From a virus (lineage: Duplodnaviria; Caudoviricetes): a stretch of 48,396 bases of DNA. The translations under genes were made by a program, and so were the position numbers. The stretch covers positions 1 through 48,396 of the IMG/VR virus record IMGVR_UViG_3300037515_000186; one strand, written 5' to 3'. Below, piece after piece: positions 1 to 48,396 of this stretch. Every line of letters begins with the position of its first letter. The first letter of the stretch is position 1. The notes under the pieces are model-generated. The model did not search any database, was not told where the DNA came from, and was given only the letters and a program-made list of their open reading frames with translations.

Positions 1-127
1 ACGTCGGCATCATCATCCTTGGCGCTGGCGCAACGCAGATAGGGAAGCTGGCCGCAGGCACCGCCAACATCGGTGACGTGGACGTGGCGAGCGCCCTGCC
101 AGCGGGAACGGCCACCATCGGGAACGT
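1..127 (+). repeat. Terminal overlap copy 1 (identical to 48270-48396)
   Basis: acgtcggcatcatcatcc...ccaccatcgggaacgt occurs at both ends; 127 bp is a common assembler k-mer, so this is probably a circularity signature. Confidence 0.95.
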
Positions 128-491
128 CGGCGTCGTCACCCGCTCCGCGGGAGGGGCAAAGATATTCCACTCCGTTGACCTGGACGAGTCGCACGAGACG
201 GTCAGCACCGGCCCCGTGACGGTCTACGGGATGTACTTCTGGAACGCGGGCACGGCCCCCCTGTGGGTCGGGATGTACAACGGCACCGCGACGGGAACGG
301 CTGCCCCACCCGTGAACTTCCCCATCCCCGCGAATGCCGACTCGGACGTGGCGGGGGTGGTCATCCCCACGCCTGCTCAGGGCATCGGCTTCACGGTGGC
401 GCTCATCGTCCGGGTGCTCACCGCGGTCGGCGCGGGCACGGCTGGCCCCGGAGCGAACCAGGCTGGGGCCATCATCACGTACAAGGACTAA
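1..491 (+). CDS. C-terminal part of the junction-spanning fibre-like protein (beta-rich C-domain)
   Basis: Same frame as ORF 78..491; the repeat LPAGTATIG continues. Confidence 0.85.
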   Translation, partial: VGIIILGAGATQIGKLAAGTANIGDVDVASALPAGTATIGNVGVVTRSAGGAKIFHSVDLDESHETVSTGPVTVYGMYFWNAGTAPLWVGMYNGTATGTAAPPVNFPIPANADSDVAGVVIPTPAQGIGFTVALIVRVLTAVGAGTAGPGANQAGAIITYKD

Positions 492-500
492 GGAGGCGGC

Positions 501-629
501 ATGTTGGGTCTGCTTGCACCAGGCGTCGGAATGGGCGGCACCGAGGAGGCAACCGCACCGGGGGCCAAGAGCCGCCGCCTGCTCATCGGCGTCGGCATCC
601 TCCTCTCCCTGCTGAGGTGGCCGAAATGA
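501..629 (+). CDS. 42-aa small protein MLGLLAPGVG...SRRLLIGVGILLSLLRWPK
   Basis: AGGAGG RBS before ATG 501; stop overlaps the next ATG (ATGA). Confidence 0.7.
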   Translation: MLGLLAPGVGMGGTEEATAPGAKSRRLLIGVGILLSLLRWPK

Positions 630-1495
630 CGCCCGACGAGGTGCTGTACCTCTGCCGCAGGACGGACGAGGCCATTGCCACCCGCTACGACCAGGGGCCG
701 GATGGCAGGATGCAGACGCCCGTTCATCTCAGCATCGGCCACGAGGGCGCTGCCGTGGGGGTCTGCATGGGCCTGCCGGTGGGCTCCCACGTCTTCGCCG
801 GTCACCGCAACCACGCCGTCTACCTGGCAATGGGCGGCGACCTCGATGCGATGATCGCGGAGCTGTACGGCAAGGCCACGGGCTGCACGGAGGGGCGCGG
901 TGGCTCGATGCACCTCGTGGACGAGTCCGTGGGCTTCATGGGAGGCTTCCCCATCGTGGGGGACGCCATCAGCCTTGCCACCGGCTCCGCGCTGGCTGCC
1001 AAGCTGGAGAACTCTCTTAGAGTGACGTGCGTGTTCTTCGGTGACGGGGCTGTGGAGTCGGGGCAGTTCTGGGAGTCGCTGAACTTTGCTGCTACGCACC
1101 GGCTCAGGTTACTGTATGTGTGCGAGAACAACCGGCTGGCTACGGACACGTGGCTGGAGGCCAGGCAGCCCATCATGCCCATCCACGAGCGGGTCAAGGG
1201 CTTCGTGCCTGCCTTCACGGCGGAGGTGAGCGAGGTTTTCGACGTGTGCGAAAACGTGCAGTCCGCGTTGAAGTCCCTCCCCGCCTTCATCGAGGTCAGC
1301 ACCCACCGCTGGCGGGAACACGTCGGCCCAAACTGGAACTGGAACACCGGCCTGGAGGGTTACCACCAACTCCTCGAGGCCCAGCGGCGCGACAAGGTGA
1401 AAGACCTGTCGTTCCCTGAGATTGACCGGCGCATCGAGGAAGCATTCGAGAAGGCTCTCGCCGCGCCTTGGCCGGAGGTGGTCAATGCTCTATAG
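626..1495 (+). CDS. TPP-dependent dehydrogenase E1 alpha-like subunit
   Basis: HLSIGHEG, GRGGSMH, TPP motif GDG...ENN, RWREHVG. Confidence 0.92.
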   Translation: MTPDEVLYLCRRTDEAIATRYDQGPDGRMQTPVHLSIGHEGAAVGVCMGLPVGSHVFAGHRNHAVYLAMGGDLDAMIAELYGKATGCTEGRGGSMHLVDESVGFMGGFPIVGDAISLATGSALAAKLENSLRVTCVFFGDGAVESGQFWESLNFAATHRLRLLYVCENNRLATDTWLEARQPIMPIHERVKGFVPAFTAEVSEVFDVCENVQSALKSLPAFIEVSTHRWREHVGPNWNWNTGLEGYHQLLEAQRRDKVKDLSFPEIDRRIEEAFEKALAAPWPEVVNAL

Positions 1496-2384
1496 CCAGG
1501 CCATCAGCCAGTCAATGGTCGAAGCGATGGAGCGCGACCCGAAGGTCGTGTTGCTCGGCCAGAACGTCACGACCACTCATGGGGTATTCGACACCACCAC
1601 CGAGGCGTACCGCCGCTTCCCTGAGCGGTGCATCGAAGCGCCTATCTCAGAGGCGATGCTGACGGGTGCTTGCGTCGGGCTGGCGATGGAGGGCTGGAAG
1701 CCCATCCTCGTCCACACGCGGGCGGACTTCTCGCTCTTCAGCTTCGAGCACCTTATCAACACCGCCGCCAAGCTGCCGTTCCTCCGTGGGAAGCCGCTGC
1801 CGTTCGTCATGCGGTGCGTCGTGGGCCGTGGCTGGGGCCAGGGGCCGGTACACAGCCAGTCGTTCCACAATCTGCTGGCCCAGATACCGGGCGTCGAGGT
1901 GCTGATTCCCGCCAGCGGTGCAAGTTACGAGCGGCATATGGGCCGCGCGCTTGAGGCGGGGCATCCAGTGGTCATCATTGAGCCGCGCCGCCTCTATGAG
2001 CGGCACGATGTGGCCACCCAAGACCTAGAGGGCCGCGCTGGCGTGACTATCGTCACCATCGGTGACACCATCATCGAAGCCGTGGAAGCCAAGGAACGCC
2101 TCAAGGCGATTGGATACGACCCTTACATCGTTCCCTACGAGGACATGGGCCTTTCGGTTGACCTTGGCCGCATGGCGGCTGTCATGGTGGACATGGCCCC
2201 GCGCCGTCCTTGGCGAGGCATCGTTGCCCCGCCGTTCAAGCCGCTGGGGGTGTCCCGCGCCTACGAACGCGCGTGGTATCCCACGGCGGACGACATCGTG
2301 GAAGAGGTCTGCCGAATCTTGGGGCGTAAGGCCCCACCGAGAGAGGAGCGGTATGAGCGCGTCGTTGCCGGAAGTCCTTTCTAG
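1485..2384 (+). CDS. TPP-dependent E1 beta / transketolase pyrimidine-binding subunit
   Basis: MERDPKVVLLGQ, PISEAMLTGACVGLA, GWGQGPVHSQ; coupled to the alpha subunit. Confidence 0.92.
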   Translation: MLYSQAISQSMVEAMERDPKVVLLGQNVTTTHGVFDTTTEAYRRFPERCIEAPISEAMLTGACVGLAMEGWKPILVHTRADFSLFSFEHLINTAAKLPFLRGKPLPFVMRCVVGRGWGQGPVHSQSFHNLLAQIPGVEVLIPASGASYERHMGRALEAGHPVVIIEPRRLYERHDVATQDLEGRAGVTIVTIGDTIIEAVEAKERLKAIGYDPYIVPYEDMGLSVDLGRMAAVMVDMAPRRPWRGIVAPPFKPLGVSRAYERAWYPTADDIVEEVCRILGRKAPPREERYERVVAGSPF

Positions 2385-2592
2385 GCTGCCTGAAGATTTC
2401 GAGTTCGTGAGTCTGCGCGGTGACAGGCTCACCCTGCGGACGAAGGCGCCGATGCTCACGGTCGAGCGCGGCCACACACTCTTGGAACTGGAGAAGCGCC
2501 TGCACCGCGAGGTCGGGCCGATCGACGTGTTCCTGGAGCCGAAGGGCGACATCAATCAGGTCAGGGTGAAGATGCGAGGAGTGAAGGTGTGA
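2353..2592 (+). CDS. 79-aa hypothetical protein within the sugar module
   Basis: GAGGAG RBS; MSASLPEVL...LEPKGDINQVRVKMRG; coupled to neighbours. Confidence 0.7.
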   Translation: MSASLPEVLSRLPEDFEFVSLRGDRLTLRTKAPMLTVERGHTLLELEKRLHREVGPIDVFLEPKGDINQVRVKMRGVKV

Positions 2593-2861
2593 TGGGAAGG
2601 TTCGACTGTGTGGAGTGTGGTCGTGATACCGAGGGAACACTTGAGCGATGCGTTCTCCCCTACCGTTGCGCGGAGTGCCGTGACAAGATCATCGCTCGTG
2701 TCGAGCAGGTCTTCGGTCTCAGGAGCCATACCTACACCGAGTTCTCCTATGAGCTTCAGTGGGAAGATCTGAAACGTCTGCTCGATGCGATGCAATACAA
2801 CATTGCGCTTCGTGGGTATTTCTTACCTGATGAGGCGCGGTACGAGGTAAGTCATGGTTGA
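2589..2861 (+). CDS. Small protein with CxxC...CxxC zinc-ribbon
   Basis: CVEC...CAEC; overlaps both neighbours. Confidence 0.65.
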   Translation: MMGRFDCVECGRDTEGTLERCVLPYRCAECRDKIIARVEQVFGLRSHTYTEFSYELQWEDLKRLLDAMQYNIALRGYFLPDEARYEVSHG

Positions 2862-3981
2862 CCAGATTGAGCGGCCTTCAACCGCACTCGCCATGATGGA
2901 CGGGCACAAGCTGCCGCACCACATGGACAGGGTGGACGCATGGCGGCGCGGCGAGAGAATCGCGCCCGTCACCATCGACATGGCCCTCACCCGCAAGTGC
3001 GATGCGGCCTGCGGCTTCTGCTACGCGATGCTCCAGGAGAACGAGCGGCACGAGCTGACCTGGCCCGTGCTGTCGGACTTCCTGGACGACGCCAAGGCCA
3101 TCGGCGTGAAGGCCGTCTCCCTGCTGTCGGACGGGGAGTCCATGCTGTCGCGCCACTGGGTGCCCTTCGTGCAGAAGGCCCGCGCCATCGGCCTGGACAT
3201 CGCGGCGGGCTCCAACTGCCACGCCTACACGCCTGAGCGCCAGGAGGACTCGCTGGGCTGCCTCTCCTACATCCGCATCAACTTCCCCGCAGGCGAGAAG
3301 AAACGGTACTGCGAGATCATGGGCGTGCCGCCCAAGTTCTACGACACGACCGTGCGGAACATCGAAAACATGGTCGCGCTGAAGAAGCGCAAGGGGCTGG
3401 ACACGGTGTTGACGCTCCAGATGGTCTGCCTGCCACAGGACGCCGACCAGATCATCCCCTTCGTCAAGCTGGGCAAGGAGTTGGGCGTGGACGCCTGCAC
3501 CATCAAGCACGTGGCCGACGACGAGGACGGCAGCCTCGGTATGGACTACCAGGCGGTCAAGGGGATGATTCCCGCGCTGAAGGAAGCGCAGAAGCTCGCC
3601 ACGCCTGACTATCAGGTCATCGTCATGTGGAACAAGATTCTCGAAGGCATGACGCGGCCCTACCACCGCTGCCGCGGCCCGCAGTTCATGCTCCAGATCA
3701 GCGGCTCCGGACTCGTAACGACCTGCGGCGACAAGATGAACGACCGCTACGCCAAGTTCCACATCGGGAACATCGCGGAGCAGCGGTTCATGGACATCTT
3801 CCACTCTGAGCGGTACTGGGAGGTGATGGGCTACCTCGCCTCCGAGGAGTTCGACGCGCAGAAGTCCTGCGGGCCGCTGTGCAGACAGAATGCCATCAAC
3901 GCTGCCCTCGATGCGGAAGTAACCCAGGGTAAAATGATTGAGCCTGCTACCACTCCAACTATTCATCGGAACTTCATTTGA
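2854..3981 (+). CDS. Radical SAM enzyme with SPASM/twitch domain
   Basis: CDAACGFC (CxxxCxxC); C-terminal C..GPQ...GLVTTC...IGNI...C..LC pattern. Confidence 0.93.
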   Translation: MVDQIERPSTALAMMDGHKLPHHMDRVDAWRRGERIAPVTIDMALTRKCDAACGFCYAMLQENERHELTWPVLSDFLDDAKAIGVKAVSLLSDGESMLSRHWVPFVQKARAIGLDIAAGSNCHAYTPERQEDSLGCLSYIRINFPAGEKKRYCEIMGVPPKFYDTTVRNIENMVALKKRKGLDTVLTLQMVCLPQDADQIIPFVKLGKELGVDACTIKHVADDEDGSLGMDYQAVKGMIPALKEAQKLATPDYQVIVMWNKILEGMTRPYHRCRGPQFMLQISGSGLVTTCGDKMNDRYAKFHIGNIAEQRFMDIFHSERYWEVMGYLASEEFDAQKSCGPLCRQNAINAALDAEVTQGKMIEPATTPTIHRNFI

Positions 3982-4667
3982 TGAAGACTCGTGAAGAGCG
4001 CCTAGAGTACATGCGCCAGTGGTATCGAGACCACAGGGAGGAACAACGCGCCAAGCAGAAGGCTTGGAACACAGCGCATCAGGAAGAGGTAGCAGAATAC
4101 GTTCGTGAGTACCGGAGGCGCAATCCTGCTGCGGCCCGTGAGCGCAACCGCAAGTGGCGAGAACAGCACCCTGACTACTTCAAGCGCTATCGTCAGGAAC
4201 ACAAGGAACAAAAGCGCGAATCGGACAACGCCTCGCGAGAGATACGCAGGGCACGAAGACACCAAGTCCCAACCGAGTACATCAGCATCAAGATGCTTCG
4301 GGAAAGGGATAGGAACATCTGCCAGATATGCAAGCGCGTTGTTGGCTCGCGAGGGGCGAGTATTGACCATATTGTTCCCATCTCGCACGGCGGTTCCCAC
4401 ACTTGGGAAAATGTTCAACTGGCTCACACGAAGTGCAACAGCAGCCGTGGAGCAGGCCGGTTGCCAGCCCAGATGCGCCTAGGAGGGATGGCCTCAACAC
4501 GAACTCCTGGCCCTCCTACGAAGCGGAAACTCACCGAGGCCATTGTGCGCCGCATCCGGTACGGAGGTGAACGAGCCGCTGCCCTAGCTGCCGAATTGGG
4601 GCTAGGCCAACGTACTGTCTATGACATTCGCCAAAGCAAGACTTGGGCATGGTTAGGAGTGGAGTGA
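3978..4667 (+). CDS. HNH endonuclease (probable homing endonuclease) with C-terminal HTH
   Basis: RDRNICQIC...SIDHIVPISHGGSHTWENVQLAHTKCNS; C-terminal KLTEAIVRRIR...TVYDIRQSKTWAW. Confidence 0.88.
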   Translation: MMKTREERLEYMRQWYRDHREEQRAKQKAWNTAHQEEVAEYVREYRRRNPAAARERNRKWREQHPDYFKRYRQEHKEQKRESDNASREIRRARRHQVPTEYISIKMLRERDRNICQICKRVVGSRGASIDHIVPISHGGSHTWENVQLAHTKCNSSRGAGRLPAQMRLGGMASTRTPGPPTKRKLTEAIVRRIRYGGERAAALAAELGLGQRTVYDIRQSKTWAWLGVE

Positions 4668-5176
4668 TGACTACTAAGGTCGAGATGGACAGAGACCTTG
4701 CCAACGCGGCGTTGGAAGCGTTCGCGGACGTGGCTTTTGCCATGGACTTGGACTGGTGCATCTTCGCGGGAACGTGCCTCGGCCTCTACCGGGACGGGAA
4801 GTTCCTGCCTGACGACAACGACCTCGACGTTGCGGTCAAGGCCACGGAGGAGAGGCTGAACGTTCTCTGGTATCACCTGCACTCGGCGGGCTTCAAGCTT
4901 GGCCGCTTCTGCGAGAACAAGGACGGCACCAAGAACCGGCACGTCTACTACCATCCCGACATCCCATGGCCCGACGCGGTCGGCATCCTCGTGGACGTGT
5001 TCTACACCTTCACGGAGGACGAGGCGAACCTGATGGTCAACTACGGCCAGATCACCTACCGGGAGCGGGACTACCTCACGCCCTATCCGGTGCAGGCGTA
5101 CCTCCAACTGGCCTACGATGAGTGGTGGGACAAATCGCTCAGGACGGCGGCGGCGGGGAAGGAAGGCGTCAAATGA
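4667..5176 (+). CDS. LicD-family nucleotidyltransferase-fold phosphotransferase
   Basis: FAGTCLGLYRDGKFLPDDNDLDV matches the LicD GTxLGxxR...DxDxD motif. Confidence 0.88.
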   Translation: MTTKVEMDRDLANAALEAFADVAFAMDLDWCIFAGTCLGLYRDGKFLPDDNDLDVAVKATEERLNVLWYHLHSAGFKLGRFCENKDGTKNRHVYYHPDIPWPDAVGILVDVFYTFTEDEANLMVNYGQITYRERDYLTPYPVQAYLQLAYDEWWDKSLRTAAAGKEGVK

Positions 5177-5547
5177 ATGACCTCTGGACGCCTGGCGGGA
5201 TGGTGCACCTCGCGCCCTCCGCTGGCGGTAGGAACGTGGAGACGGGCGGCGCCATCAGTATTCATACGTTCCGGTTCCACAGCGCCAAGCACGGGGTGAC
5301 GCGGGAGATCAAGATTCCGGTGGACGCCAGCATGAGCCAGGCGCAGGTCGAGGACATGGCAGCCAACGCCCTGGAGCACTGGCTGACGGAACTTGACGAG
5401 CGTGCGCAGCGGAAGGTGGGGAAGCATACCCCCTCGCTGGAGGAGCGGAAGCAGGTCGGTGCCGCGCTCCGCGAGTTCCGCGCCCATCTGGCCAAGCGGC
5501 GCGAGTCCACGAACGAACGCCTCTACTATGCGGGCGTGAAGGGATAG
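5173..5547 (+). CDS. Hypothetical protein
   Basis: ATGA coupling with the licD-like stop; protein-like composition. Confidence 0.75.
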   Translation: MNDLWTPGGMVHLAPSAGGRNVETGGAISIHTFRFHSAKHGVTREIKIPVDASMSQAQVEDMAANALEHWLTELDERAQRKVGKHTPSLEERKQVGAALREFRAHLAKRRESTNERLYYAGVKG

Positions 5548-5550
5548 CCG

Positions 5551-6810
5551 ATGGCCGTCACGCAGAGCACTTCCCGCAAAGACCTTCGCCAGGCCATAGG
5601 ACGGCTCACCGGCAAGATGGAGCGCCGCACGGCCTCGTCCAACGGCTCGACGACCACCATCGTTGACTCATCCCTGCCGGGAGGGGACAACGAGCACAAC
5701 GGAAAGCGGGCCGTGCTGCACGACGGGAACAACGCGGGCGCCATCAAGCGCGTCACGGACTACGTGGCCTCGACCACGACGCTGACCATCGCTCCCACGG
5801 CGGCGGCGGCGGTCAACGCCAACCACACCTTTGAGCTGTGGGAGCGCAACACGGACCCGAACGATATCAACGACCTCATCAACGACGCCATCAAGGACAT
5901 CACCGGCCTGTTCTTCGACCCCGTTGAGGACGCGGCGCTGCACGCGGACGGCCGTCAAACGCGGTTCGACATCCCCTCCGGCCTGTCGATGGTGCACCGG
6001 GTCATGTACCGCACGTCCATGCGGTCGAAGGTCATCCACACCTGTGGGCGGACGTGGGACGAGAAGACGGACGCCGACTTCACCGTGGCGGTCGATACCA
6101 AGGACTACAAGCGTTCCAAGGGGTCGCTGAAGATAACCGTCGCTGCCGGGGCCTCCGCCGCCGACTCCATCTCCGACTCCATCGACTCCCTCGACCTGTC
6201 GGGCATGACGCACGTCGAGTTCTGGATCAAGTGCTCGGTGGCCGTCACGTCTGGCAACCTGAAACTCCTGCTGGACGATACCGCCTCCGTGGCCTCGCCG
6301 GTGGAGACCCTCAGCATCCCGACGCTCGTGGCGGATACATGGACGCGGGTGAGGATAGCGCTGGCGAACCCTGAATCGGACACGGCCATCATCAGCGTGG
6401 GCCTGGACTACGCCGGAGACATCGGCGCCTGCACCATCTGGCTCGACGACATCGTGGCGATGAACAACGACTCAGAGGTGTGGGCACCTCTGGCCTCGCA
6501 CCTGTGGAGCATCGACAAGGAAGCGGGAGACCTGATTCTGGCTTCAGGCGGCAGGATGACGGCGGGGTACGCGCGGTTGAAGCTCCTGGGCGGGGACAAG
6601 CCCGCGCTTCTGACGGCGGACACGGGCACGACCGAGGTGCCCGAGGACTTCATCGTGAACTGGGCGGTGGGACGGATGCTGCTGTCGGAGGGCGGCGGGC
6701 CTACGACCGACCAGGACGCGCACCACTCCCGGAGCCAGCCGTGGTTGGTGCTGGCGCAGCGGGCGAAGGACTCGATTCACCTACCGCCTGGGGCGCGGAT
6801 GGTCAGCTAG
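5551..6810 (+). CDS. Putative head-tail adaptor with an inserted carbohydrate-binding-like beta-sandwich
   Basis: Lies before the nozzle-like gene; DINDLINDAI helix; internal LDLSGMTHVEFWIK...DTWTRVRIAL...IWLDDI segment. Confidence 0.6.
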   Translation: MAVTQSTSRKDLRQAIGRLTGKMERRTASSNGSTTTIVDSSLPGGDNEHNGKRAVLHDGNNAGAIKRVTDYVASTTTLTIAPTAAAAVNANHTFELWERNTDPNDINDLINDAIKDITGLFFDPVEDAALHADGRQTRFDIPSGLSMVHRVMYRTSMRSKVIHTCGRTWDEKTDADFTVAVDTKDYKRSKGSLKITVAAGASAADSISDSIDSLDLSGMTHVEFWIKCSVAVTSGNLKLLLDDTASVASPVETLSIPTLVADTWTRVRIALANPESDTAIISVGLDYAGDIGACTIWLDDIVAMNNDSEVWAPLASHLWSIDKEAGDLILASGGRMTAGYARLKLLGGDKPALLTADTGTTEVPEDFIVNWAVGRMLLSEGGGPTTDQDAHHSRSQPWLVLAQRAKDSIHLPPGARMVS

Positions 6811-6962
6811 GCGGAAATGAGAACTCCATTAGTTCCCACAGCTGAGGTGATGTCCCAGGGCACTGTCAGGGGGTAACGGAACCAGCGGCCATCCGTCAGG
6901 AGTTCCACATGGAGACCATCGTCATCGAACTTGAACACGGGGGATATGAGTTGATTAGACAT
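6807..6962 (-). CDS. 51-aa antisense ORF encoding a single beta-propeller-blade-like peptide
   Basis: MSNQLISPVFKFDDDGLHVELLTDGRWFRYPLTVPWDITSAVGTNGVLISA*; fills the intergenic gap and has its own promoter. Confidence 0.75.
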   Translation of the reverse strand: MSNQLISPVFKFDDDGLHVELLTDGRWFRYPLTVPWDITSAVGTNGVLISA

Positions 6963-6968
6963 GGGCGG

Positions 6969-6996
6969 AGGATAGCAAAGCAGGCCGGGTAGTCAA
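6969..6996 (-). promoter_or_regulatory. Sigma70-type promoter for the leaderless ORF 6962-6807
   Basis: TTGACT-16nt-TATCCT with a TGn extended -10; ATG lies 6 nt after the -10. Confidence 0.7.
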
Positions 6997-7100
6997 CCCC
7001 TGCGAATAGTGTCGTAAGATACGCGCCACTTCGGAGGTGGCGCATGAAAGTAGTCTTTTTGATTGCCCTCTGCCTGCTGGCGGTGGGCGCGGGAGAGCCG

Positions 7101-10082
7101 ATGGCAGGTCGCGTTGTCAATCAGAACGAGATTTACCTTGGCGGCACGTTCTTCCCCCTGAGCCGTCCGGTGCAGCGCACGCTCGTGCCCAACACCGCCG
7201 CGAAGGTGGTCATCGGGGACACGACCAAGGACAGCTCTGTCGATTCGTCCGCCCTGGCGCTCTCCGACTTCCGTGGGGGCATCGGCCTCAACAAGATGAA
7301 GGGTGCTGGCGAGGTGGACAGGGTGTGGTACTCGACTGCCAACCTGTCGCACCAGGGACACATGGTGCTGCCGCCGTTGGCTACCCAGATCGCCGACCCC
7401 GGCGCTGATGTTGGCCCTCTCCAGTTGATAGAGTTCGACAATGCCATCTTTGGTGTATGGGTTGATACAACGAGTGGGGCCGATACAGTGGTGCATGAGT
7501 ACAATAATAATGCCGATGATTGGATAGACCCCGCTTCAGCAACGCTGACTCCTGCTGGGATTTGGCAATCTGGGTTGATGAGTCTCCGGCTTGAAGGGAC
7601 GATGTATCTTGTTGGACGCAGCATATCCATTCCTAATTCCACAAGGTACACGACAGACGGCAGCACTTGGGGAAGACTTCCTGTCGCAGCATGGAGGACT
7701 GTGCTGTGGGACGAAAAGCTATTCTTCATTGACCTCGATGGGCAACTCGCCTACGTGACCAGTCTGGAACCAGTGCTGACAGAATCGGGCACCGTCTCGG
7801 CGGTGGAAACAAATGGGTCTGCCGCGCTCGACGACACCGCCGCGCAATTCACGAGCACGATCAGGGACGGCAGCCATCGCGTCCGTGTTGTAGATGCGAC
7901 AGAGCGCGCGGTAAATGGTTTTATTGGAACGGCTGACCCAGACGGCGATGACACACGGGTGCAAATCTTCAACTCCGCAGCGCGTACGACCCAAAACTGG
8001 GTCGAAGGCGGCTCAACAACGTTTGATCCTACTGACGGGCCGCTTACTTATGAGGTGTACAGAGTTGTTGAGGATGCGCTGCTGCCAGTGCAGCCCTATG
8101 ACGGAGGAGACCATATCCTCTCTCCCGTCTCACAGATGTTCACCTACCAGGACGCAGGTGGTGAAAGCATCATCTATGTGGCATCTCCTTATGGGTTATT
8201 CGCCCACGACTTTGATAACACGAAGTTCGTGGAAACAGAGTTGTCGCTTCCGACGCACCGTGACAATGGGAAGGGTGCCGTAACGTGGCGCGGCTCGTCC
8301 TACATCTCGTCAGGACTTGCCGTCTACCAATATCAGGTTGGCAGGCAGGCGGTGGTCTCACTGGTTGGGCCTGATAGAGACGACGGACTGATTGGCATCA
8401 AGAGGGGCATCATCACCCGGTTCGTACCGGGCCATAACGCACTATTTGCCTTCGTTTCTCCTGTTGACTTCCTGGCACCATCTGGTTCAGGCCGTGACCC
8501 TTGGAACGCGGCTGCCGCTGTTGCTCTCCAGGACAAAGACATCTCAGCACAGGGCGCGACCCCCAAAGGCGTCTTCTTCAAACCGGACGGGTTGGAGATG
8601 TACGTCGCTGAGGATGCTGACAACGCCGTAGACCAGTACACGCTCACCACGGCATGGGATGTGTCCACCGCAGGGTTCACCCGCACCCTTGCCATCGGAA
8701 CAGAGGAGACCAGCCCCGCCGGTATCTTCTTCAAGCCAGACGGCACGAAGATGTACGTCGTCGGCTTCCAAGACGACGAGGTGAACGAATACGACCTGGG
8801 AACGGCGTGGGACATCTCCAGCGCCTCGCACGTACAAGCCCTCGATGTGACGGTGCAAGAGGATGCTCCTCACGATGTGTTCTTCCGTGCTGACGGCAAG
8901 AAGATGTACATCGTGGGCATAGCGGGCGTTGAGGTGAACGAGTACGACCTGGGAACGGCGTGGAATATCTCCACCGCCGTGGCCTTGCAGGCGTTCGACC
9001 TCTCAGGCGAAACAACCGCGCCCACAGGCATCTTCTTCAAGCCGGACGGCACGCGCATGTACATGACCGGCTCCGGCAGCGTGCATCAGTACGACCTCTC
9101 CACGGCATGGGATGTCTCCAGCGCGGTGCTGGTGAGTTCAACCAGCGTGACTGGCCAGGAGGCCACGGTAGAAGGCGTGGCGTTCAAGGTGGACGGCACG
9201 AAAATGTACATCGTCGGCTCAGGTGGCGTTGAGGTGAACGAGTACGACCTGCTGCCGAGTCCGCTGATCTTGGCGTGGGATGGTGTTGGCTGGCAGGTAC
9301 TTTGGGATGAAGGTTCGCCAGGCTATACCATCACTAGCGGAATTGTTGCCAATGCGTACAACGAGTACCGGCTGTGGTGGAGCACCTCTAGGTTTTTCAA
9401 TGCCACAGCATCCCAGAGCACCGACCCGCAGGTCTATTTCATTGACCTCCAACGCGACATCGTGAACCCCAATCAGGTTGCGGACTACAAGTACGCGGTC
9501 GAGGCCGAGACCATCACGCCGTGGTTCGACGCAGGGCAGAGCGAGCTCAACAAGCTGGCGCTGAAGATCGTCGCTGAGACGATTGTTCCTGACTCTGACG
9601 ACTCCATCACCATCTCCTACGCGCTTGACTACTCGGAGGTATGGACGGCGCTGACGGCCATCACCACGAGCGGCTCCACGACGTTCACGCTGCCCAACGC
9701 GGCGACGCCAGAGGGCGTGGCCTTCCGCGCCATCCGGTTCCGCATCGAGCAGGAGCGCACGAATGACGACCCTGACGTGGACAAGTTCCATTCACCCGAC
9801 CTGAACAGCCTCACGCTGGTCTACGAGAAGCGCTACCCGCCCAAGTTCGGCTTCACGGTCAGTCTTGACCTGTCGAAACCTTACAAGGACAAGACGCCAG
9901 CGCAACTGCAAAGCACGCTCATCACGCTCATCGAGGACGACAACACCAACGAGTTCACGTACCGCAACGACGACTCCGAGGAGCGCAACTACTGGGTGCG
10001 CATCCGTGGCTTCTCTGGGCTCGACACGACGGGCGAGGACGAGCGGGGCCAGGTGCAATTGCAGCTTCAGGCGCCGGGATGA
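7101..10082 (+). CDS. Tail nozzle-like beta-propeller protein with inserted domains (alternative start 7044)
   Basis: Large beta-rich ORF after the adaptor; five internal FxxDGxxMY...YxL repeats; GGGAGAG RBS before 7101. Confidence 0.7.
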   Translation: MAGRVVNQNEIYLGGTFFPLSRPVQRTLVPNTAAKVVIGDTTKDSSVDSSALALSDFRGGIGLNKMKGAGEVDRVWYSTANLSHQGHMVLPPLATQIADPGADVGPLQLIEFDNAIFGVWVDTTSGADTVVHEYNNNADDWIDPASATLTPAGIWQSGLMSLRLEGTMYLVGRSISIPNSTRYTTDGSTWGRLPVAAWRTVLWDEKLFFIDLDGQLAYVTSLEPVLTESGTVSAVETNGSAALDDTAAQFTSTIRDGSHRVRVVDATERAVNGFIGTADPDGDDTRVQIFNSAARTTQNWVEGGSTTFDPTDGPLTYEVYRVVEDALLPVQPYDGGDHILSPVSQMFTYQDAGGESIIYVASPYGLFAHDFDNTKFVETELSLPTHRDNGKGAVTWRGSSYISSGLAVYQYQVGRQAVVSLVGPDRDDGLIGIKRGIITRFVPGHNALFAFVSPVDFLAPSGSGRDPWNAAAAVALQDKDISAQGATPKGVFFKPDGLEMYVAEDADNAVDQYTLTTAWDVSTAGFTRTLAIGTEETSPAGIFFKPDGTKMYVVGFQDDEVNEYDLGTAWDISSASHVQALDVTVQEDAPHDVFFRADGKKMYIVGIAGVEVNEYDLGTAWNISTAVALQAFDLSGETTAPTGIFFKPDGTRMYMTGSGSVHQYDLSTAWDVSSAVLVSSTSVTGQEATVEGVAFKVDGTKMYIVGSGGVEVNEYDLLPSPLILAWDGVGWQVLWDEGSPGYTITSGIVANAYNEYRLWWSTSRFFNATASQSTDPQVYFIDLQRDIVNPNQVADYKYAVEAETITPWFDAGQSELNKLALKIVAETIVPDSDDSITISYALDYSEVWTALTAITTSGSTTFTLPNAATPEGVAFRAIRFRIEQERTNDDPDVDKFHSPDLNSLTLVYEKRYPPKFGFTVSLDLSKPYKDKTPAQLQSTLITLIEDDNTNEFTYRNDDSEERNYWVRIRGFSGLDTTGEDERGQVQLQLQAPG
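8500..9252 (+). repeat. Five ~50-aa beta-propeller blade repeats
   Basis: FKPDGLEMY, FKPDGTKMY, FRADGKKMY, FKPDGTRMY, FKVDGTKMY; the first four are followed by Y(T/D)LxTAW(D/N)(V/I)S; DNA gaggtgaacga(a/g)tacgacctg occurs three times. Confidence 0.9.
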
Positions 10083-10465
10083 CCACCCAGCAGCAGGCCG
10101 AAGTCCCTGCTGGCTTCACCCTTCCTGAATGGATGGTGCACCAGGAACTCACGAGGCGCGGGCTCCGCGAACCCCTCGACTTCACCTTCCAGAGCCCGTT
10201 GTTCGGCGGGCGGGTACAGCGCGGCGGACTGGTCATCGACTTCCTGTTCGCCAACCCGCCTGACCTCGCCTTCTCCGTCTTGGGCGTCTACTGGCACCGT
10301 GGGGCGGTCACGGACGCACGAGACCTCATGGCGCGGGCGCAACTGGCCGGTGAGGGCATCACGCTGGTGTTCCTCGATGAGCAGGACATCTACAACGACG
10401 TGCGGCATGTCGTGGGGGAAGCGTTGCAGTACCGTGACAACAGCCGCCTTGGGAGGAGCGCATGA
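10079..10465 (+). CDS. DUF559/Vsr-like PD-(D/E)XK-fold protein
   Basis: FTFQ...GGLVIDFLF...VLGVYWH...RD...LAGEGITLVFL; the usual Glu before GxYWH is not evident. Confidence 0.6.
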   Translation: MTTQQQAEVPAGFTLPEWMVHQELTRRGLREPLDFTFQSPLFGGRVQRGGLVIDFLFANPPDLAFSVLGVYWHRGAVTDARDLMARAQLAGEGITLVFLDEQDIYNDVRHVVGEALQYRDNSRLGRSA

Positions 10466-11022
10466 CCTCGTACCCAGGCGCGCTTGACACGTTCCGCATC
10501 CCGCAGAACGCAGGGCCACACGGCAACCCGTTTCACCATCAAGAGCACAAGAAGCAGAACGAGGCCATCGTTGCCATTGAGACAGCGCTGGGTGCGGGGT
10601 TTGGTGGGTACGCCGAAGGTCTGTTCACCCCTGCGATTGCGGACGACAACCTTGACGGGTCAGGGGAAGGCCAGAGTTACAGTATTCAGAATGGGTTCTA
10701 CACGAAGATTGGCAACAGGGTCTTCTTCAACTTCCAGGTCACTATTACTGACCTTGGCACACTGACCACTGGACAGCAGGCGAAGGTCGTCGGCCTTCCT
10801 TTCACTTCCTCGTCTGCCTCCAACTCAGACTCAACTATCTCAGTGGGATTCGCTGACAGCCTCAACATCACGGCCAACCAAGCGGTCACTGGCATCATTG
10901 CCCCAAACGTAGCGCATATCAATCTTTACTTGTGGGACGCAGCGGCCGGTACGACCGCGATGACTCTCGCGGAACTCTCGGCTGGGGGCAGGCTTATCGT
11001 CTCTGGTCACTACAGGGTGTGA
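10462..11022 (+). CDS. Short tail fibre / receptor-binding-like protein
   Basis: NEAIVAIETALG anchor-like segment; GFYTKIGNRVF...GLPF...SGHY head motif; last gene of the structural operon. Confidence 0.7.
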   Translation: MTSYPGALDTFRIPQNAGPHGNPFHHQEHKKQNEAIVAIETALGAGFGGYAEGLFTPAIADDNLDGSGEGQSYSIQNGFYTKIGNRVFFNFQVTITDLGTLTTGQQAKVVGLPFTSSSASNSDSTISVGFADSLNITANQAVTGIIAPNVAHINLYLWDAAAGTTAMTLAELSAGGRLIVSGHYRV

Positions 11023-11031
11023 GCCCTGTAG

Positions 11032-11223
11032 CTAGGCCGCGTGCGCCTCGTGTGATCGTGGGGTAAACACTTCAGCACCACATTGGACACAGGTGAGCTT
11101 GAGATCGTGGATGTCGCGGCGGTAAAGGTCGCCCTCGCAGCGCGGGCAGCACTTGAACAGCAGGCGCGGCATCCTGGCCACTCTGCGCCGCTGTCGTTCT
11201 CGTGCCTTCGTCGTCAGCCTCAT
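11032..11223 (-). CDS. Zinc-ribbon small protein
   Basis: CPRCEGDL...CVQCG. Confidence 0.65.
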   Translation of the reverse strand: MRLTTKARERQRRRVARMPRLLFKCCPRCEGDLYRRDIHDLKLTCVQCGAEVFTPRSHEAHAA

Positions 11224-11237
11224 GGCGACAGCATACC

Positions 11238-12107
11238 CTACTCGGGGGCGGCGAGCAGCGCGTCCATCGCAGCCTTCAAGCGTACGAGTGATAGGCGCAT
11301 ACGCTCAGGTTGAGGCACGTTCCAACCAAGCTTATCCGTAGCGCCAGTAAGGCACGAGAGACCATCGCCTAGCGTCGGCATTTCTTCGCGGAAGGCAACG
11401 ATGAAAGCCTGTAGGGCGTCGGCGCGGGCCTCGGCCTCTCGGCGTGCGGGGACTTCACGTTGAACAATCTCAGCCAACTCCTCGTGATCGCCAATCAGTT
11501 GGCGCATCCATTGGCCAGCGCTTTCAACCTGCTCCGCAACCTCCGCCTCCAACGCAGCGATGCGGGCCTGCACGCGCTTGACGACCTGCTCCTCGTCGCA
11601 CTCCACGTCGTAGGTGCTGACTCCCATCTCGTTGGGCCAACCACCCACTGCGTAGTCGATACGGGATAAGGCACGGGAGTTCTTCATTAGGGCGCAGACG
11701 AGACAGCGTCCACGAGCGCCGCCTGTTGGCTGGTGCTTATCGCACAACGGCGCCGCCTTCTCGTAGGCATCGATGCGGTCGCAGGCGTCGAGGTACTTCG
11801 TGGTGTACTCGGCAAGACCGGTGCCCGTTGCGCTAAGTAGCTTCTCGTAGTCAGCGATGCGGGCCTGTGCGGCATCACGTTCGGCCCACGATAGGTCTCG
11901 CTCCTCCCACGCCTGGTTACGGGCATCCTCCAACTCGCCAGCGGCACGAGTTATCTCAGCGATGCGGGCCTGCTGCTGGTCGTAGGCTTCGAGGAGATGG
12001 TCGATATCGCCATTGACGCTCCTTACCAGCGTGGGGTGCACGCCAAACCACCTCACGATATTCGCGCGCAGCTCACGAATCTCCCTGAGCCGCTGGTCGT
12101 CGTTCAT
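11238..12107 (-). CDS. Coiled-coil mosaic hypothetical protein with QARIA repeats
   Basis: 289-aa ORF coupled to the upstream gene. Confidence 0.75.
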   Translation of the reverse strand: MNDDQRLREIRELRANIVRWFGVHPTLVRSVNGDIDHLLEAYDQQQARIAEITRAAGELEDARNQAWEERDLSWAERDAAQARIADYEKLLSATGTGLAEYTTKYLDACDRIDAYEKAAPLCDKHQPTGGARGRCLVCALMKNSRALSRIDYAVGGWPNEMGVSTYDVECDEEQVVKRVQARIAALEAEVAEQVESAGQWMRQLIGDHEELAEIVQREVPARREAEARADALQAFIVAFREEMPTLGDGLSCLTGATDKLGWNVPQPERMRLSLVRLKAAMDALLAAPE

Positions 12108-13272
12108 GGTGTTCGCTCCTCTCCTACGTACTCCACTCGCCCATTGAACAGCTTGGCGTAGTCACGAGCCGTGAGCCAGTGCATTCGAATTGACCGGTAA
12201 TCCCCTGGGTAGACGACGCGCCAATGCCCATCACACGGCGCATATCCTCGCACCCCAAGGTCACGCAACCAATGCCAAAGCCTCATCACCGCACCTCGCT
12301 CTCGTCCTGCGCTACGGGCTGCGGCGGGGGTAGCAGGCGTGCGGCGTATTCCCTGGCTTGGCGCAGCACCTCATAGTCGTGTTCGTCGGCCAATTGGCAG
12401 GCACAACCCGGCTCAGTACATCCAGCACGAGGGTCAGGCCCAAAGCAGACCCGCTCATGCTTCCACCAAGAGTGCCCACATTCAGGACAGTCCATGCTTC
12501 ACCTCCTGCGTGGCCTTGATGCGCTCGCTCACCTCGCCTCCTTCCTCGTGCCGTCAGCCCGTTTCAGTGGGCGGCTCAAACGCGCCAGGCGGCAGCGGCC
12601 ACGGTGTGACGTACTGCGCTTGGTCGTACTCGTACATCACGTGTGGCTCATCGTCATCGAAGTCGCATTCGTTGTCAGGATGGTTCTCGCAATCTGGCGT
12701 GCGGCACCAATGCGATAGGGATTCTAAGTACGTGTCCTCCACGTCGCAGTAGCACATCTGCCCGCAGTCCAAACAATCGTGAGCCATCATCCCTCCTTGG
12801 CCACGGTCTCGAACGGTACGAGGGCGGCGCGCAGGTGCTCGACTTCGACATCGCCCACCGCGTGGTAACGGCAATTGATGTTGTCTGTGAGTCCACGCGA
12901 TGTCCACGCCTCGCTACAGGTACAGCCGCCGATCTCTCGTTCTGCATCTCTCGCCGCGCGTACCAGCGCCTCGACGGCCTCCCAGCGTTCCTTCGACACG
13001 AAGTAGCCTTCGCTCGTTTCAGTCATTCATCGTCCTCCTTGCACCGTCAGCCGCTCGACCCATCGGCGTACGCTCAATTCGCAGCCCGACATCAGCGCGA
13101 CGCCGTTCGCCATCCCAACATGCGTTGCCCGCGCACGGCAGCCGCACGAGCACCGCCGACGTGACCGCGAAGGGATTGGCTCTAGGTACCGCTCGTGAGC
13201 TGCCGCACTGCCATACCTACCCCATCCCGCCTGCCCCCGTACCATCGCTCGCACCCGTTCTCGCTCGTTCAT
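12104..13272 (-). other. Run of five small hypothetical CDS (12104-12289, 12286-12495, 12554-12790, 12787-13026, 13027-13272), several Cys-rich
   Basis: Tightly packed, mostly start/stop-coupled ORFs with GGAG-type RBSs. Confidence 0.65.
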
Positions 13273-13940
13273 CCTTGCACCGTCAGCCTTGTTGCTGCCA
13301 CCATGGCCAGAAGCACCGCGCCAATCCGTTTCGTGTAGAGGGGCGGAATGGACTGCGTGAGCTCGCCCCAGCTCATCCACTGAATCCCCATCGCCTCGCG
13401 GGCTTCTTCGAGCGTTCGTGCTGTGCGGCCGCCGTGCGGTATCTCGTCGCCCATCTTGTGGTAGACCCCTACCGGACGGCCCTGAGTCCTATGGCGGCAG
13501 GGCATGAGCCAGAAGAATGTTGGCTTGTGAAACTCGAAGAGCCGATGCCGCCTCACTTTCAGGCCAAACATCGAGCCGCAAAGGAACGTATCGGCCCGCA
13601 GTGGCGCCCCCTCGACATTCTCGATAACCCACGGCCTGCCAGTTGCTCGCAGCGCCTCTCTTGTTGGCGCAATCAAGTCTTCGTACCGTGGAGAGCCGCC
13701 CTGCGCCTCTCGGAGGTGGCGAGCTCGCGTCGGAATCTGGCATGGTGGAGAAGCATGGATGGCGTCAAACTCGTGGCCGTGCGCCCGGATGAACTCGATG
13801 GCGTCACCCTGGTGGAACTCGTCACCGATGAAATTGGGCTGAGGCTCGATGTCCACACCCACGACGGTGAAGCCCGCCATCTGATAGCCGCGCGACGCGC
13901 CGCCAGCTTTGCAGTACGTATCGAGTAATACTGGCCTCAC
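13269..13940 (-). CDS. DNA (cytosine-5) methyltransferase-like protein
   Basis: LLDTYCKAGGAS (motif I variant), HASPPCQ (catalytic PC), VIENV, RRHR; GTG start with GAGGTG RBS. Confidence 0.85.
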   Translation of the reverse strand: MRPVLLDTYCKAGGASRGYQMAGFTVVGVDIEPQPNFIGDEFHQGDAIEFIRAHGHEFDAIHASPPCQIPTRARHLREAQGGSPRYEDLIAPTREALRATGRPWVIENVEGAPLRADTFLCGSMFGLKVRRHRLFEFHKPTFFWLMPCRHRTQGRPVGVYHKMGDEIPHGGRTARTLEEAREAMGIQWMSWGELTQSIPPLYTKRIGAVLLAMVAATRLTVQG

Positions 13941-14351
13941 GCAAACACCTCGCTCCTCACCTTCGACACCTGGCCGGGCAGGCGTTCCCGCAGCGCATCG
14001 TCCAGCATCCGGCACAGATGCCCCAGCATGCGTCTCCTGTCCCCCTCCTCGCCCGGCATCCCGTCCAGCGCGTCCACGCCATCGATGCGCCAATGCCCCC
14101 CGGTGTTCCGGGCAGATGGGGTGAAGGACGCGATGACCTCGAAGCGGTAGGCGGGGCGCTCTGGGCAGCGGCTCCACGAGCGGCCAGCCGAGTAGAACAG
14201 CGTCACGGTCTCTGTGCGCACCTGCGTCCGAGGCTGTGGAGTGCCTTGCGTGCTGCGGCGTGTCTCCGTCATCTCGTCCTCATCCAAGCGTCGATGCGCG
14301 CTACCTGACGCCGCACGTACCTTCGCTGCAACCAGCGGTGTAACCAGATCA

Positions 14352-14894
14352 TCACCACGACCCCCGTCTCAGGTACTCTGCCGCTGAGGCTGTCTCGGTA
14401 CGCCTGGGCTTGCCGTTCGGGCTGGCGCGGGCTTGGAGGTCGTCCACCTCGCGCCGGAGCCACGTCCGCAGGTACATTCGCTTGTCGAAGCGTTTCGTCA
14501 TGGCCTTGTGGTTCAACGCCTCGGCGATGCACTCACGGGCCTTCTCAGGCCCACCGAGCTGGGGGCCGAACTCCGTGACCATCTGCTCGATGTAGAGCGC
14601 AGTGATTTTCGTGACACGTGGATGCGTAACCACACCCCTTTCCCTCCCCTCAGACTCCCCTCCTAATTCCCCACTCCCTCCTGAATCCTGATTGAGAGAG
14701 AGGGTGGGAAGGGGTAGGGGAAGGGAAAGGGGAGTGTGAGGGGGAAGGGAAGGGGACGGGGGAACCACCGCTAACGCATCGATTTCGATTGCTTCCTCTG
14801 CCAAGGCACCTTCCAGCCGTTCGACCCGCTGGAGGAGTTCGGCCAGCTCTTCCCGTAGCGCGTTCAGTTCAGCGTCCATCACCACTCCCGTCAC
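14352..14894 (-). CDS. Putative replication initiator-like protein
   Basis: Pro-rich low-complexity linker; C-terminal helical domain YLRTWLRRE. No strong motif; function is inferred. Confidence 0.45.
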   Translation of the reverse strand: MTGVVMDAELNALREELAELLQRVERLEGALAEEAIEIDALAVVPPSPSLPPHTPLSLPLPLPTLSLNQDSGGSGELGGESEGRERGVVTHPRVTKITALYIEQMVTEFGPQLGGPEKARECIAEALNHKAMTKRFDKRMYLRTWLRREVDDLQARASPNGKPRRTETASAAEYLRRGSW

Positions 14895-15666
14895 GTTCGT
14901 TCAGTCGTTCCCGCTCCCATTCGTGGTAGACCTCGGACTGGGCACGGGACAACGCTTCCAGGCTCTTGTCTGTCTCACGGCGGTACGCTTCATGCCACAG
15001 ATCGCGGAACCACCGTGCTGAGAATTTCCGTGCTGGCGAGCGGTTCACCATGGCTTTACCTTCGTCTTGCGCTGGCGCTCCTGGTTCGCTGCCATGTTCG
15101 CTGCGGCCTGTCGTCGCCACTCTGCCTCGGTTGCATGGGGAAACTGCACCTGGGCGTTCTTGTAGTGTTCGGCAAGCCCCGCTTCCTCGAACTTCTCTGA
15201 GAGATAGTCGGACTCCTCGACCGGCTCTACGTCGCGGCCTAGCTGCTTGGCAAGGCATGACCGGCAGATGTCCACCCGTCCAGCCGTTGACGAGGTGTGG
15301 TGGCTGCTGTCATCGATGCGCTTCAGGCAGATGTTGCACGCGATGTAGTCCAACTCTCGCACGACGCGAAGCCCGTCCTTCGTCTTCACCTTGTTGCCGT
15401 TGGCGTCTACTTTGTCCTTCATCACTCTCATTGCATTGCCATCCATTTCTCGAACGCATCGACCATCTCGTGAGGGGCGCGGTTGCGGAGCATGACTTCA
15501 GCGAACTCCGCCAGGGTGTCCCTGCTGTCAGTAAGGCGACGGAAGATGTCTGCCGCGTCGTGCTCGCACCAGTCCTGAAATGGCGCATACAGCGTGAGGC
15601 CGCGTTCATGGCATTCGACCTGTAAGCTCTCGTCACTGACCGAGGCGAGGTCTACTTCATCCGCCA

Positions 15667-16065
15667 TCATTGCCCCTCCGTATACCAGTCCCAGATGGCG
15701 GCGGCGAGTGCATCCCGATAAGTTGGGTTGTGACCTTGATAGATGCGCCCAAACCCAGTCGGCTCTAACAAACAGAACGCGCAATCCATCGTGGAGTTCC
15801 AACCGAACTTCACGTCATAGCGACACTCGCGCGCTACTTCGAGCCACGATTCCACGTCCGTCTGCAGGCAGTAAGAACTCTTGTAATGGTCAAGCGTCTT
15901 GTCTGACCACTTGCAGACCTCCACACCGAGGTGTCCTGCTATCCACTCGTGCTCACCTCTCAGTGCGGCGAAACGTGGGTCTGGTACCTGGTACTCGTCA
16001 GCGACTCCGTGCGGGTCAGGCACCGTTATCTCAGCGAGCGTCCGTGCGATTTCCTCTGTCGTCAT
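15667..16065 (-). CDS. Hypothetical protein, paralog of 29868-30278
   Basis: DPRFAALRGEHEW...YCLQT...PTYRDALAAA. Confidence 0.7.
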   Translation of the reverse strand: MTTEEIARTLAEITVPDPHGVADEYQVPDPRFAALRGEHEWIAGHLGVEVCKWSDKTLDHYKSSYCLQTDVESWLEVARECRYDVKFGWNSTMDCAFCLLEPTGFGRIYQGHNPTYRDALAAAIWDWYTEGQ

Positions 16066-16466
16066 GCGCCCAACTCCTCCATGATTTGCTTGGCGTCGTG
16101 GGGTCGCCACAGCCGACCGTAGGGGCCAAGCCTCAACAGGGCGTCCTCCTGTGCGGGAGTGGGCCTTCCCTGCTCCGTCTTCAACTCTGCAAAGATGACC
16201 TCGCGTGGCAGGCTGGGATAGTGGATGGGAGCCATCGGCATGTCCACCCGGACTCGCACCATCCGCAGATCGGGCTCGCCCTTGGGGCTGACGCCGCGCC
16301 ACTGCCCATCCGCGCCCTTCTTGGCCGACACGCGGGTGTACCACACCGTCCAGCGACGGGCCTCAGCGTACGTGCGGACAGCGACGGAGAACGAGTGCTC
16401 ATCCACCTTCTTCAGGTCTGCCTTGTCGAGTGCGGCAATCATCTCTAGGGATAACGTGCGGGCCAT
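16062..16466 (-). CDS. VRR-NUC family nuclease (Holliday junction resolvase-like)
   Basis: KGEPDL...VIFAELKTEQGRPTPAQ. Confidence 0.85.
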   Translation of the reverse strand: MARTLSLEMIAALDKADLKKVDEHSFSVAVRTYAEARRWTVWYTRVSAKKGADGQWRGVSPKGEPDLRMVRVRVDMPMAPIHYPSLPREVIFAELKTEQGRPTPAQEDALLRLGPYGRLWRPHDAKQIMEELGA

Positions 16467-16708
16467 CAGCGTTCCTTCCTCAGTTGGCGCACGGCCTGCT
16501 TGCCCTCGTCGGTGATGGTGACCTCGCGCTCATGCCAGTCCCACTTGGCCGGCCCATGGCGCAGCAAGTTCTTGTCCACAAGGCTGTAGTCCACGCCGAG
16601 CTTGCAGCCAACTTCGCGCACTGTCGCCTTGCCTCCATGGTCATCGAGCGCCAGCAGCGCCCTCGCCTGCGGCTCCGTCAGCATCACGGTGATTTGTACT
16701 CGTGGCAT
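16466..16708 (-). CDS. Small winged-helix-like protein
   Basis: LTEPQARALLAL...TVREVG...VTITDEGK. Confidence 0.55.
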   Translation of the reverse strand: MPRVQITVMLTEPQARALLALDDHGGKATVREVGCKLGVDYSLVDKNLLRHGPAKWDWHEREVTITDEGKQAVRQLRKER

Positions 16709-16868
16709 CAGCGTTCCTTCGCGGGCGGCGTAATATGAAACTTCTCACAGACGGCACACCAGACGATCTGCGACTGGGCGTGCGAGTTCCGTGCGATTAT
16801 GTTGCGTGCGCTCTGGGGCGAGAGGAATGCCTTCGTGCCGGGGCAGCGTGTGACAGTGCGTATCTCCA

Positions 16869-17285
16869 TCATCCCGCAGCCTCCAGTAGTCGTGCAGCAG
16901 CGTCGTCAGGGACGTTCCACAGCCCTTGATGACCCAAGATGGGGTACGGCTCGCGTAGAGGGCGAATGTTGGTCAATTCCCAGGCATAACGACCAGGCCG
17001 GAATACCCCAAAATCAACCTCGGTCTGGCTCATTGGAATGCCCACGATGGGGAAGCACTCGAAGAGTTCAACCACGGCGACGATGGCTCCTCGCGGCGCG
17101 CCCCGCAGACCGTACCGCGCCGCGAGGAGGTTCGCGTCCAAGTCCATCCCAGCGAGGCTCGCATGGATGGCGAGCGGGCCTCGGTACGATGTTCGCCACG
17201 ACCGCGTCTCGTAGCGCTTCAGGCCCAGCGCGATCGCTGAGGCCCAGGGTTGGTGCAAAGTCAAGCCTTTGATGATGCCCTCCAT
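16869..17285 (-). CDS. ASCH domain protein
   Basis: LTLHQPWASAIALGLKRYETRSWRTSYRGPLAIHA...GHQGLW. Confidence 0.9.
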   Translation of the reverse strand: MEGIIKGLTLHQPWASAIALGLKRYETRSWRTSYRGPLAIHASLAGMDLDANLLAARYGLRGAPRGAIVAVVELFECFPIVGIPMSQTEVDFGVFRPGRYAWELTNIRPLREPYPILGHQGLWNVPDDAAARLLEAAG

Positions 17286-17737
17286 TCTGCTTCGCGCTCT
17301 TTCGTGAGCCTCATTGCTGTACCTCCGCTGGCCCTAGCAGTTCTTCGGCGTGTTCCAGCATCTCACGCAGCCATTCCACGGTGTCGTCACCGGTGAACAG
17401 ATAGGCCGCTTTCCTTGGCGGGCCATACCACAACGCCAATTCCCTGTCCTCCACCCACTCGTCGATGGTGAGCCACGTCACGGACGTGTGGCGGTCGATA
17501 TCGAGCGTGAGCCGCTGGTGGCCGTCGTACACTTGTTCCTCCCGCACGATGGCTTTCGCGTTGCGCTTGGGCGGTGTGACATAGCTGTCGGGCAGCCTCC
17601 ATGCGCGGTAGCGTGTCCACAGACGGCCCACCCGCTTGACGGCCCACCAGGCCCGCTCCATGCGGGCGCTACGAAGCCGCCGTATCGGCGTCACACGATG
17701 CTGGTAGATGCGGTGGCCGGCTCGCCGCGTCACGAGG

Positions 17738-18268
17738 TCAAACGGATGCATCCTGCTCTCCCTCCTCTGCCTCTGGGGTGCCGTCCAGCCATTCAGCGAA
17801 CGCGGTGGCGGCGGCAAGCACGGCGTCGGTGATGGACTGCTCGCCTTCGGGGATGAGGACACCCTGCGCCGCAAGCTCCACCGCACGCCTCAGAGCGCCT
17901 TGTCTCTGTATCGATTGCTGGCGCTCTCTGTCGCTCACGTAGGCGGGTGAGCCGCCGTTGGCTGAGGGTTGGGGCGTCTGCGCCGATTGAGGGGCGTCTG
18001 CGGGCGTTGCTTGGGCGTCGAGGATGCCGATGATGTTCCGGTAGGTGATCTTCTTGCCCTGGTACTCGCCAGGCTCCTCCTCGATGTCCAGGGTGACGCC
18101 CATGCCCTTCTTGGCCTTCTTGAACCGCGCCACCAAGTCCTCGTCGAAGCAGCGGGCTTTCACCGGGTACTGCTTGCCCGTCTGTGACACGGACACCTCG
18201 GCAAACTCGTTACCCTTGGCCGTGAACTTGAACCCGATATCGCTAATCGTTCCTTGCAACGTGGGCAT
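17738..18268 (-). CDS. OB-fold ssDNA-binding-like protein
   Basis: Beta-rich N-domain, Pro/Ala linker, RQQSIQRQ helix, acidic C-terminal tail. Confidence 0.55.
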   Translation of the reverse strand: MPTLQGTISDIGFKFTAKGNEFAEVSVSQTGKQYPVKARCFDEDLVARFKKAKKGMGVTLDIEEEPGEYQGKKITYRNIIGILDAQATPADAPQSAQTPQPSANGGSPAYVSDRERQQSIQRQGALRRAVELAAQGVLIPEGEQSITDAVLAAATAFAEWLDGTPEAEEGEQDASV

Positions 18269-18726
18269 TGCTATTCCCCCTTCTCCCATTCCTCCAACTC
18301 TGCTATCAGCCCCTCGCAACTTTTCTCGATGTGCTGTTCCATCGGCTTCAGATGCCCCAGCCATGATGAGACGTAATCGTGCCCGAAGGAGTCGGCGGTG
18401 AAGAGCAGGTCTGAGGCACGCCGGATGTGGTCAAGCGCTTCCATATCCAGCAGGTACGTCGCTGCCCAGGCGTCACCCGCTCCGTTGCGGTTCCACCGCC
18501 GCAATCGTTCGGCAACCTTCATCCGGAATGCAATGTCAGGCAGGAACTGCGGCGCTTCCCTCATCACATTCCTCCTCGTAGTTGCCGCACGCCTTCTATG
18601 GCATCGGCACACCAGGCGCATACGGACATTGGCCAATCGTCGGGGCAGTCGAGCGTAGTGGCGGGGGCCGCTCCACTGGCCCCCGCCGATGGCTGCTCCG
18701 GCGGAGGGGTAAGCGCCGAAGCAACT

Positions 18727-19152
18727 TTAGGCATACGTAATCACCAGCACGTTGTCAGGCAGGCAGGCGATGAGCGGCTCGACCTCTGCCCAGTCCCGCC
18801 GTCCGTTGCCCACACCCGGCCGCACCAAGAGCCATGTCTGTGCAGGGGTGGCGCGGGCGAAGGGCTCCAGCTCCCGAGCCGACTGCTCGATAAGGTCTAA
18901 GTCCGCCTGGTCTCGCCAGTGGTGCTTCACTGGGAACGACCACAGGCCATAACCGAGTTGGTGAACATGATTTCCTTGCACCTTCAGCACTGCCCCGAGT
19001 TCATAGGGAATCGACGGGAACCGTTGCGCCGCCTGAAGGGCCACGCCACGCCCCATGACGCACGCGCCATCCTTCCGCACGTCACCGTTGGTCGTGATGA
19101 CGCGGTGGTCTGCGGGCTGAGCCCAAAAATCGCCATACACGAGTCGCATCAC
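18727..19152 (-). CDS. Macrodomain (ADP-ribose binding/hydrolase) protein
   Basis: GDFW...VITTNG...VMGRGVALQAAQRFP...FPVK...PGVGNG. Confidence 0.85.
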   Translation of the reverse strand: MMRLVYGDFWAQPADHRVITTNGDVRKDGACVMGRGVALQAAQRFPSIPYELGAVLKVQGNHVHQLGYGLWSFPVKHHWRDQADLDLIEQSARELEPFARATPAQTWLLVRPGVGNGRRDWAEVEPLIACLPDNVLVITYA

Positions 19153-19405
19153 TTCGCCCCCTTCTCGATGCTGGCCGCTTGCCTGCCACGGAACGGCCCG
19201 CCTGGATAGTCAGCAAGGCGTCCGCTCGCTACGTGGAGGGCGAAGAAGCCCGCGCCCTTGCAGCGAGGGCATTCGACCGGATAGTCGCCGCCCCATTCGA
19301 GCCCAGCACAGCACCCACAATCCACTTGCTGCCAGCCGGGGAAGCCGTCGTATGGTTCGGGCGGAAGCGTGACGATTTCACTCGTTTCATGGTTCCAGTA
19401 CGCCA

Positions 19406-19834
19406 TCACTTCGCCCCCTCGATGGCCAGCTTCCGTGCGACCACGAGGCTTGCGGGGCCAGGTATGCGCGCGTCACGGATGCGGGCAGCGACATCGGCGC
19501 CAAACTTGTGCTCGATGCTGTTCAACTGCTGGCCGTTCCACTTCTCCGGTACTTCGACCGTCTTCGTGGTGGGCGGCGAGTAGGCTTTGTCCAGCACGTC
19601 GGACGGCAGAACTTCCTTCAGCGGCGCCAGAACGCTGTAGTCGTACGAAGGCGTCCCCTGCTTGAGCTCGATGGTGAAGTCGTCGTCCATGAGCGCCGTG
19701 CCGCCGTTGGCCTGTATGCGTGCGTACAGCTCGCCCTCCATCTCGGTAGCCGCCAGCCTGAGCGCCGCCTGCTCCGCGCGGTTCGCGTCAAGGGCGACAG
19801 CCAGCGTTCGCGTGTCAAACTCCTGGTAGTCCAT
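19406..19834 (-). CDS. Hypothetical phage protein
   Basis: 142-aa ORF with GGAG RBS. Confidence 0.7.
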   Translation of the reverse strand: MDYQEFDTRTLAVALDANRAEQAALRLAATEMEGELYARIQANGGTALMDDDFTIELKQGTPSYDYSVLAPLKEVLPSDVLDKAYSPPTTKTVEVPEKWNGQQLNSIEHKFGADVAARIRDARIPGPASLVVARKLAIEGAK

Positions 19835-20940
19835 GACTATGCCTTCTCCTTGGAATACAGACAGGAGGGCTCGTGCTCGTAGCCGGTGCAGGAACAGGTC
19901 ATCAGCAGCCTTACGTCTGGCTCGGGCAGCAGCGCGACCTCGTTGTCGTAGATGCTGATGGCCTCACGGATGAGCGCGTGTTCCTGCTGGAACCCGTCCC
20001 GCACCAGCCACGTGCTGCCGGTCGCTCGGAATAGCTCAATCAGCGATGGCGTCATGCCAGGGTCTGGGCCGCTCGGCACGAGCACCTTCACCTTGACCTG
20101 GCGGGGGAACCGCTCGTCGAAGCTGAGGCACTGTGCATAGCGTTCTTGTTCGTAGATTACCTTCATCACTTCCTCCTTTTCGTCACGATGACTTTCCCCT
20201 GCACCACGCGGCCCGTTGCACAGATCATGGCTGGCCCGCCTTGATACCGGCCACTTCCAGCGCGTAGGTACGGGCATCCTCGACGGCCTCGGCTGCGGTG
20301 GCGTGGCCCACCCTGGCGTAGCTCTGCCCCTGATACGTGACGATGGCGTAGTAGCCAAAGAGCCCAAAGTCCACGGCCTCTATCGTCATGCCCGCCTCGC
20401 GCGTGAGCCGTTCCTGAAAACGCAGCTCGGCGTTGTAGTCGTCCTTCATATCGATGTGCATCGATTCCCCCTCAATAAGTAGCCCGGTCGAAGATGCGCG
20501 AGCGTTCGATGGACAGCGTGTCTAGATAGTCGTAATCGTGGTGAAAGCCGAGCCAGTGGCTCACATCCGAGAGGGCTTGGCCTGCGCCCATGTTGACGGG
20601 CACGAGATACCCTCCCTTTTCCTTCTCAAACTCAATGCCGCGAACACGCGCGACCATCGCGGCAGGTCAGAGAGCGTTGCCTTTACCCCACGTTCTGCCG
20701 CTGCTCCACCACGTCGCCTTCTTTGCCGCTGCAATCTCGTCAGGCGTGAGTGTCATTGCCAAGCCTCTCCCCTTGGTTGCGCGGGCACCATGTTGACTTG
20801 TTCTTCCAGGGCGTCAGCGATACGGTTGAGGTCAAAAGCCATTGCCCCTAGCAAGAGGGTTCGTGTCGTCTCATCCGCAACCCTGCCATCCTCAAACCTG
20901 CTCAGAACTTGGTCTATCTGCTCTCGCGTCATGTCTCCTC

Positions 20941-21396
20941 CTAGTTCGCTATCACGAGTCCGTGGTCAACTTCCGCATGGCAGGTGGCGCAGCTATGCCG
21001 GATGTTCTCCTTGCTGTCGCTGGCCTGCTTGTCGAGTCCCTTCCTGCCGCCCATGCCCTTACCGACAATGTGCGCGTGCTCTGTGGCCTCACCGGTGCAA
21101 TGCGGCCCACGAATCTCACACCGCCCGCCAGATCGCGCTCGCACCGCGTCATGGACAGCCTGTGGTATCAAGGTTGCCTTGGCGTACTGGCGGGCCTTAG
21201 CCTTGCGCTTCTCAGGCGTCGGCAGAAGGGCGCGGATGCCGTTGCGCACCACGTACTGGGTCTCGGATAGCTCGACCGTCGTACCGCCCTTGTTGATCTT
21301 GCGCAGGGCCACTGCGATGTCGTTGGGAGAGCACTTATCGCGTGTCGAATGGGGCTTTTCGCAGAGTGGGCAACGCGGGTACTGGTACGGCATCAC
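20941..21396 (-). CDS. HNH-fold zinc-binding nuclease-like protein
   Basis: RSGGRCE...EHAHIVGKGMGG...NIRHSCATCH. Confidence 0.7.
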   Translation of the reverse strand: MMPYQYPRCPLCEKPHSTRDKCSPNDIAVALRKINKGGTTVELSETQYVVRNGIRALLPTPEKRKAKARQYAKATLIPQAVHDAVRARSGGRCEIRGPHCTGEATEHAHIVGKGMGGRKGLDKQASDSKENIRHSCATCHAEVDHGLVIAN

Positions 21397-22692
21397 ATCT
21401 TCCTCAGCACGAGCCAGACGATGAAGGCAGCGAAACAGAGCCAGGCGGCAAAGAACAGCAGTCCAGGCTCAAACGTCGGTATCAAAGCAGCCTCCACACC
21501 ACCAGCACATCGAGCGTCAGCACGGCAGCGGTCAGCAGGTAGGTGACGTTCCATATTCGGTGGGTCATGCGGGCACCCCACGTGCTCCACGAACCGAGTC
21601 AGCGAAGCGATCTGCGTCCTCTCGTGAATCGAAGTAGAAGAACGAGGAACAGGGCATTGCCGCCGTGCGCCACTGGACAACCCACATCGGCTTTGCGGGC
21701 GCGTTGTAGCGCGAGGGAGGGTCGGTTGCGGCGGCGGGTGGCCAAATCAACGAACGAACGACGGCAATACTCACTTCGTCCTCCTTACCGTAGGCGGCAC
21801 ACCGCCGTGGGCCTGCAAGTGCGTGAGCAGCAGGGCGAGGTTGGCAAACGAACGGCGGCAGCGCCAGCACTCGAAACGGGTACTCATTCCGTGGGCCTCC
21901 GCACGTGGACGTAGCCCTCGCGGCAGCGCGTCTCGACCTTGAAGCCGTGGCCTCTTACTCCGGAGAGAGCCCGCGAGCACCCAACGCAACTGCCGTGAGG
22001 ATGTTCCCACCGGCACGGAAACCTGATGTGTTCACCAGGCTTCAGGGCGCGAACAGCGTCGAACTCCTCCTGAGGAGGCGCCCCCCCGAGACGCCGTGGG
22101 AACTCATCGAATGGAACATGCTCGATATTCATCGTTCTCCTCCTTGCGGCCCCCATTGGCCGCGCAGCACCTTAGTGACCCTCACGTCAGCCCCCAATCG
22201 ATGCCGATGTCCTGGCCCTCGCGGTACGTGGCGTAGATGCCGCGCTGCAAGAGCTTCCGCAGCAGGTCTGAGTAGCCGGTCTCCCGCTCCAGCGTGCGCA
22301 GCCGCCGCCTGAGCCGCGTCATGCGCCATAGCAGGGCGTAGCGGTACTGCGATTGTTCGGCCAGCGTCATGGCGTGGCCGTCTCCAGGCCAAGCTCCCGC
22401 GCGATGGCGTTCAGGTCGCCGATCGCCTCCGCCAGCACGCGAGTGCTCTCGTTCAGCCGTGCCGTCGTGATGGGCAGCAGCCCCATTGGCTGCGGCATCG
22501 GCTCGACCTGCGCCCCTGAGACAGGCCATGGGCCGATAAGACCCTCACGGACGCGATGGATGAGGCCACGCAGCGCAAAGGCACGATCGCCAAGACCCAC
22601 GCTGGCCATGTCCAACGCCTCGACCGCGCTCGACTCCCGGTCGGTCAGCCCGTAGTTCACGTCTGCTTGGTCGTACGTCATGTCCATTCCTC

Positions 22693-22968
22693 CTATGCAG
22701 TGCCTTTGGCGGCGTACTCTGCCGCGAGTTCTTGGATGAGGGCCACGCGGTCGGCGGCGTGCTGCCGCTGCTCAACCACCCAGACGGCCACCTGGACGCG
22801 GTTCTCCATGCCAAGCTTGGTCATCACGTTCCGCACGTGGGCGCGGATGGTGTTCTCGCTGATATCCATCAGCGCCGCGATCTCCTTGTTCGGCTTGCCC
22901 AGGGCCACCAACTGCGCTATCTGCTGCTCCCGCTCGGTCAGGTCACGTACTGCCATCTTGTCCTCCAT
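22693..22968 (-). CDS. LuxR/GerE-type HTH transcriptional regulator
   Basis: LTEREQQIAQLVALGKPNKEIAALMDISENTIRAHVRNVMTKLGMENR. Confidence 0.93.
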   Translation of the reverse strand: MEDKMAVRDLTEREQQIAQLVALGKPNKEIAALMDISENTIRAHVRNVMTKLGMENRVQVAVWVVEQRQHAADRVALIQELAAEYAAKGTA

Positions 22969-23012
22969 GCCTAAGCGGTCTGACTACCGGGCACAACAGG
23001 AGCGTATACCCG

Positions 23013-23046
23013 GTTGCGACGGATTACAAGGGGTAGATGTCGCAAC
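23013..23046. promoter_or_regulatory. Inverted repeat GTTGCGAC-N18-GTCGCAAC upstream of the LuxR-type gene
   Basis: Perfect 8-bp arms at 23013-23020 and 23039-23046. Confidence 0.5.
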
Positions 23047-23583
23047 TTCCTGACCAATCTGGCGCATCTGATAGCAAAGGATACTTGACTCTCGCTCAAG
23101 CAGGAGTCCAGAATCGTCGTAACGTGGCTGGAGCGTTGTCCAGCGGGTGACCGAAGCGAGCGACGGCGTACCGCCAGCTCAAGGCAGGAAGACAGCGAAC
23201 GGAACCGGCGTGGAGCATGGGCGACAACCTGCCCGTCCTACCCTCCACCCCCAGCGTGACCTAGCGGCGCGTGTAGGGGACACGGGGGCATCCGTGGGGG
23301 AACCTACGGAGGGGGGCTCCCTTCGCTTCACTCTGACCCCCGCCGTCCACTAACCGGACGCTTCGCAGTTCCACCTACGAAGGCCACAGGTTCCCCAACC
23401 CAATCCCATCAGAGAAAGTTCGAGGTGTTCCAATGTCTGAGCGGTCGCGGGCGCGAAAACGCCTGATTCGTGAGGCACAGCAAAAAGCCGAGCGGGTGAA
23501 TGCTCGGCGGCGTGCGTGGTGGGAGTCCTTGACGTGGACTCAGCAGCAGGAATATGTGGCGAAGAAGGTCTTAGAGCAGAACG

Positions 23584-23907
23584 CTAGGCGCGCGAGCGCG
23601 GGCGGCCAGGGCCACGGTTCTCCCTGACGCGGGCCTCGACCTGGGCGACGTTGACCAGCATGGGGCGGCCATGACCGCGCTCGTCACCTAGCGGCTTGGC
23701 GTCAACGTACTTCCGGTCAACCCACTTGCGGATTTGCGCAGGGGTCTTGCCGAACATCTCGGCAGCGTCGCCGACAGGTAGGTACTCGGTTGCTACGGCA
23801 GTCGTCACGGCTTCCTCTCGTATCGCGTCCACCAGCTCGGCCAGGATGCGGGCGACGCGTTCACTGTCAGAGTGTACCACGCCGTTCCCGTTCGTCTTCG
23901 TTGCCAT
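23584..23907 (-). CDS. Excisionase-like HTH protein
   Basis: YLPVGDAAEMFGKTPAQIRKWV; downstream of the integrase and tRNA. Confidence 0.65.
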   Translation of the reverse strand: MATKTNGNGVVHSDSERVARILAELVDAIREEAVTTAVATEYLPVGDAAEMFGKTPAQIRKWVDRKYVDAKPLGDERGHGRPMLVNVAQVEARVRENRGPGRPRSRA

Positions 23908-23920
23908 CGTCCCCTCTTAC

Positions 23921-23995
23921 TGGCGACCCGACGGGGAGTTGAACCCCGGTCTCGGCCTTGACAGGGCCGTGTGTTCACCGCTACACCATCGGGCC
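23921..23995 (-). tRNA. tRNA-Asp (GUC) with encoded CCA
   Basis: GGCCCGATGGTGTAGCGGTGAACACACGGCCCTGTCAAGGCCGAGACCGGGGTTCAACTCCCCGTCGGGTCGCCA folds into a cloverleaf with anticodon GTC and a TTCAA T-loop. Confidence 0.95.
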
Positions 23996-24062
23996 GTAAA
24001 CCTATCCAGTTGTCACTTACTTGACAGGGCGGTGGTTTGGGACTCAGGGAACGAGGCGGGAA

Positions 24063-24851
24063 CTATGCGGCCCAGGTCTGGCCGTTGTACTCATCCAAAC
24101 TGGCTTCCACATCATACGGACGGTAGAGACCGAGCATCTTCGAGGCGTGGCCCCACATGATGCCCGCCAGCGTATGCGTGTCGCCCTTCCATCGGCGGGC
24201 GAACGTATGCCGCAGCGTGTGGGCACTCGCGCGCTTGCCGGTGATGCCCGCCGCTCGCATGGCTAGGATGACAGTGTGCGAGGCGATCCTCGCGTCCTTC
24301 CACGGCCAGGGCAGCATCCACCTCAGGACGGTTATCAGCTCAGGGTCGCAGGGAATCTCCCTCGTTCCCGTCTTGCCGGTGACCACAATCGTCCGCTCTC
24401 TCAAGCACTCGGTGCTGGCCTCAAGGGACATGGCCTCGCCCAGCCTGAGCCCCGTCCTCAGGAGCAACCGCAGCAGCAGCCGGACGTAGCCCTCGTGGGG
24501 GTGGGCGAAGAGCTGGTGAATCTCCGCATCGGTGAAGGCGCGGGGCACCTGGCGCCGGGTCCGTGGACGCTCGGCGTACAGCATTGGGTTGCGCGCGGGG
24601 TCGAGCTTGCGCCGTCGCACCAGCCACCGGTACATCGTGCCGATGGTGCGCCAGTGAGTATCGTACTGGCCGGGGTTCGTGAACTGAGCACAATACCCTT
24701 CGACGGGCTCGGGCTTGGTAGGCAGATCGCGGAACGCCCCGGCAAAGCGGGTGAGCCGCAGTTGGTAGCCCTCGGTCGTACGTGGGGAAAGGATGGGCGA
24801 TTTCGCCGCCAGGAACATGGACACGGCCTCGTTGGTACGCATGGGTGACAC
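24063..24851 (-). CDS. int: Tyrosine recombinase/integrase (short, Xer-like)
   Basis: Catalytic residues: TGLR, GK, HTLRH, GH, Y in LGLY. Confidence 0.92.
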   Translation of the reverse strand: MSPMRTNEAVSMFLAAKSPILSPRTTEGYQLRLTRFAGAFRDLPTKPEPVEGYCAQFTNPGQYDTHWRTIGTMYRWLVRRRKLDPARNPMLYAERPRTRRQVPRAFTDAEIHQLFAHPHEGYVRLLLRLLLRTGLRLGEAMSLEASTECLRERTIVVTGKTGTREIPCDPELITVLRWMLPWPWKDARIASHTVILAMRAAGITGKRASAHTLRHTFARRWKGDTHTLAGIMWGHASKMLGLYRPYDVEASLDEYNGQTWAA

Positions 24852-25114
24852 CTCCCTTGTTTGAACTCCGAAGGAATCCTTCGTAGTTGCTTACCACACG
24901 AGGGGATGCCGGGGTACGTACCAAGGTATGACCAGGCGGTGCCTAATGGTCGCGGTGGACCCTGATTCTCGTCGACTACAAGATGTTGTGCTTCGTTACG
25001 TCGAGCAGGCGTGGTTGATGGCTGCCACCTACCAGGACTGGTAGTGGACCCTGCTCGCTAGTCGACTTGCCTGCAAACGGACTTCTTGCGTGATGGCGCA
25101 AGAACGTTGCCACG

Positions 25115-25144
25115 AACAACGGCCCCACCTTTCGACGGGGCCGC
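25115..25144 (-). terminator. Possible intrinsic terminator of the early small-gene operon
   Basis: Minus-strand GCGGCCCC...GGGGCCGU hairpin followed by UGUU (weak U-tract). Confidence 0.4.
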
Positions 25145-25203
25145 TGCGCGAACGGGACTCCCTGCGTGCGACCGAGAGTGTACCTCAGCCCGCCGCTGTA
25201 CCG

Positions 25204-28075
25204 CTAGGCTTGGGCCATGCGCTCTTTCGCATCAAGGATGGCCTGGCGAACGCGCAGCACCATTGCCTCATGTCCTTGCTTGGCCTCGTGAAGGGTGGTG
25301 TAGCGCTCTGTCTCGCCGTCCAGGGCGTCACGAATGAGTGGGTCGGACGAAAACACCATTGTTTCAAAGATGAGCGGTGGCCCATTTGGGGCGAACTGAT
25401 GGTCGGCACCGAGCCACACGGTCGAAATCTCAGTGTCCTCCTCTACCGTCGTGAACGCTACCTGCCTGTAGTCGAATTGCTCATGCTTGCGTGTCCACTC
25501 CAACAATCCAAGCGGCGTCCCGTCCTTGTCGTAGAAGCCGTAACCCATCTGCCTACCCTCCATGTACCTTCTGCTGTGCCTGGCGTAGGGCCTCGATGGC
25601 CTGGCGCATCCTGTGACGGGCAGCCGAATAGGTCATCCTGTCCACGGCCCCTTCAAGCACCTCTGACGGTTTGGGCGACTCCTTGTCGAACGCCTGCGCC
25701 CACTCCACCAGCCCCTCGACGGCCTGGTCGATCTCGGCGCGGTCGGCCAAGGCTTTCAGGTAGCCAGTACGCAGGTGGATGAGCGATTTTCGCGTGTCGC
25801 CCATCTCAACCTTCAATTCCTCGTCGTACGGTGTGTGCTGGGTGGTCATCGTCGTGCTCCTTTCGTGTGGTGCCGCCTTGGCCTGTGCCTAACGGCGGAC
25901 GGCGCGCCGCTAGGAGAGAGGGCGGGAAGGGACGGCCAACCGGCAACGAGTCGTGCGCGGGATTTTATGGCCAGTCCCTAGCTGCCCTTCCTAGGCTAGT
26001 GTTGGGCCGTCGTCTGGGCCAGTTTGCGTTGTCGGGCCGCGTAGAGTGCGCCAGCCCTGCTCACGTATGTCCCTAGCACCGGCAGCGGTGACGCGCGACG
26101 GCGGTGTTCTTGTGCGTGCAACTGCTCGTCTACGGGCATCCTGTGATCGTGTGCCACGGGTCGATTGTTCTTGTCCAAGTGCCAGTGCTTCATGGTCATT
26201 CCCCCGTGGCGTCCGTGTGGGCTAGCTCTGGGTCAATGACGGTTCGTTGCTCGTCGATCATCACGCCTTCGTCGTTGTAGCTGAACGTCTGGCGCAGGAT
26301 TGGCTGAGGCACCTGTCCGCCCTTGCTTCGCGCCTCGCCCATCGTTGTGTAGGGGCCAAGCCATCGGCCATCGTCTGGAGCCTGACAGAAGTAGAACTCG
26401 GTCTGGTAGCTCATCTCGTCACCTCTCCTAGGTAGTACCGGCCTTATCCGGTTGTTCGTGAGTCCATGACCTCGTCAATGTCGCGGCCCTCATCGTCGTA
26501 CCACTCGGACCACTCGCCCGCGTCGGCATCGTATTCCTCAAGCCCGAAGGCGTTCCAGGCCACGGCGGTTGCGAGCAGGTCTGAGAGTGACCACGCGTCG
26601 ATCACGAGGGCTGCATCCTCTACCGAGGCCACGGGCTGGTGCTCGTCGCCAGGCTGCCGCCACACGCGCAACGTGGGCTGTTTCAGTGCATCGCCGCGCT
26701 CCATCGCTTCGAGGGCCAGCGGCGCCGCCTTCTCGTAGTCTCGCCAAATGCGATTCTTGTCCACTGTCAACATGGTTGTCCCTCCACGCGCGTGATGTCG
26801 TGTTGCGCGCCCCACGACTAGGGGCTATCTCATGGTCCCAGCGACGATCTTGAGCGCCTCGATCTTGTCCAGGTGCAACATGTCCGTGTTGAGCGTTGCG
26901 GCCATCGTGCGCGCCTCGTCCCATGTCGCGTAGGAGCCAAGGTCAGGGCAAGGCGTGTAACCCTTCGTCCCTGCGTCGGCCCGTCCGATGCCGTAGCCGC
27001 CCTCTGGCCTAATGACTGCTGTGTATGCGATTCTCATGTCCACTCTCCTAGGTGTTGTACGGCTTGCCTTGCCCGCTATTCGTCTCTGCGTGGACTGGGG
27101 CCATCGGGCCAAATCTGAGAGATAAGGCCCGCTCGCACGTAAGGCGCAAGGGCTTTGCGCAGATCGTCCGCCGCGTCAGCATCCATGTCTAGTAACCCGT
27201 GTAGATCACTCTCCCAAAGCCCTATAGAGTGCATTGCGTAGGTAGCTGCGAAGAGCAGCCGCCGCTCGCGTTGTGTCAGGCGCATGCGCATCATTTGACG
27301 AGCCAGTAAGCTTTGCGCGTGCCGTAAGGGGAGGCCCAACCAGGTGTTGAGCGGCCAATCAGTCTGCGCGTGCCGTCCTGCATCTCCCAATCGGTGTAGT
27401 CGCGGTTGCCGTTGTGTGGATGCACGTTGAGCGTCCCAACGCGGGCGAAGAACTCGTCTTTGGATACTTCTATGATCTTGTCCATTTGCTCAACCCTCCT
27501 AGGTGTTGCTGCGGCTTGCCTCATCAGTACCGCGATAGCCGGTCGCGGTAGACGCCCCGCAGGGCGTTTCGGCTCTAGCGACGCCATTCCAGGCGTTCCG
27601 CCCAGTCTGGGAATATCTGCCGCGCCTCCGACTCACGTAGCTTTGTTCCGTATGCCGCGATGGCGGCATGGCTGTTGGAGTGCGCACGAGTCAGCGTGTT
27701 CTCGGCGTATGCCGCCCAGTCGTCCGCACCACCAACGACGGCCACGACCATAATGATGGCTGCCCCTTTTGGCGTGTCGTAGCCCCGTAGCAGGTCAGTG
27801 CCGCAGTAGGTGTGCTCCGTGTAACCGTGCTCGATCTGTGTGTCTTGCCGCATTGCCTCAACCCTCCTAGGTGTGCTTCCCCTGCCGCATCAACTGGCGT
27901 TCTGGATTTCTTGCGGGCCAACGAGATCAGTGGCGGACTCGACCATCCTCCGGCCATCGTCCCACGCCACCATGACAACCTGGCCACCATCTACGTCCGT
28001 GAATGGGTACGTATGGACTACGATTCCAGCCTCGTCGTAACCGCGACGCTCTACTCTGTCTCCTTGCTCCATCAT
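25204..28075 (-). other. Early array of 10 small CDS (25204-25563, 25553-25849, 25996-26199, 26196-26414, 26444-26773, 26825-27037, 27076-27294, 27291-27485, 27575-27853, 27890-28075)
   Basis: Co-oriented 61-119 aa ORFs with strong RBSs behind a near-consensus promoter; no recognisable domains. Confidence 0.8.
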
Positions 28076-28105
28076 TCCCTCATCTCCTAGGTGTTCTACG
28101 GCTTG
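26425..28105 (-). repeat. Five copies of a leader motif ending ACCTAGGAG before start codons
   Basis: Plus-strand ctcctaggt at 26425, 27045, 27496, 27864, 28084; three copies extend to CAAGCCG-N-AACACCTAGGAG on the minus strand. Confidence 0.88.
27512..27573 (-). ncRNA. Type II hammerhead ribozyme
   Basis: GCC GAAA CGCCC ugcg GGGCG UC^ UACCGCGA ccggcua UCGCGGUA CUGAUGA GGC a AGCCG: full core, stems I-III and a loop I CGGCU / 3' AGCCG pseudoknot. Confidence 0.93.
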
Positions 28106-28118
28106 ACTGCCGCTGCTG

Positions 28119-28155
28119 GTCAATCTACACTAAGTCAACCTACGTGTCAACCTAC
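28119..28155 (-). promoter_or_regulatory. Strong sigma70 promoter overlapped by three direct repeats
   Basis: TTGACA (28150-28145), 17 nt, TAGATT (28127-28122); GTCAA(C/T)CTAC at 28119, 28134, 28146. Confidence 0.85.
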
Positions 28156-28174
28156 AGTCCACTCGTGATATCCG

Positions 28175-28336
28175 ATGAATCCTGATGAAACAAAGATGAC
28201 ATCCAAGCAATGGGCGAGCCAGCAGCGGAAGATTGAGCAGACTGACCGCTGCCGCTTCTGTGACCGCCCGCGCGTCAACGCGACGATGTGTGAGTACCAC
28301 CGCGAGCAGCACAACGCCAGGCGGCGTAAGCACTAG
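28175..28336 (+). CDS. 53-aa basic zinc-finger-like protein
   Basis: ...CRFCDRPRVNATMCEYH...RRRKH; divergent from the early promoter. Confidence 0.6.
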   Translation: MNPDETKMTSKQWASQQRKIEQTDRCRFCDRPRVNATMCEYHREQHNARRRKH

Positions 28337-28339
28337 ACC

Positions 28340-28558
28340 ATGGAGGAATCGCGCGGCCTCTTACTGATTGGCCCGGTGCTCGCAGGCGTTTCGCTGCTGA
28401 TGTGGGGCGTCTGGGGCGCCGAGGACGCCCGCGCGAGCAAGGACGGCAACTATCGTACCGCCGACCTTGCCTACGTCATCGCTGGTCTCACGTCATTCAT
28501 GGGTATTGCCCTCACCTTAGTGGGACTCGCCGCGTTCCTCATCACACGCTTGACGTAG
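28340..28558 (+). CDS. Two-TM small membrane protein
   Basis: Two hydrophobic segments. Confidence 0.6.
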   Translation: MEESRGLLLIGPVLAGVSLLMWGVWGAEDARASKDGNYRTADLAYVIAGLTSFMGIALTLVGLAAFLITRLT

Positions 28559-28696
28559 ACCCGGCAGGCCGCGTCAGCGGAACGCCAGCCGACCGGCAGG
28601 GCTGGCAGCTAGGGCATTGCCTCGCGGCACCCACTCCCTCTATGCGCACCTACGCCAGCCCACACGAGTACTCAACGCTCGTGCTACCCTACCGCT

Positions 28697-29185
28697 ATGA
28701 CCATGGACGACACACCCAGTGCTTCTCTTCTGCACGCTGTGAATCTTCTGCCCTCTACGAGGTTCTCTCCCCCCACCTCTATCCGCCATCCTCAAAAGCG
28801 TGCGTTCCTGGCCGCGTATGCAGAGGCGGGGACGATCAACGCTAGCGCTCGTGCGGTGGGTATCGAGCGTCACACGCACAACGATTGGCTGGCGAGCGAT
28901 GCGGACTACCGTGAAGGCTTCACGCAGGCCAAGGCGGCGTTCTGTGACCACCTGGAGGAGATGGCCTTTGCCCGTGTGCGTGCTCAGAGTCCCAAGGACT
29001 CGCCCCTGCTCCTGATCTGTCTCCTGAACGCGCATCTTCCAGAGAAGTACAGGCCGAACCAGCAACCCACCGACGATAGGGCCATCGAGCTCCTGGCCAA
29101 GCTACGAGAGATGTCACGCGTACAAGGTAAGGGGCAGGCTCCAGCGCTTGGTGAGGCAGGCGGCGCTACGTCAGAGGACGGCTAG
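28697..29185 (+). CDS. terS: Terminase small subunit
   Basis: KRAFLAAYAEAGTINASARAVGI HTH; LEEMAFAR; LLICLLNAHLPEKYR. Confidence 0.75.
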   Translation: MTMDDTPSASLLHAVNLLPSTRFSPPTSIRHPQKRAFLAAYAEAGTINASARAVGIERHTHNDWLASDADYREGFTQAKAAFCDHLEEMAFARVRAQSPKDSPLLLICLLNAHLPEKYRPNQQPTDDRAIELLAKLREMSRVQGKGQAPALGEAGGATSEDG

Positions 29186-29271
29186 GCAGGGATACGGGTA
29201 GGGGCTATGGGCTTGGCTCTTGAAGGATAGGAGGGTGTGGGCACCCCTGACGGATTGAGAGCGTAAAGGGC

Positions 29272-29355
29272 CGTTACCATAATTCAGGTCTGCGTTACCG
29301 TAATTAGCTCTCAGCGTTACCGAAACTTGATTATTGGTAACCCGTTACCTATAAT
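29272..29355 (+). promoter_or_regulatory. Iterated CGTTACC sites and leaderless promoter TTGATT-17-TATAAT
   Basis: CGTTACC at 29272, 29293, 29315, 29343; palindrome GGTAAC-CC-GTTACC in the spacer; ATG at 29363. Confidence 0.8.
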
Positions 29356-29362
29356 AGCTGGT

Positions 29363-29692
29363 ATGGCAGGCTCATTTTGTGACGAGTGCAACGGGTGGCA
29401 TTTCGCGGACGAGCCACATGTGTTAGGAGGAAGTCGTGTTCAACAGAGTCAGGCGTCGTTTGGAGATGTGGGTGGCAGGGTGGATGCGAGGGGAAGCGCT
29501 GAGTCCGGCTCAGGAGCGGAAGGTGCGGTACGGGGTGGAGGAGTTGAACGAGAGCGAATTCGAGAGGTTCATCCGGCAGGGGATACAGGCGGTGGCGGTG
29601 AGAAGCGAGGAAGAGGGCGACCCAGGAAGCCTGACGCGCTGAGCCGTGCAGAGATCCAGCGGCGCTTCCGGGAGAGGAAGAAGGCGGGATGA
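29363..29692 (+). CDS. Small putative DNA-binding protein (CxxC..H N-terminus, RGRPRK...AEIQRRFRERK C-terminus)
   Basis: Leaderless start 7 nt after TATAAT; basic C-terminal helix. Confidence 0.6.
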   Translation: MAGSFCDECNGWHFADEPHVLGGSRVQQSQASFGDVGGRVDARGSAESGSGAEGAVRGGGVERERIREVHPAGDTGGGGEKRGRGRPRKPDALSRAEIQRRFRERKKAG

Positions 29693-29867
29693 GCATTCTC
29701 TTGGACGTGCGGTTGACCAAGATGCTGCTGGAACTTCGGATGGGGAAGTTCGACACCATCTACGTCCCGTACCTAATCTCTCCTGATGAGCTTGCTGCCA
29801 AGATTCTTGAAGAAGGGTATGCCGTCAGAGATACAGGCCGTGAGTTGGTGGTGACACGAGGAGTGGG

Positions 29868-30278
29868 GTGACGATGCCAGATCACGGTGAGCGGTGTAGG
29901 GAGTTGGCGGAGAAATGCGTCGCTGTGCCTTTCTACGAAGGCGGACTCAAGGCATATCCCTATGATGAGCGGTTCGCCAGTCTGCGGGGTGAGCACGGTT
30001 GGGGTGCAGACAGCAATTGCGTTAGATGCAAGGCGTACCTCAACCCTTTGAATGGGAAGTCCCCACCACCCTACTGCCTCCGCACGGAAGGTGATGCGCT
30101 GGACGAGGCGATAGCCGCGTGTGGGTTTGACATGCTGCTCCGGAAGTACGACGACGGCTGGTACTGTCATATTGCGACCGATGCTCCTCCGTACGGCCCT
30201 TCTGTGAGCGGCTACCCCACGCCCCGCGAGGCCAAGTCCGCGGCGCTCCACAGCGCGATATTCAACAACCCCTCGTAG
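29868..30278 (+). CDS. Hypothetical protein, paralog of 15667-16065
   Basis: DERFASLRGEHGW...YCLRT...PTPREAKSAA. Confidence 0.7.
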   Translation: MTMPDHGERCRELAEKCVAVPFYEGGLKAYPYDERFASLRGEHGWGADSNCVRCKAYLNPLNGKSPPPYCLRTEGDALDEAIAACGFDMLLRKYDDGWYCHIATDAPPYGPSVSGYPTPREAKSAALHSAIFNNPS

Positions 30279-30330
30279 GTAGCATCTGCCATAACGCGGT
30301 ATGATGGGCGAAATCCTATGAGGAGTCCCC

Positions 30331-30699
30331 ATGGAGACTCTGGCTGACATCTTGCGAGCACGTGCGGCGGTGCCTGTCAAGGCCAAGAAGCGTTGGTCGC
30401 GGCGGAACGGCTGCCTGCCGTCTGAGATGGGGGTCACGGTGGTGGTGGCGCGTGAGGTGTGGGAGGAGCCCAGGTCTCGGCGTGACCTTCGGCTGATTCT
30501 GGCGGACACCATGGACGGGAAGCTGCGGAAGGAAGAGATGTACGCGGTGGCGAGCCGGGAGACGGCGGAGGCTTGCACCGAGGTGCATCCTCCTCGCAGG
30601 AAAGATTGGCCGTACGAGGTGGAGTGCGACGGGCGTCTTCACTACCACGTGACGAGGCTGTGGGACGTCTTGCAGACGGACGAGCTGTTGGGAGGTTGA
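30331..30699 (+). CDS. Hypothetical protein
   Basis: GAGGAG RBS, 122 aa. Confidence 0.6.
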   Translation: METLADILRARAAVPVKAKKRWSRRNGCLPSEMGVTVVVAREVWEEPRSRRDLRLILADTMDGKLRKEEMYAVASRETAEACTEVHPPRRKDWPYEVECDGRLHYHVTRLWDVLQTDELLGG

Positions 30700-30771
30700 T
30701 ATGCCGAAAGGCAGGCCCTGGGACTATCCGGGTGGGAAGAAGCCGCCAAAGAAGCCGAAACCGCCGAAGCG

Positions 30772-31020
30772 ATGAAGAAGCTCCCCATCGTCGAGGTTGA
30801 GTGGGTGGACTCCAGGCGAAACGGCGGTTGGAGCTCGCGTGAGGACTACATGGACGTGGAAGTTCCTGATTGCCGCTCCGCTGGCTATCTTCTGACCTCC
30901 AACCGCAAGCACATTGTCCTCGTCTTGAACCAGGACGACGCGAACGGGAACGTCTGCGATTCCATGACCATCCCTCGCTCGGCTATCAGGAAAGTGACGC
31001 GGCTGGAGCACAAGCGGTGA
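30772..31020 (+). CDS. Small hypothetical phage protein
   Basis: IVEVEWVDS...CRSAGYL...MTIPRSAIRK; coupled to terL. Confidence 0.75.
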   Translation: MKKLPIVEVEWVDSRRNGGWSSREDYMDVEVPDCRSAGYLLTSNRKHIVLVLNQDDANGNVCDSMTIPRSAIRKVTRLEHKR

Positions 31021-31022
31021 CG

Positions 31023-32384
31023 ATGCTGAAGGAAAACCCGCTCTCCGAGGGTGCTCGATTCCTCTACGAGCAGATAGGCTTCGAGCCGCACGAGGAGCAG
31101 TTGCCCATCCTGGCCTGCGAGAAGCGGTTCATCGTCGTCTCAGGGGGAGAGCAGGCGGGAAAGTCCATGACGGCGGCACGCTTCGCCGCGCGGAAGATCA
31201 CCGAGGCCGACCCCGACCTCTATTGGCTGGTCGCCGCGGACTACGACCGCACGCGGGCCGAGTTCGACTACCTCATCGAGCATTTCGGTGCCATGGGCGT
31301 GCTGAAGGACGCCACCAAGCGCGTTGACCCTGGCCACATCGTGCTGGCGGACGGTACGCGCATCGACACCAAGAGCGCGAAAGACCCACGGACGCTGGCC
31401 ATGAGGGCTCCGAAGGGCATCGTTATCTGCGAAGCGTCCCAGGTTGACCTCGAAACGTTCCACAAGTGCCGGTTCAGGGTCGGCCCCAAGCGCGGCTGGC
31501 TCTTCCTTGCCGGAACCCTAGAAGGCTCGCTCGGCTGGTATCCCTCCATCATCACCGAGTGGCAGACCGGCCAGGACGACCGGCAGTCATTTCGCCTGCC
31601 AACGTGGACAAATACGCATCTCTACCCCGGCGGGCGCTACGACCCCGAGATTGTGGCAATGGAGCGCGATTCCTCCGACGAGAGGTTCCTCGAACGCATC
31701 GCGGGAATGCCAGTTCCGCCGAGGGGACTAGTCTTCCCCGAGTTCTCCTACGACCTGCACGTCAGTGTGGAGGCCGAGTACGTCAAGGGCGAGCCCGTGC
31801 ATATCTGGAACGACCCCGGCTACGCCCACGCGAACGCGACCCTTGCCGCGCACATCCGCGACGGGCAGGTCATCATCTTCGACGAGGTGTACGAGCGCGG
31901 CAAGATCACCTCCGACATCATCGACATCGTGCGCAACCGTCAATGGAAGCCGGATATCAAGTTCGGCGTCATCGATGTGGGCGGGATGCAGCACCAGGCG
32001 ATGGCCGCACCCGCCGAGATATGGCTGGCCCCTCCACTCGAAGGGCTGGGGCTCTACATGTCCTACAACAAGGTCAAGATCGAGGATGGCATCCAGCGGT
32101 TCAAGTCGTTCCTGAAGATCGACCCCGTAACACGCCGTCCACGCATGGTCATCCATCCCCGCTGCGTGGGGCTGCTGAGTGAGCTTGGAGCGGCACCGAG
32201 CCCCTTCGACGGCCAAACGCGGGTGTACCGTTATAAGATGGACAAAGAGGGCAACATCGTCGGGGACATCCCCGAGGACAAGAACAACGACGCGGTGAAG
32301 GCCGTCACCTACGGGCTCTGGGACAACTTCGGGCCGGTGGAGTTGGCCTCCGCGCGGCGGTTCGCAAAGGTGACCAGACGTTGA
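31023..32384 (+). CDS. terL: Terminase large subunit
   Basis: PHEEQ Q-motif, Walker A GGEQAGKS, Walker B variant IVICEA, RNase H-like WNDPG, C-terminal DKNNDAV. Confidence 0.92.
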   Translation: MLKENPLSEGARFLYEQIGFEPHEEQLPILACEKRFIVVSGGEQAGKSMTAARFAARKITEADPDLYWLVAADYDRTRAEFDYLIEHFGAMGVLKDATKRVDPGHIVLADGTRIDTKSAKDPRTLAMRAPKGIVICEASQVDLETFHKCRFRVGPKRGWLFLAGTLEGSLGWYPSIITEWQTGQDDRQSFRLPTWTNTHLYPGGRYDPEIVAMERDSSDERFLERIAGMPVPPRGLVFPEFSYDLHVSVEAEYVKGEPVHIWNDPGYAHANATLAAHIRDGQVIIFDEVYERGKITSDIIDIVRNRQWKPDIKFGVIDVGGMQHQAMAAPAEIWLAPPLEGLGLYMSYNKVKIEDGIQRFKSFLKIDPVTRRPRMVIHPRCVGLLSELGAAPSPFDGQTRVYRYKMDKEGNIVGDIPEDKNNDAVKAVTYGLWDNFGPVELASARRFAKVTRR

Positions 32385-34198
32385 AGCGCACCATTACACA
32401 GATCACCAAGATGGTCGAGGCGAAGCGTGAGATCAAGCACGCCCTGGAAGACCGCTTCGACCGCGACTACCAGATGTGGCGGCTGGAAAAGTTCCAGGAG
32501 ACCGGCCAGGACGGCGAGCCCATCGAGGGGTTCCGCTCCTACACGTCGAATGAGCCGCGTAACTTCGCCAAGAAGATGGTCGCGTGGTGCGCGCAGTCTG
32601 AGATGGTCATTCAGATCACCCACCGGACGACCCGGCGTCATCTGAATGACGAGGACGACCACAAGGAACGGTTCATCATCGGCGTGCTGACGGCAGCCGA
32701 CGAGCGGTTGCGGAACATGGGCAGGCTCCCCCTTCAGGACGAGCTTGGCTGGCACACCTCCATTCGCGGGTGGGTCGCAGGACGCGCGCTCATGCGCAAG
32801 GACGAGGACGGCCGGACCGTCATCGACATCACCCCGTGGGACGTGCGGAACACCTACTGGGAATGGGGTCCCGATGGACTGGAGTGGGCTTGCCACGTCA
32901 CACACAAGACCCGCGCCCAGATACGGGCGCAGTTCGGCGTCGAAGTCCCCGTCGAGGATACCCGCCACGTCCGAGACCCCGAGGAGGAATTGCTGACGGT
33001 CTACGACTTCTACGACCGCGAGCACAACACCATCTGCGTGGAGCGCACCGAGGTCAAGCAGGCAACGCTCCACGGCTCTCCCCGCACGCCCTGTTACCTC
33101 GCCTACGTCCCCCTCCAGCCGGAGATCGACACCGATCAGGTGAACGACCCCATCGCGGACGTGGGCGAGAGCGTCTTCGACGACATTCGCCAGGTCTACG
33201 AGAACTACAACGTCGTGATGAGCGTCTACCTGGAGCTGGTGGCCCGCCAGCGCAAGCCGTCGTACACCGTCTCGTCCAAGGACGGCCAGCTTGTGCTCCA
33301 GTCCGACCCCTACATGGAAGGTTCCGAGATTGCACTGAAGGAGGGCGAGAAGGTCGAACTGCTCGACATGGTGCAGACGACCAAGGACGCCGAGGTCATC
33401 GCGCAGTTGGTCTCTGGGGAGTTGCAGCGGGGCTCCATCCCTCACTCCGCCTATGGAGAGCTGGCTTTCCAGCTTTCAGGCTTCGCCATCAACCAGTTGC
33501 GCGAGGGTATCGAGACCGTCCTTCAACCGCGGCTGAAGTGCATGATCGCCGCGTACATGCAGATCACGCAGTTGCTCATCGACCAGTACCAAACGGGCGC
33601 GTTCGAGCCGGTGAGCGTGTCGGGCCGCGACCGGATGCGGACGTACTTCGACGAGGAGATAGGGCCGGAGCTCATCATGGGCGCCTGCGGGCACACCATC
33701 GAATTGTTCGGCCAGCTGCCGCAGGACGACCTTGCGAAGATGAACATGGCGAACCTCGCCCGCCAGGCGGACGCACAGGGCAACCCGCTCATGCCGGACG
33801 AGTGGATTCGTGAGGAAGTGTTGAAGGTGAAGAACCCCGACATCGTGCGCGACATGCTGGGGGTGCAATCGGCGCAACAGATGCTCCCGGAGGCGATGCT
33901 GTTCACCAGGATGCAGCAGGCCGAGAACATGGGGCACCCGGAATTGGCCCGCTTCTACTACGAGCAATTGCTGTTGGTCATGTGGCGGAACATGCAGATG
34001 TTGATGCAGGCGGGGATTCAGCCGCAGGGTGCGCCACCGGGGCAGGGCTCGCCGTCTGGGCCTCCGGGGCTTCCCTCACAGGCGCTGCCCAACGCCTTCC
34101 AGGGGTTCTCGCCCGCCGCACCGGGGATGGAGCAGTTGGGTGGAATGGTCGCGCCGGGGACTCCACGGCCCGGTGACCGGCAAGGAGTGATGCAATGA
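32381..34198 (+). CDS. Portal protein
   Basis: 605 aa directly after terL; LSGFAINQL segment; Pro/Gln/Gly-rich tail. Confidence 0.85.
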   Translation: MKRTITQITKMVEAKREIKHALEDRFDRDYQMWRLEKFQETGQDGEPIEGFRSYTSNEPRNFAKKMVAWCAQSEMVIQITHRTTRRHLNDEDDHKERFIIGVLTAADERLRNMGRLPLQDELGWHTSIRGWVAGRALMRKDEDGRTVIDITPWDVRNTYWEWGPDGLEWACHVTHKTRAQIRAQFGVEVPVEDTRHVRDPEEELLTVYDFYDREHNTICVERTEVKQATLHGSPRTPCYLAYVPLQPEIDTDQVNDPIADVGESVFDDIRQVYENYNVVMSVYLELVARQRKPSYTVSSKDGQLVLQSDPYMEGSEIALKEGEKVELLDMVQTTKDAEVIAQLVSGELQRGSIPHSAYGELAFQLSGFAINQLREGIETVLQPRLKCMIAAYMQITQLLIDQYQTGAFEPVSVSGRDRMRTYFDEEIGPELIMGACGHTIELFGQLPQDDLAKMNMANLARQADAQGNPLMPDEWIREEVLKVKNPDIVRDMLGVQSAQQMLPEAMLFTRMQQAENMGHPELARFYYEQLLLVMWRNMQMLMQAGIQPQGAPPGQGSPSGPPGLPSQALPNAFQGFSPAAPGMEQLGGMVAPGTPRPGDRQGVMQ

Positions 34199-35229
34199 CC
34201 AGCGATTCTCTGACCTCAGCCGACCTGCGGGCTATCATCCAAGCCCTCGAAGACCAGGGCTTCACGAACGACCACCCGCTGCGGATGCAGCTTGGGCGCA
34301 TCATTTCCCAGAAGGTGCGCGAGCAGAAGTCCCGTGGGGCGCCGCTGACCTTCAATGTCACCACCAAGGACATCCTCGCCGCACGTGATGCGGCGGTGGG
34401 CGGTGGGGCTGGAATAACGATCAGTGACCCGCGCACGGGGCCGGGCGTGGGAGACCCAACGGCGGACAGGCTCGCCAAGTTGCGGCAAGCTTGGGCTGGC
34501 GGCACATTGTCAGCGGATGACGTGCGGTTCGCCCTTCAGGACACCTTCGGCTTCACCCCTGAGCAGGTCTCTACCTGGGTGACGCAGAACAGTCCGCAAC
34601 CTGGGGGCGTCCCCGCTGGCGGTGGAGTAACGGGTGGAGGTGAGGGTGCGGGTGCACCCGGTGGGGCACGTGGCAATCCGCTGTTGGGGCCGGTAGGGGC
34701 AACGCCACCGGGCGGCTCTCCCACCGACCTCCAGCGTGAGGCGGCTACAGGCACGGAAGGGGGCAGGGAGTTCCTGTTCCAGAACTTCCTGGCGGGAAGC
34801 CCCCAGGTGCAGGCGCTCAATCCCTTCGCCCGCCAGACTGTCAGGAACCAGTTCGACCCATTGCAGGCGCAGTTCGGGATTCAGGGGGCACTCAGCACGT
34901 TGCAGGGACAGCATGACCCTGCCTTCACCTTCAGGGACTTCCTGTCGCAGTCCCCAGGACGGTTCGACCCGCAACAGGCGATGTCGGCCTTTCAGCAGTT
35001 TGCGCCGCTGTTCGGCGGTGGCCAACTGAATCCGAACCAGCAGGACGCACGCGACATCCTTGAATCGCAGGCGCAGAACATCATCGGGCAATTCAGGGCG
35101 CAGCAGGTCTCTCCGCTGGCAAGGCAATTCGCATTGCAGAATGTGGGCCAGCGCATAGGTGCCTTCCAAGACCAGAACCTTGAAGACCCCATCTTCGGAG
35201 AGTTCGTCCGCAGGGGCTTCAGCTTCTAA
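34195..35229 (+). CDS. Putative internal virion/ejection protein
   Basis: Gln/Gly/Phe-rich; follows the portal gene. Confidence 0.55.
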   Translation: MTSDSLTSADLRAIIQALEDQGFTNDHPLRMQLGRIISQKVREQKSRGAPLTFNVTTKDILAARDAAVGGGAGITISDPRTGPGVGDPTADRLAKLRQAWAGGTLSADDVRFALQDTFGFTPEQVSTWVTQNSPQPGGVPAGGGVTGGGEGAGAPGGARGNPLLGPVGATPPGGSPTDLQREAATGTEGGREFLFQNFLAGSPQVQALNPFARQTVRNQFDPLQAQFGIQGALSTLQGQHDPAFTFRDFLSQSPGRFDPQQAMSAFQQFAPLFGGGQLNPNQQDARDILESQAQNIIGQFRAQQVSPLARQFALQNVGQRIGAFQDQNLEDPIFGEFVRRGFSF

Positions 35230-35238
35230 GGAGCAGTC

Positions 35239-35550
35239 ATGCCACCCTTTGGCGACAACATGTTCTTGGACTTCCTGGAGGAGCAGCCGAACGTTGCGTT
35301 TCAGGCGTCTCGTCCCCAGGGCGGGTCGCCCGCATCGCAACGCTTCTTCCAGAACCAGTTCGAGAACATCCACAACCGTTTCTTGGGTCAGTTGGGCCAG
35401 CAGATTCTCGGAGGTGAGCCGCCGACCGCCCGCTTCACCGACTTCTTGCAAGACTTCGATTTCGGTGGGTTCGCCGCCAGCCAGTCGCCGTTCATGCGTG
35501 GCGAGCAGCAGCAGCGCTTTGCCCCCAGCACGAGGTTCCTTTTCTTCTAG
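35239..35550 (+). CDS. Putative small ejection protein
   Basis: Gln/Phe-rich; AAGGAG RBS. Confidence 0.55.
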   Translation: MPPFGDNMFLDFLEEQPNVAFQASRPQGGSPASQRFFQNQFENIHNRFLGQLGQQILGGEPPTARFTDFLQDFDFGGFAASQSPFMRGEQQQRFAPSTRFLFF

Positions 35551-37863
35551 ATGACGACGCAACGAGAGACGGACGACGAACGCCGCCGCCGCATCCTGGG
35601 CGCCATCGGCCCTCAACAGGAGGAGCGCGGCCGGTTCGCGCTGCCCTCTGCGGGCGAGTTCACGGAGGACTTGACCGCAGCGCTCGACTGGCTCCAGCGC
35701 AACGTCCGCGAGCCACTGGCGGGCTCCGCTGCCATCGGTGCGCAGTCCCCGCTGGCCCCACCCGCGTTCCAGGACTTGGCCCGTGCCATCCCCGGCTTCA
35801 GCGAGACGGCGGAGCGGTTTGGTGAGTTGCGCCAGGAGCCTGATGCGCCGTTCCTGCCGTTCGCTGATGCGGGACAAGCCTTTCGTGAGACGGACTTCCC
35901 CTCTGCCCGCGTGGACGTGACGCCGGGGTTCGATATTCCATTGCCGGGTGGGCGGCGGCTGGACGAGGTGGACATCGGCGTGAAGGGTGCGTTGGAGGCC
36001 GTCACCGACCCCATCGAGCTGGTGCCAGGCATCGGCATCGCGGGCAGCATCGGCGGGCGTGCGGCGGGAGCGGCGGCAAGGGGTGCCAGACGAGGCGCGT
36101 CAGAAGCGTTGGTACGGACGCCCAGCAGGACGGCCCAGGACGTGGGGCTGAGGATTGCTGGCTTGCGGAGACCCGCTGGAGCGGCTGAGGAAGGGCTGGG
36201 TTTAGAGAGCGCGGTGCAACGCCTTGCCGACGCCATCAAGCCCGCCGCACGGCTCACCCGTGAGGCAACCGAACTGGCCCGTACCGGCGTTCGGAAGCAG
36301 CGGGTGGCCCAACTCGCCGCACGTCAGGCGGGCGCTCAGGGCGAGCAGGCTTCGCTTCGGGCACGTGGTGCATTGGCTGGCGACCTGCCGAAGCCTGAGT
36401 TTGAGCCTCCAAGAATTGAGCAGGTAGACCGCGACGCGCTGTTTGGTGCCATCGACCAGACCCAGAAGCTTCGTCCGTTCGACCGTGAGACGGCCAAGGA
36501 CGGCCTGACGAAGGCGCTCAACGGCGAGATTCCCACGCTCGACGAGCTTGCCAAGATGGAGCGCGTGTTCGGCGTGCAACTCATCGAGGCATTGCTGAAG
36601 AAGCGTGCCTTCAAGGCAAAACTATTTGACGAGGTAATGAGTGGGGTCAACTTTCCCAAGGCACTCGTGTCGTCGTTCGACCTCTCTGCCGCGCTCCGGC
36701 AAGGCAGGCCACTCCTCACCACCAATCCCCAGGAGTTCAAGAATGCCTCCGGCGCGATGCACAGGGCATTGGTGGACGAGAGGTTTGCCGAGACTCTGCA
36801 TGAAGCGTTGCAGACACGGCCCACATTTGGCTTTGCCAGCGATGCGGGACTGTACTTTGCCCCATGGAAGTCTGCCGCCGCACGATTGGCCAGCCGTGAA
36901 GAAGCCTATATGACGCGGTGGGCTGAGAAGTTCCCCTGGATACGCATGTCCGAACGCGCTTACATCACGTTCCTGAACAAGCTCCGCGCTGACGTGTTCG
37001 ACGCCTGGGTGAAGAACCAAGATATCCCCATCGAGGACATCAGCATCGACGCCGCGCGGGCGATGGCCCGCCACATCAACTGGCTGACGGGTAGGGGCTC
37101 CATCGGCGCGCTGGGCAGAGGGCGGACGGCGGAAATCTTGAACGCCATGTTCTTCTCGCCCCGGTTCGTCGCGTCACGGCTGGAGATGCCGTTCGAGGTG
37201 TTCATCACCAATCCCGCCGTGCGTGGAAGGGTCGCGCTCGATTTCGCCAACTTCATCGGCTCCGGCGCGATGCTCCTGGCGCTGCTCGACGTATCGGGGC
37301 TGGCTGAGGTGGAGTGGGACGCGCGCTCATCCGATTTCGGCAAGGTCAAAGTCGGCAATATCCGCTACGACATGTGGGGTGGCCTTCAGCCTATCGTCAG
37401 GCGCTTCTACCAGACCGTGACGCTTCAGGGGAAGTCGCTGAAGACGGGAGAGGTCTTCCCGCTGGAGCGGTTCACAGGCGGCGGCAAGGCGGATGCGATC
37501 TGGGTGCAGCTCGGGAGGTTCGTCCAGAGCAAGTTTTCCCCGACCGCATCTGGCATCTTTGCCGCCCGAACAGGCGAGAGCTTCCTGGGTGATGAGTTGG
37601 AGCCAGCGGACGAGGCGTTGGGAAGAGTCATCCCGCTGTTCCTTCAGGATGTGTACGAGGTCTGGAAGGAGACCGGCGACCCTTGGAATCCTGGCGGCTT
37701 GCCTGAAGCGGTGGGACGCTCATTGCCAGGTCTCTATGGCGTCGGCATACAGGCGTTTGACAGCGACGGCGGAGAACCACCAACCCAACAGCCGCAGGTT
37801 CCTACGCAGCAGGGCGAGACGGATGACCAGCGCCGTCAGCGCATCCTTGAGGCCATCCGATGA
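35551..37863 (+). CDS. Large internal virion/ejection protein (770 aa)
   Basis: Ala/Arg-rich helical ORF; SSDFGKVKVG segment; duplicated terminal peptide. Confidence 0.65.
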   Translation: MTTQRETDDERRRRILGAIGPQQEERGRFALPSAGEFTEDLTAALDWLQRNVREPLAGSAAIGAQSPLAPPAFQDLARAIPGFSETAERFGELRQEPDAPFLPFADAGQAFRETDFPSARVDVTPGFDIPLPGGRRLDEVDIGVKGALEAVTDPIELVPGIGIAGSIGGRAAGAAARGARRGASEALVRTPSRTAQDVGLRIAGLRRPAGAAEEGLGLESAVQRLADAIKPAARLTREATELARTGVRKQRVAQLAARQAGAQGEQASLRARGALAGDLPKPEFEPPRIEQVDRDALFGAIDQTQKLRPFDRETAKDGLTKALNGEIPTLDELAKMERVFGVQLIEALLKKRAFKAKLFDEVMSGVNFPKALVSSFDLSAALRQGRPLLTTNPQEFKNASGAMHRALVDERFAETLHEALQTRPTFGFASDAGLYFAPWKSAAARLASREEAYMTRWAEKFPWIRMSERAYITFLNKLRADVFDAWVKNQDIPIEDISIDAARAMARHINWLTGRGSIGALGRGRTAEILNAMFFSPRFVASRLEMPFEVFITNPAVRGRVALDFANFIGSGAMLLALLDVSGLAEVEWDARSSDFGKVKVGNIRYDMWGGLQPIVRRFYQTVTLQGKSLKTGEVFPLERFTGGGKADAIWVQLGRFVQSKFSPTASGIFAARTGESFLGDELEPADEALGRVIPLFLQDVYEVWKETGDPWNPGGLPEAVGRSLPGLYGVGIQAFDSDGGEPPTQQPQVPTQQGETDDQRRQRILEAIR

Positions 37864-38021
37864 CGATGACCGTCCAACGGCAGGACATCCGCTGTCCCCA
37901 CTGTGGCAAGAAGATGGGCGAAGCGCTCGAAGGGACGTATGGGAACACCTGCCCACGCTGCAAGCGATGGGTGACCATCGTACGGGTGAACGGTGTTGAC
38001 GTGGTGGCCAGGGCGGAGTAA
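37860..38021 (+). CDS. Mu Com-like zinc-ribbon regulator (53 aa)
   Basis: QDIRCPHCGKKMGE...TCPRCKR; ATGA coupling. Confidence 0.7.
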   Translation: MTMTVQRQDIRCPHCGKKMGEALEGTYGNTCPRCKRWVTIVRVNGVDVVARAE

Positions 38022-38045
38022 ACCATCCTCAATGGAGGTGGCCAT

Positions 38046-38234
38046 ATGAGACTGAGACTAGTCGTACTTGCGCTGTTCGCCCTCATCCTCGCGGTATATA
38101 TGGTGATAGCTCCGGCTAACCCATATCTAGACGGACTCGCGCTTGCGCTGTTTGCCTTCACCATTGCGGCATGTGCGGCGACATATTGGGCTGAGACAGA
38201 CGAGCAGCGGCGAGAACGCATCGGGAGGGAGTGA
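38046..38234 (+). CDS. Two-TM small membrane protein
   Basis: GGAGG RBS; two hydrophobic helices and a charged C-tail. Confidence 0.6.
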   Translation: MRLRLVVLALFALILAVYMVIAPANPYLDGLALALFAFTIAACAATYWAETDEQRRERIGRE

Positions 38235-38325
38235 AGGGCTCAAGCGCCCCCGCGCCGCTTGACATCGCCATAGCTATCGTGGCACGCTAACGTCACAACC
38301 GCATATCTAGTAGGAATCGTGCGCG

Positions 38326-38354
38326 AAAGACGCCTCGTAAAGGGGCGTCTTTTT
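38326..38354 (+). terminator. Intrinsic terminator
   Basis: AAAGACGCCTC-gtaaa-GGGGCGTCTTTTT. Confidence 0.75.
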
Positions 38355-38376
38355 CGTCTCTGGGAGATTTCCAACA

Positions 38377-38874
38377 GTGGACTCGGTAGAAATTGTCCTG
38401 AAGCACAGGGATGGCTCGGTAGCAGGAGTCGCGTTGGTAGATGCGGCTGACGCCCCAGCCGTCTTGCAGTTCCGATGGCACGTGCTGCGTAGCGGTCGCA
38501 GTTGCTACGCACAGGCGATGAAGACCAAGGGGCACCAAGTCCTCATGCACAGGGAAGTCCTTGGGCTCAGTCCAGTGGGGAAGACAACGAGCGAACGGCT
38601 AGAAGTTGACCACATCAACCAGAATGGCCTTGATAACCGTCGCTCCAATCTCCGCATTGTGAGCCACGCGGAGAACTTGCAAAACAACTGCTCCCACCAA
38701 GGGTCTACTTCTGCGTATCGCGGGGTCTATTGGAACAAGGCTAAGGGGAAGTGGCGGGGGCTCTGCAAGATGGCTGGGCGCAAGTACCACATCGGCTACT
38801 TCGATTCTGAGAGTGAGGCCGCGATGGCAGCAAAGGCGTGGAGACTCGCCAACATGCCATACGCCGTCTCGTAG
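38377..38874 (+). CDS. HNH-AP2 homing endonuclease
   Basis: MHREVL...VDHINQNGLDNRRSNLR...SAYRGVYWNK...HIGYFDSESEAA. Confidence 0.9.
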   Translation: MDSVEIVLKHRDGSVAGVALVDAADAPAVLQFRWHVLRSGRSCYAQAMKTKGHQVLMHREVLGLSPVGKTTSERLEVDHINQNGLDNRRSNLRIVSHAENLQNNCSHQGSTSAYRGVYWNKAKGKWRGLCKMAGRKYHIGYFDSESEAAMAAKAWRLANMPYAVS

Positions 38875-38881
38875 AGGTCTC

Positions 38882-39691
38882 ATGGCAAATCAGCAGCTAG
38901 TCCAGACCGGCGACCCAGCATTCGACAAGTTCGCCAACGAGCTTGAAATCGAGGACGAGACGCCACCCGGAGTCGATGCACAGGTGGCGGGTGACGACGT
39001 TGAGGTGCCGGAGACGCCGGAGCCAAGTGACGGCGAGACCCCTCCTGAGCCAGCTACACCGGAGACTGGGGACGAAACTCCCCAGCCTTCTGCGGCGGCG
39101 GACGACGGGCCACCTCCTCCCTCCGAGTCCGCCGCCGCTCCTGTAACCCCCGACCCTGAGCGTGAGGCCGAGCGCGAGCGCCTGCACCAGGCCGAGCAGC
39201 AGGTGGAGCAGTTCCGGCAGCAGCAGGAACGGCAGCGGCAGGACGAGTGGGAGCGCGAGACCGTTGCCGCGTACGAGAACCAGGGCGTGCCTCCCGAGAC
39301 CGCGCGGCAGATAGCACGGCAGCAGCGCTCGCTCTATGAGCAGTCCCAGTTGGCGCAGCGGCAGGTCGAGATTGCCCGCATGAACGAGCAGGGCCGGTTC
39401 AACGCTGCGCTCCACTACGGGACGCAGTACGGCGTGGACCCGAAGGTGCTCTACAGCTACGAGTCCCCCAAGGCGATGGAGGAGAAGGCCAAAGACCTGC
39501 ACCGCATCGCCAACCTCGAAGCAGAGGTCAACAAGATCAAGACGGCCCAGGTGCCGCCAGGCCAGAAGTTCGACAACGGACGCTCGACGCCCGCCCCGCG
39601 TGACGACTTCGATTCAAACCTTGAGCGCTACAACATGGGCGCTCGTGATGAGAAGGCCGAAGCAGCGGCCAAGAAGGCAACGGGTCTCTAG
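38882..39691 (+). CDS. Capsid scaffold protein
   Basis: Acidic Pro-rich N-terminus and coiled coil; directly before the capsid gene. Confidence 0.75.
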   Translation: MANQQLVQTGDPAFDKFANELEIEDETPPGVDAQVAGDDVEVPETPEPSDGETPPEPATPETGDETPQPSAAADDGPPPPSESAAAPVTPDPEREAERERLHQAEQQVEQFRQQQERQRQDEWERETVAAYENQGVPPETARQIARQQRSLYEQSQLAQRQVEIARMNEQGRFNAALHYGTQYGVDPKVLYSYESPKAMEEKAKDLHRIANLEAEVNKIKTAQVPPGQKFDNGRSTPAPRDDFDSNLERYNMGARDEKAEAAAKKATGL

Positions 39692-39707
39692 GTAAAGGAG
39701 TACACAG

Positions 39708-40586
39708 ATGGTACAGACAGCGACCAGCGGGAACCTTGCGAGAGCGCAGCGCACCATCATCGCGGCGGTGCGGTACACCGAGGAGCACAACGCGCCTGCC
39801 CTGGCCCTCATCGAGTCGATGAGCCTCCAACGCGGCGCGTCCACCGTCACCGTCCCCAAGGTGGGCCAGATGACGTTCCAAGACCTCGTGGACGGCGAGG
39901 ACATGGTGGACACGGAAGATATCGGCATGACGACCGTTGACCTGACGGCGGCGGAGGTCGGCGCCAAGGTCATCGTCACGGACAAGCTCGTCCGCCAGTC
40001 ACAGCCCAGCGTGTTCTCCATGATCGGGCGGCAGCTTGGCGACGGGGCGGCGCGGAAGCAGGACGACGACGTGACCGCGCTGTACACCAACCTGAACGGC
40101 GGCACGGCCTACGGTGGCACGGACGCTCTGCTCAATGCCTCCAACTTCGCTGGTGCCATCGCCACCGGGCGGGGCAAGACGAGCAACCCGTTCAATCCCA
40201 CCTATGCCGTGGAGCACCCCCACGCGGTCTACGAGTTCGTGCGCTCCACGACCGCCATCGGCTCCGCCACCAACAACTTCCCTGACGAGTTCCAGATGGA
40301 CAAGCTGCGGAAGTTCTGGTCGGGGCGCACCTTCAACGGCGTGGCACTGTTCGAGGACGGCAATATCGCGGTGGCCTCCGGCCAGGCCATTGGCGTGCTC
40401 GCCCAGAAGGACGCGCTGGTCGTGCTGAAGTCCAAGAGCTTCGGCACCGAGCGCCAGCGTGACGCCTCGCTGCGGGCATGGGAGATCAACATGGTGGCCG
40501 ACTACGGAGTCTTCGAGCTGGACGACACCAAGGGTGCGCCGCTCAACTTCAAGGCAGACGCCCCGACCACCAACCTGACGGCGTAG
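39708..40586 (+). CDS. Major capsid protein
   Basis: TVTVPK...LVDGED...VTD...MVADYGVFEL; strong AAGGAG RBS. Confidence 0.85.
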   Translation: MVQTATSGNLARAQRTIIAAVRYTEEHNAPALALIESMSLQRGASTVTVPKVGQMTFQDLVDGEDMVDTEDIGMTTVDLTAAEVGAKVIVTDKLVRQSQPSVFSMIGRQLGDGAARKQDDDVTALYTNLNGGTAYGGTDALLNASNFAGAIATGRGKTSNPFNPTYAVEHPHAVYEFVRSTTAIGSATNNFPDEFQMDKLRKFWSGRTFNGVALFEDGNIAVASGQAIGVLAQKDALVVLKSKSFGTERQRDASLRAWEINMVADYGVFELDDTKGAPLNFKADAPTTNLTA

Positions 40587-40594
40587 GGAACAGC

Positions 40595-41170
40595 ATGGAC
40601 TTGAAGCGAAGGCGGGAAGTCGAGAATCAACTGAAGACGGCGGGGTACGCCATCCCCGAGGCGATGCGCCATACCCAGGGCAAATGCACGATGTACCGCC
40701 ATAAGCCTTGGATGAACGAGGTGGGCCAGGTGTTGCGGGCCTGTGGGGAGGCGGTGCCGAACCAGCCCGTTCACCCCGACCACAAGGCCCGCCTGACCCT
40801 TCGTGGGCTGCGTGACTGGCCCTTCCGGGGCGTCTGCATCCTCAACCCGTGTCTGTGCAGGGAGCAGATGACCCCGGAGGCGTTCGACGCCTGGATGCGC
40901 GGGCACGGAATAGCCGACCCCGATGCCGTGCGGCCCCAGGGCGTCGTGCAGGCGGTGAACGCTGGTGAGGTGAAGCCCGATGCCAAGCCCACACCGATAG
41001 TGGTCAATGCGAGCGTCGCTGAGGCCAAGGCGGCTGAGGAAGCAGCGAAGGCCACGGTGCGGTGCAAGCACTGCGGCCACGTGGAGACGGCGGAGACGAG
41101 GGGCAAGGCGTTGGGTGCCATGAGCATCCATTCAAGGACAGTACATCCCAAGGTGCCCGTGGCGGCATAA
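40595..41170 (+). CDS. Hypothetical protein with C-terminal C2H2-like zinc finger
   Basis: CKHC...HSRTVH. Confidence 0.65.
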   Translation: MDLKRRREVENQLKTAGYAIPEAMRHTQGKCTMYRHKPWMNEVGQVLRACGEAVPNQPVHPDHKARLTLRGLRDWPFRGVCILNPCLCREQMTPEAFDAWMRGHGIADPDAVRPQGVVQAVNAGEVKPDAKPTPIVVNASVAEAKAAEEAAKATVRCKHCGHVETAETRGKALGAMSIHSRTVHPKVPVAA

Positions 41171-41268
41171 CGAGAAGGCCCGCGCCCAGTCGATACTCTG
41201 GGGGCGCGGAAGCCAGGGAAAGACCAGAGCATCGCGGGACGGCGAGCCCGTCAGAAGGAGAACGAACG

Positions 41269-42036
41269 ATGGCATTTCCGCACACGATCTACGGCAAGTT
41301 CGGGGACGAGAAGGTCACTCGGACAGCCCAGGGTGCCAAGAAGCTCGGCACCCGCATGGAGCTGCCCGATGGGCGGGTTTTCTACTACGCCAAGGCCAAC
41401 GGCGTCATCGGCGCTGGCAAGCTGGTCATGCAGAAAGACCACACCCATTCCAGCCACATCAAGGACTTGGCGGTGGCGGCTGCGGCTGCGGTGGGCGCGA
41501 CCGCCATCAACTTCACCAACGCCGGTGCCGCCATCGCGGCAGACGCGTTCAAGGACGGCCTGGTCTTCGTCAATGACGTGGACGGCGAGGGGCACGCGTA
41601 CGTCATCAGGACGAACCTTGCCATCACCACCACCGCCACCGGCAACCTGACACTGGAAGAGGACGACAGCATTGCCGAAGCCCTCACCACCAGCAGCCAG
41701 ATCGGCCTTCGCACCAACAAGTTCCTGGACTGCGAGCTGTACGATAACACCGACATCGACGGTATCCCGCTCGGTGTGGCACCCACGGAGATTGCCGACA
41801 ACGAGTTCTTCTGGTGCCAGACCTGGGGTTCCGCCGCAGTGCTGACCTCTGGCACGGTCATCCTGGGCAAGCTCGTTCTCCCGAAGGGTACGGGCGCAAC
41901 CTCGGACGGTGCGGTGCGGGCGCGGGCCACGGCCTCCGCCCTCTCGACCGACAAAGGGTTCCCGCAAGTCGGCATCGTGGAGAGCGTCGCGGCCACCACC
42001 GAGTACAGCCTGATCTTCCTGACCATCGCTCGGTAA
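41269..42036 (+). CDS. Putative capsid decoration/cement protein
   Basis: LGTRMELPDGRVFYYAKA...FFWCQTWG; strong RBS; follows the capsid gene. Confidence 0.7.
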   Translation: MAFPHTIYGKFGDEKVTRTAQGAKKLGTRMELPDGRVFYYAKANGVIGAGKLVMQKDHTHSSHIKDLAVAAAAAVGATAINFTNAGAAIAADAFKDGLVFVNDVDGEGHAYVIRTNLAITTTATGNLTLEEDDSIAEALTTSSQIGLRTNKFLDCELYDNTDIDGIPLGVAPTEIADNEFFWCQTWGSAAVLTSGTVILGKLVLPKGTGATSDGAVRARATASALSTDKGFPQVGIVESVAATTEYSLIFLTIAR

Positions 42037-42040
42037 GGCC

Positions 42041-43669
42041 ATGGTTACTCCGGCTCTCGCACCGGACAAACTCCAGGGTGTCCCGGTGGGCATGGCACCT
42101 GTCGCGCCCACCGGGCTGCTGCCCACCGTGCTCGTTGCCATCATGGGGCCGTACCCGATGGCCTACGGGAACGACGGGCGGACGACGCTGGACGATACCC
42201 TGGCCATGTGCGCGACGGACGCCTGTGCCGCCGTACCCGTCTTCATCCCCGACCTCATCACGGACGAGGAGAAGGCGTCCACGGTGGACGGGGCGCGCCT
42301 GCGTGGGCACACCTCCATGCGGAACACGGCGGTCAACCTGGCCATCGCGTGCCGCTACGACTACCTGCTCATCGCGGACAACGACGCCAAGTTCCCTCCC
42401 CACATGCTTGGCCGTCTGCTCCAGCACGACTGCGACCTGATTGTCCCGCGCCTCACCTACCCGGCCTTCGACCCCGTGGAGTGGCTGTGCTACGGCCCCA
42501 GCCCCGCAGATCACGCCCTATCCGGTGGGCTGATGCAACTGACCTGGGCAGCGCATAGCGCCTTCATGTTCAAGGTGGAGGCGCTGAAGCGCATCCAGCA
42601 CCCCGTGTTCCAGGGCTTCCACCAAGAGGGGAAGGACTACAACTACTGGAACGAGCAGGGCATTGTGGGCTACATGGACTTGGACACGCCCATCGAGGTG
42701 CTGGCGCTGGCGCGGGGCCACCGGGCCTTCTACCACATCCCGTTCCAGTACCACCAACGCAATGGAGAGCCCTGCCCCGGCCCCGTCTACGAGTACAAGC
42801 GGACGCGGCACGTCACCATCTATCGCTGCAAGGAGGAAGGATGTGAGTACGAGATGACCTCCATCGCTCCCAAGGAACAGAACCTCCAGGAGTTGAACAA
42901 CCCCAGTCTCCTCATCAAGAAGGAGATGGAGCGCGATCACTGGGCGGAGCGGGCCAAGGACTACGGCAATCTCACCTGGCCGCGCCACAAGGGTTACCTG
43001 CGGGCCATCCTGGAGGCGGGCAGCCTGCGCGAGGATGACTTCGTGCTGGACGCGGGCACGGGGACGGGTGCCATCGCCCACGCTGCTGCCCTGAAGGCCG
43101 AGCGGGTTATCGGGCTCGACATCTCACCTGAGATGCTGCACATCGCGGGAGAGGGCAAGCGGTACAACGAGGAGTTTGCCGAAGGGGATATCCGGGCGAT
43201 TCCCTACCCCCGCTGGTTCTTCTCCAAGGTGTTCGCCCGGATGGTGTTGCACGGGCTGGTGGAGGACGACGAGATGGAGACCGCCGTCCGCGAGTGCCAC
43301 CGGGTGCTCCGCACAGACGGGCGGCTCATCGTCTCCGAAGGGGTGCCCACGACCGACGCCATCGCTCCCTGGTACACGGAGGTCTTCAAGAAGAAGGAAG
43401 CCCGCCTCACCATCACTGTGCCCCTGCTGGCTGGCCTGCTTGTGCGGGCGGGGTTCCGTGGCGTGACCGCGCGAACGTACACCATCCGCCAGAGCAGCGT
43501 GCGCAACTGGCTGGAGAACGGCGCGATAGGCCAGGAGAGCGTCACGAACATCATGGACTGCTACCGGAGAATGCCGGAGGCGGTGCGGGAAGGCTACCGG
43601 GCCACCTTCGTGGAGGACGACGTGCTGATCGACACCAAGTACGCCATCGTGAGTGGGGTGAAGGTGTGA
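42041..43669 (+). CDS. GT-A-like glycosyltransferase fused to a class I SAM methyltransferase
   Basis: MRNTAV...YDYLLIADND (DxD); C-terminal VLDAGTGTG, GLDISPEML, GDIRAIPY. Confidence 0.8.
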   Translation: MVTPALAPDKLQGVPVGMAPVAPTGLLPTVLVAIMGPYPMAYGNDGRTTLDDTLAMCATDACAAVPVFIPDLITDEEKASTVDGARLRGHTSMRNTAVNLAIACRYDYLLIADNDAKFPPHMLGRLLQHDCDLIVPRLTYPAFDPVEWLCYGPSPADHALSGGLMQLTWAAHSAFMFKVEALKRIQHPVFQGFHQEGKDYNYWNEQGIVGYMDLDTPIEVLALARGHRAFYHIPFQYHQRNGEPCPGPVYEYKRTRHVTIYRCKEEGCEYEMTSIAPKEQNLQELNNPSLLIKKEMERDHWAERAKDYGNLTWPRHKGYLRAILEAGSLREDDFVLDAGTGTGAIAHAAALKAERVIGLDISPEMLHIAGEGKRYNEEFAEGDIRAIPYPRWFFSKVFARMVLHGLVEDDEMETAVRECHRVLRTDGRLIVSEGVPTTDAIAPWYTEVFKKKEARLTITVPLLAGLLVRAGFRGVTARTYTIRQSSVRNWLENGAIGQESVTNIMDCYRRMPEAVREGYRATFVEDDVLIDTKYAIVSGVKV

Positions 43670-43671
43670 CG

Positions 43672-45024
43672 ATGGTTGACCATCCTTGGAAGATAGCTGA
43701 TATCGACAACTTCCTCCCGCTGCGGGAGGGCCAGCGGGTCGTGCTGTGTCACGGGGTCTTCGACGTGCTGCACCCCGGCCACATAGCCCACCTGAGGGAA
43801 GCGGCCCAGCTTGGTGACGTGCTGGTGGTGAGCGTCACCGCCGACGAGCACGTGAACAAGGGTCCGGGGCGTCCCGTCTTTTCTACACGTCAACGCGCTG
43901 AGCAGGTTGCCGCGCTTGCCTGCGTGGACTACGTGGTGGTGAGCCATTCCGCGACAGCGAGGGAAGCCCTGGAGGCCATCCGCCCTGCCTACTTCGTGAA
44001 GGGGGGCGATTACGAGGGAACAGGGATTCTCCCAGAGGAAGGCGTGACGGCACGGGCCGTGGGCGCGCAACTGCGCTTCACCTCCGCGCCGGTCGATTCG
44101 TCGTCCCGTGTGGGCAACCGTGCGTTCGCCACTTACCCGGAGGGGACGGAACGCTGGCTGGACGCCTACCGGCAGCGCCGGAGCGCGGGAGATATCCTCG
44201 CCGCGCTCGACCGTATCGCTGCGATGAAGGTGCTGGTGGTGGGCGAGTACATCATCGACCGCTACACCTTCGTCGATACGCTGGCCAAGTCCCCGCGTGA
44301 GCACCACCTGTCCGTGAAGAAGACGGAGACCGCCGTGAACCATGCGGGGGGTGCCGTGGCGGTACGGCGGCACCTTGCTGGCTTCGTGGAGCAGTGCCAC
44401 GTCATCCACCAGCAGGAGGGCATCATCAAGGAGCGGTTCGTGGAGCGGCACGAGCGGCGCAAACTGTTCTCCGTCCAACGCTTCCCCGACACGCTGACCA
44501 TTGGTGCCGCCGACGCCGAGCGGCTGTGGGCGTGCGGTGACTACGACCTCGTGATCGTCACCGACTATGGGCATGGCCTGTTCGACGACAGGCTGCGGAA
44601 GACGCTGGAGCAGGCGCGGTTCCTGGCGGTGAACTGCCAGACGAACTCGGCCAACTACGGGCGGAACCTCGTGACCCGCTGGCCCGAGGCGGACTTCGTG
44701 TGCCTTGACGGGCCGGAGTACGACCTGGCCGTCACGCATGGCTGGCAGCCCACCAACGTGCCACGGGTGCTGCTGACGCGAGGCAAGGACGGGTGCAACT
44801 TTGGTGAGGACACACCGGCCTTCGCTGTCAACGTGGTTGACCGGGTGGGCGCGGGCGATGCGCTGTTCGCCCTGGCCGCGCCATTGGTGGCGGCGGGGGT
44901 GGAGCCTGACATCGTGGCCTTCATCGGCTCCTGCGCCGCGGCGATGCAATGCGAGACGCTGGGGAACGAGCGGCCCGTCAACCCAGAGGTGCTACGGAAG
45001 TTCATGGCGAGGCTGCTGGCATGA
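43672..45024 (+). CDS. HldE/RfaE-like bifunctional nucleotidyltransferase + PfkB kinase (reversed domain order)
   Basis: CHGVFDVLHPGH (HxGH), NKGPGRP, VKGGDY; C-terminal DYGHG and DRVGAGD. Confidence 0.9.
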   Translation: MVDHPWKIADIDNFLPLREGQRVVLCHGVFDVLHPGHIAHLREAAQLGDVLVVSVTADEHVNKGPGRPVFSTRQRAEQVAALACVDYVVVSHSATAREALEAIRPAYFVKGGDYEGTGILPEEGVTARAVGAQLRFTSAPVDSSSRVGNRAFATYPEGTERWLDAYRQRRSAGDILAALDRIAAMKVLVVGEYIIDRYTFVDTLAKSPREHHLSVKKTETAVNHAGGAVAVRRHLAGFVEQCHVIHQQEGIIKERFVERHERRKLFSVQRFPDTLTIGAADAERLWACGDYDLVIVTDYGHGLFDDRLRKTLEQARFLAVNCQTNSANYGRNLVTRWPEADFVCLDGPEYDLAVTHGWQPTNVPRVLLTRGKDGCNFGEDTPAFAVNVVDRVGAGDALFALAAPLVAAGVEPDIVAFIGSCAAAMQCETLGNERPVNPEVLRKFMARLLA

Positions 45025-45299
45025 ACATCACGTTTGAGTTCAACGCATTGAGGATTGGCGAGACCCCTTTGTTTCCGGCGATTGGGCTCCTGGTGGGTGC
45101 TTCAGGTGAGATTGGCCTGATTACGCTGCTCCCGGATACTTGGCTTGTCAAGAACACCCTCACCATGAACGATGCCCTGCGTGCATTGACCGATGTTCTT
45201 GTTGATGGTTGGCATCTTGAGACTATCCGAGATGCCTCGCTTCGCGGGAACGAAATCGTGGGTACCTTCGACATCATCAAGCAGGGGGCACCCGCATGA
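45021..45299 (+). CDS. Hypothetical protein
   Basis: ATGA-coupled on both sides. Confidence 0.6.
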   Translation: MNITFEFNALRIGETPLFPAIGLLVGASGEIGLITLLPDTWLVKNTLTMNDALRALTDVLVDGWHLETIRDASLRGNEIVGTFDIIKQGAPA

Positions 45300-45823
45300 T
45301 GACGACTGCCGACACCCTCTCCGCCTACAAGGGACGCGCACAGGCTGCGTTGGGGGCCGTGAAGGTCTCTGAGGTGGCTGCGCTCGTCCATTACCTGGAG
45401 GCTGTCAGGGAGGACGGCGCGGCGGTGTACGTGGTCGGCAATGGTGGCTCGCAGGCCACGGCGGCGCACCTTGTGCTGCATCTGAGGAACACGGGAGTAC
45501 GGGCATTCGACCTGCTGGGGGACAACGCCTGGCTGACCGCCATAAGTAATGATTGCTCCTACCGTGAGGCACCCGCATGGTTGGCCGGAACGCTGCGGCG
45601 GGCAGGTGACGCGCTGTTCGTCATCAGCGGCAGTGGAAAGTCCGAGAACGTCCTCTGTGCCCTAGAAGGTTTTGATGGCGTTAGGCTAGGTCTCTTGGGC
45701 TTCGGCGGAGGTGAGGCGCGGATGCTCTGCAATGCCTCCGTGGTGCTGCCGGAGGAGGAGTACGGGCCGGTGGAGGACGCGCACCTGGCCGTCGTCCACA
45801 TGCTGGCGGAGGGGTTGAAGTGA
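45296..45823 (+). CDS. GmhA-like SIS phosphosugar isomerase
   Basis: VGNGGSQATAAH, TAISND, ISGSGKSENV, GFGGG, VEDAH. Confidence 0.9.
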   Translation: MMTTADTLSAYKGRAQAALGAVKVSEVAALVHYLEAVREDGAAVYVVGNGGSQATAAHLVLHLRNTGVRAFDLLGDNAWLTAISNDCSYREAPAWLAGTLRRAGDALFVISGSGKSENVLCALEGFDGVRLGLLGFGGGEARMLCNASVVLPEEEYGPVEDAHLAVVHMLAEGLK

Positions 45824-46176
45824 CCGCACAGAGCCACGTTCGCATCGTTGGTGGTGCGACGGATGCTGAGAGCAACGTCAAGTTCGCCACCATCAGCGCG
45901 TCGATGTCGGGGAACACCTCCGTGGTCTCGGCGGTGACGGGCAGGAAGCTACGGGTGCTCTCCTACACGTACGTTGTGGAGGGGGCCGTGGACGTGAAGT
46001 TCACCGACGAGTCGGGCGATCTGACGGGTGCCATGACACACGGGACTGAGGGTGAAGGTGTGGCCGTTGCGGCGACCGCGGGGCTGTTCGAGACGACTGC
46101 GGGTGAGGCGTTGCGTATCAACCTCTCGGCCAACATCAATGTCCGTGGACATCTCTCGTACAAGGAGGTGGCCTGA
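45820..46176 (+). CDS. Small beta-rich putative virion protein
   Basis: VVSAVTGRKLRV...LFETTAGEALRINLS. Confidence 0.55.
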   Translation: MTAQSHVRIVGGATDAESNVKFATISASMSGNTSVVSAVTGRKLRVLSYTYVVEGAVDVKFTDESGDLTGAMTHGTEGEGVAVAATAGLFETTAGEALRINLSANINVRGHLSYKEVA

Positions 46177-46484
46177 TGCGCTGGCCACTCGCATGGGCGA
46201 AGACGGCGGACGACGCCAAGGACTTGGCGGCAGCGGTGGCCGAGGAGCTGGGCACCTACCAGGCCGTCCACGTCATTCGGAGTCGCCTGGGTACCGTGCG
46301 CTTCAGGGAGCAGGAATTGTCGGCCAAGATGCGGCGGTTCGTCCCCACGGCCTGGGTGGTGGCTGAGGAGCGTGCGGACGGCGAGGTGGTCGTTGCCGCC
46401 TACTACCGGGGCGAGGTGAGCGAGGCCGATCTGAATGCCGCGCGGGAGATGCTGAAGGCGGGCGTGGCATGGGACTGGACGTAG
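46176..46484 (+). CDS. Hypothetical protein
   Basis: GGAGG RBS; coupled. Confidence 0.6.
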   Translation: MRWPLAWAKTADDAKDLAAAVAEELGTYQAVHVIRSRLGTVRFREQELSAKMRRFVPTAWVVAEERADGEVVVAAYYRGEVSEADLNAAREMLKAGVAWDWT

Positions 46485-46622
46485 AGCACGGCTTCCGGCG
46501 AGCGAGGAACGGCGATGCGAAGGAGACCTTCATCGCCTACTGCTGGTGTGGGGAGCGGTTTGAGGCGGGGTCCTTGGAGCAGGCGGTCGCGGCGCTGAAC
46601 GAACACGTTGGTGAGGTAGAGG

Positions 46623-46844
46623 ATGGAAGTGCTTGAATGGCTCATTGGCGCGAACATCCTCGCTGTCGTGTTCGGCGCTGGGACGGTGTGGGCGACTGTA
46701 CGCTCGAACAACACCAGCATCCGTGATCTGCGGGGTGACCTTCATCGCCATACTCAGCGGGAGGACGAGCGCGCGGCGGCTACCGAGCGCTGGCAGCGGC
46801 AGATGGAGTCCCGCGTCGGCACGCTGGAAGGCAAGACGAGATGA
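46623..46844 (+). CDS. Single-TM plus coiled-coil membrane protein (holin-like)
   Basis: WLIGANILAVVFGAGTVW followed by a charged coil. Confidence 0.55.
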   Translation: MEVLEWLIGANILAVVFGAGTVWATVRSNNTSIRDLRGDLHRHTQREDERAAATERWQRQMESRVGTLEGKTR

Positions 46845-47920
46845 CCACTCGTTTCTACGCTGTCCCCAAGGGTGGCACGGGTGCCTTCGACGACCCCATC
46901 CGGGCGAGCTACATCTACGACCTGGAGGTTATGGCGAAGCCGCGCGGAGGTCTCAGCTACCAGCGCGTCTTTGATGACCCCGTGACACCCAACTCGGCAT
47001 CCGGCCAGGTCGTCATCCGCGTGACCAGCGACGTGGCGCGCGTGTTCACCGACCTTGAAGCTTCCAGTGGGGTAAGCCTGCTTGGGGACACTCCTGAAGG
47101 GGCGCGCACGGCCATCCGTGGTTCCCTTGATCTGAAGCTTCAGCGCATCAGTGCGGACTACCCCGAGGACACGGAGCTTGACCGTATCCTCCGCCCTCGC
47201 ACCGAGCCCCTGAAAAAGCCCCGTGGCACGAACACGACGGACTTCACCGACAACGATGGGACGTTGTGGAGCGCACTGTCCAACCACCCGCTGACCAAGG
47301 TGCACATCTCCGGCACGGACGGGCGCTCGACCTTCGACGTGTTGAGCAACGAGGGGCAGGCCGTAGGGGACACGGCGGGCGGCAGCTACTCCTCGCACGA
47401 CATCTGGCATCAGACCTCCGAAAGCGCGGAAGACCAGACAGTCACGTTGGTCAACTCCGAGGGCGCGACCAACTCGGGCGTGAGGAACGAGGTCGAGCTT
47501 GTTGCCAGGGTGGTAACAGACGACACCGATACCTTCTTTCGCTTCACCAACATCGCGCAGGGTGGCAACGACACGCGACTCCATGAATATGTGGACGGGG
47601 TTGCGAATGAGCTGGCCTCAGTGGCAGTGAACCTCGTTGGCCCTCCACGCACCTTGAAGATGGTCATTGCCACGAGCGCGGCCACGACCTGCGCTATCGA
47701 CTGTACGGTGTGGGATGGTGCAGAACCAGGGCCACAGATCACATTCGACAGCACCATCAACGCTGCTCTTCAGCAAAAGCAGGGCTATGCGGGTATCTGG
47801 GTCTCGTCGGGGCTGAACGGCACCACGGCGGTGGTCGATGACCTGGCATTCACGAACGATGACGGCGGCGCACCCGCCAACACCCGGCGCTACTCTCTGC
47901 TGACGATGGGGGTGGGATAG
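46841..47920 (+). CDS. Thr/Ser-rich beta-sandwich putative virion surface protein ending LLTMGVG
   Basis: TDFTD...GYAGI...VDDL beta-rich pattern; sits next to the fibre-like gene. Confidence 0.6.
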   Translation: MTTRFYAVPKGGTGAFDDPIRASYIYDLEVMAKPRGGLSYQRVFDDPVTPNSASGQVVIRVTSDVARVFTDLEASSGVSLLGDTPEGARTAIRGSLDLKLQRISADYPEDTELDRILRPRTEPLKKPRGTNTTDFTDNDGTLWSALSNHPLTKVHISGTDGRSTFDVLSNEGQAVGDTAGGSYSSHDIWHQTSESAEDQTVTLVNSEGATNSGVRNEVELVARVVTDDTDTFFRFTNIAQGGNDTRLHEYVDGVANELASVAVNLVGPPRTLKMVIATSAATTCAIDCTVWDGAEPGPQITFDSTINAALQQKQGYAGIWVSSGLNGTTAVVDDLAFTNDDGGAPANTRRYSLLTMGVG

Positions 47921-48396
47921 ATGGCCGACAACGTAACCCTTGATGCCGGAACGGGCGGCGCGGTAGTCGCAACCGACCAGAACGGCACCGCCGAGCACTA
48001 CCAATGGGTCAAGCTGGTCTACGGCGGCGACAACGAGTTCAGCAAGGTCGATGGCACTCAGGGCCTGCCCGTGGCCATCGTGGACGCCCTACCCGCTGGC
48101 ACGGCGAGCATCGGCGTCGTCGTGCTGGGCGCGGGCGCTGCCCAATTCGGAAAGCTTGCGGCAGGCACGGCCAGCATCGGCAAGGTGGGCCTGAATGCGG
48201 GAACTGCCGCCATCGGCAAGCTGGCAGCGGGGACGGCCCAGATCGGAAAGCTTGCGGCGGGAACGGCGAACGTCGGCATCATCATCCTTGGCGCTGGCGC
48301 AACGCAGATAGGGAAGCTGGCCGCAGGCACCGCCAACATCGGTGACGTGGACGTGGCGAGCGCCCTGCCAGCGGGAACGGCCACCATCGGGAACGT
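47921..48396 (+). CDS. N-terminal part of a ~279-aa fibre-like protein with LxAGTAxIG repeats; continues through the junction to the stop at 491
   Basis: MADNVTLDAGTGG...LPAGTASIG...LAAGTASIGK...LNAGTAAIGKLAAGTAQIGK; 47921-48269 plus 1-491 gives 840 nt in one open frame. Confidence 0.85.
   Translation, partial: MADNVTLDAGTGGAVVATDQNGTAEHYQWVKLVYGGDNEFSKVDGTQGLPVAIVDALPAGTASIGVVVLGAGAAQFGKLAAGTASIGKVGLNAGTAAIGKLAAGTAQIGKLAAGTANVGIIILGAGATQIGKLAAGTANIGDVDVASALPAGTATIGN
48270..48396 (+). repeat. Terminal overlap copy 2
   Basis: Identical to 1-127. Confidence 0.95.

Follow-up and report, generated by a model that had tools for sequence, protein, structure and literature searches.

Antisense defence genes in the tail operons of phages are already known, as are uncharacterised single-motif propeller proteins in bacteria. 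Tab, encoded by the temperate Pseudomonas phage JBD26, is the 83-residue product of a moron on the minus strand of the late operon, where the gene has its own promoter and is accompanied by anti-Tab. According to the available text, Tab blocks tail assembly of related phages by acting on the tape measure protein, a target nearly identical to the phage's own (PMC10884400). In phage phi80, taiEcA belongs to a noncontiguous operon in opposite orientation within the late operon; late transcription was reported to lower its expression, and its product acts on tail components (PMC11364771). For β-propellers, Smock and colleagues described single tachylectin-2 motifs that were functional only in the intact-blade frame. 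The natural single-motif propeller proteins listed in Data S1 of the same report are bacterial, uncharacterised, have a median length of 81 residues or are embedded in other domains, and were read there as ancestral seeds (PMC4735018). Decayed, non-coding propeller fragments beside propeller genes have been described as same-strand remains of a disrupted gene (PMC9218822).

The window analysed here is the whole 48,396-bp record of a complete virus with terminal repeats. An ORF of 51 codons with an ATG start (6807-6962, minus strand) lies between an adaptor-like gene and a putative nozzle gene, as the first-pass annotation of this DNA had claimed. The head-tail adaptor-like gene (5551..6810, plus strand) encodes 419 residues, has 1,479 homologues and matched SU10_adaptor weakly (E 1.3e-4, under the cut-off). 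The putative nozzle or tail gene follows on the plus strand (7101..10082), and ATG 7101 is the start kept in relatives. Its nozzle label is suggested by the conserved gene order; Pfam, PHROG and PDB sequence searches gave no match that backs it. By alignment with relatives, the interval from the adaptor stop to the conserved nozzle start is a lineage-specific insertion of 290 bp (6811..7100), with a GC content of 0.53 versus 0.63 for the genome. The 6-bp repeat GGCGGA occurs at 6810 and 6964 and flanks the minus-strand ORF. This ORF ends in a convergent overlap, CTAG (6807..6810), in which its stop codon consists of the adaptor's last sense base and stop codon. An in-frame upstream ATG of the nozzle gene at 7044, with a Shine-Dalgarno sequence buried in a hairpin, adds 19 hydrophobic residues, and these 19 codons (7044-7100), brought by the insertion, appear signal-peptide-like. 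The region was spanned without differences by a contig of one sequencing run, which is not independent support; a second run did not cover most of the ORF.

Upstream of the ORF, a -35-like hexamer TTGACT (6996-6991) and an extended -10-like element TGC-TATCCT (6969..6977, hexamer TATCCT 6974-6969) are present on the minus strand. The promoter-like site noted earlier, TTGACT-16-TATCCT with TG ahead of the -10, was therefore found again, as a consensus match. The distance from the -10 to the ATG is 6 nt and no Shine-Dalgarno sequence precedes the start, so a leaderless start is probable for this ORF. A promoter match of at least 9/12 at 5-7 nt upstream was found for 3 of the 1,430 ATGs on both strands of the whole genome, this ORF included. 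Another of the three lies inside the nozzle gene before a 10-residue ORF and is probably there by chance. The motif GGTTGACW, common to this promoter and to a promoter region at 28.1 kb, was rejected as a signal because its 3 occurrences were not above chance (2.6 expected). Pfam, PHROG and PADLOC (2023 library) gave no match to the ORF, and Rfam gave none at 6500-7400.

A candidate ORF of 27 codons runs codon-on-codon antisense to the minus-strand ORF (6909..6992, plus strand), with AGGAG 6 nt before its ATG. A Shine-Dalgarno site of this kind preceded 51 of the 1,430 genome ATGs, mostly at apparent gene starts, so the probability that the 27-codon ORF has it by chance is a few percent. No Atlas match to its frame was obtained. 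It sits where an antidote would and may be a product of chance. Elsewhere in the genome, a tyrosine recombinase is encoded at 24063..24851 (minus strand); PF00589 matched over the cut-off, and the R, K, HxxR and Y residues are visible. A temperate lifestyle is suggested by that one gene. No repressor gene was identified in the genome and no prophage copy of the phage was found.

The layout of this integrase-bearing phage resembles both phage systems described above. Like tab, the ORF is on the opposite strand inside a late operon and has a promoter-like site (by consensus match only); like the tai locus, it interrupts the late operon in opposite orientation. Unlike Tab, for which the available text gives no known domain resemblance, the encoded peptide is homologous to a repeat in the adjacent tail protein, as set out below. 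TaiEcA also differs, being 26 kDa as tagged and not described as a structural mimic in the available text (PMC11364771). Given the propeller-repeat homology, common descent with Tab or Tai is unlikely.

The alignment of the peptide to the propeller repeats of the nozzle protein, proposed in the first-pass annotation as a check, was significant with two profiles. With a profile of the five nozzle repeats, the ORF scored 11 bits (E 0.012) and was the top non-self match among 1,049 six-frame segments; 1 of 20,000 shuffles reached its score. A phmmer search of 1.84 billion proteins returned 976 at E<=0.001. The best 150 of these are 257-5,191 residues long with several matched stretches each, and 148 of the 150 contain the repeat; one exception that was inspected proved unrelated. 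A family profile built from 2,331 repeats gave the ORF 24-25 bits (E 9e-7, with 0 of 20,000 shuffles reaching this), its source proteins having been chosen with the ORF as query, which biases the score somewhat in the ORF's favour. The family signature residues F, DG, Y, L and W-D form part of a significant profile match in the ORF. The first Atlas matches (0.92-0.94) all belonged to one propeller clan, with a recognition score under the Atlas mark. The ORF is short and the genome is GC-rich with many shadow frames, and together with the Atlas recognition score this could point to a chance shadow frame with a fortuitous resemblance. Against the family-profile E value, the shuffles, the 976 family matches and the single clan of the Atlas matches, such an explanation is hardly credible. 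The ORF likely makes a small protein, and has the appearance of a leaderless antisense gene that is specific to the lineage, has a promoter of its own and encodes one blade.

The propeller inserted in the nozzle protein (8487..9260, plus strand) comprises 258 residues. AlphaFold with a 28-row alignment gave a closed five-bladed β-propeller of 20 strands (pLDDT 96.4, pTM 0.93); this run was used instead of a single-sequence run, in which the domain was poor (pLDDT 51). The first strand of the insert is an N-terminal velcro strand that closes the last blade. The count of five blades given earlier thus agreed with both the repeats and the model. Tandem clusters of the family contain five units in 145 of 373 cases and a multiple of five in 222, and 111 of the 145 five-unit clusters terminate ahead of the W-D motif, as expected if a velcro strand closes the ring; 24 one-unit clusters were found inside long proteins. 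Viral structure models matched the nozzle propeller with TM 0.85-0.96, including BFVD A0A6J5NPF0 and A0A3G2YRG7 (Lentibacter phage ICBM2) with TM 0.93-0.95. The repeat also occurs in Roseobacter phage CRP-9, in Synechococcus phage S-SKS1 and in wedge 53 of Synechococcus S-SCSM2R, and about 1,900 stored viral stretches were estimated to hold one motif of the family. Solved structures were distant: the best Foldseek TM was about 0.6, and VIA gave YjiK (3qqz) with Z 22.8, rmsd 2.6 over 222 residues and 12% identity. The best solved matches are five-bladed propellers.

The blade ORF shares with this five-bladed YVTN/NHL-like family of phage virions the same repeat, the period of about 51 residues and the signature residues. 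Unlike the family members, which are tandem arrays, mostly in fives, it encodes one unit only, without the five tandem units and the velcro strand. Two functions proposed earlier, completion of the nozzle propeller in trans and masking of the receptor, might be expected from the shared repeat family and the adjacent position, and both are very improbable. Completion in trans was rejected since the nozzle insert is already a complete ring with its 20 strands and velcro strand, and the family occurs in fives. Masking of the receptor is opposed by the 51 residues themselves, in which neither a signal peptide nor a membrane segment was seen.

The earlier description of the peptide as the tail protein's own repeat was borne out as homology at the level of the family; the special kinship to the nozzle blades that it implied was not found. 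Core identity between the ORF and the nozzle blades is 29-32%, as in the family at large (median 31%), while the nozzle blades share 52-74% among themselves. The ORF was for this reason rejected as a copy of its neighbour's blades. No DNA similarity between the ORF and the nozzle repeats was detected, the best local match being 12 nt. An invertible cassette, a DGR template and a recent duplicate of a nozzle repeat were each rejected on this ground, and no joints were seen in the contigs of two sequencing runs.

The locus was compared with 88 loci that contain adaptor homologues of 30-53% identity, the two closest relatives (68% and 62%) being outside this DNA comparison. The gap between adaptor and nozzle genes was at most 40 nt in 84 of the 88; two loci had other small genes on the plus strand, and in two the junction was absent. 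No blade was found at any of the 88 loci. The propeller insert was absent from all 66 relative nozzles with both flanks visible, and no family propeller was found in 50 relative records (mostly fragments; positive controls included). Conservation of the ORF in related phages, which had been suggested as a check, was thus not observed, as none of these loci or records carries it. Both the blade gene and the propeller of the nozzle protein are missing from the relatives, and in this genome they are neighbours. The integrase-family gene, present here, occurred in 0 of 27 relative records, three of which are near complete.

Searches beyond the relatives gave no close or single-blade homologue of the ORF, which is represented by one genome only. 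A word-indexed search with the ORF among proteins of 28-90 residues returned nothing. With an alignment of 11 blades, 95 short proteins were found in clusters of 1-3 members; the 45 shortest resemble fragments of ordinary arrays, the majority of them with the Met of strand 2 as first residue, and the best score of the inspected short proteins against the ORF was 28.7 bits. Viral contigs yielded five loci, four with multi-blade wedge-type genes and one by chance. Among propeller loci of phages, 30 of 31 were multi-blade only and one was cut by the locus end; at the CRP-9 locus, no single-blade gene was found near the propeller. A degenerate pattern for a blade with D or E at column 20 matched four viral stretches, none of them a blade. 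Searches of 50,697 phage records with tblastn and blastn uncovered nothing related to the ORF or to the insertion. In the literature, with most subscription papers outside the search, we found no single-blade inhibitor and no report of the five-bladed family.

The peptide covers one whole period in the intact-blade frame, beginning just ahead of strand 1 and finishing with strand 4. Relative to the family it keeps F12, D15, G16, Y30, L32, W36, D37 and A41. E20 occurred in 0 of 2,327 natural blades and W27 in 0 of 2,326, and neither was present in 375 further blades; column 20 was occupied by D, E, K or R in none of the 2,327. V9, K11, H18 and R29 are rare in the family. The residues expected to pack against a next blade, an aromatic at column 20 and V, I or L at column 29, are missing from the peptide (E20, W27). 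By strand alternation, the altered residues share one face, termed face B, on which K11, E20 and R29 form a cross-strand row. Compared with 1,880 complete natural blades, the total score of the peptide was below all of them, as was that of face B; face A was at the 11th percentile and the loops at the 30th.

Covariation in 1,746 consecutive blade pairs placed face B of one blade on face A and the loops of the following blade, and the packing direction between blades is predicted from this. With face B altered, this direction suggests that the surface for docking on a previous blade is kept in the peptide and that the one receiving the next blade is changed. When the two sides were defined by covariation, none of 1,881 blades scored as low as the peptide on the donor side; the acceptor side, equalled or undercut by 424 blades, showed little matching change. 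Within a blade, the strongest couplings link positions of face A and of the loops. The asymmetry was matched by random partitions of the same columns in 68 of 6,435 cases, and for the covariation-defined sets in 307 of 43,758 (p about 0.01); it leans largely on E20 and W27, residues that had already been noticed when the test was set up.

Neutral decay was simulated to the same total score, using substitutions without indels and ancestors drawn from the sampled family. A stop codon arose first in 61% of 10,151 runs. In 4,000 stop-free runs, both face scores were reached in none and the face difference in 0.2%; loops as intact as those of the ORF were kept in 0.4%. In the ORF itself no stop or frameshift interrupts the full period, and the changes are not random with respect to structure. 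We take the asymmetry as fair evidence that a folded blade has been under selection, and as weaker evidence for a dead face B.

These results bear on whether the ORF is a relic, that is, whether the insertion represents captured foreign DNA or a once-useful gene whose protein function was lost. In a variant of this explanation, the insertion may cover a divergent promoter region, from which the blade gene would lead in one direction and the first codons of a gene for a secreted protein (7044-7100) in the other. A relic would fit a singleton with a total score below that of every complete natural blade, a stop codon borrowed from the adaptor, a lower GC content, flanking GGCGGA repeats and signal-peptide-like codons that arrived with the insertion. 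Decayed blade fragments beside propeller genes are also documented, although in the available text only the same strand was searched (PMC9218822). The ORF resembles these fragments as blade-coding DNA outside annotated genes and beside a repetitive propeller gene. It differs from them in being on the opposite strand, undisrupted and promoter-bearing, and in having no greater similarity to its neighbour than to the family at large. The non-random damage, the uninterrupted period and the intact promoter and start argue against a relic, and a 5' stump left from a gene of several blades would require face B and would normally have the velcro strand first. We consider a relic unlikely.

A loss of function of face B is not the only reading of its residues. 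An aromatic residue at the column of W27 occurred in 5 of 99 blades that lack the column-20 aromatic, compared with about 20 of 2,220 others, and columns 20 and 29 are neighbours that are coupled within a blade. W27 may therefore compensate for E20, so that face B might still pack; residues unseen in the family, as E20 and W27 are, lie beyond scoring by couplings. The peptide could then form a self-specific ring, probably of five copies, in which W27 replaces the column-20 aromatic and the nozzle blades are avoided, giving a soluble, ligand-binding protein. This would agree with the intact-blade frame, as reconstructed motifs of 47 residues are reported to form five-bladed pentamers (PMC4735018). 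It would also agree with the natural occurrence of the aromatic swap and with V19, which would face W27 of the previous subunit and is smaller than the usual M or L. The absence of charged residues at column 20 from all natural blades stands against it, as does the acceptor side, in which little has changed to match. The altered face, moreover, is the one on which the next subunit would have to be received. Single WD40 blades stayed unfolded monomers in the account available (PMC6805158). A ring of identical blades is rather unlikely.

Exposed tryptophan is a typical binding residue. W27 and the charged row could accordingly serve a folded single blade in binding an unrelated protein of host or phage, such as a defence sensor. 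A mini-core of F12, V19, L32 and W36 could support such a blade, and with the intra-blade couplings on face A and in the loops, conservation there need not mean docking. The residues that would contact a previous blade (F10, L21, Y30 and I38) are still hydrophobic, however, and the adjacency to a gene of the same family would then be only coincidence or history. We regard this as improbable.

The layout shared with tab and tai, the one-sided blade and the promoter on the opposite strand led us to adopt another reading, in which the peptide would act as a capping blade. It would block ring closure and tail assembly of superinfecting kin and would be shut off by head-on transcription. This is held tentatively, as a possibility, and every functional step is inferred. 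Host RNA polymerase would make the leaderless mRNA either in the lysogen or at an early stage of infection; a host-type promoter opposite the late genes suggests expression outside late assembly. The conserved side (F10, F12, G16, V19, L21, Y30, W36 and I38) would bind the exposed blade face of a nascent propeller. The charged side (K11-E20-R29, H18 and W27) could not accept a next blade, so the ring would stay open and the tail protein carrying it would misfold. As the propeller lies in the middle of the tail protein, an open ring would likely spoil the whole protein. The victims would be superinfecting kin with this tail module, and the phage would protect itself by late transcription running head-on through the blade gene, as reported for the phi80 tai locus. 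Among the functions listed in the first-pass annotation, the evidence favours poisoning of the propeller. It is more doubtful, though conceivable, that the phage has turned a repeat of the virion propeller into a dominant-negative chain terminator that blocks the rings of rivals, perhaps with the 27-residue product as antidote.

Several observations count against a capping blade. With no family propeller in the 50 relative records, few targets are known in the lineage, and a recently dead gene would look the same. Single WD40 blades were unfolded in vitro, according to the available text (PMC6805158). The stop codon is borrowed from the adaptor, and lysogeny is deduced from one gene.

A transient cap would fit the one-sided surface equally well if the peptide helped the phage's own nozzle protein to fold or acted as its timer, shielding the open propeller edge until closure or delaying tail assembly. 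Its co-occurrence and adjacency with the nozzle insert agree with this. The host-type promoter and an orientation opposed to that of the late genes do not, and many propeller phages have no single-blade gene nearby, as the 30 of 31 loci and CRP-9 show. In addition, the coupling score revealed no preference of the peptide for the phage's own nozzle blades, this score being weak (held-out AUC about 0.63). A folding aid is quite improbable. The natural single-motif proteins are among the closest known systems. The ORF shares with them, as far as they are described in the available text, the intact-blade frame, a motif length near 50 residues and a full propeller in the same genome, and differs as a bare phage blade that lies antisense in a tail operon and has one face altered.

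What is new here is a bare, one-sided phage blade beside the propeller that it resembles, which was not found in the literature or in the other sequences searched. Propellers are thought to have arisen from single blades, and functional natural single blades are barely documented; none with a tested role was found. The propeller family that would be the target is widespread in viruses, cultured phages included, and no solved structure is close to it. If the ORF is a relic, the case is an ordinary one, and if it forms a ring, it would be a natural single-blade propeller. If it encodes a cap, one repeat unit with a single working side would be enough to poison the closed fold built from such units; anti-phage defence by mimicry of a structural repeat would then join the class of Tab and Tai, and the peptide would be a capping unit that nature has made for a closed toroid.

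The lineage-specific 290-bp insertion between the stop codon of the head-tail adaptor-like gene and the conserved start of the putative nozzle gene contains two small candidate ORFs on the plus strand. The one of 19 aa (6817-6876, +) starts 6 nt past the adaptor stop, and the other, of 27 aa (6909-6992, +), has AGGAG before its ATG. They could allow ribosome passage over the insertion or could code for an antidote. L048 and L058, two of the 88 relative loci with adaptor homologues, carry related plus-strand genes of about 100 aa each after the adaptor stop, at a junction matching that of the window; the junction therefore tolerates insertions. An antisense frame of 167 aa (6993-7496, -) with a TATTAT hexamer ahead of its ATG lies over the nozzle 5' end. 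This frame, which ends on the -35 element of the promoter-like site of the 51-aa blade ORF, is probably a shadow frame.

A strong Shine-Dalgarno sequence, GGAGGTG, lies within 7024-7100 ahead of an ATG at 7044 (+), and is hidden by a 9-bp hairpin (region z -2.3). Initiation at this ATG instead of the conserved start at 7101 would lengthen the nozzle by 19 in-frame residues, which resemble a signal peptide. The upstream ATG with its buried Shine-Dalgarno sequence may represent the start of a captured gene, or it may serve to replace lost translational coupling to the adaptor.

The five-bladed repeat family of the nozzle propeller (8487-9260, +) is widespread both among the virion proteins of phages and in large bacterial proteins, with up to 40 matched repeats in one chain. 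Pfam has no family that fits it, and none of the solved structures is a close match. Besides the propeller, the nozzle carries another insert, about 100 aa long (residues 242-341; 7767-8066) and absent in most relatives. GC3 is 0.55-0.62 over 7344-8500 versus about 0.9 in the adaptor, which suggests a mosaic gene.

Three further candidate leaderless genes, with TANNNT 5-7 nt ahead of the ATG, were present at 11032-11223 (-), 28697-29185 (+) and 29363-29692 (+), and a 63-aa product among them has two CxxC motifs. Divergent promoter-like sites at 28100-28155, with two direct GTCAACCTAC copies and the inverted repeat TTGAC-N11-GTCAA, form a possible genetic switch. The early region encodes a stand-alone LuxR/GerE regulator (22693-22968, -; E 9e-21). 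Sugar-modifying and related genes occupy the late region at 263-5176 and 42041-45823 (E1 dehydrogenase and transketolase halves, radical SAM/SPASM, LicD, methyltransferase, cytidylyltransferase-PfkB and SIS domain). These genes possibly serve virion or surface glycosylation.
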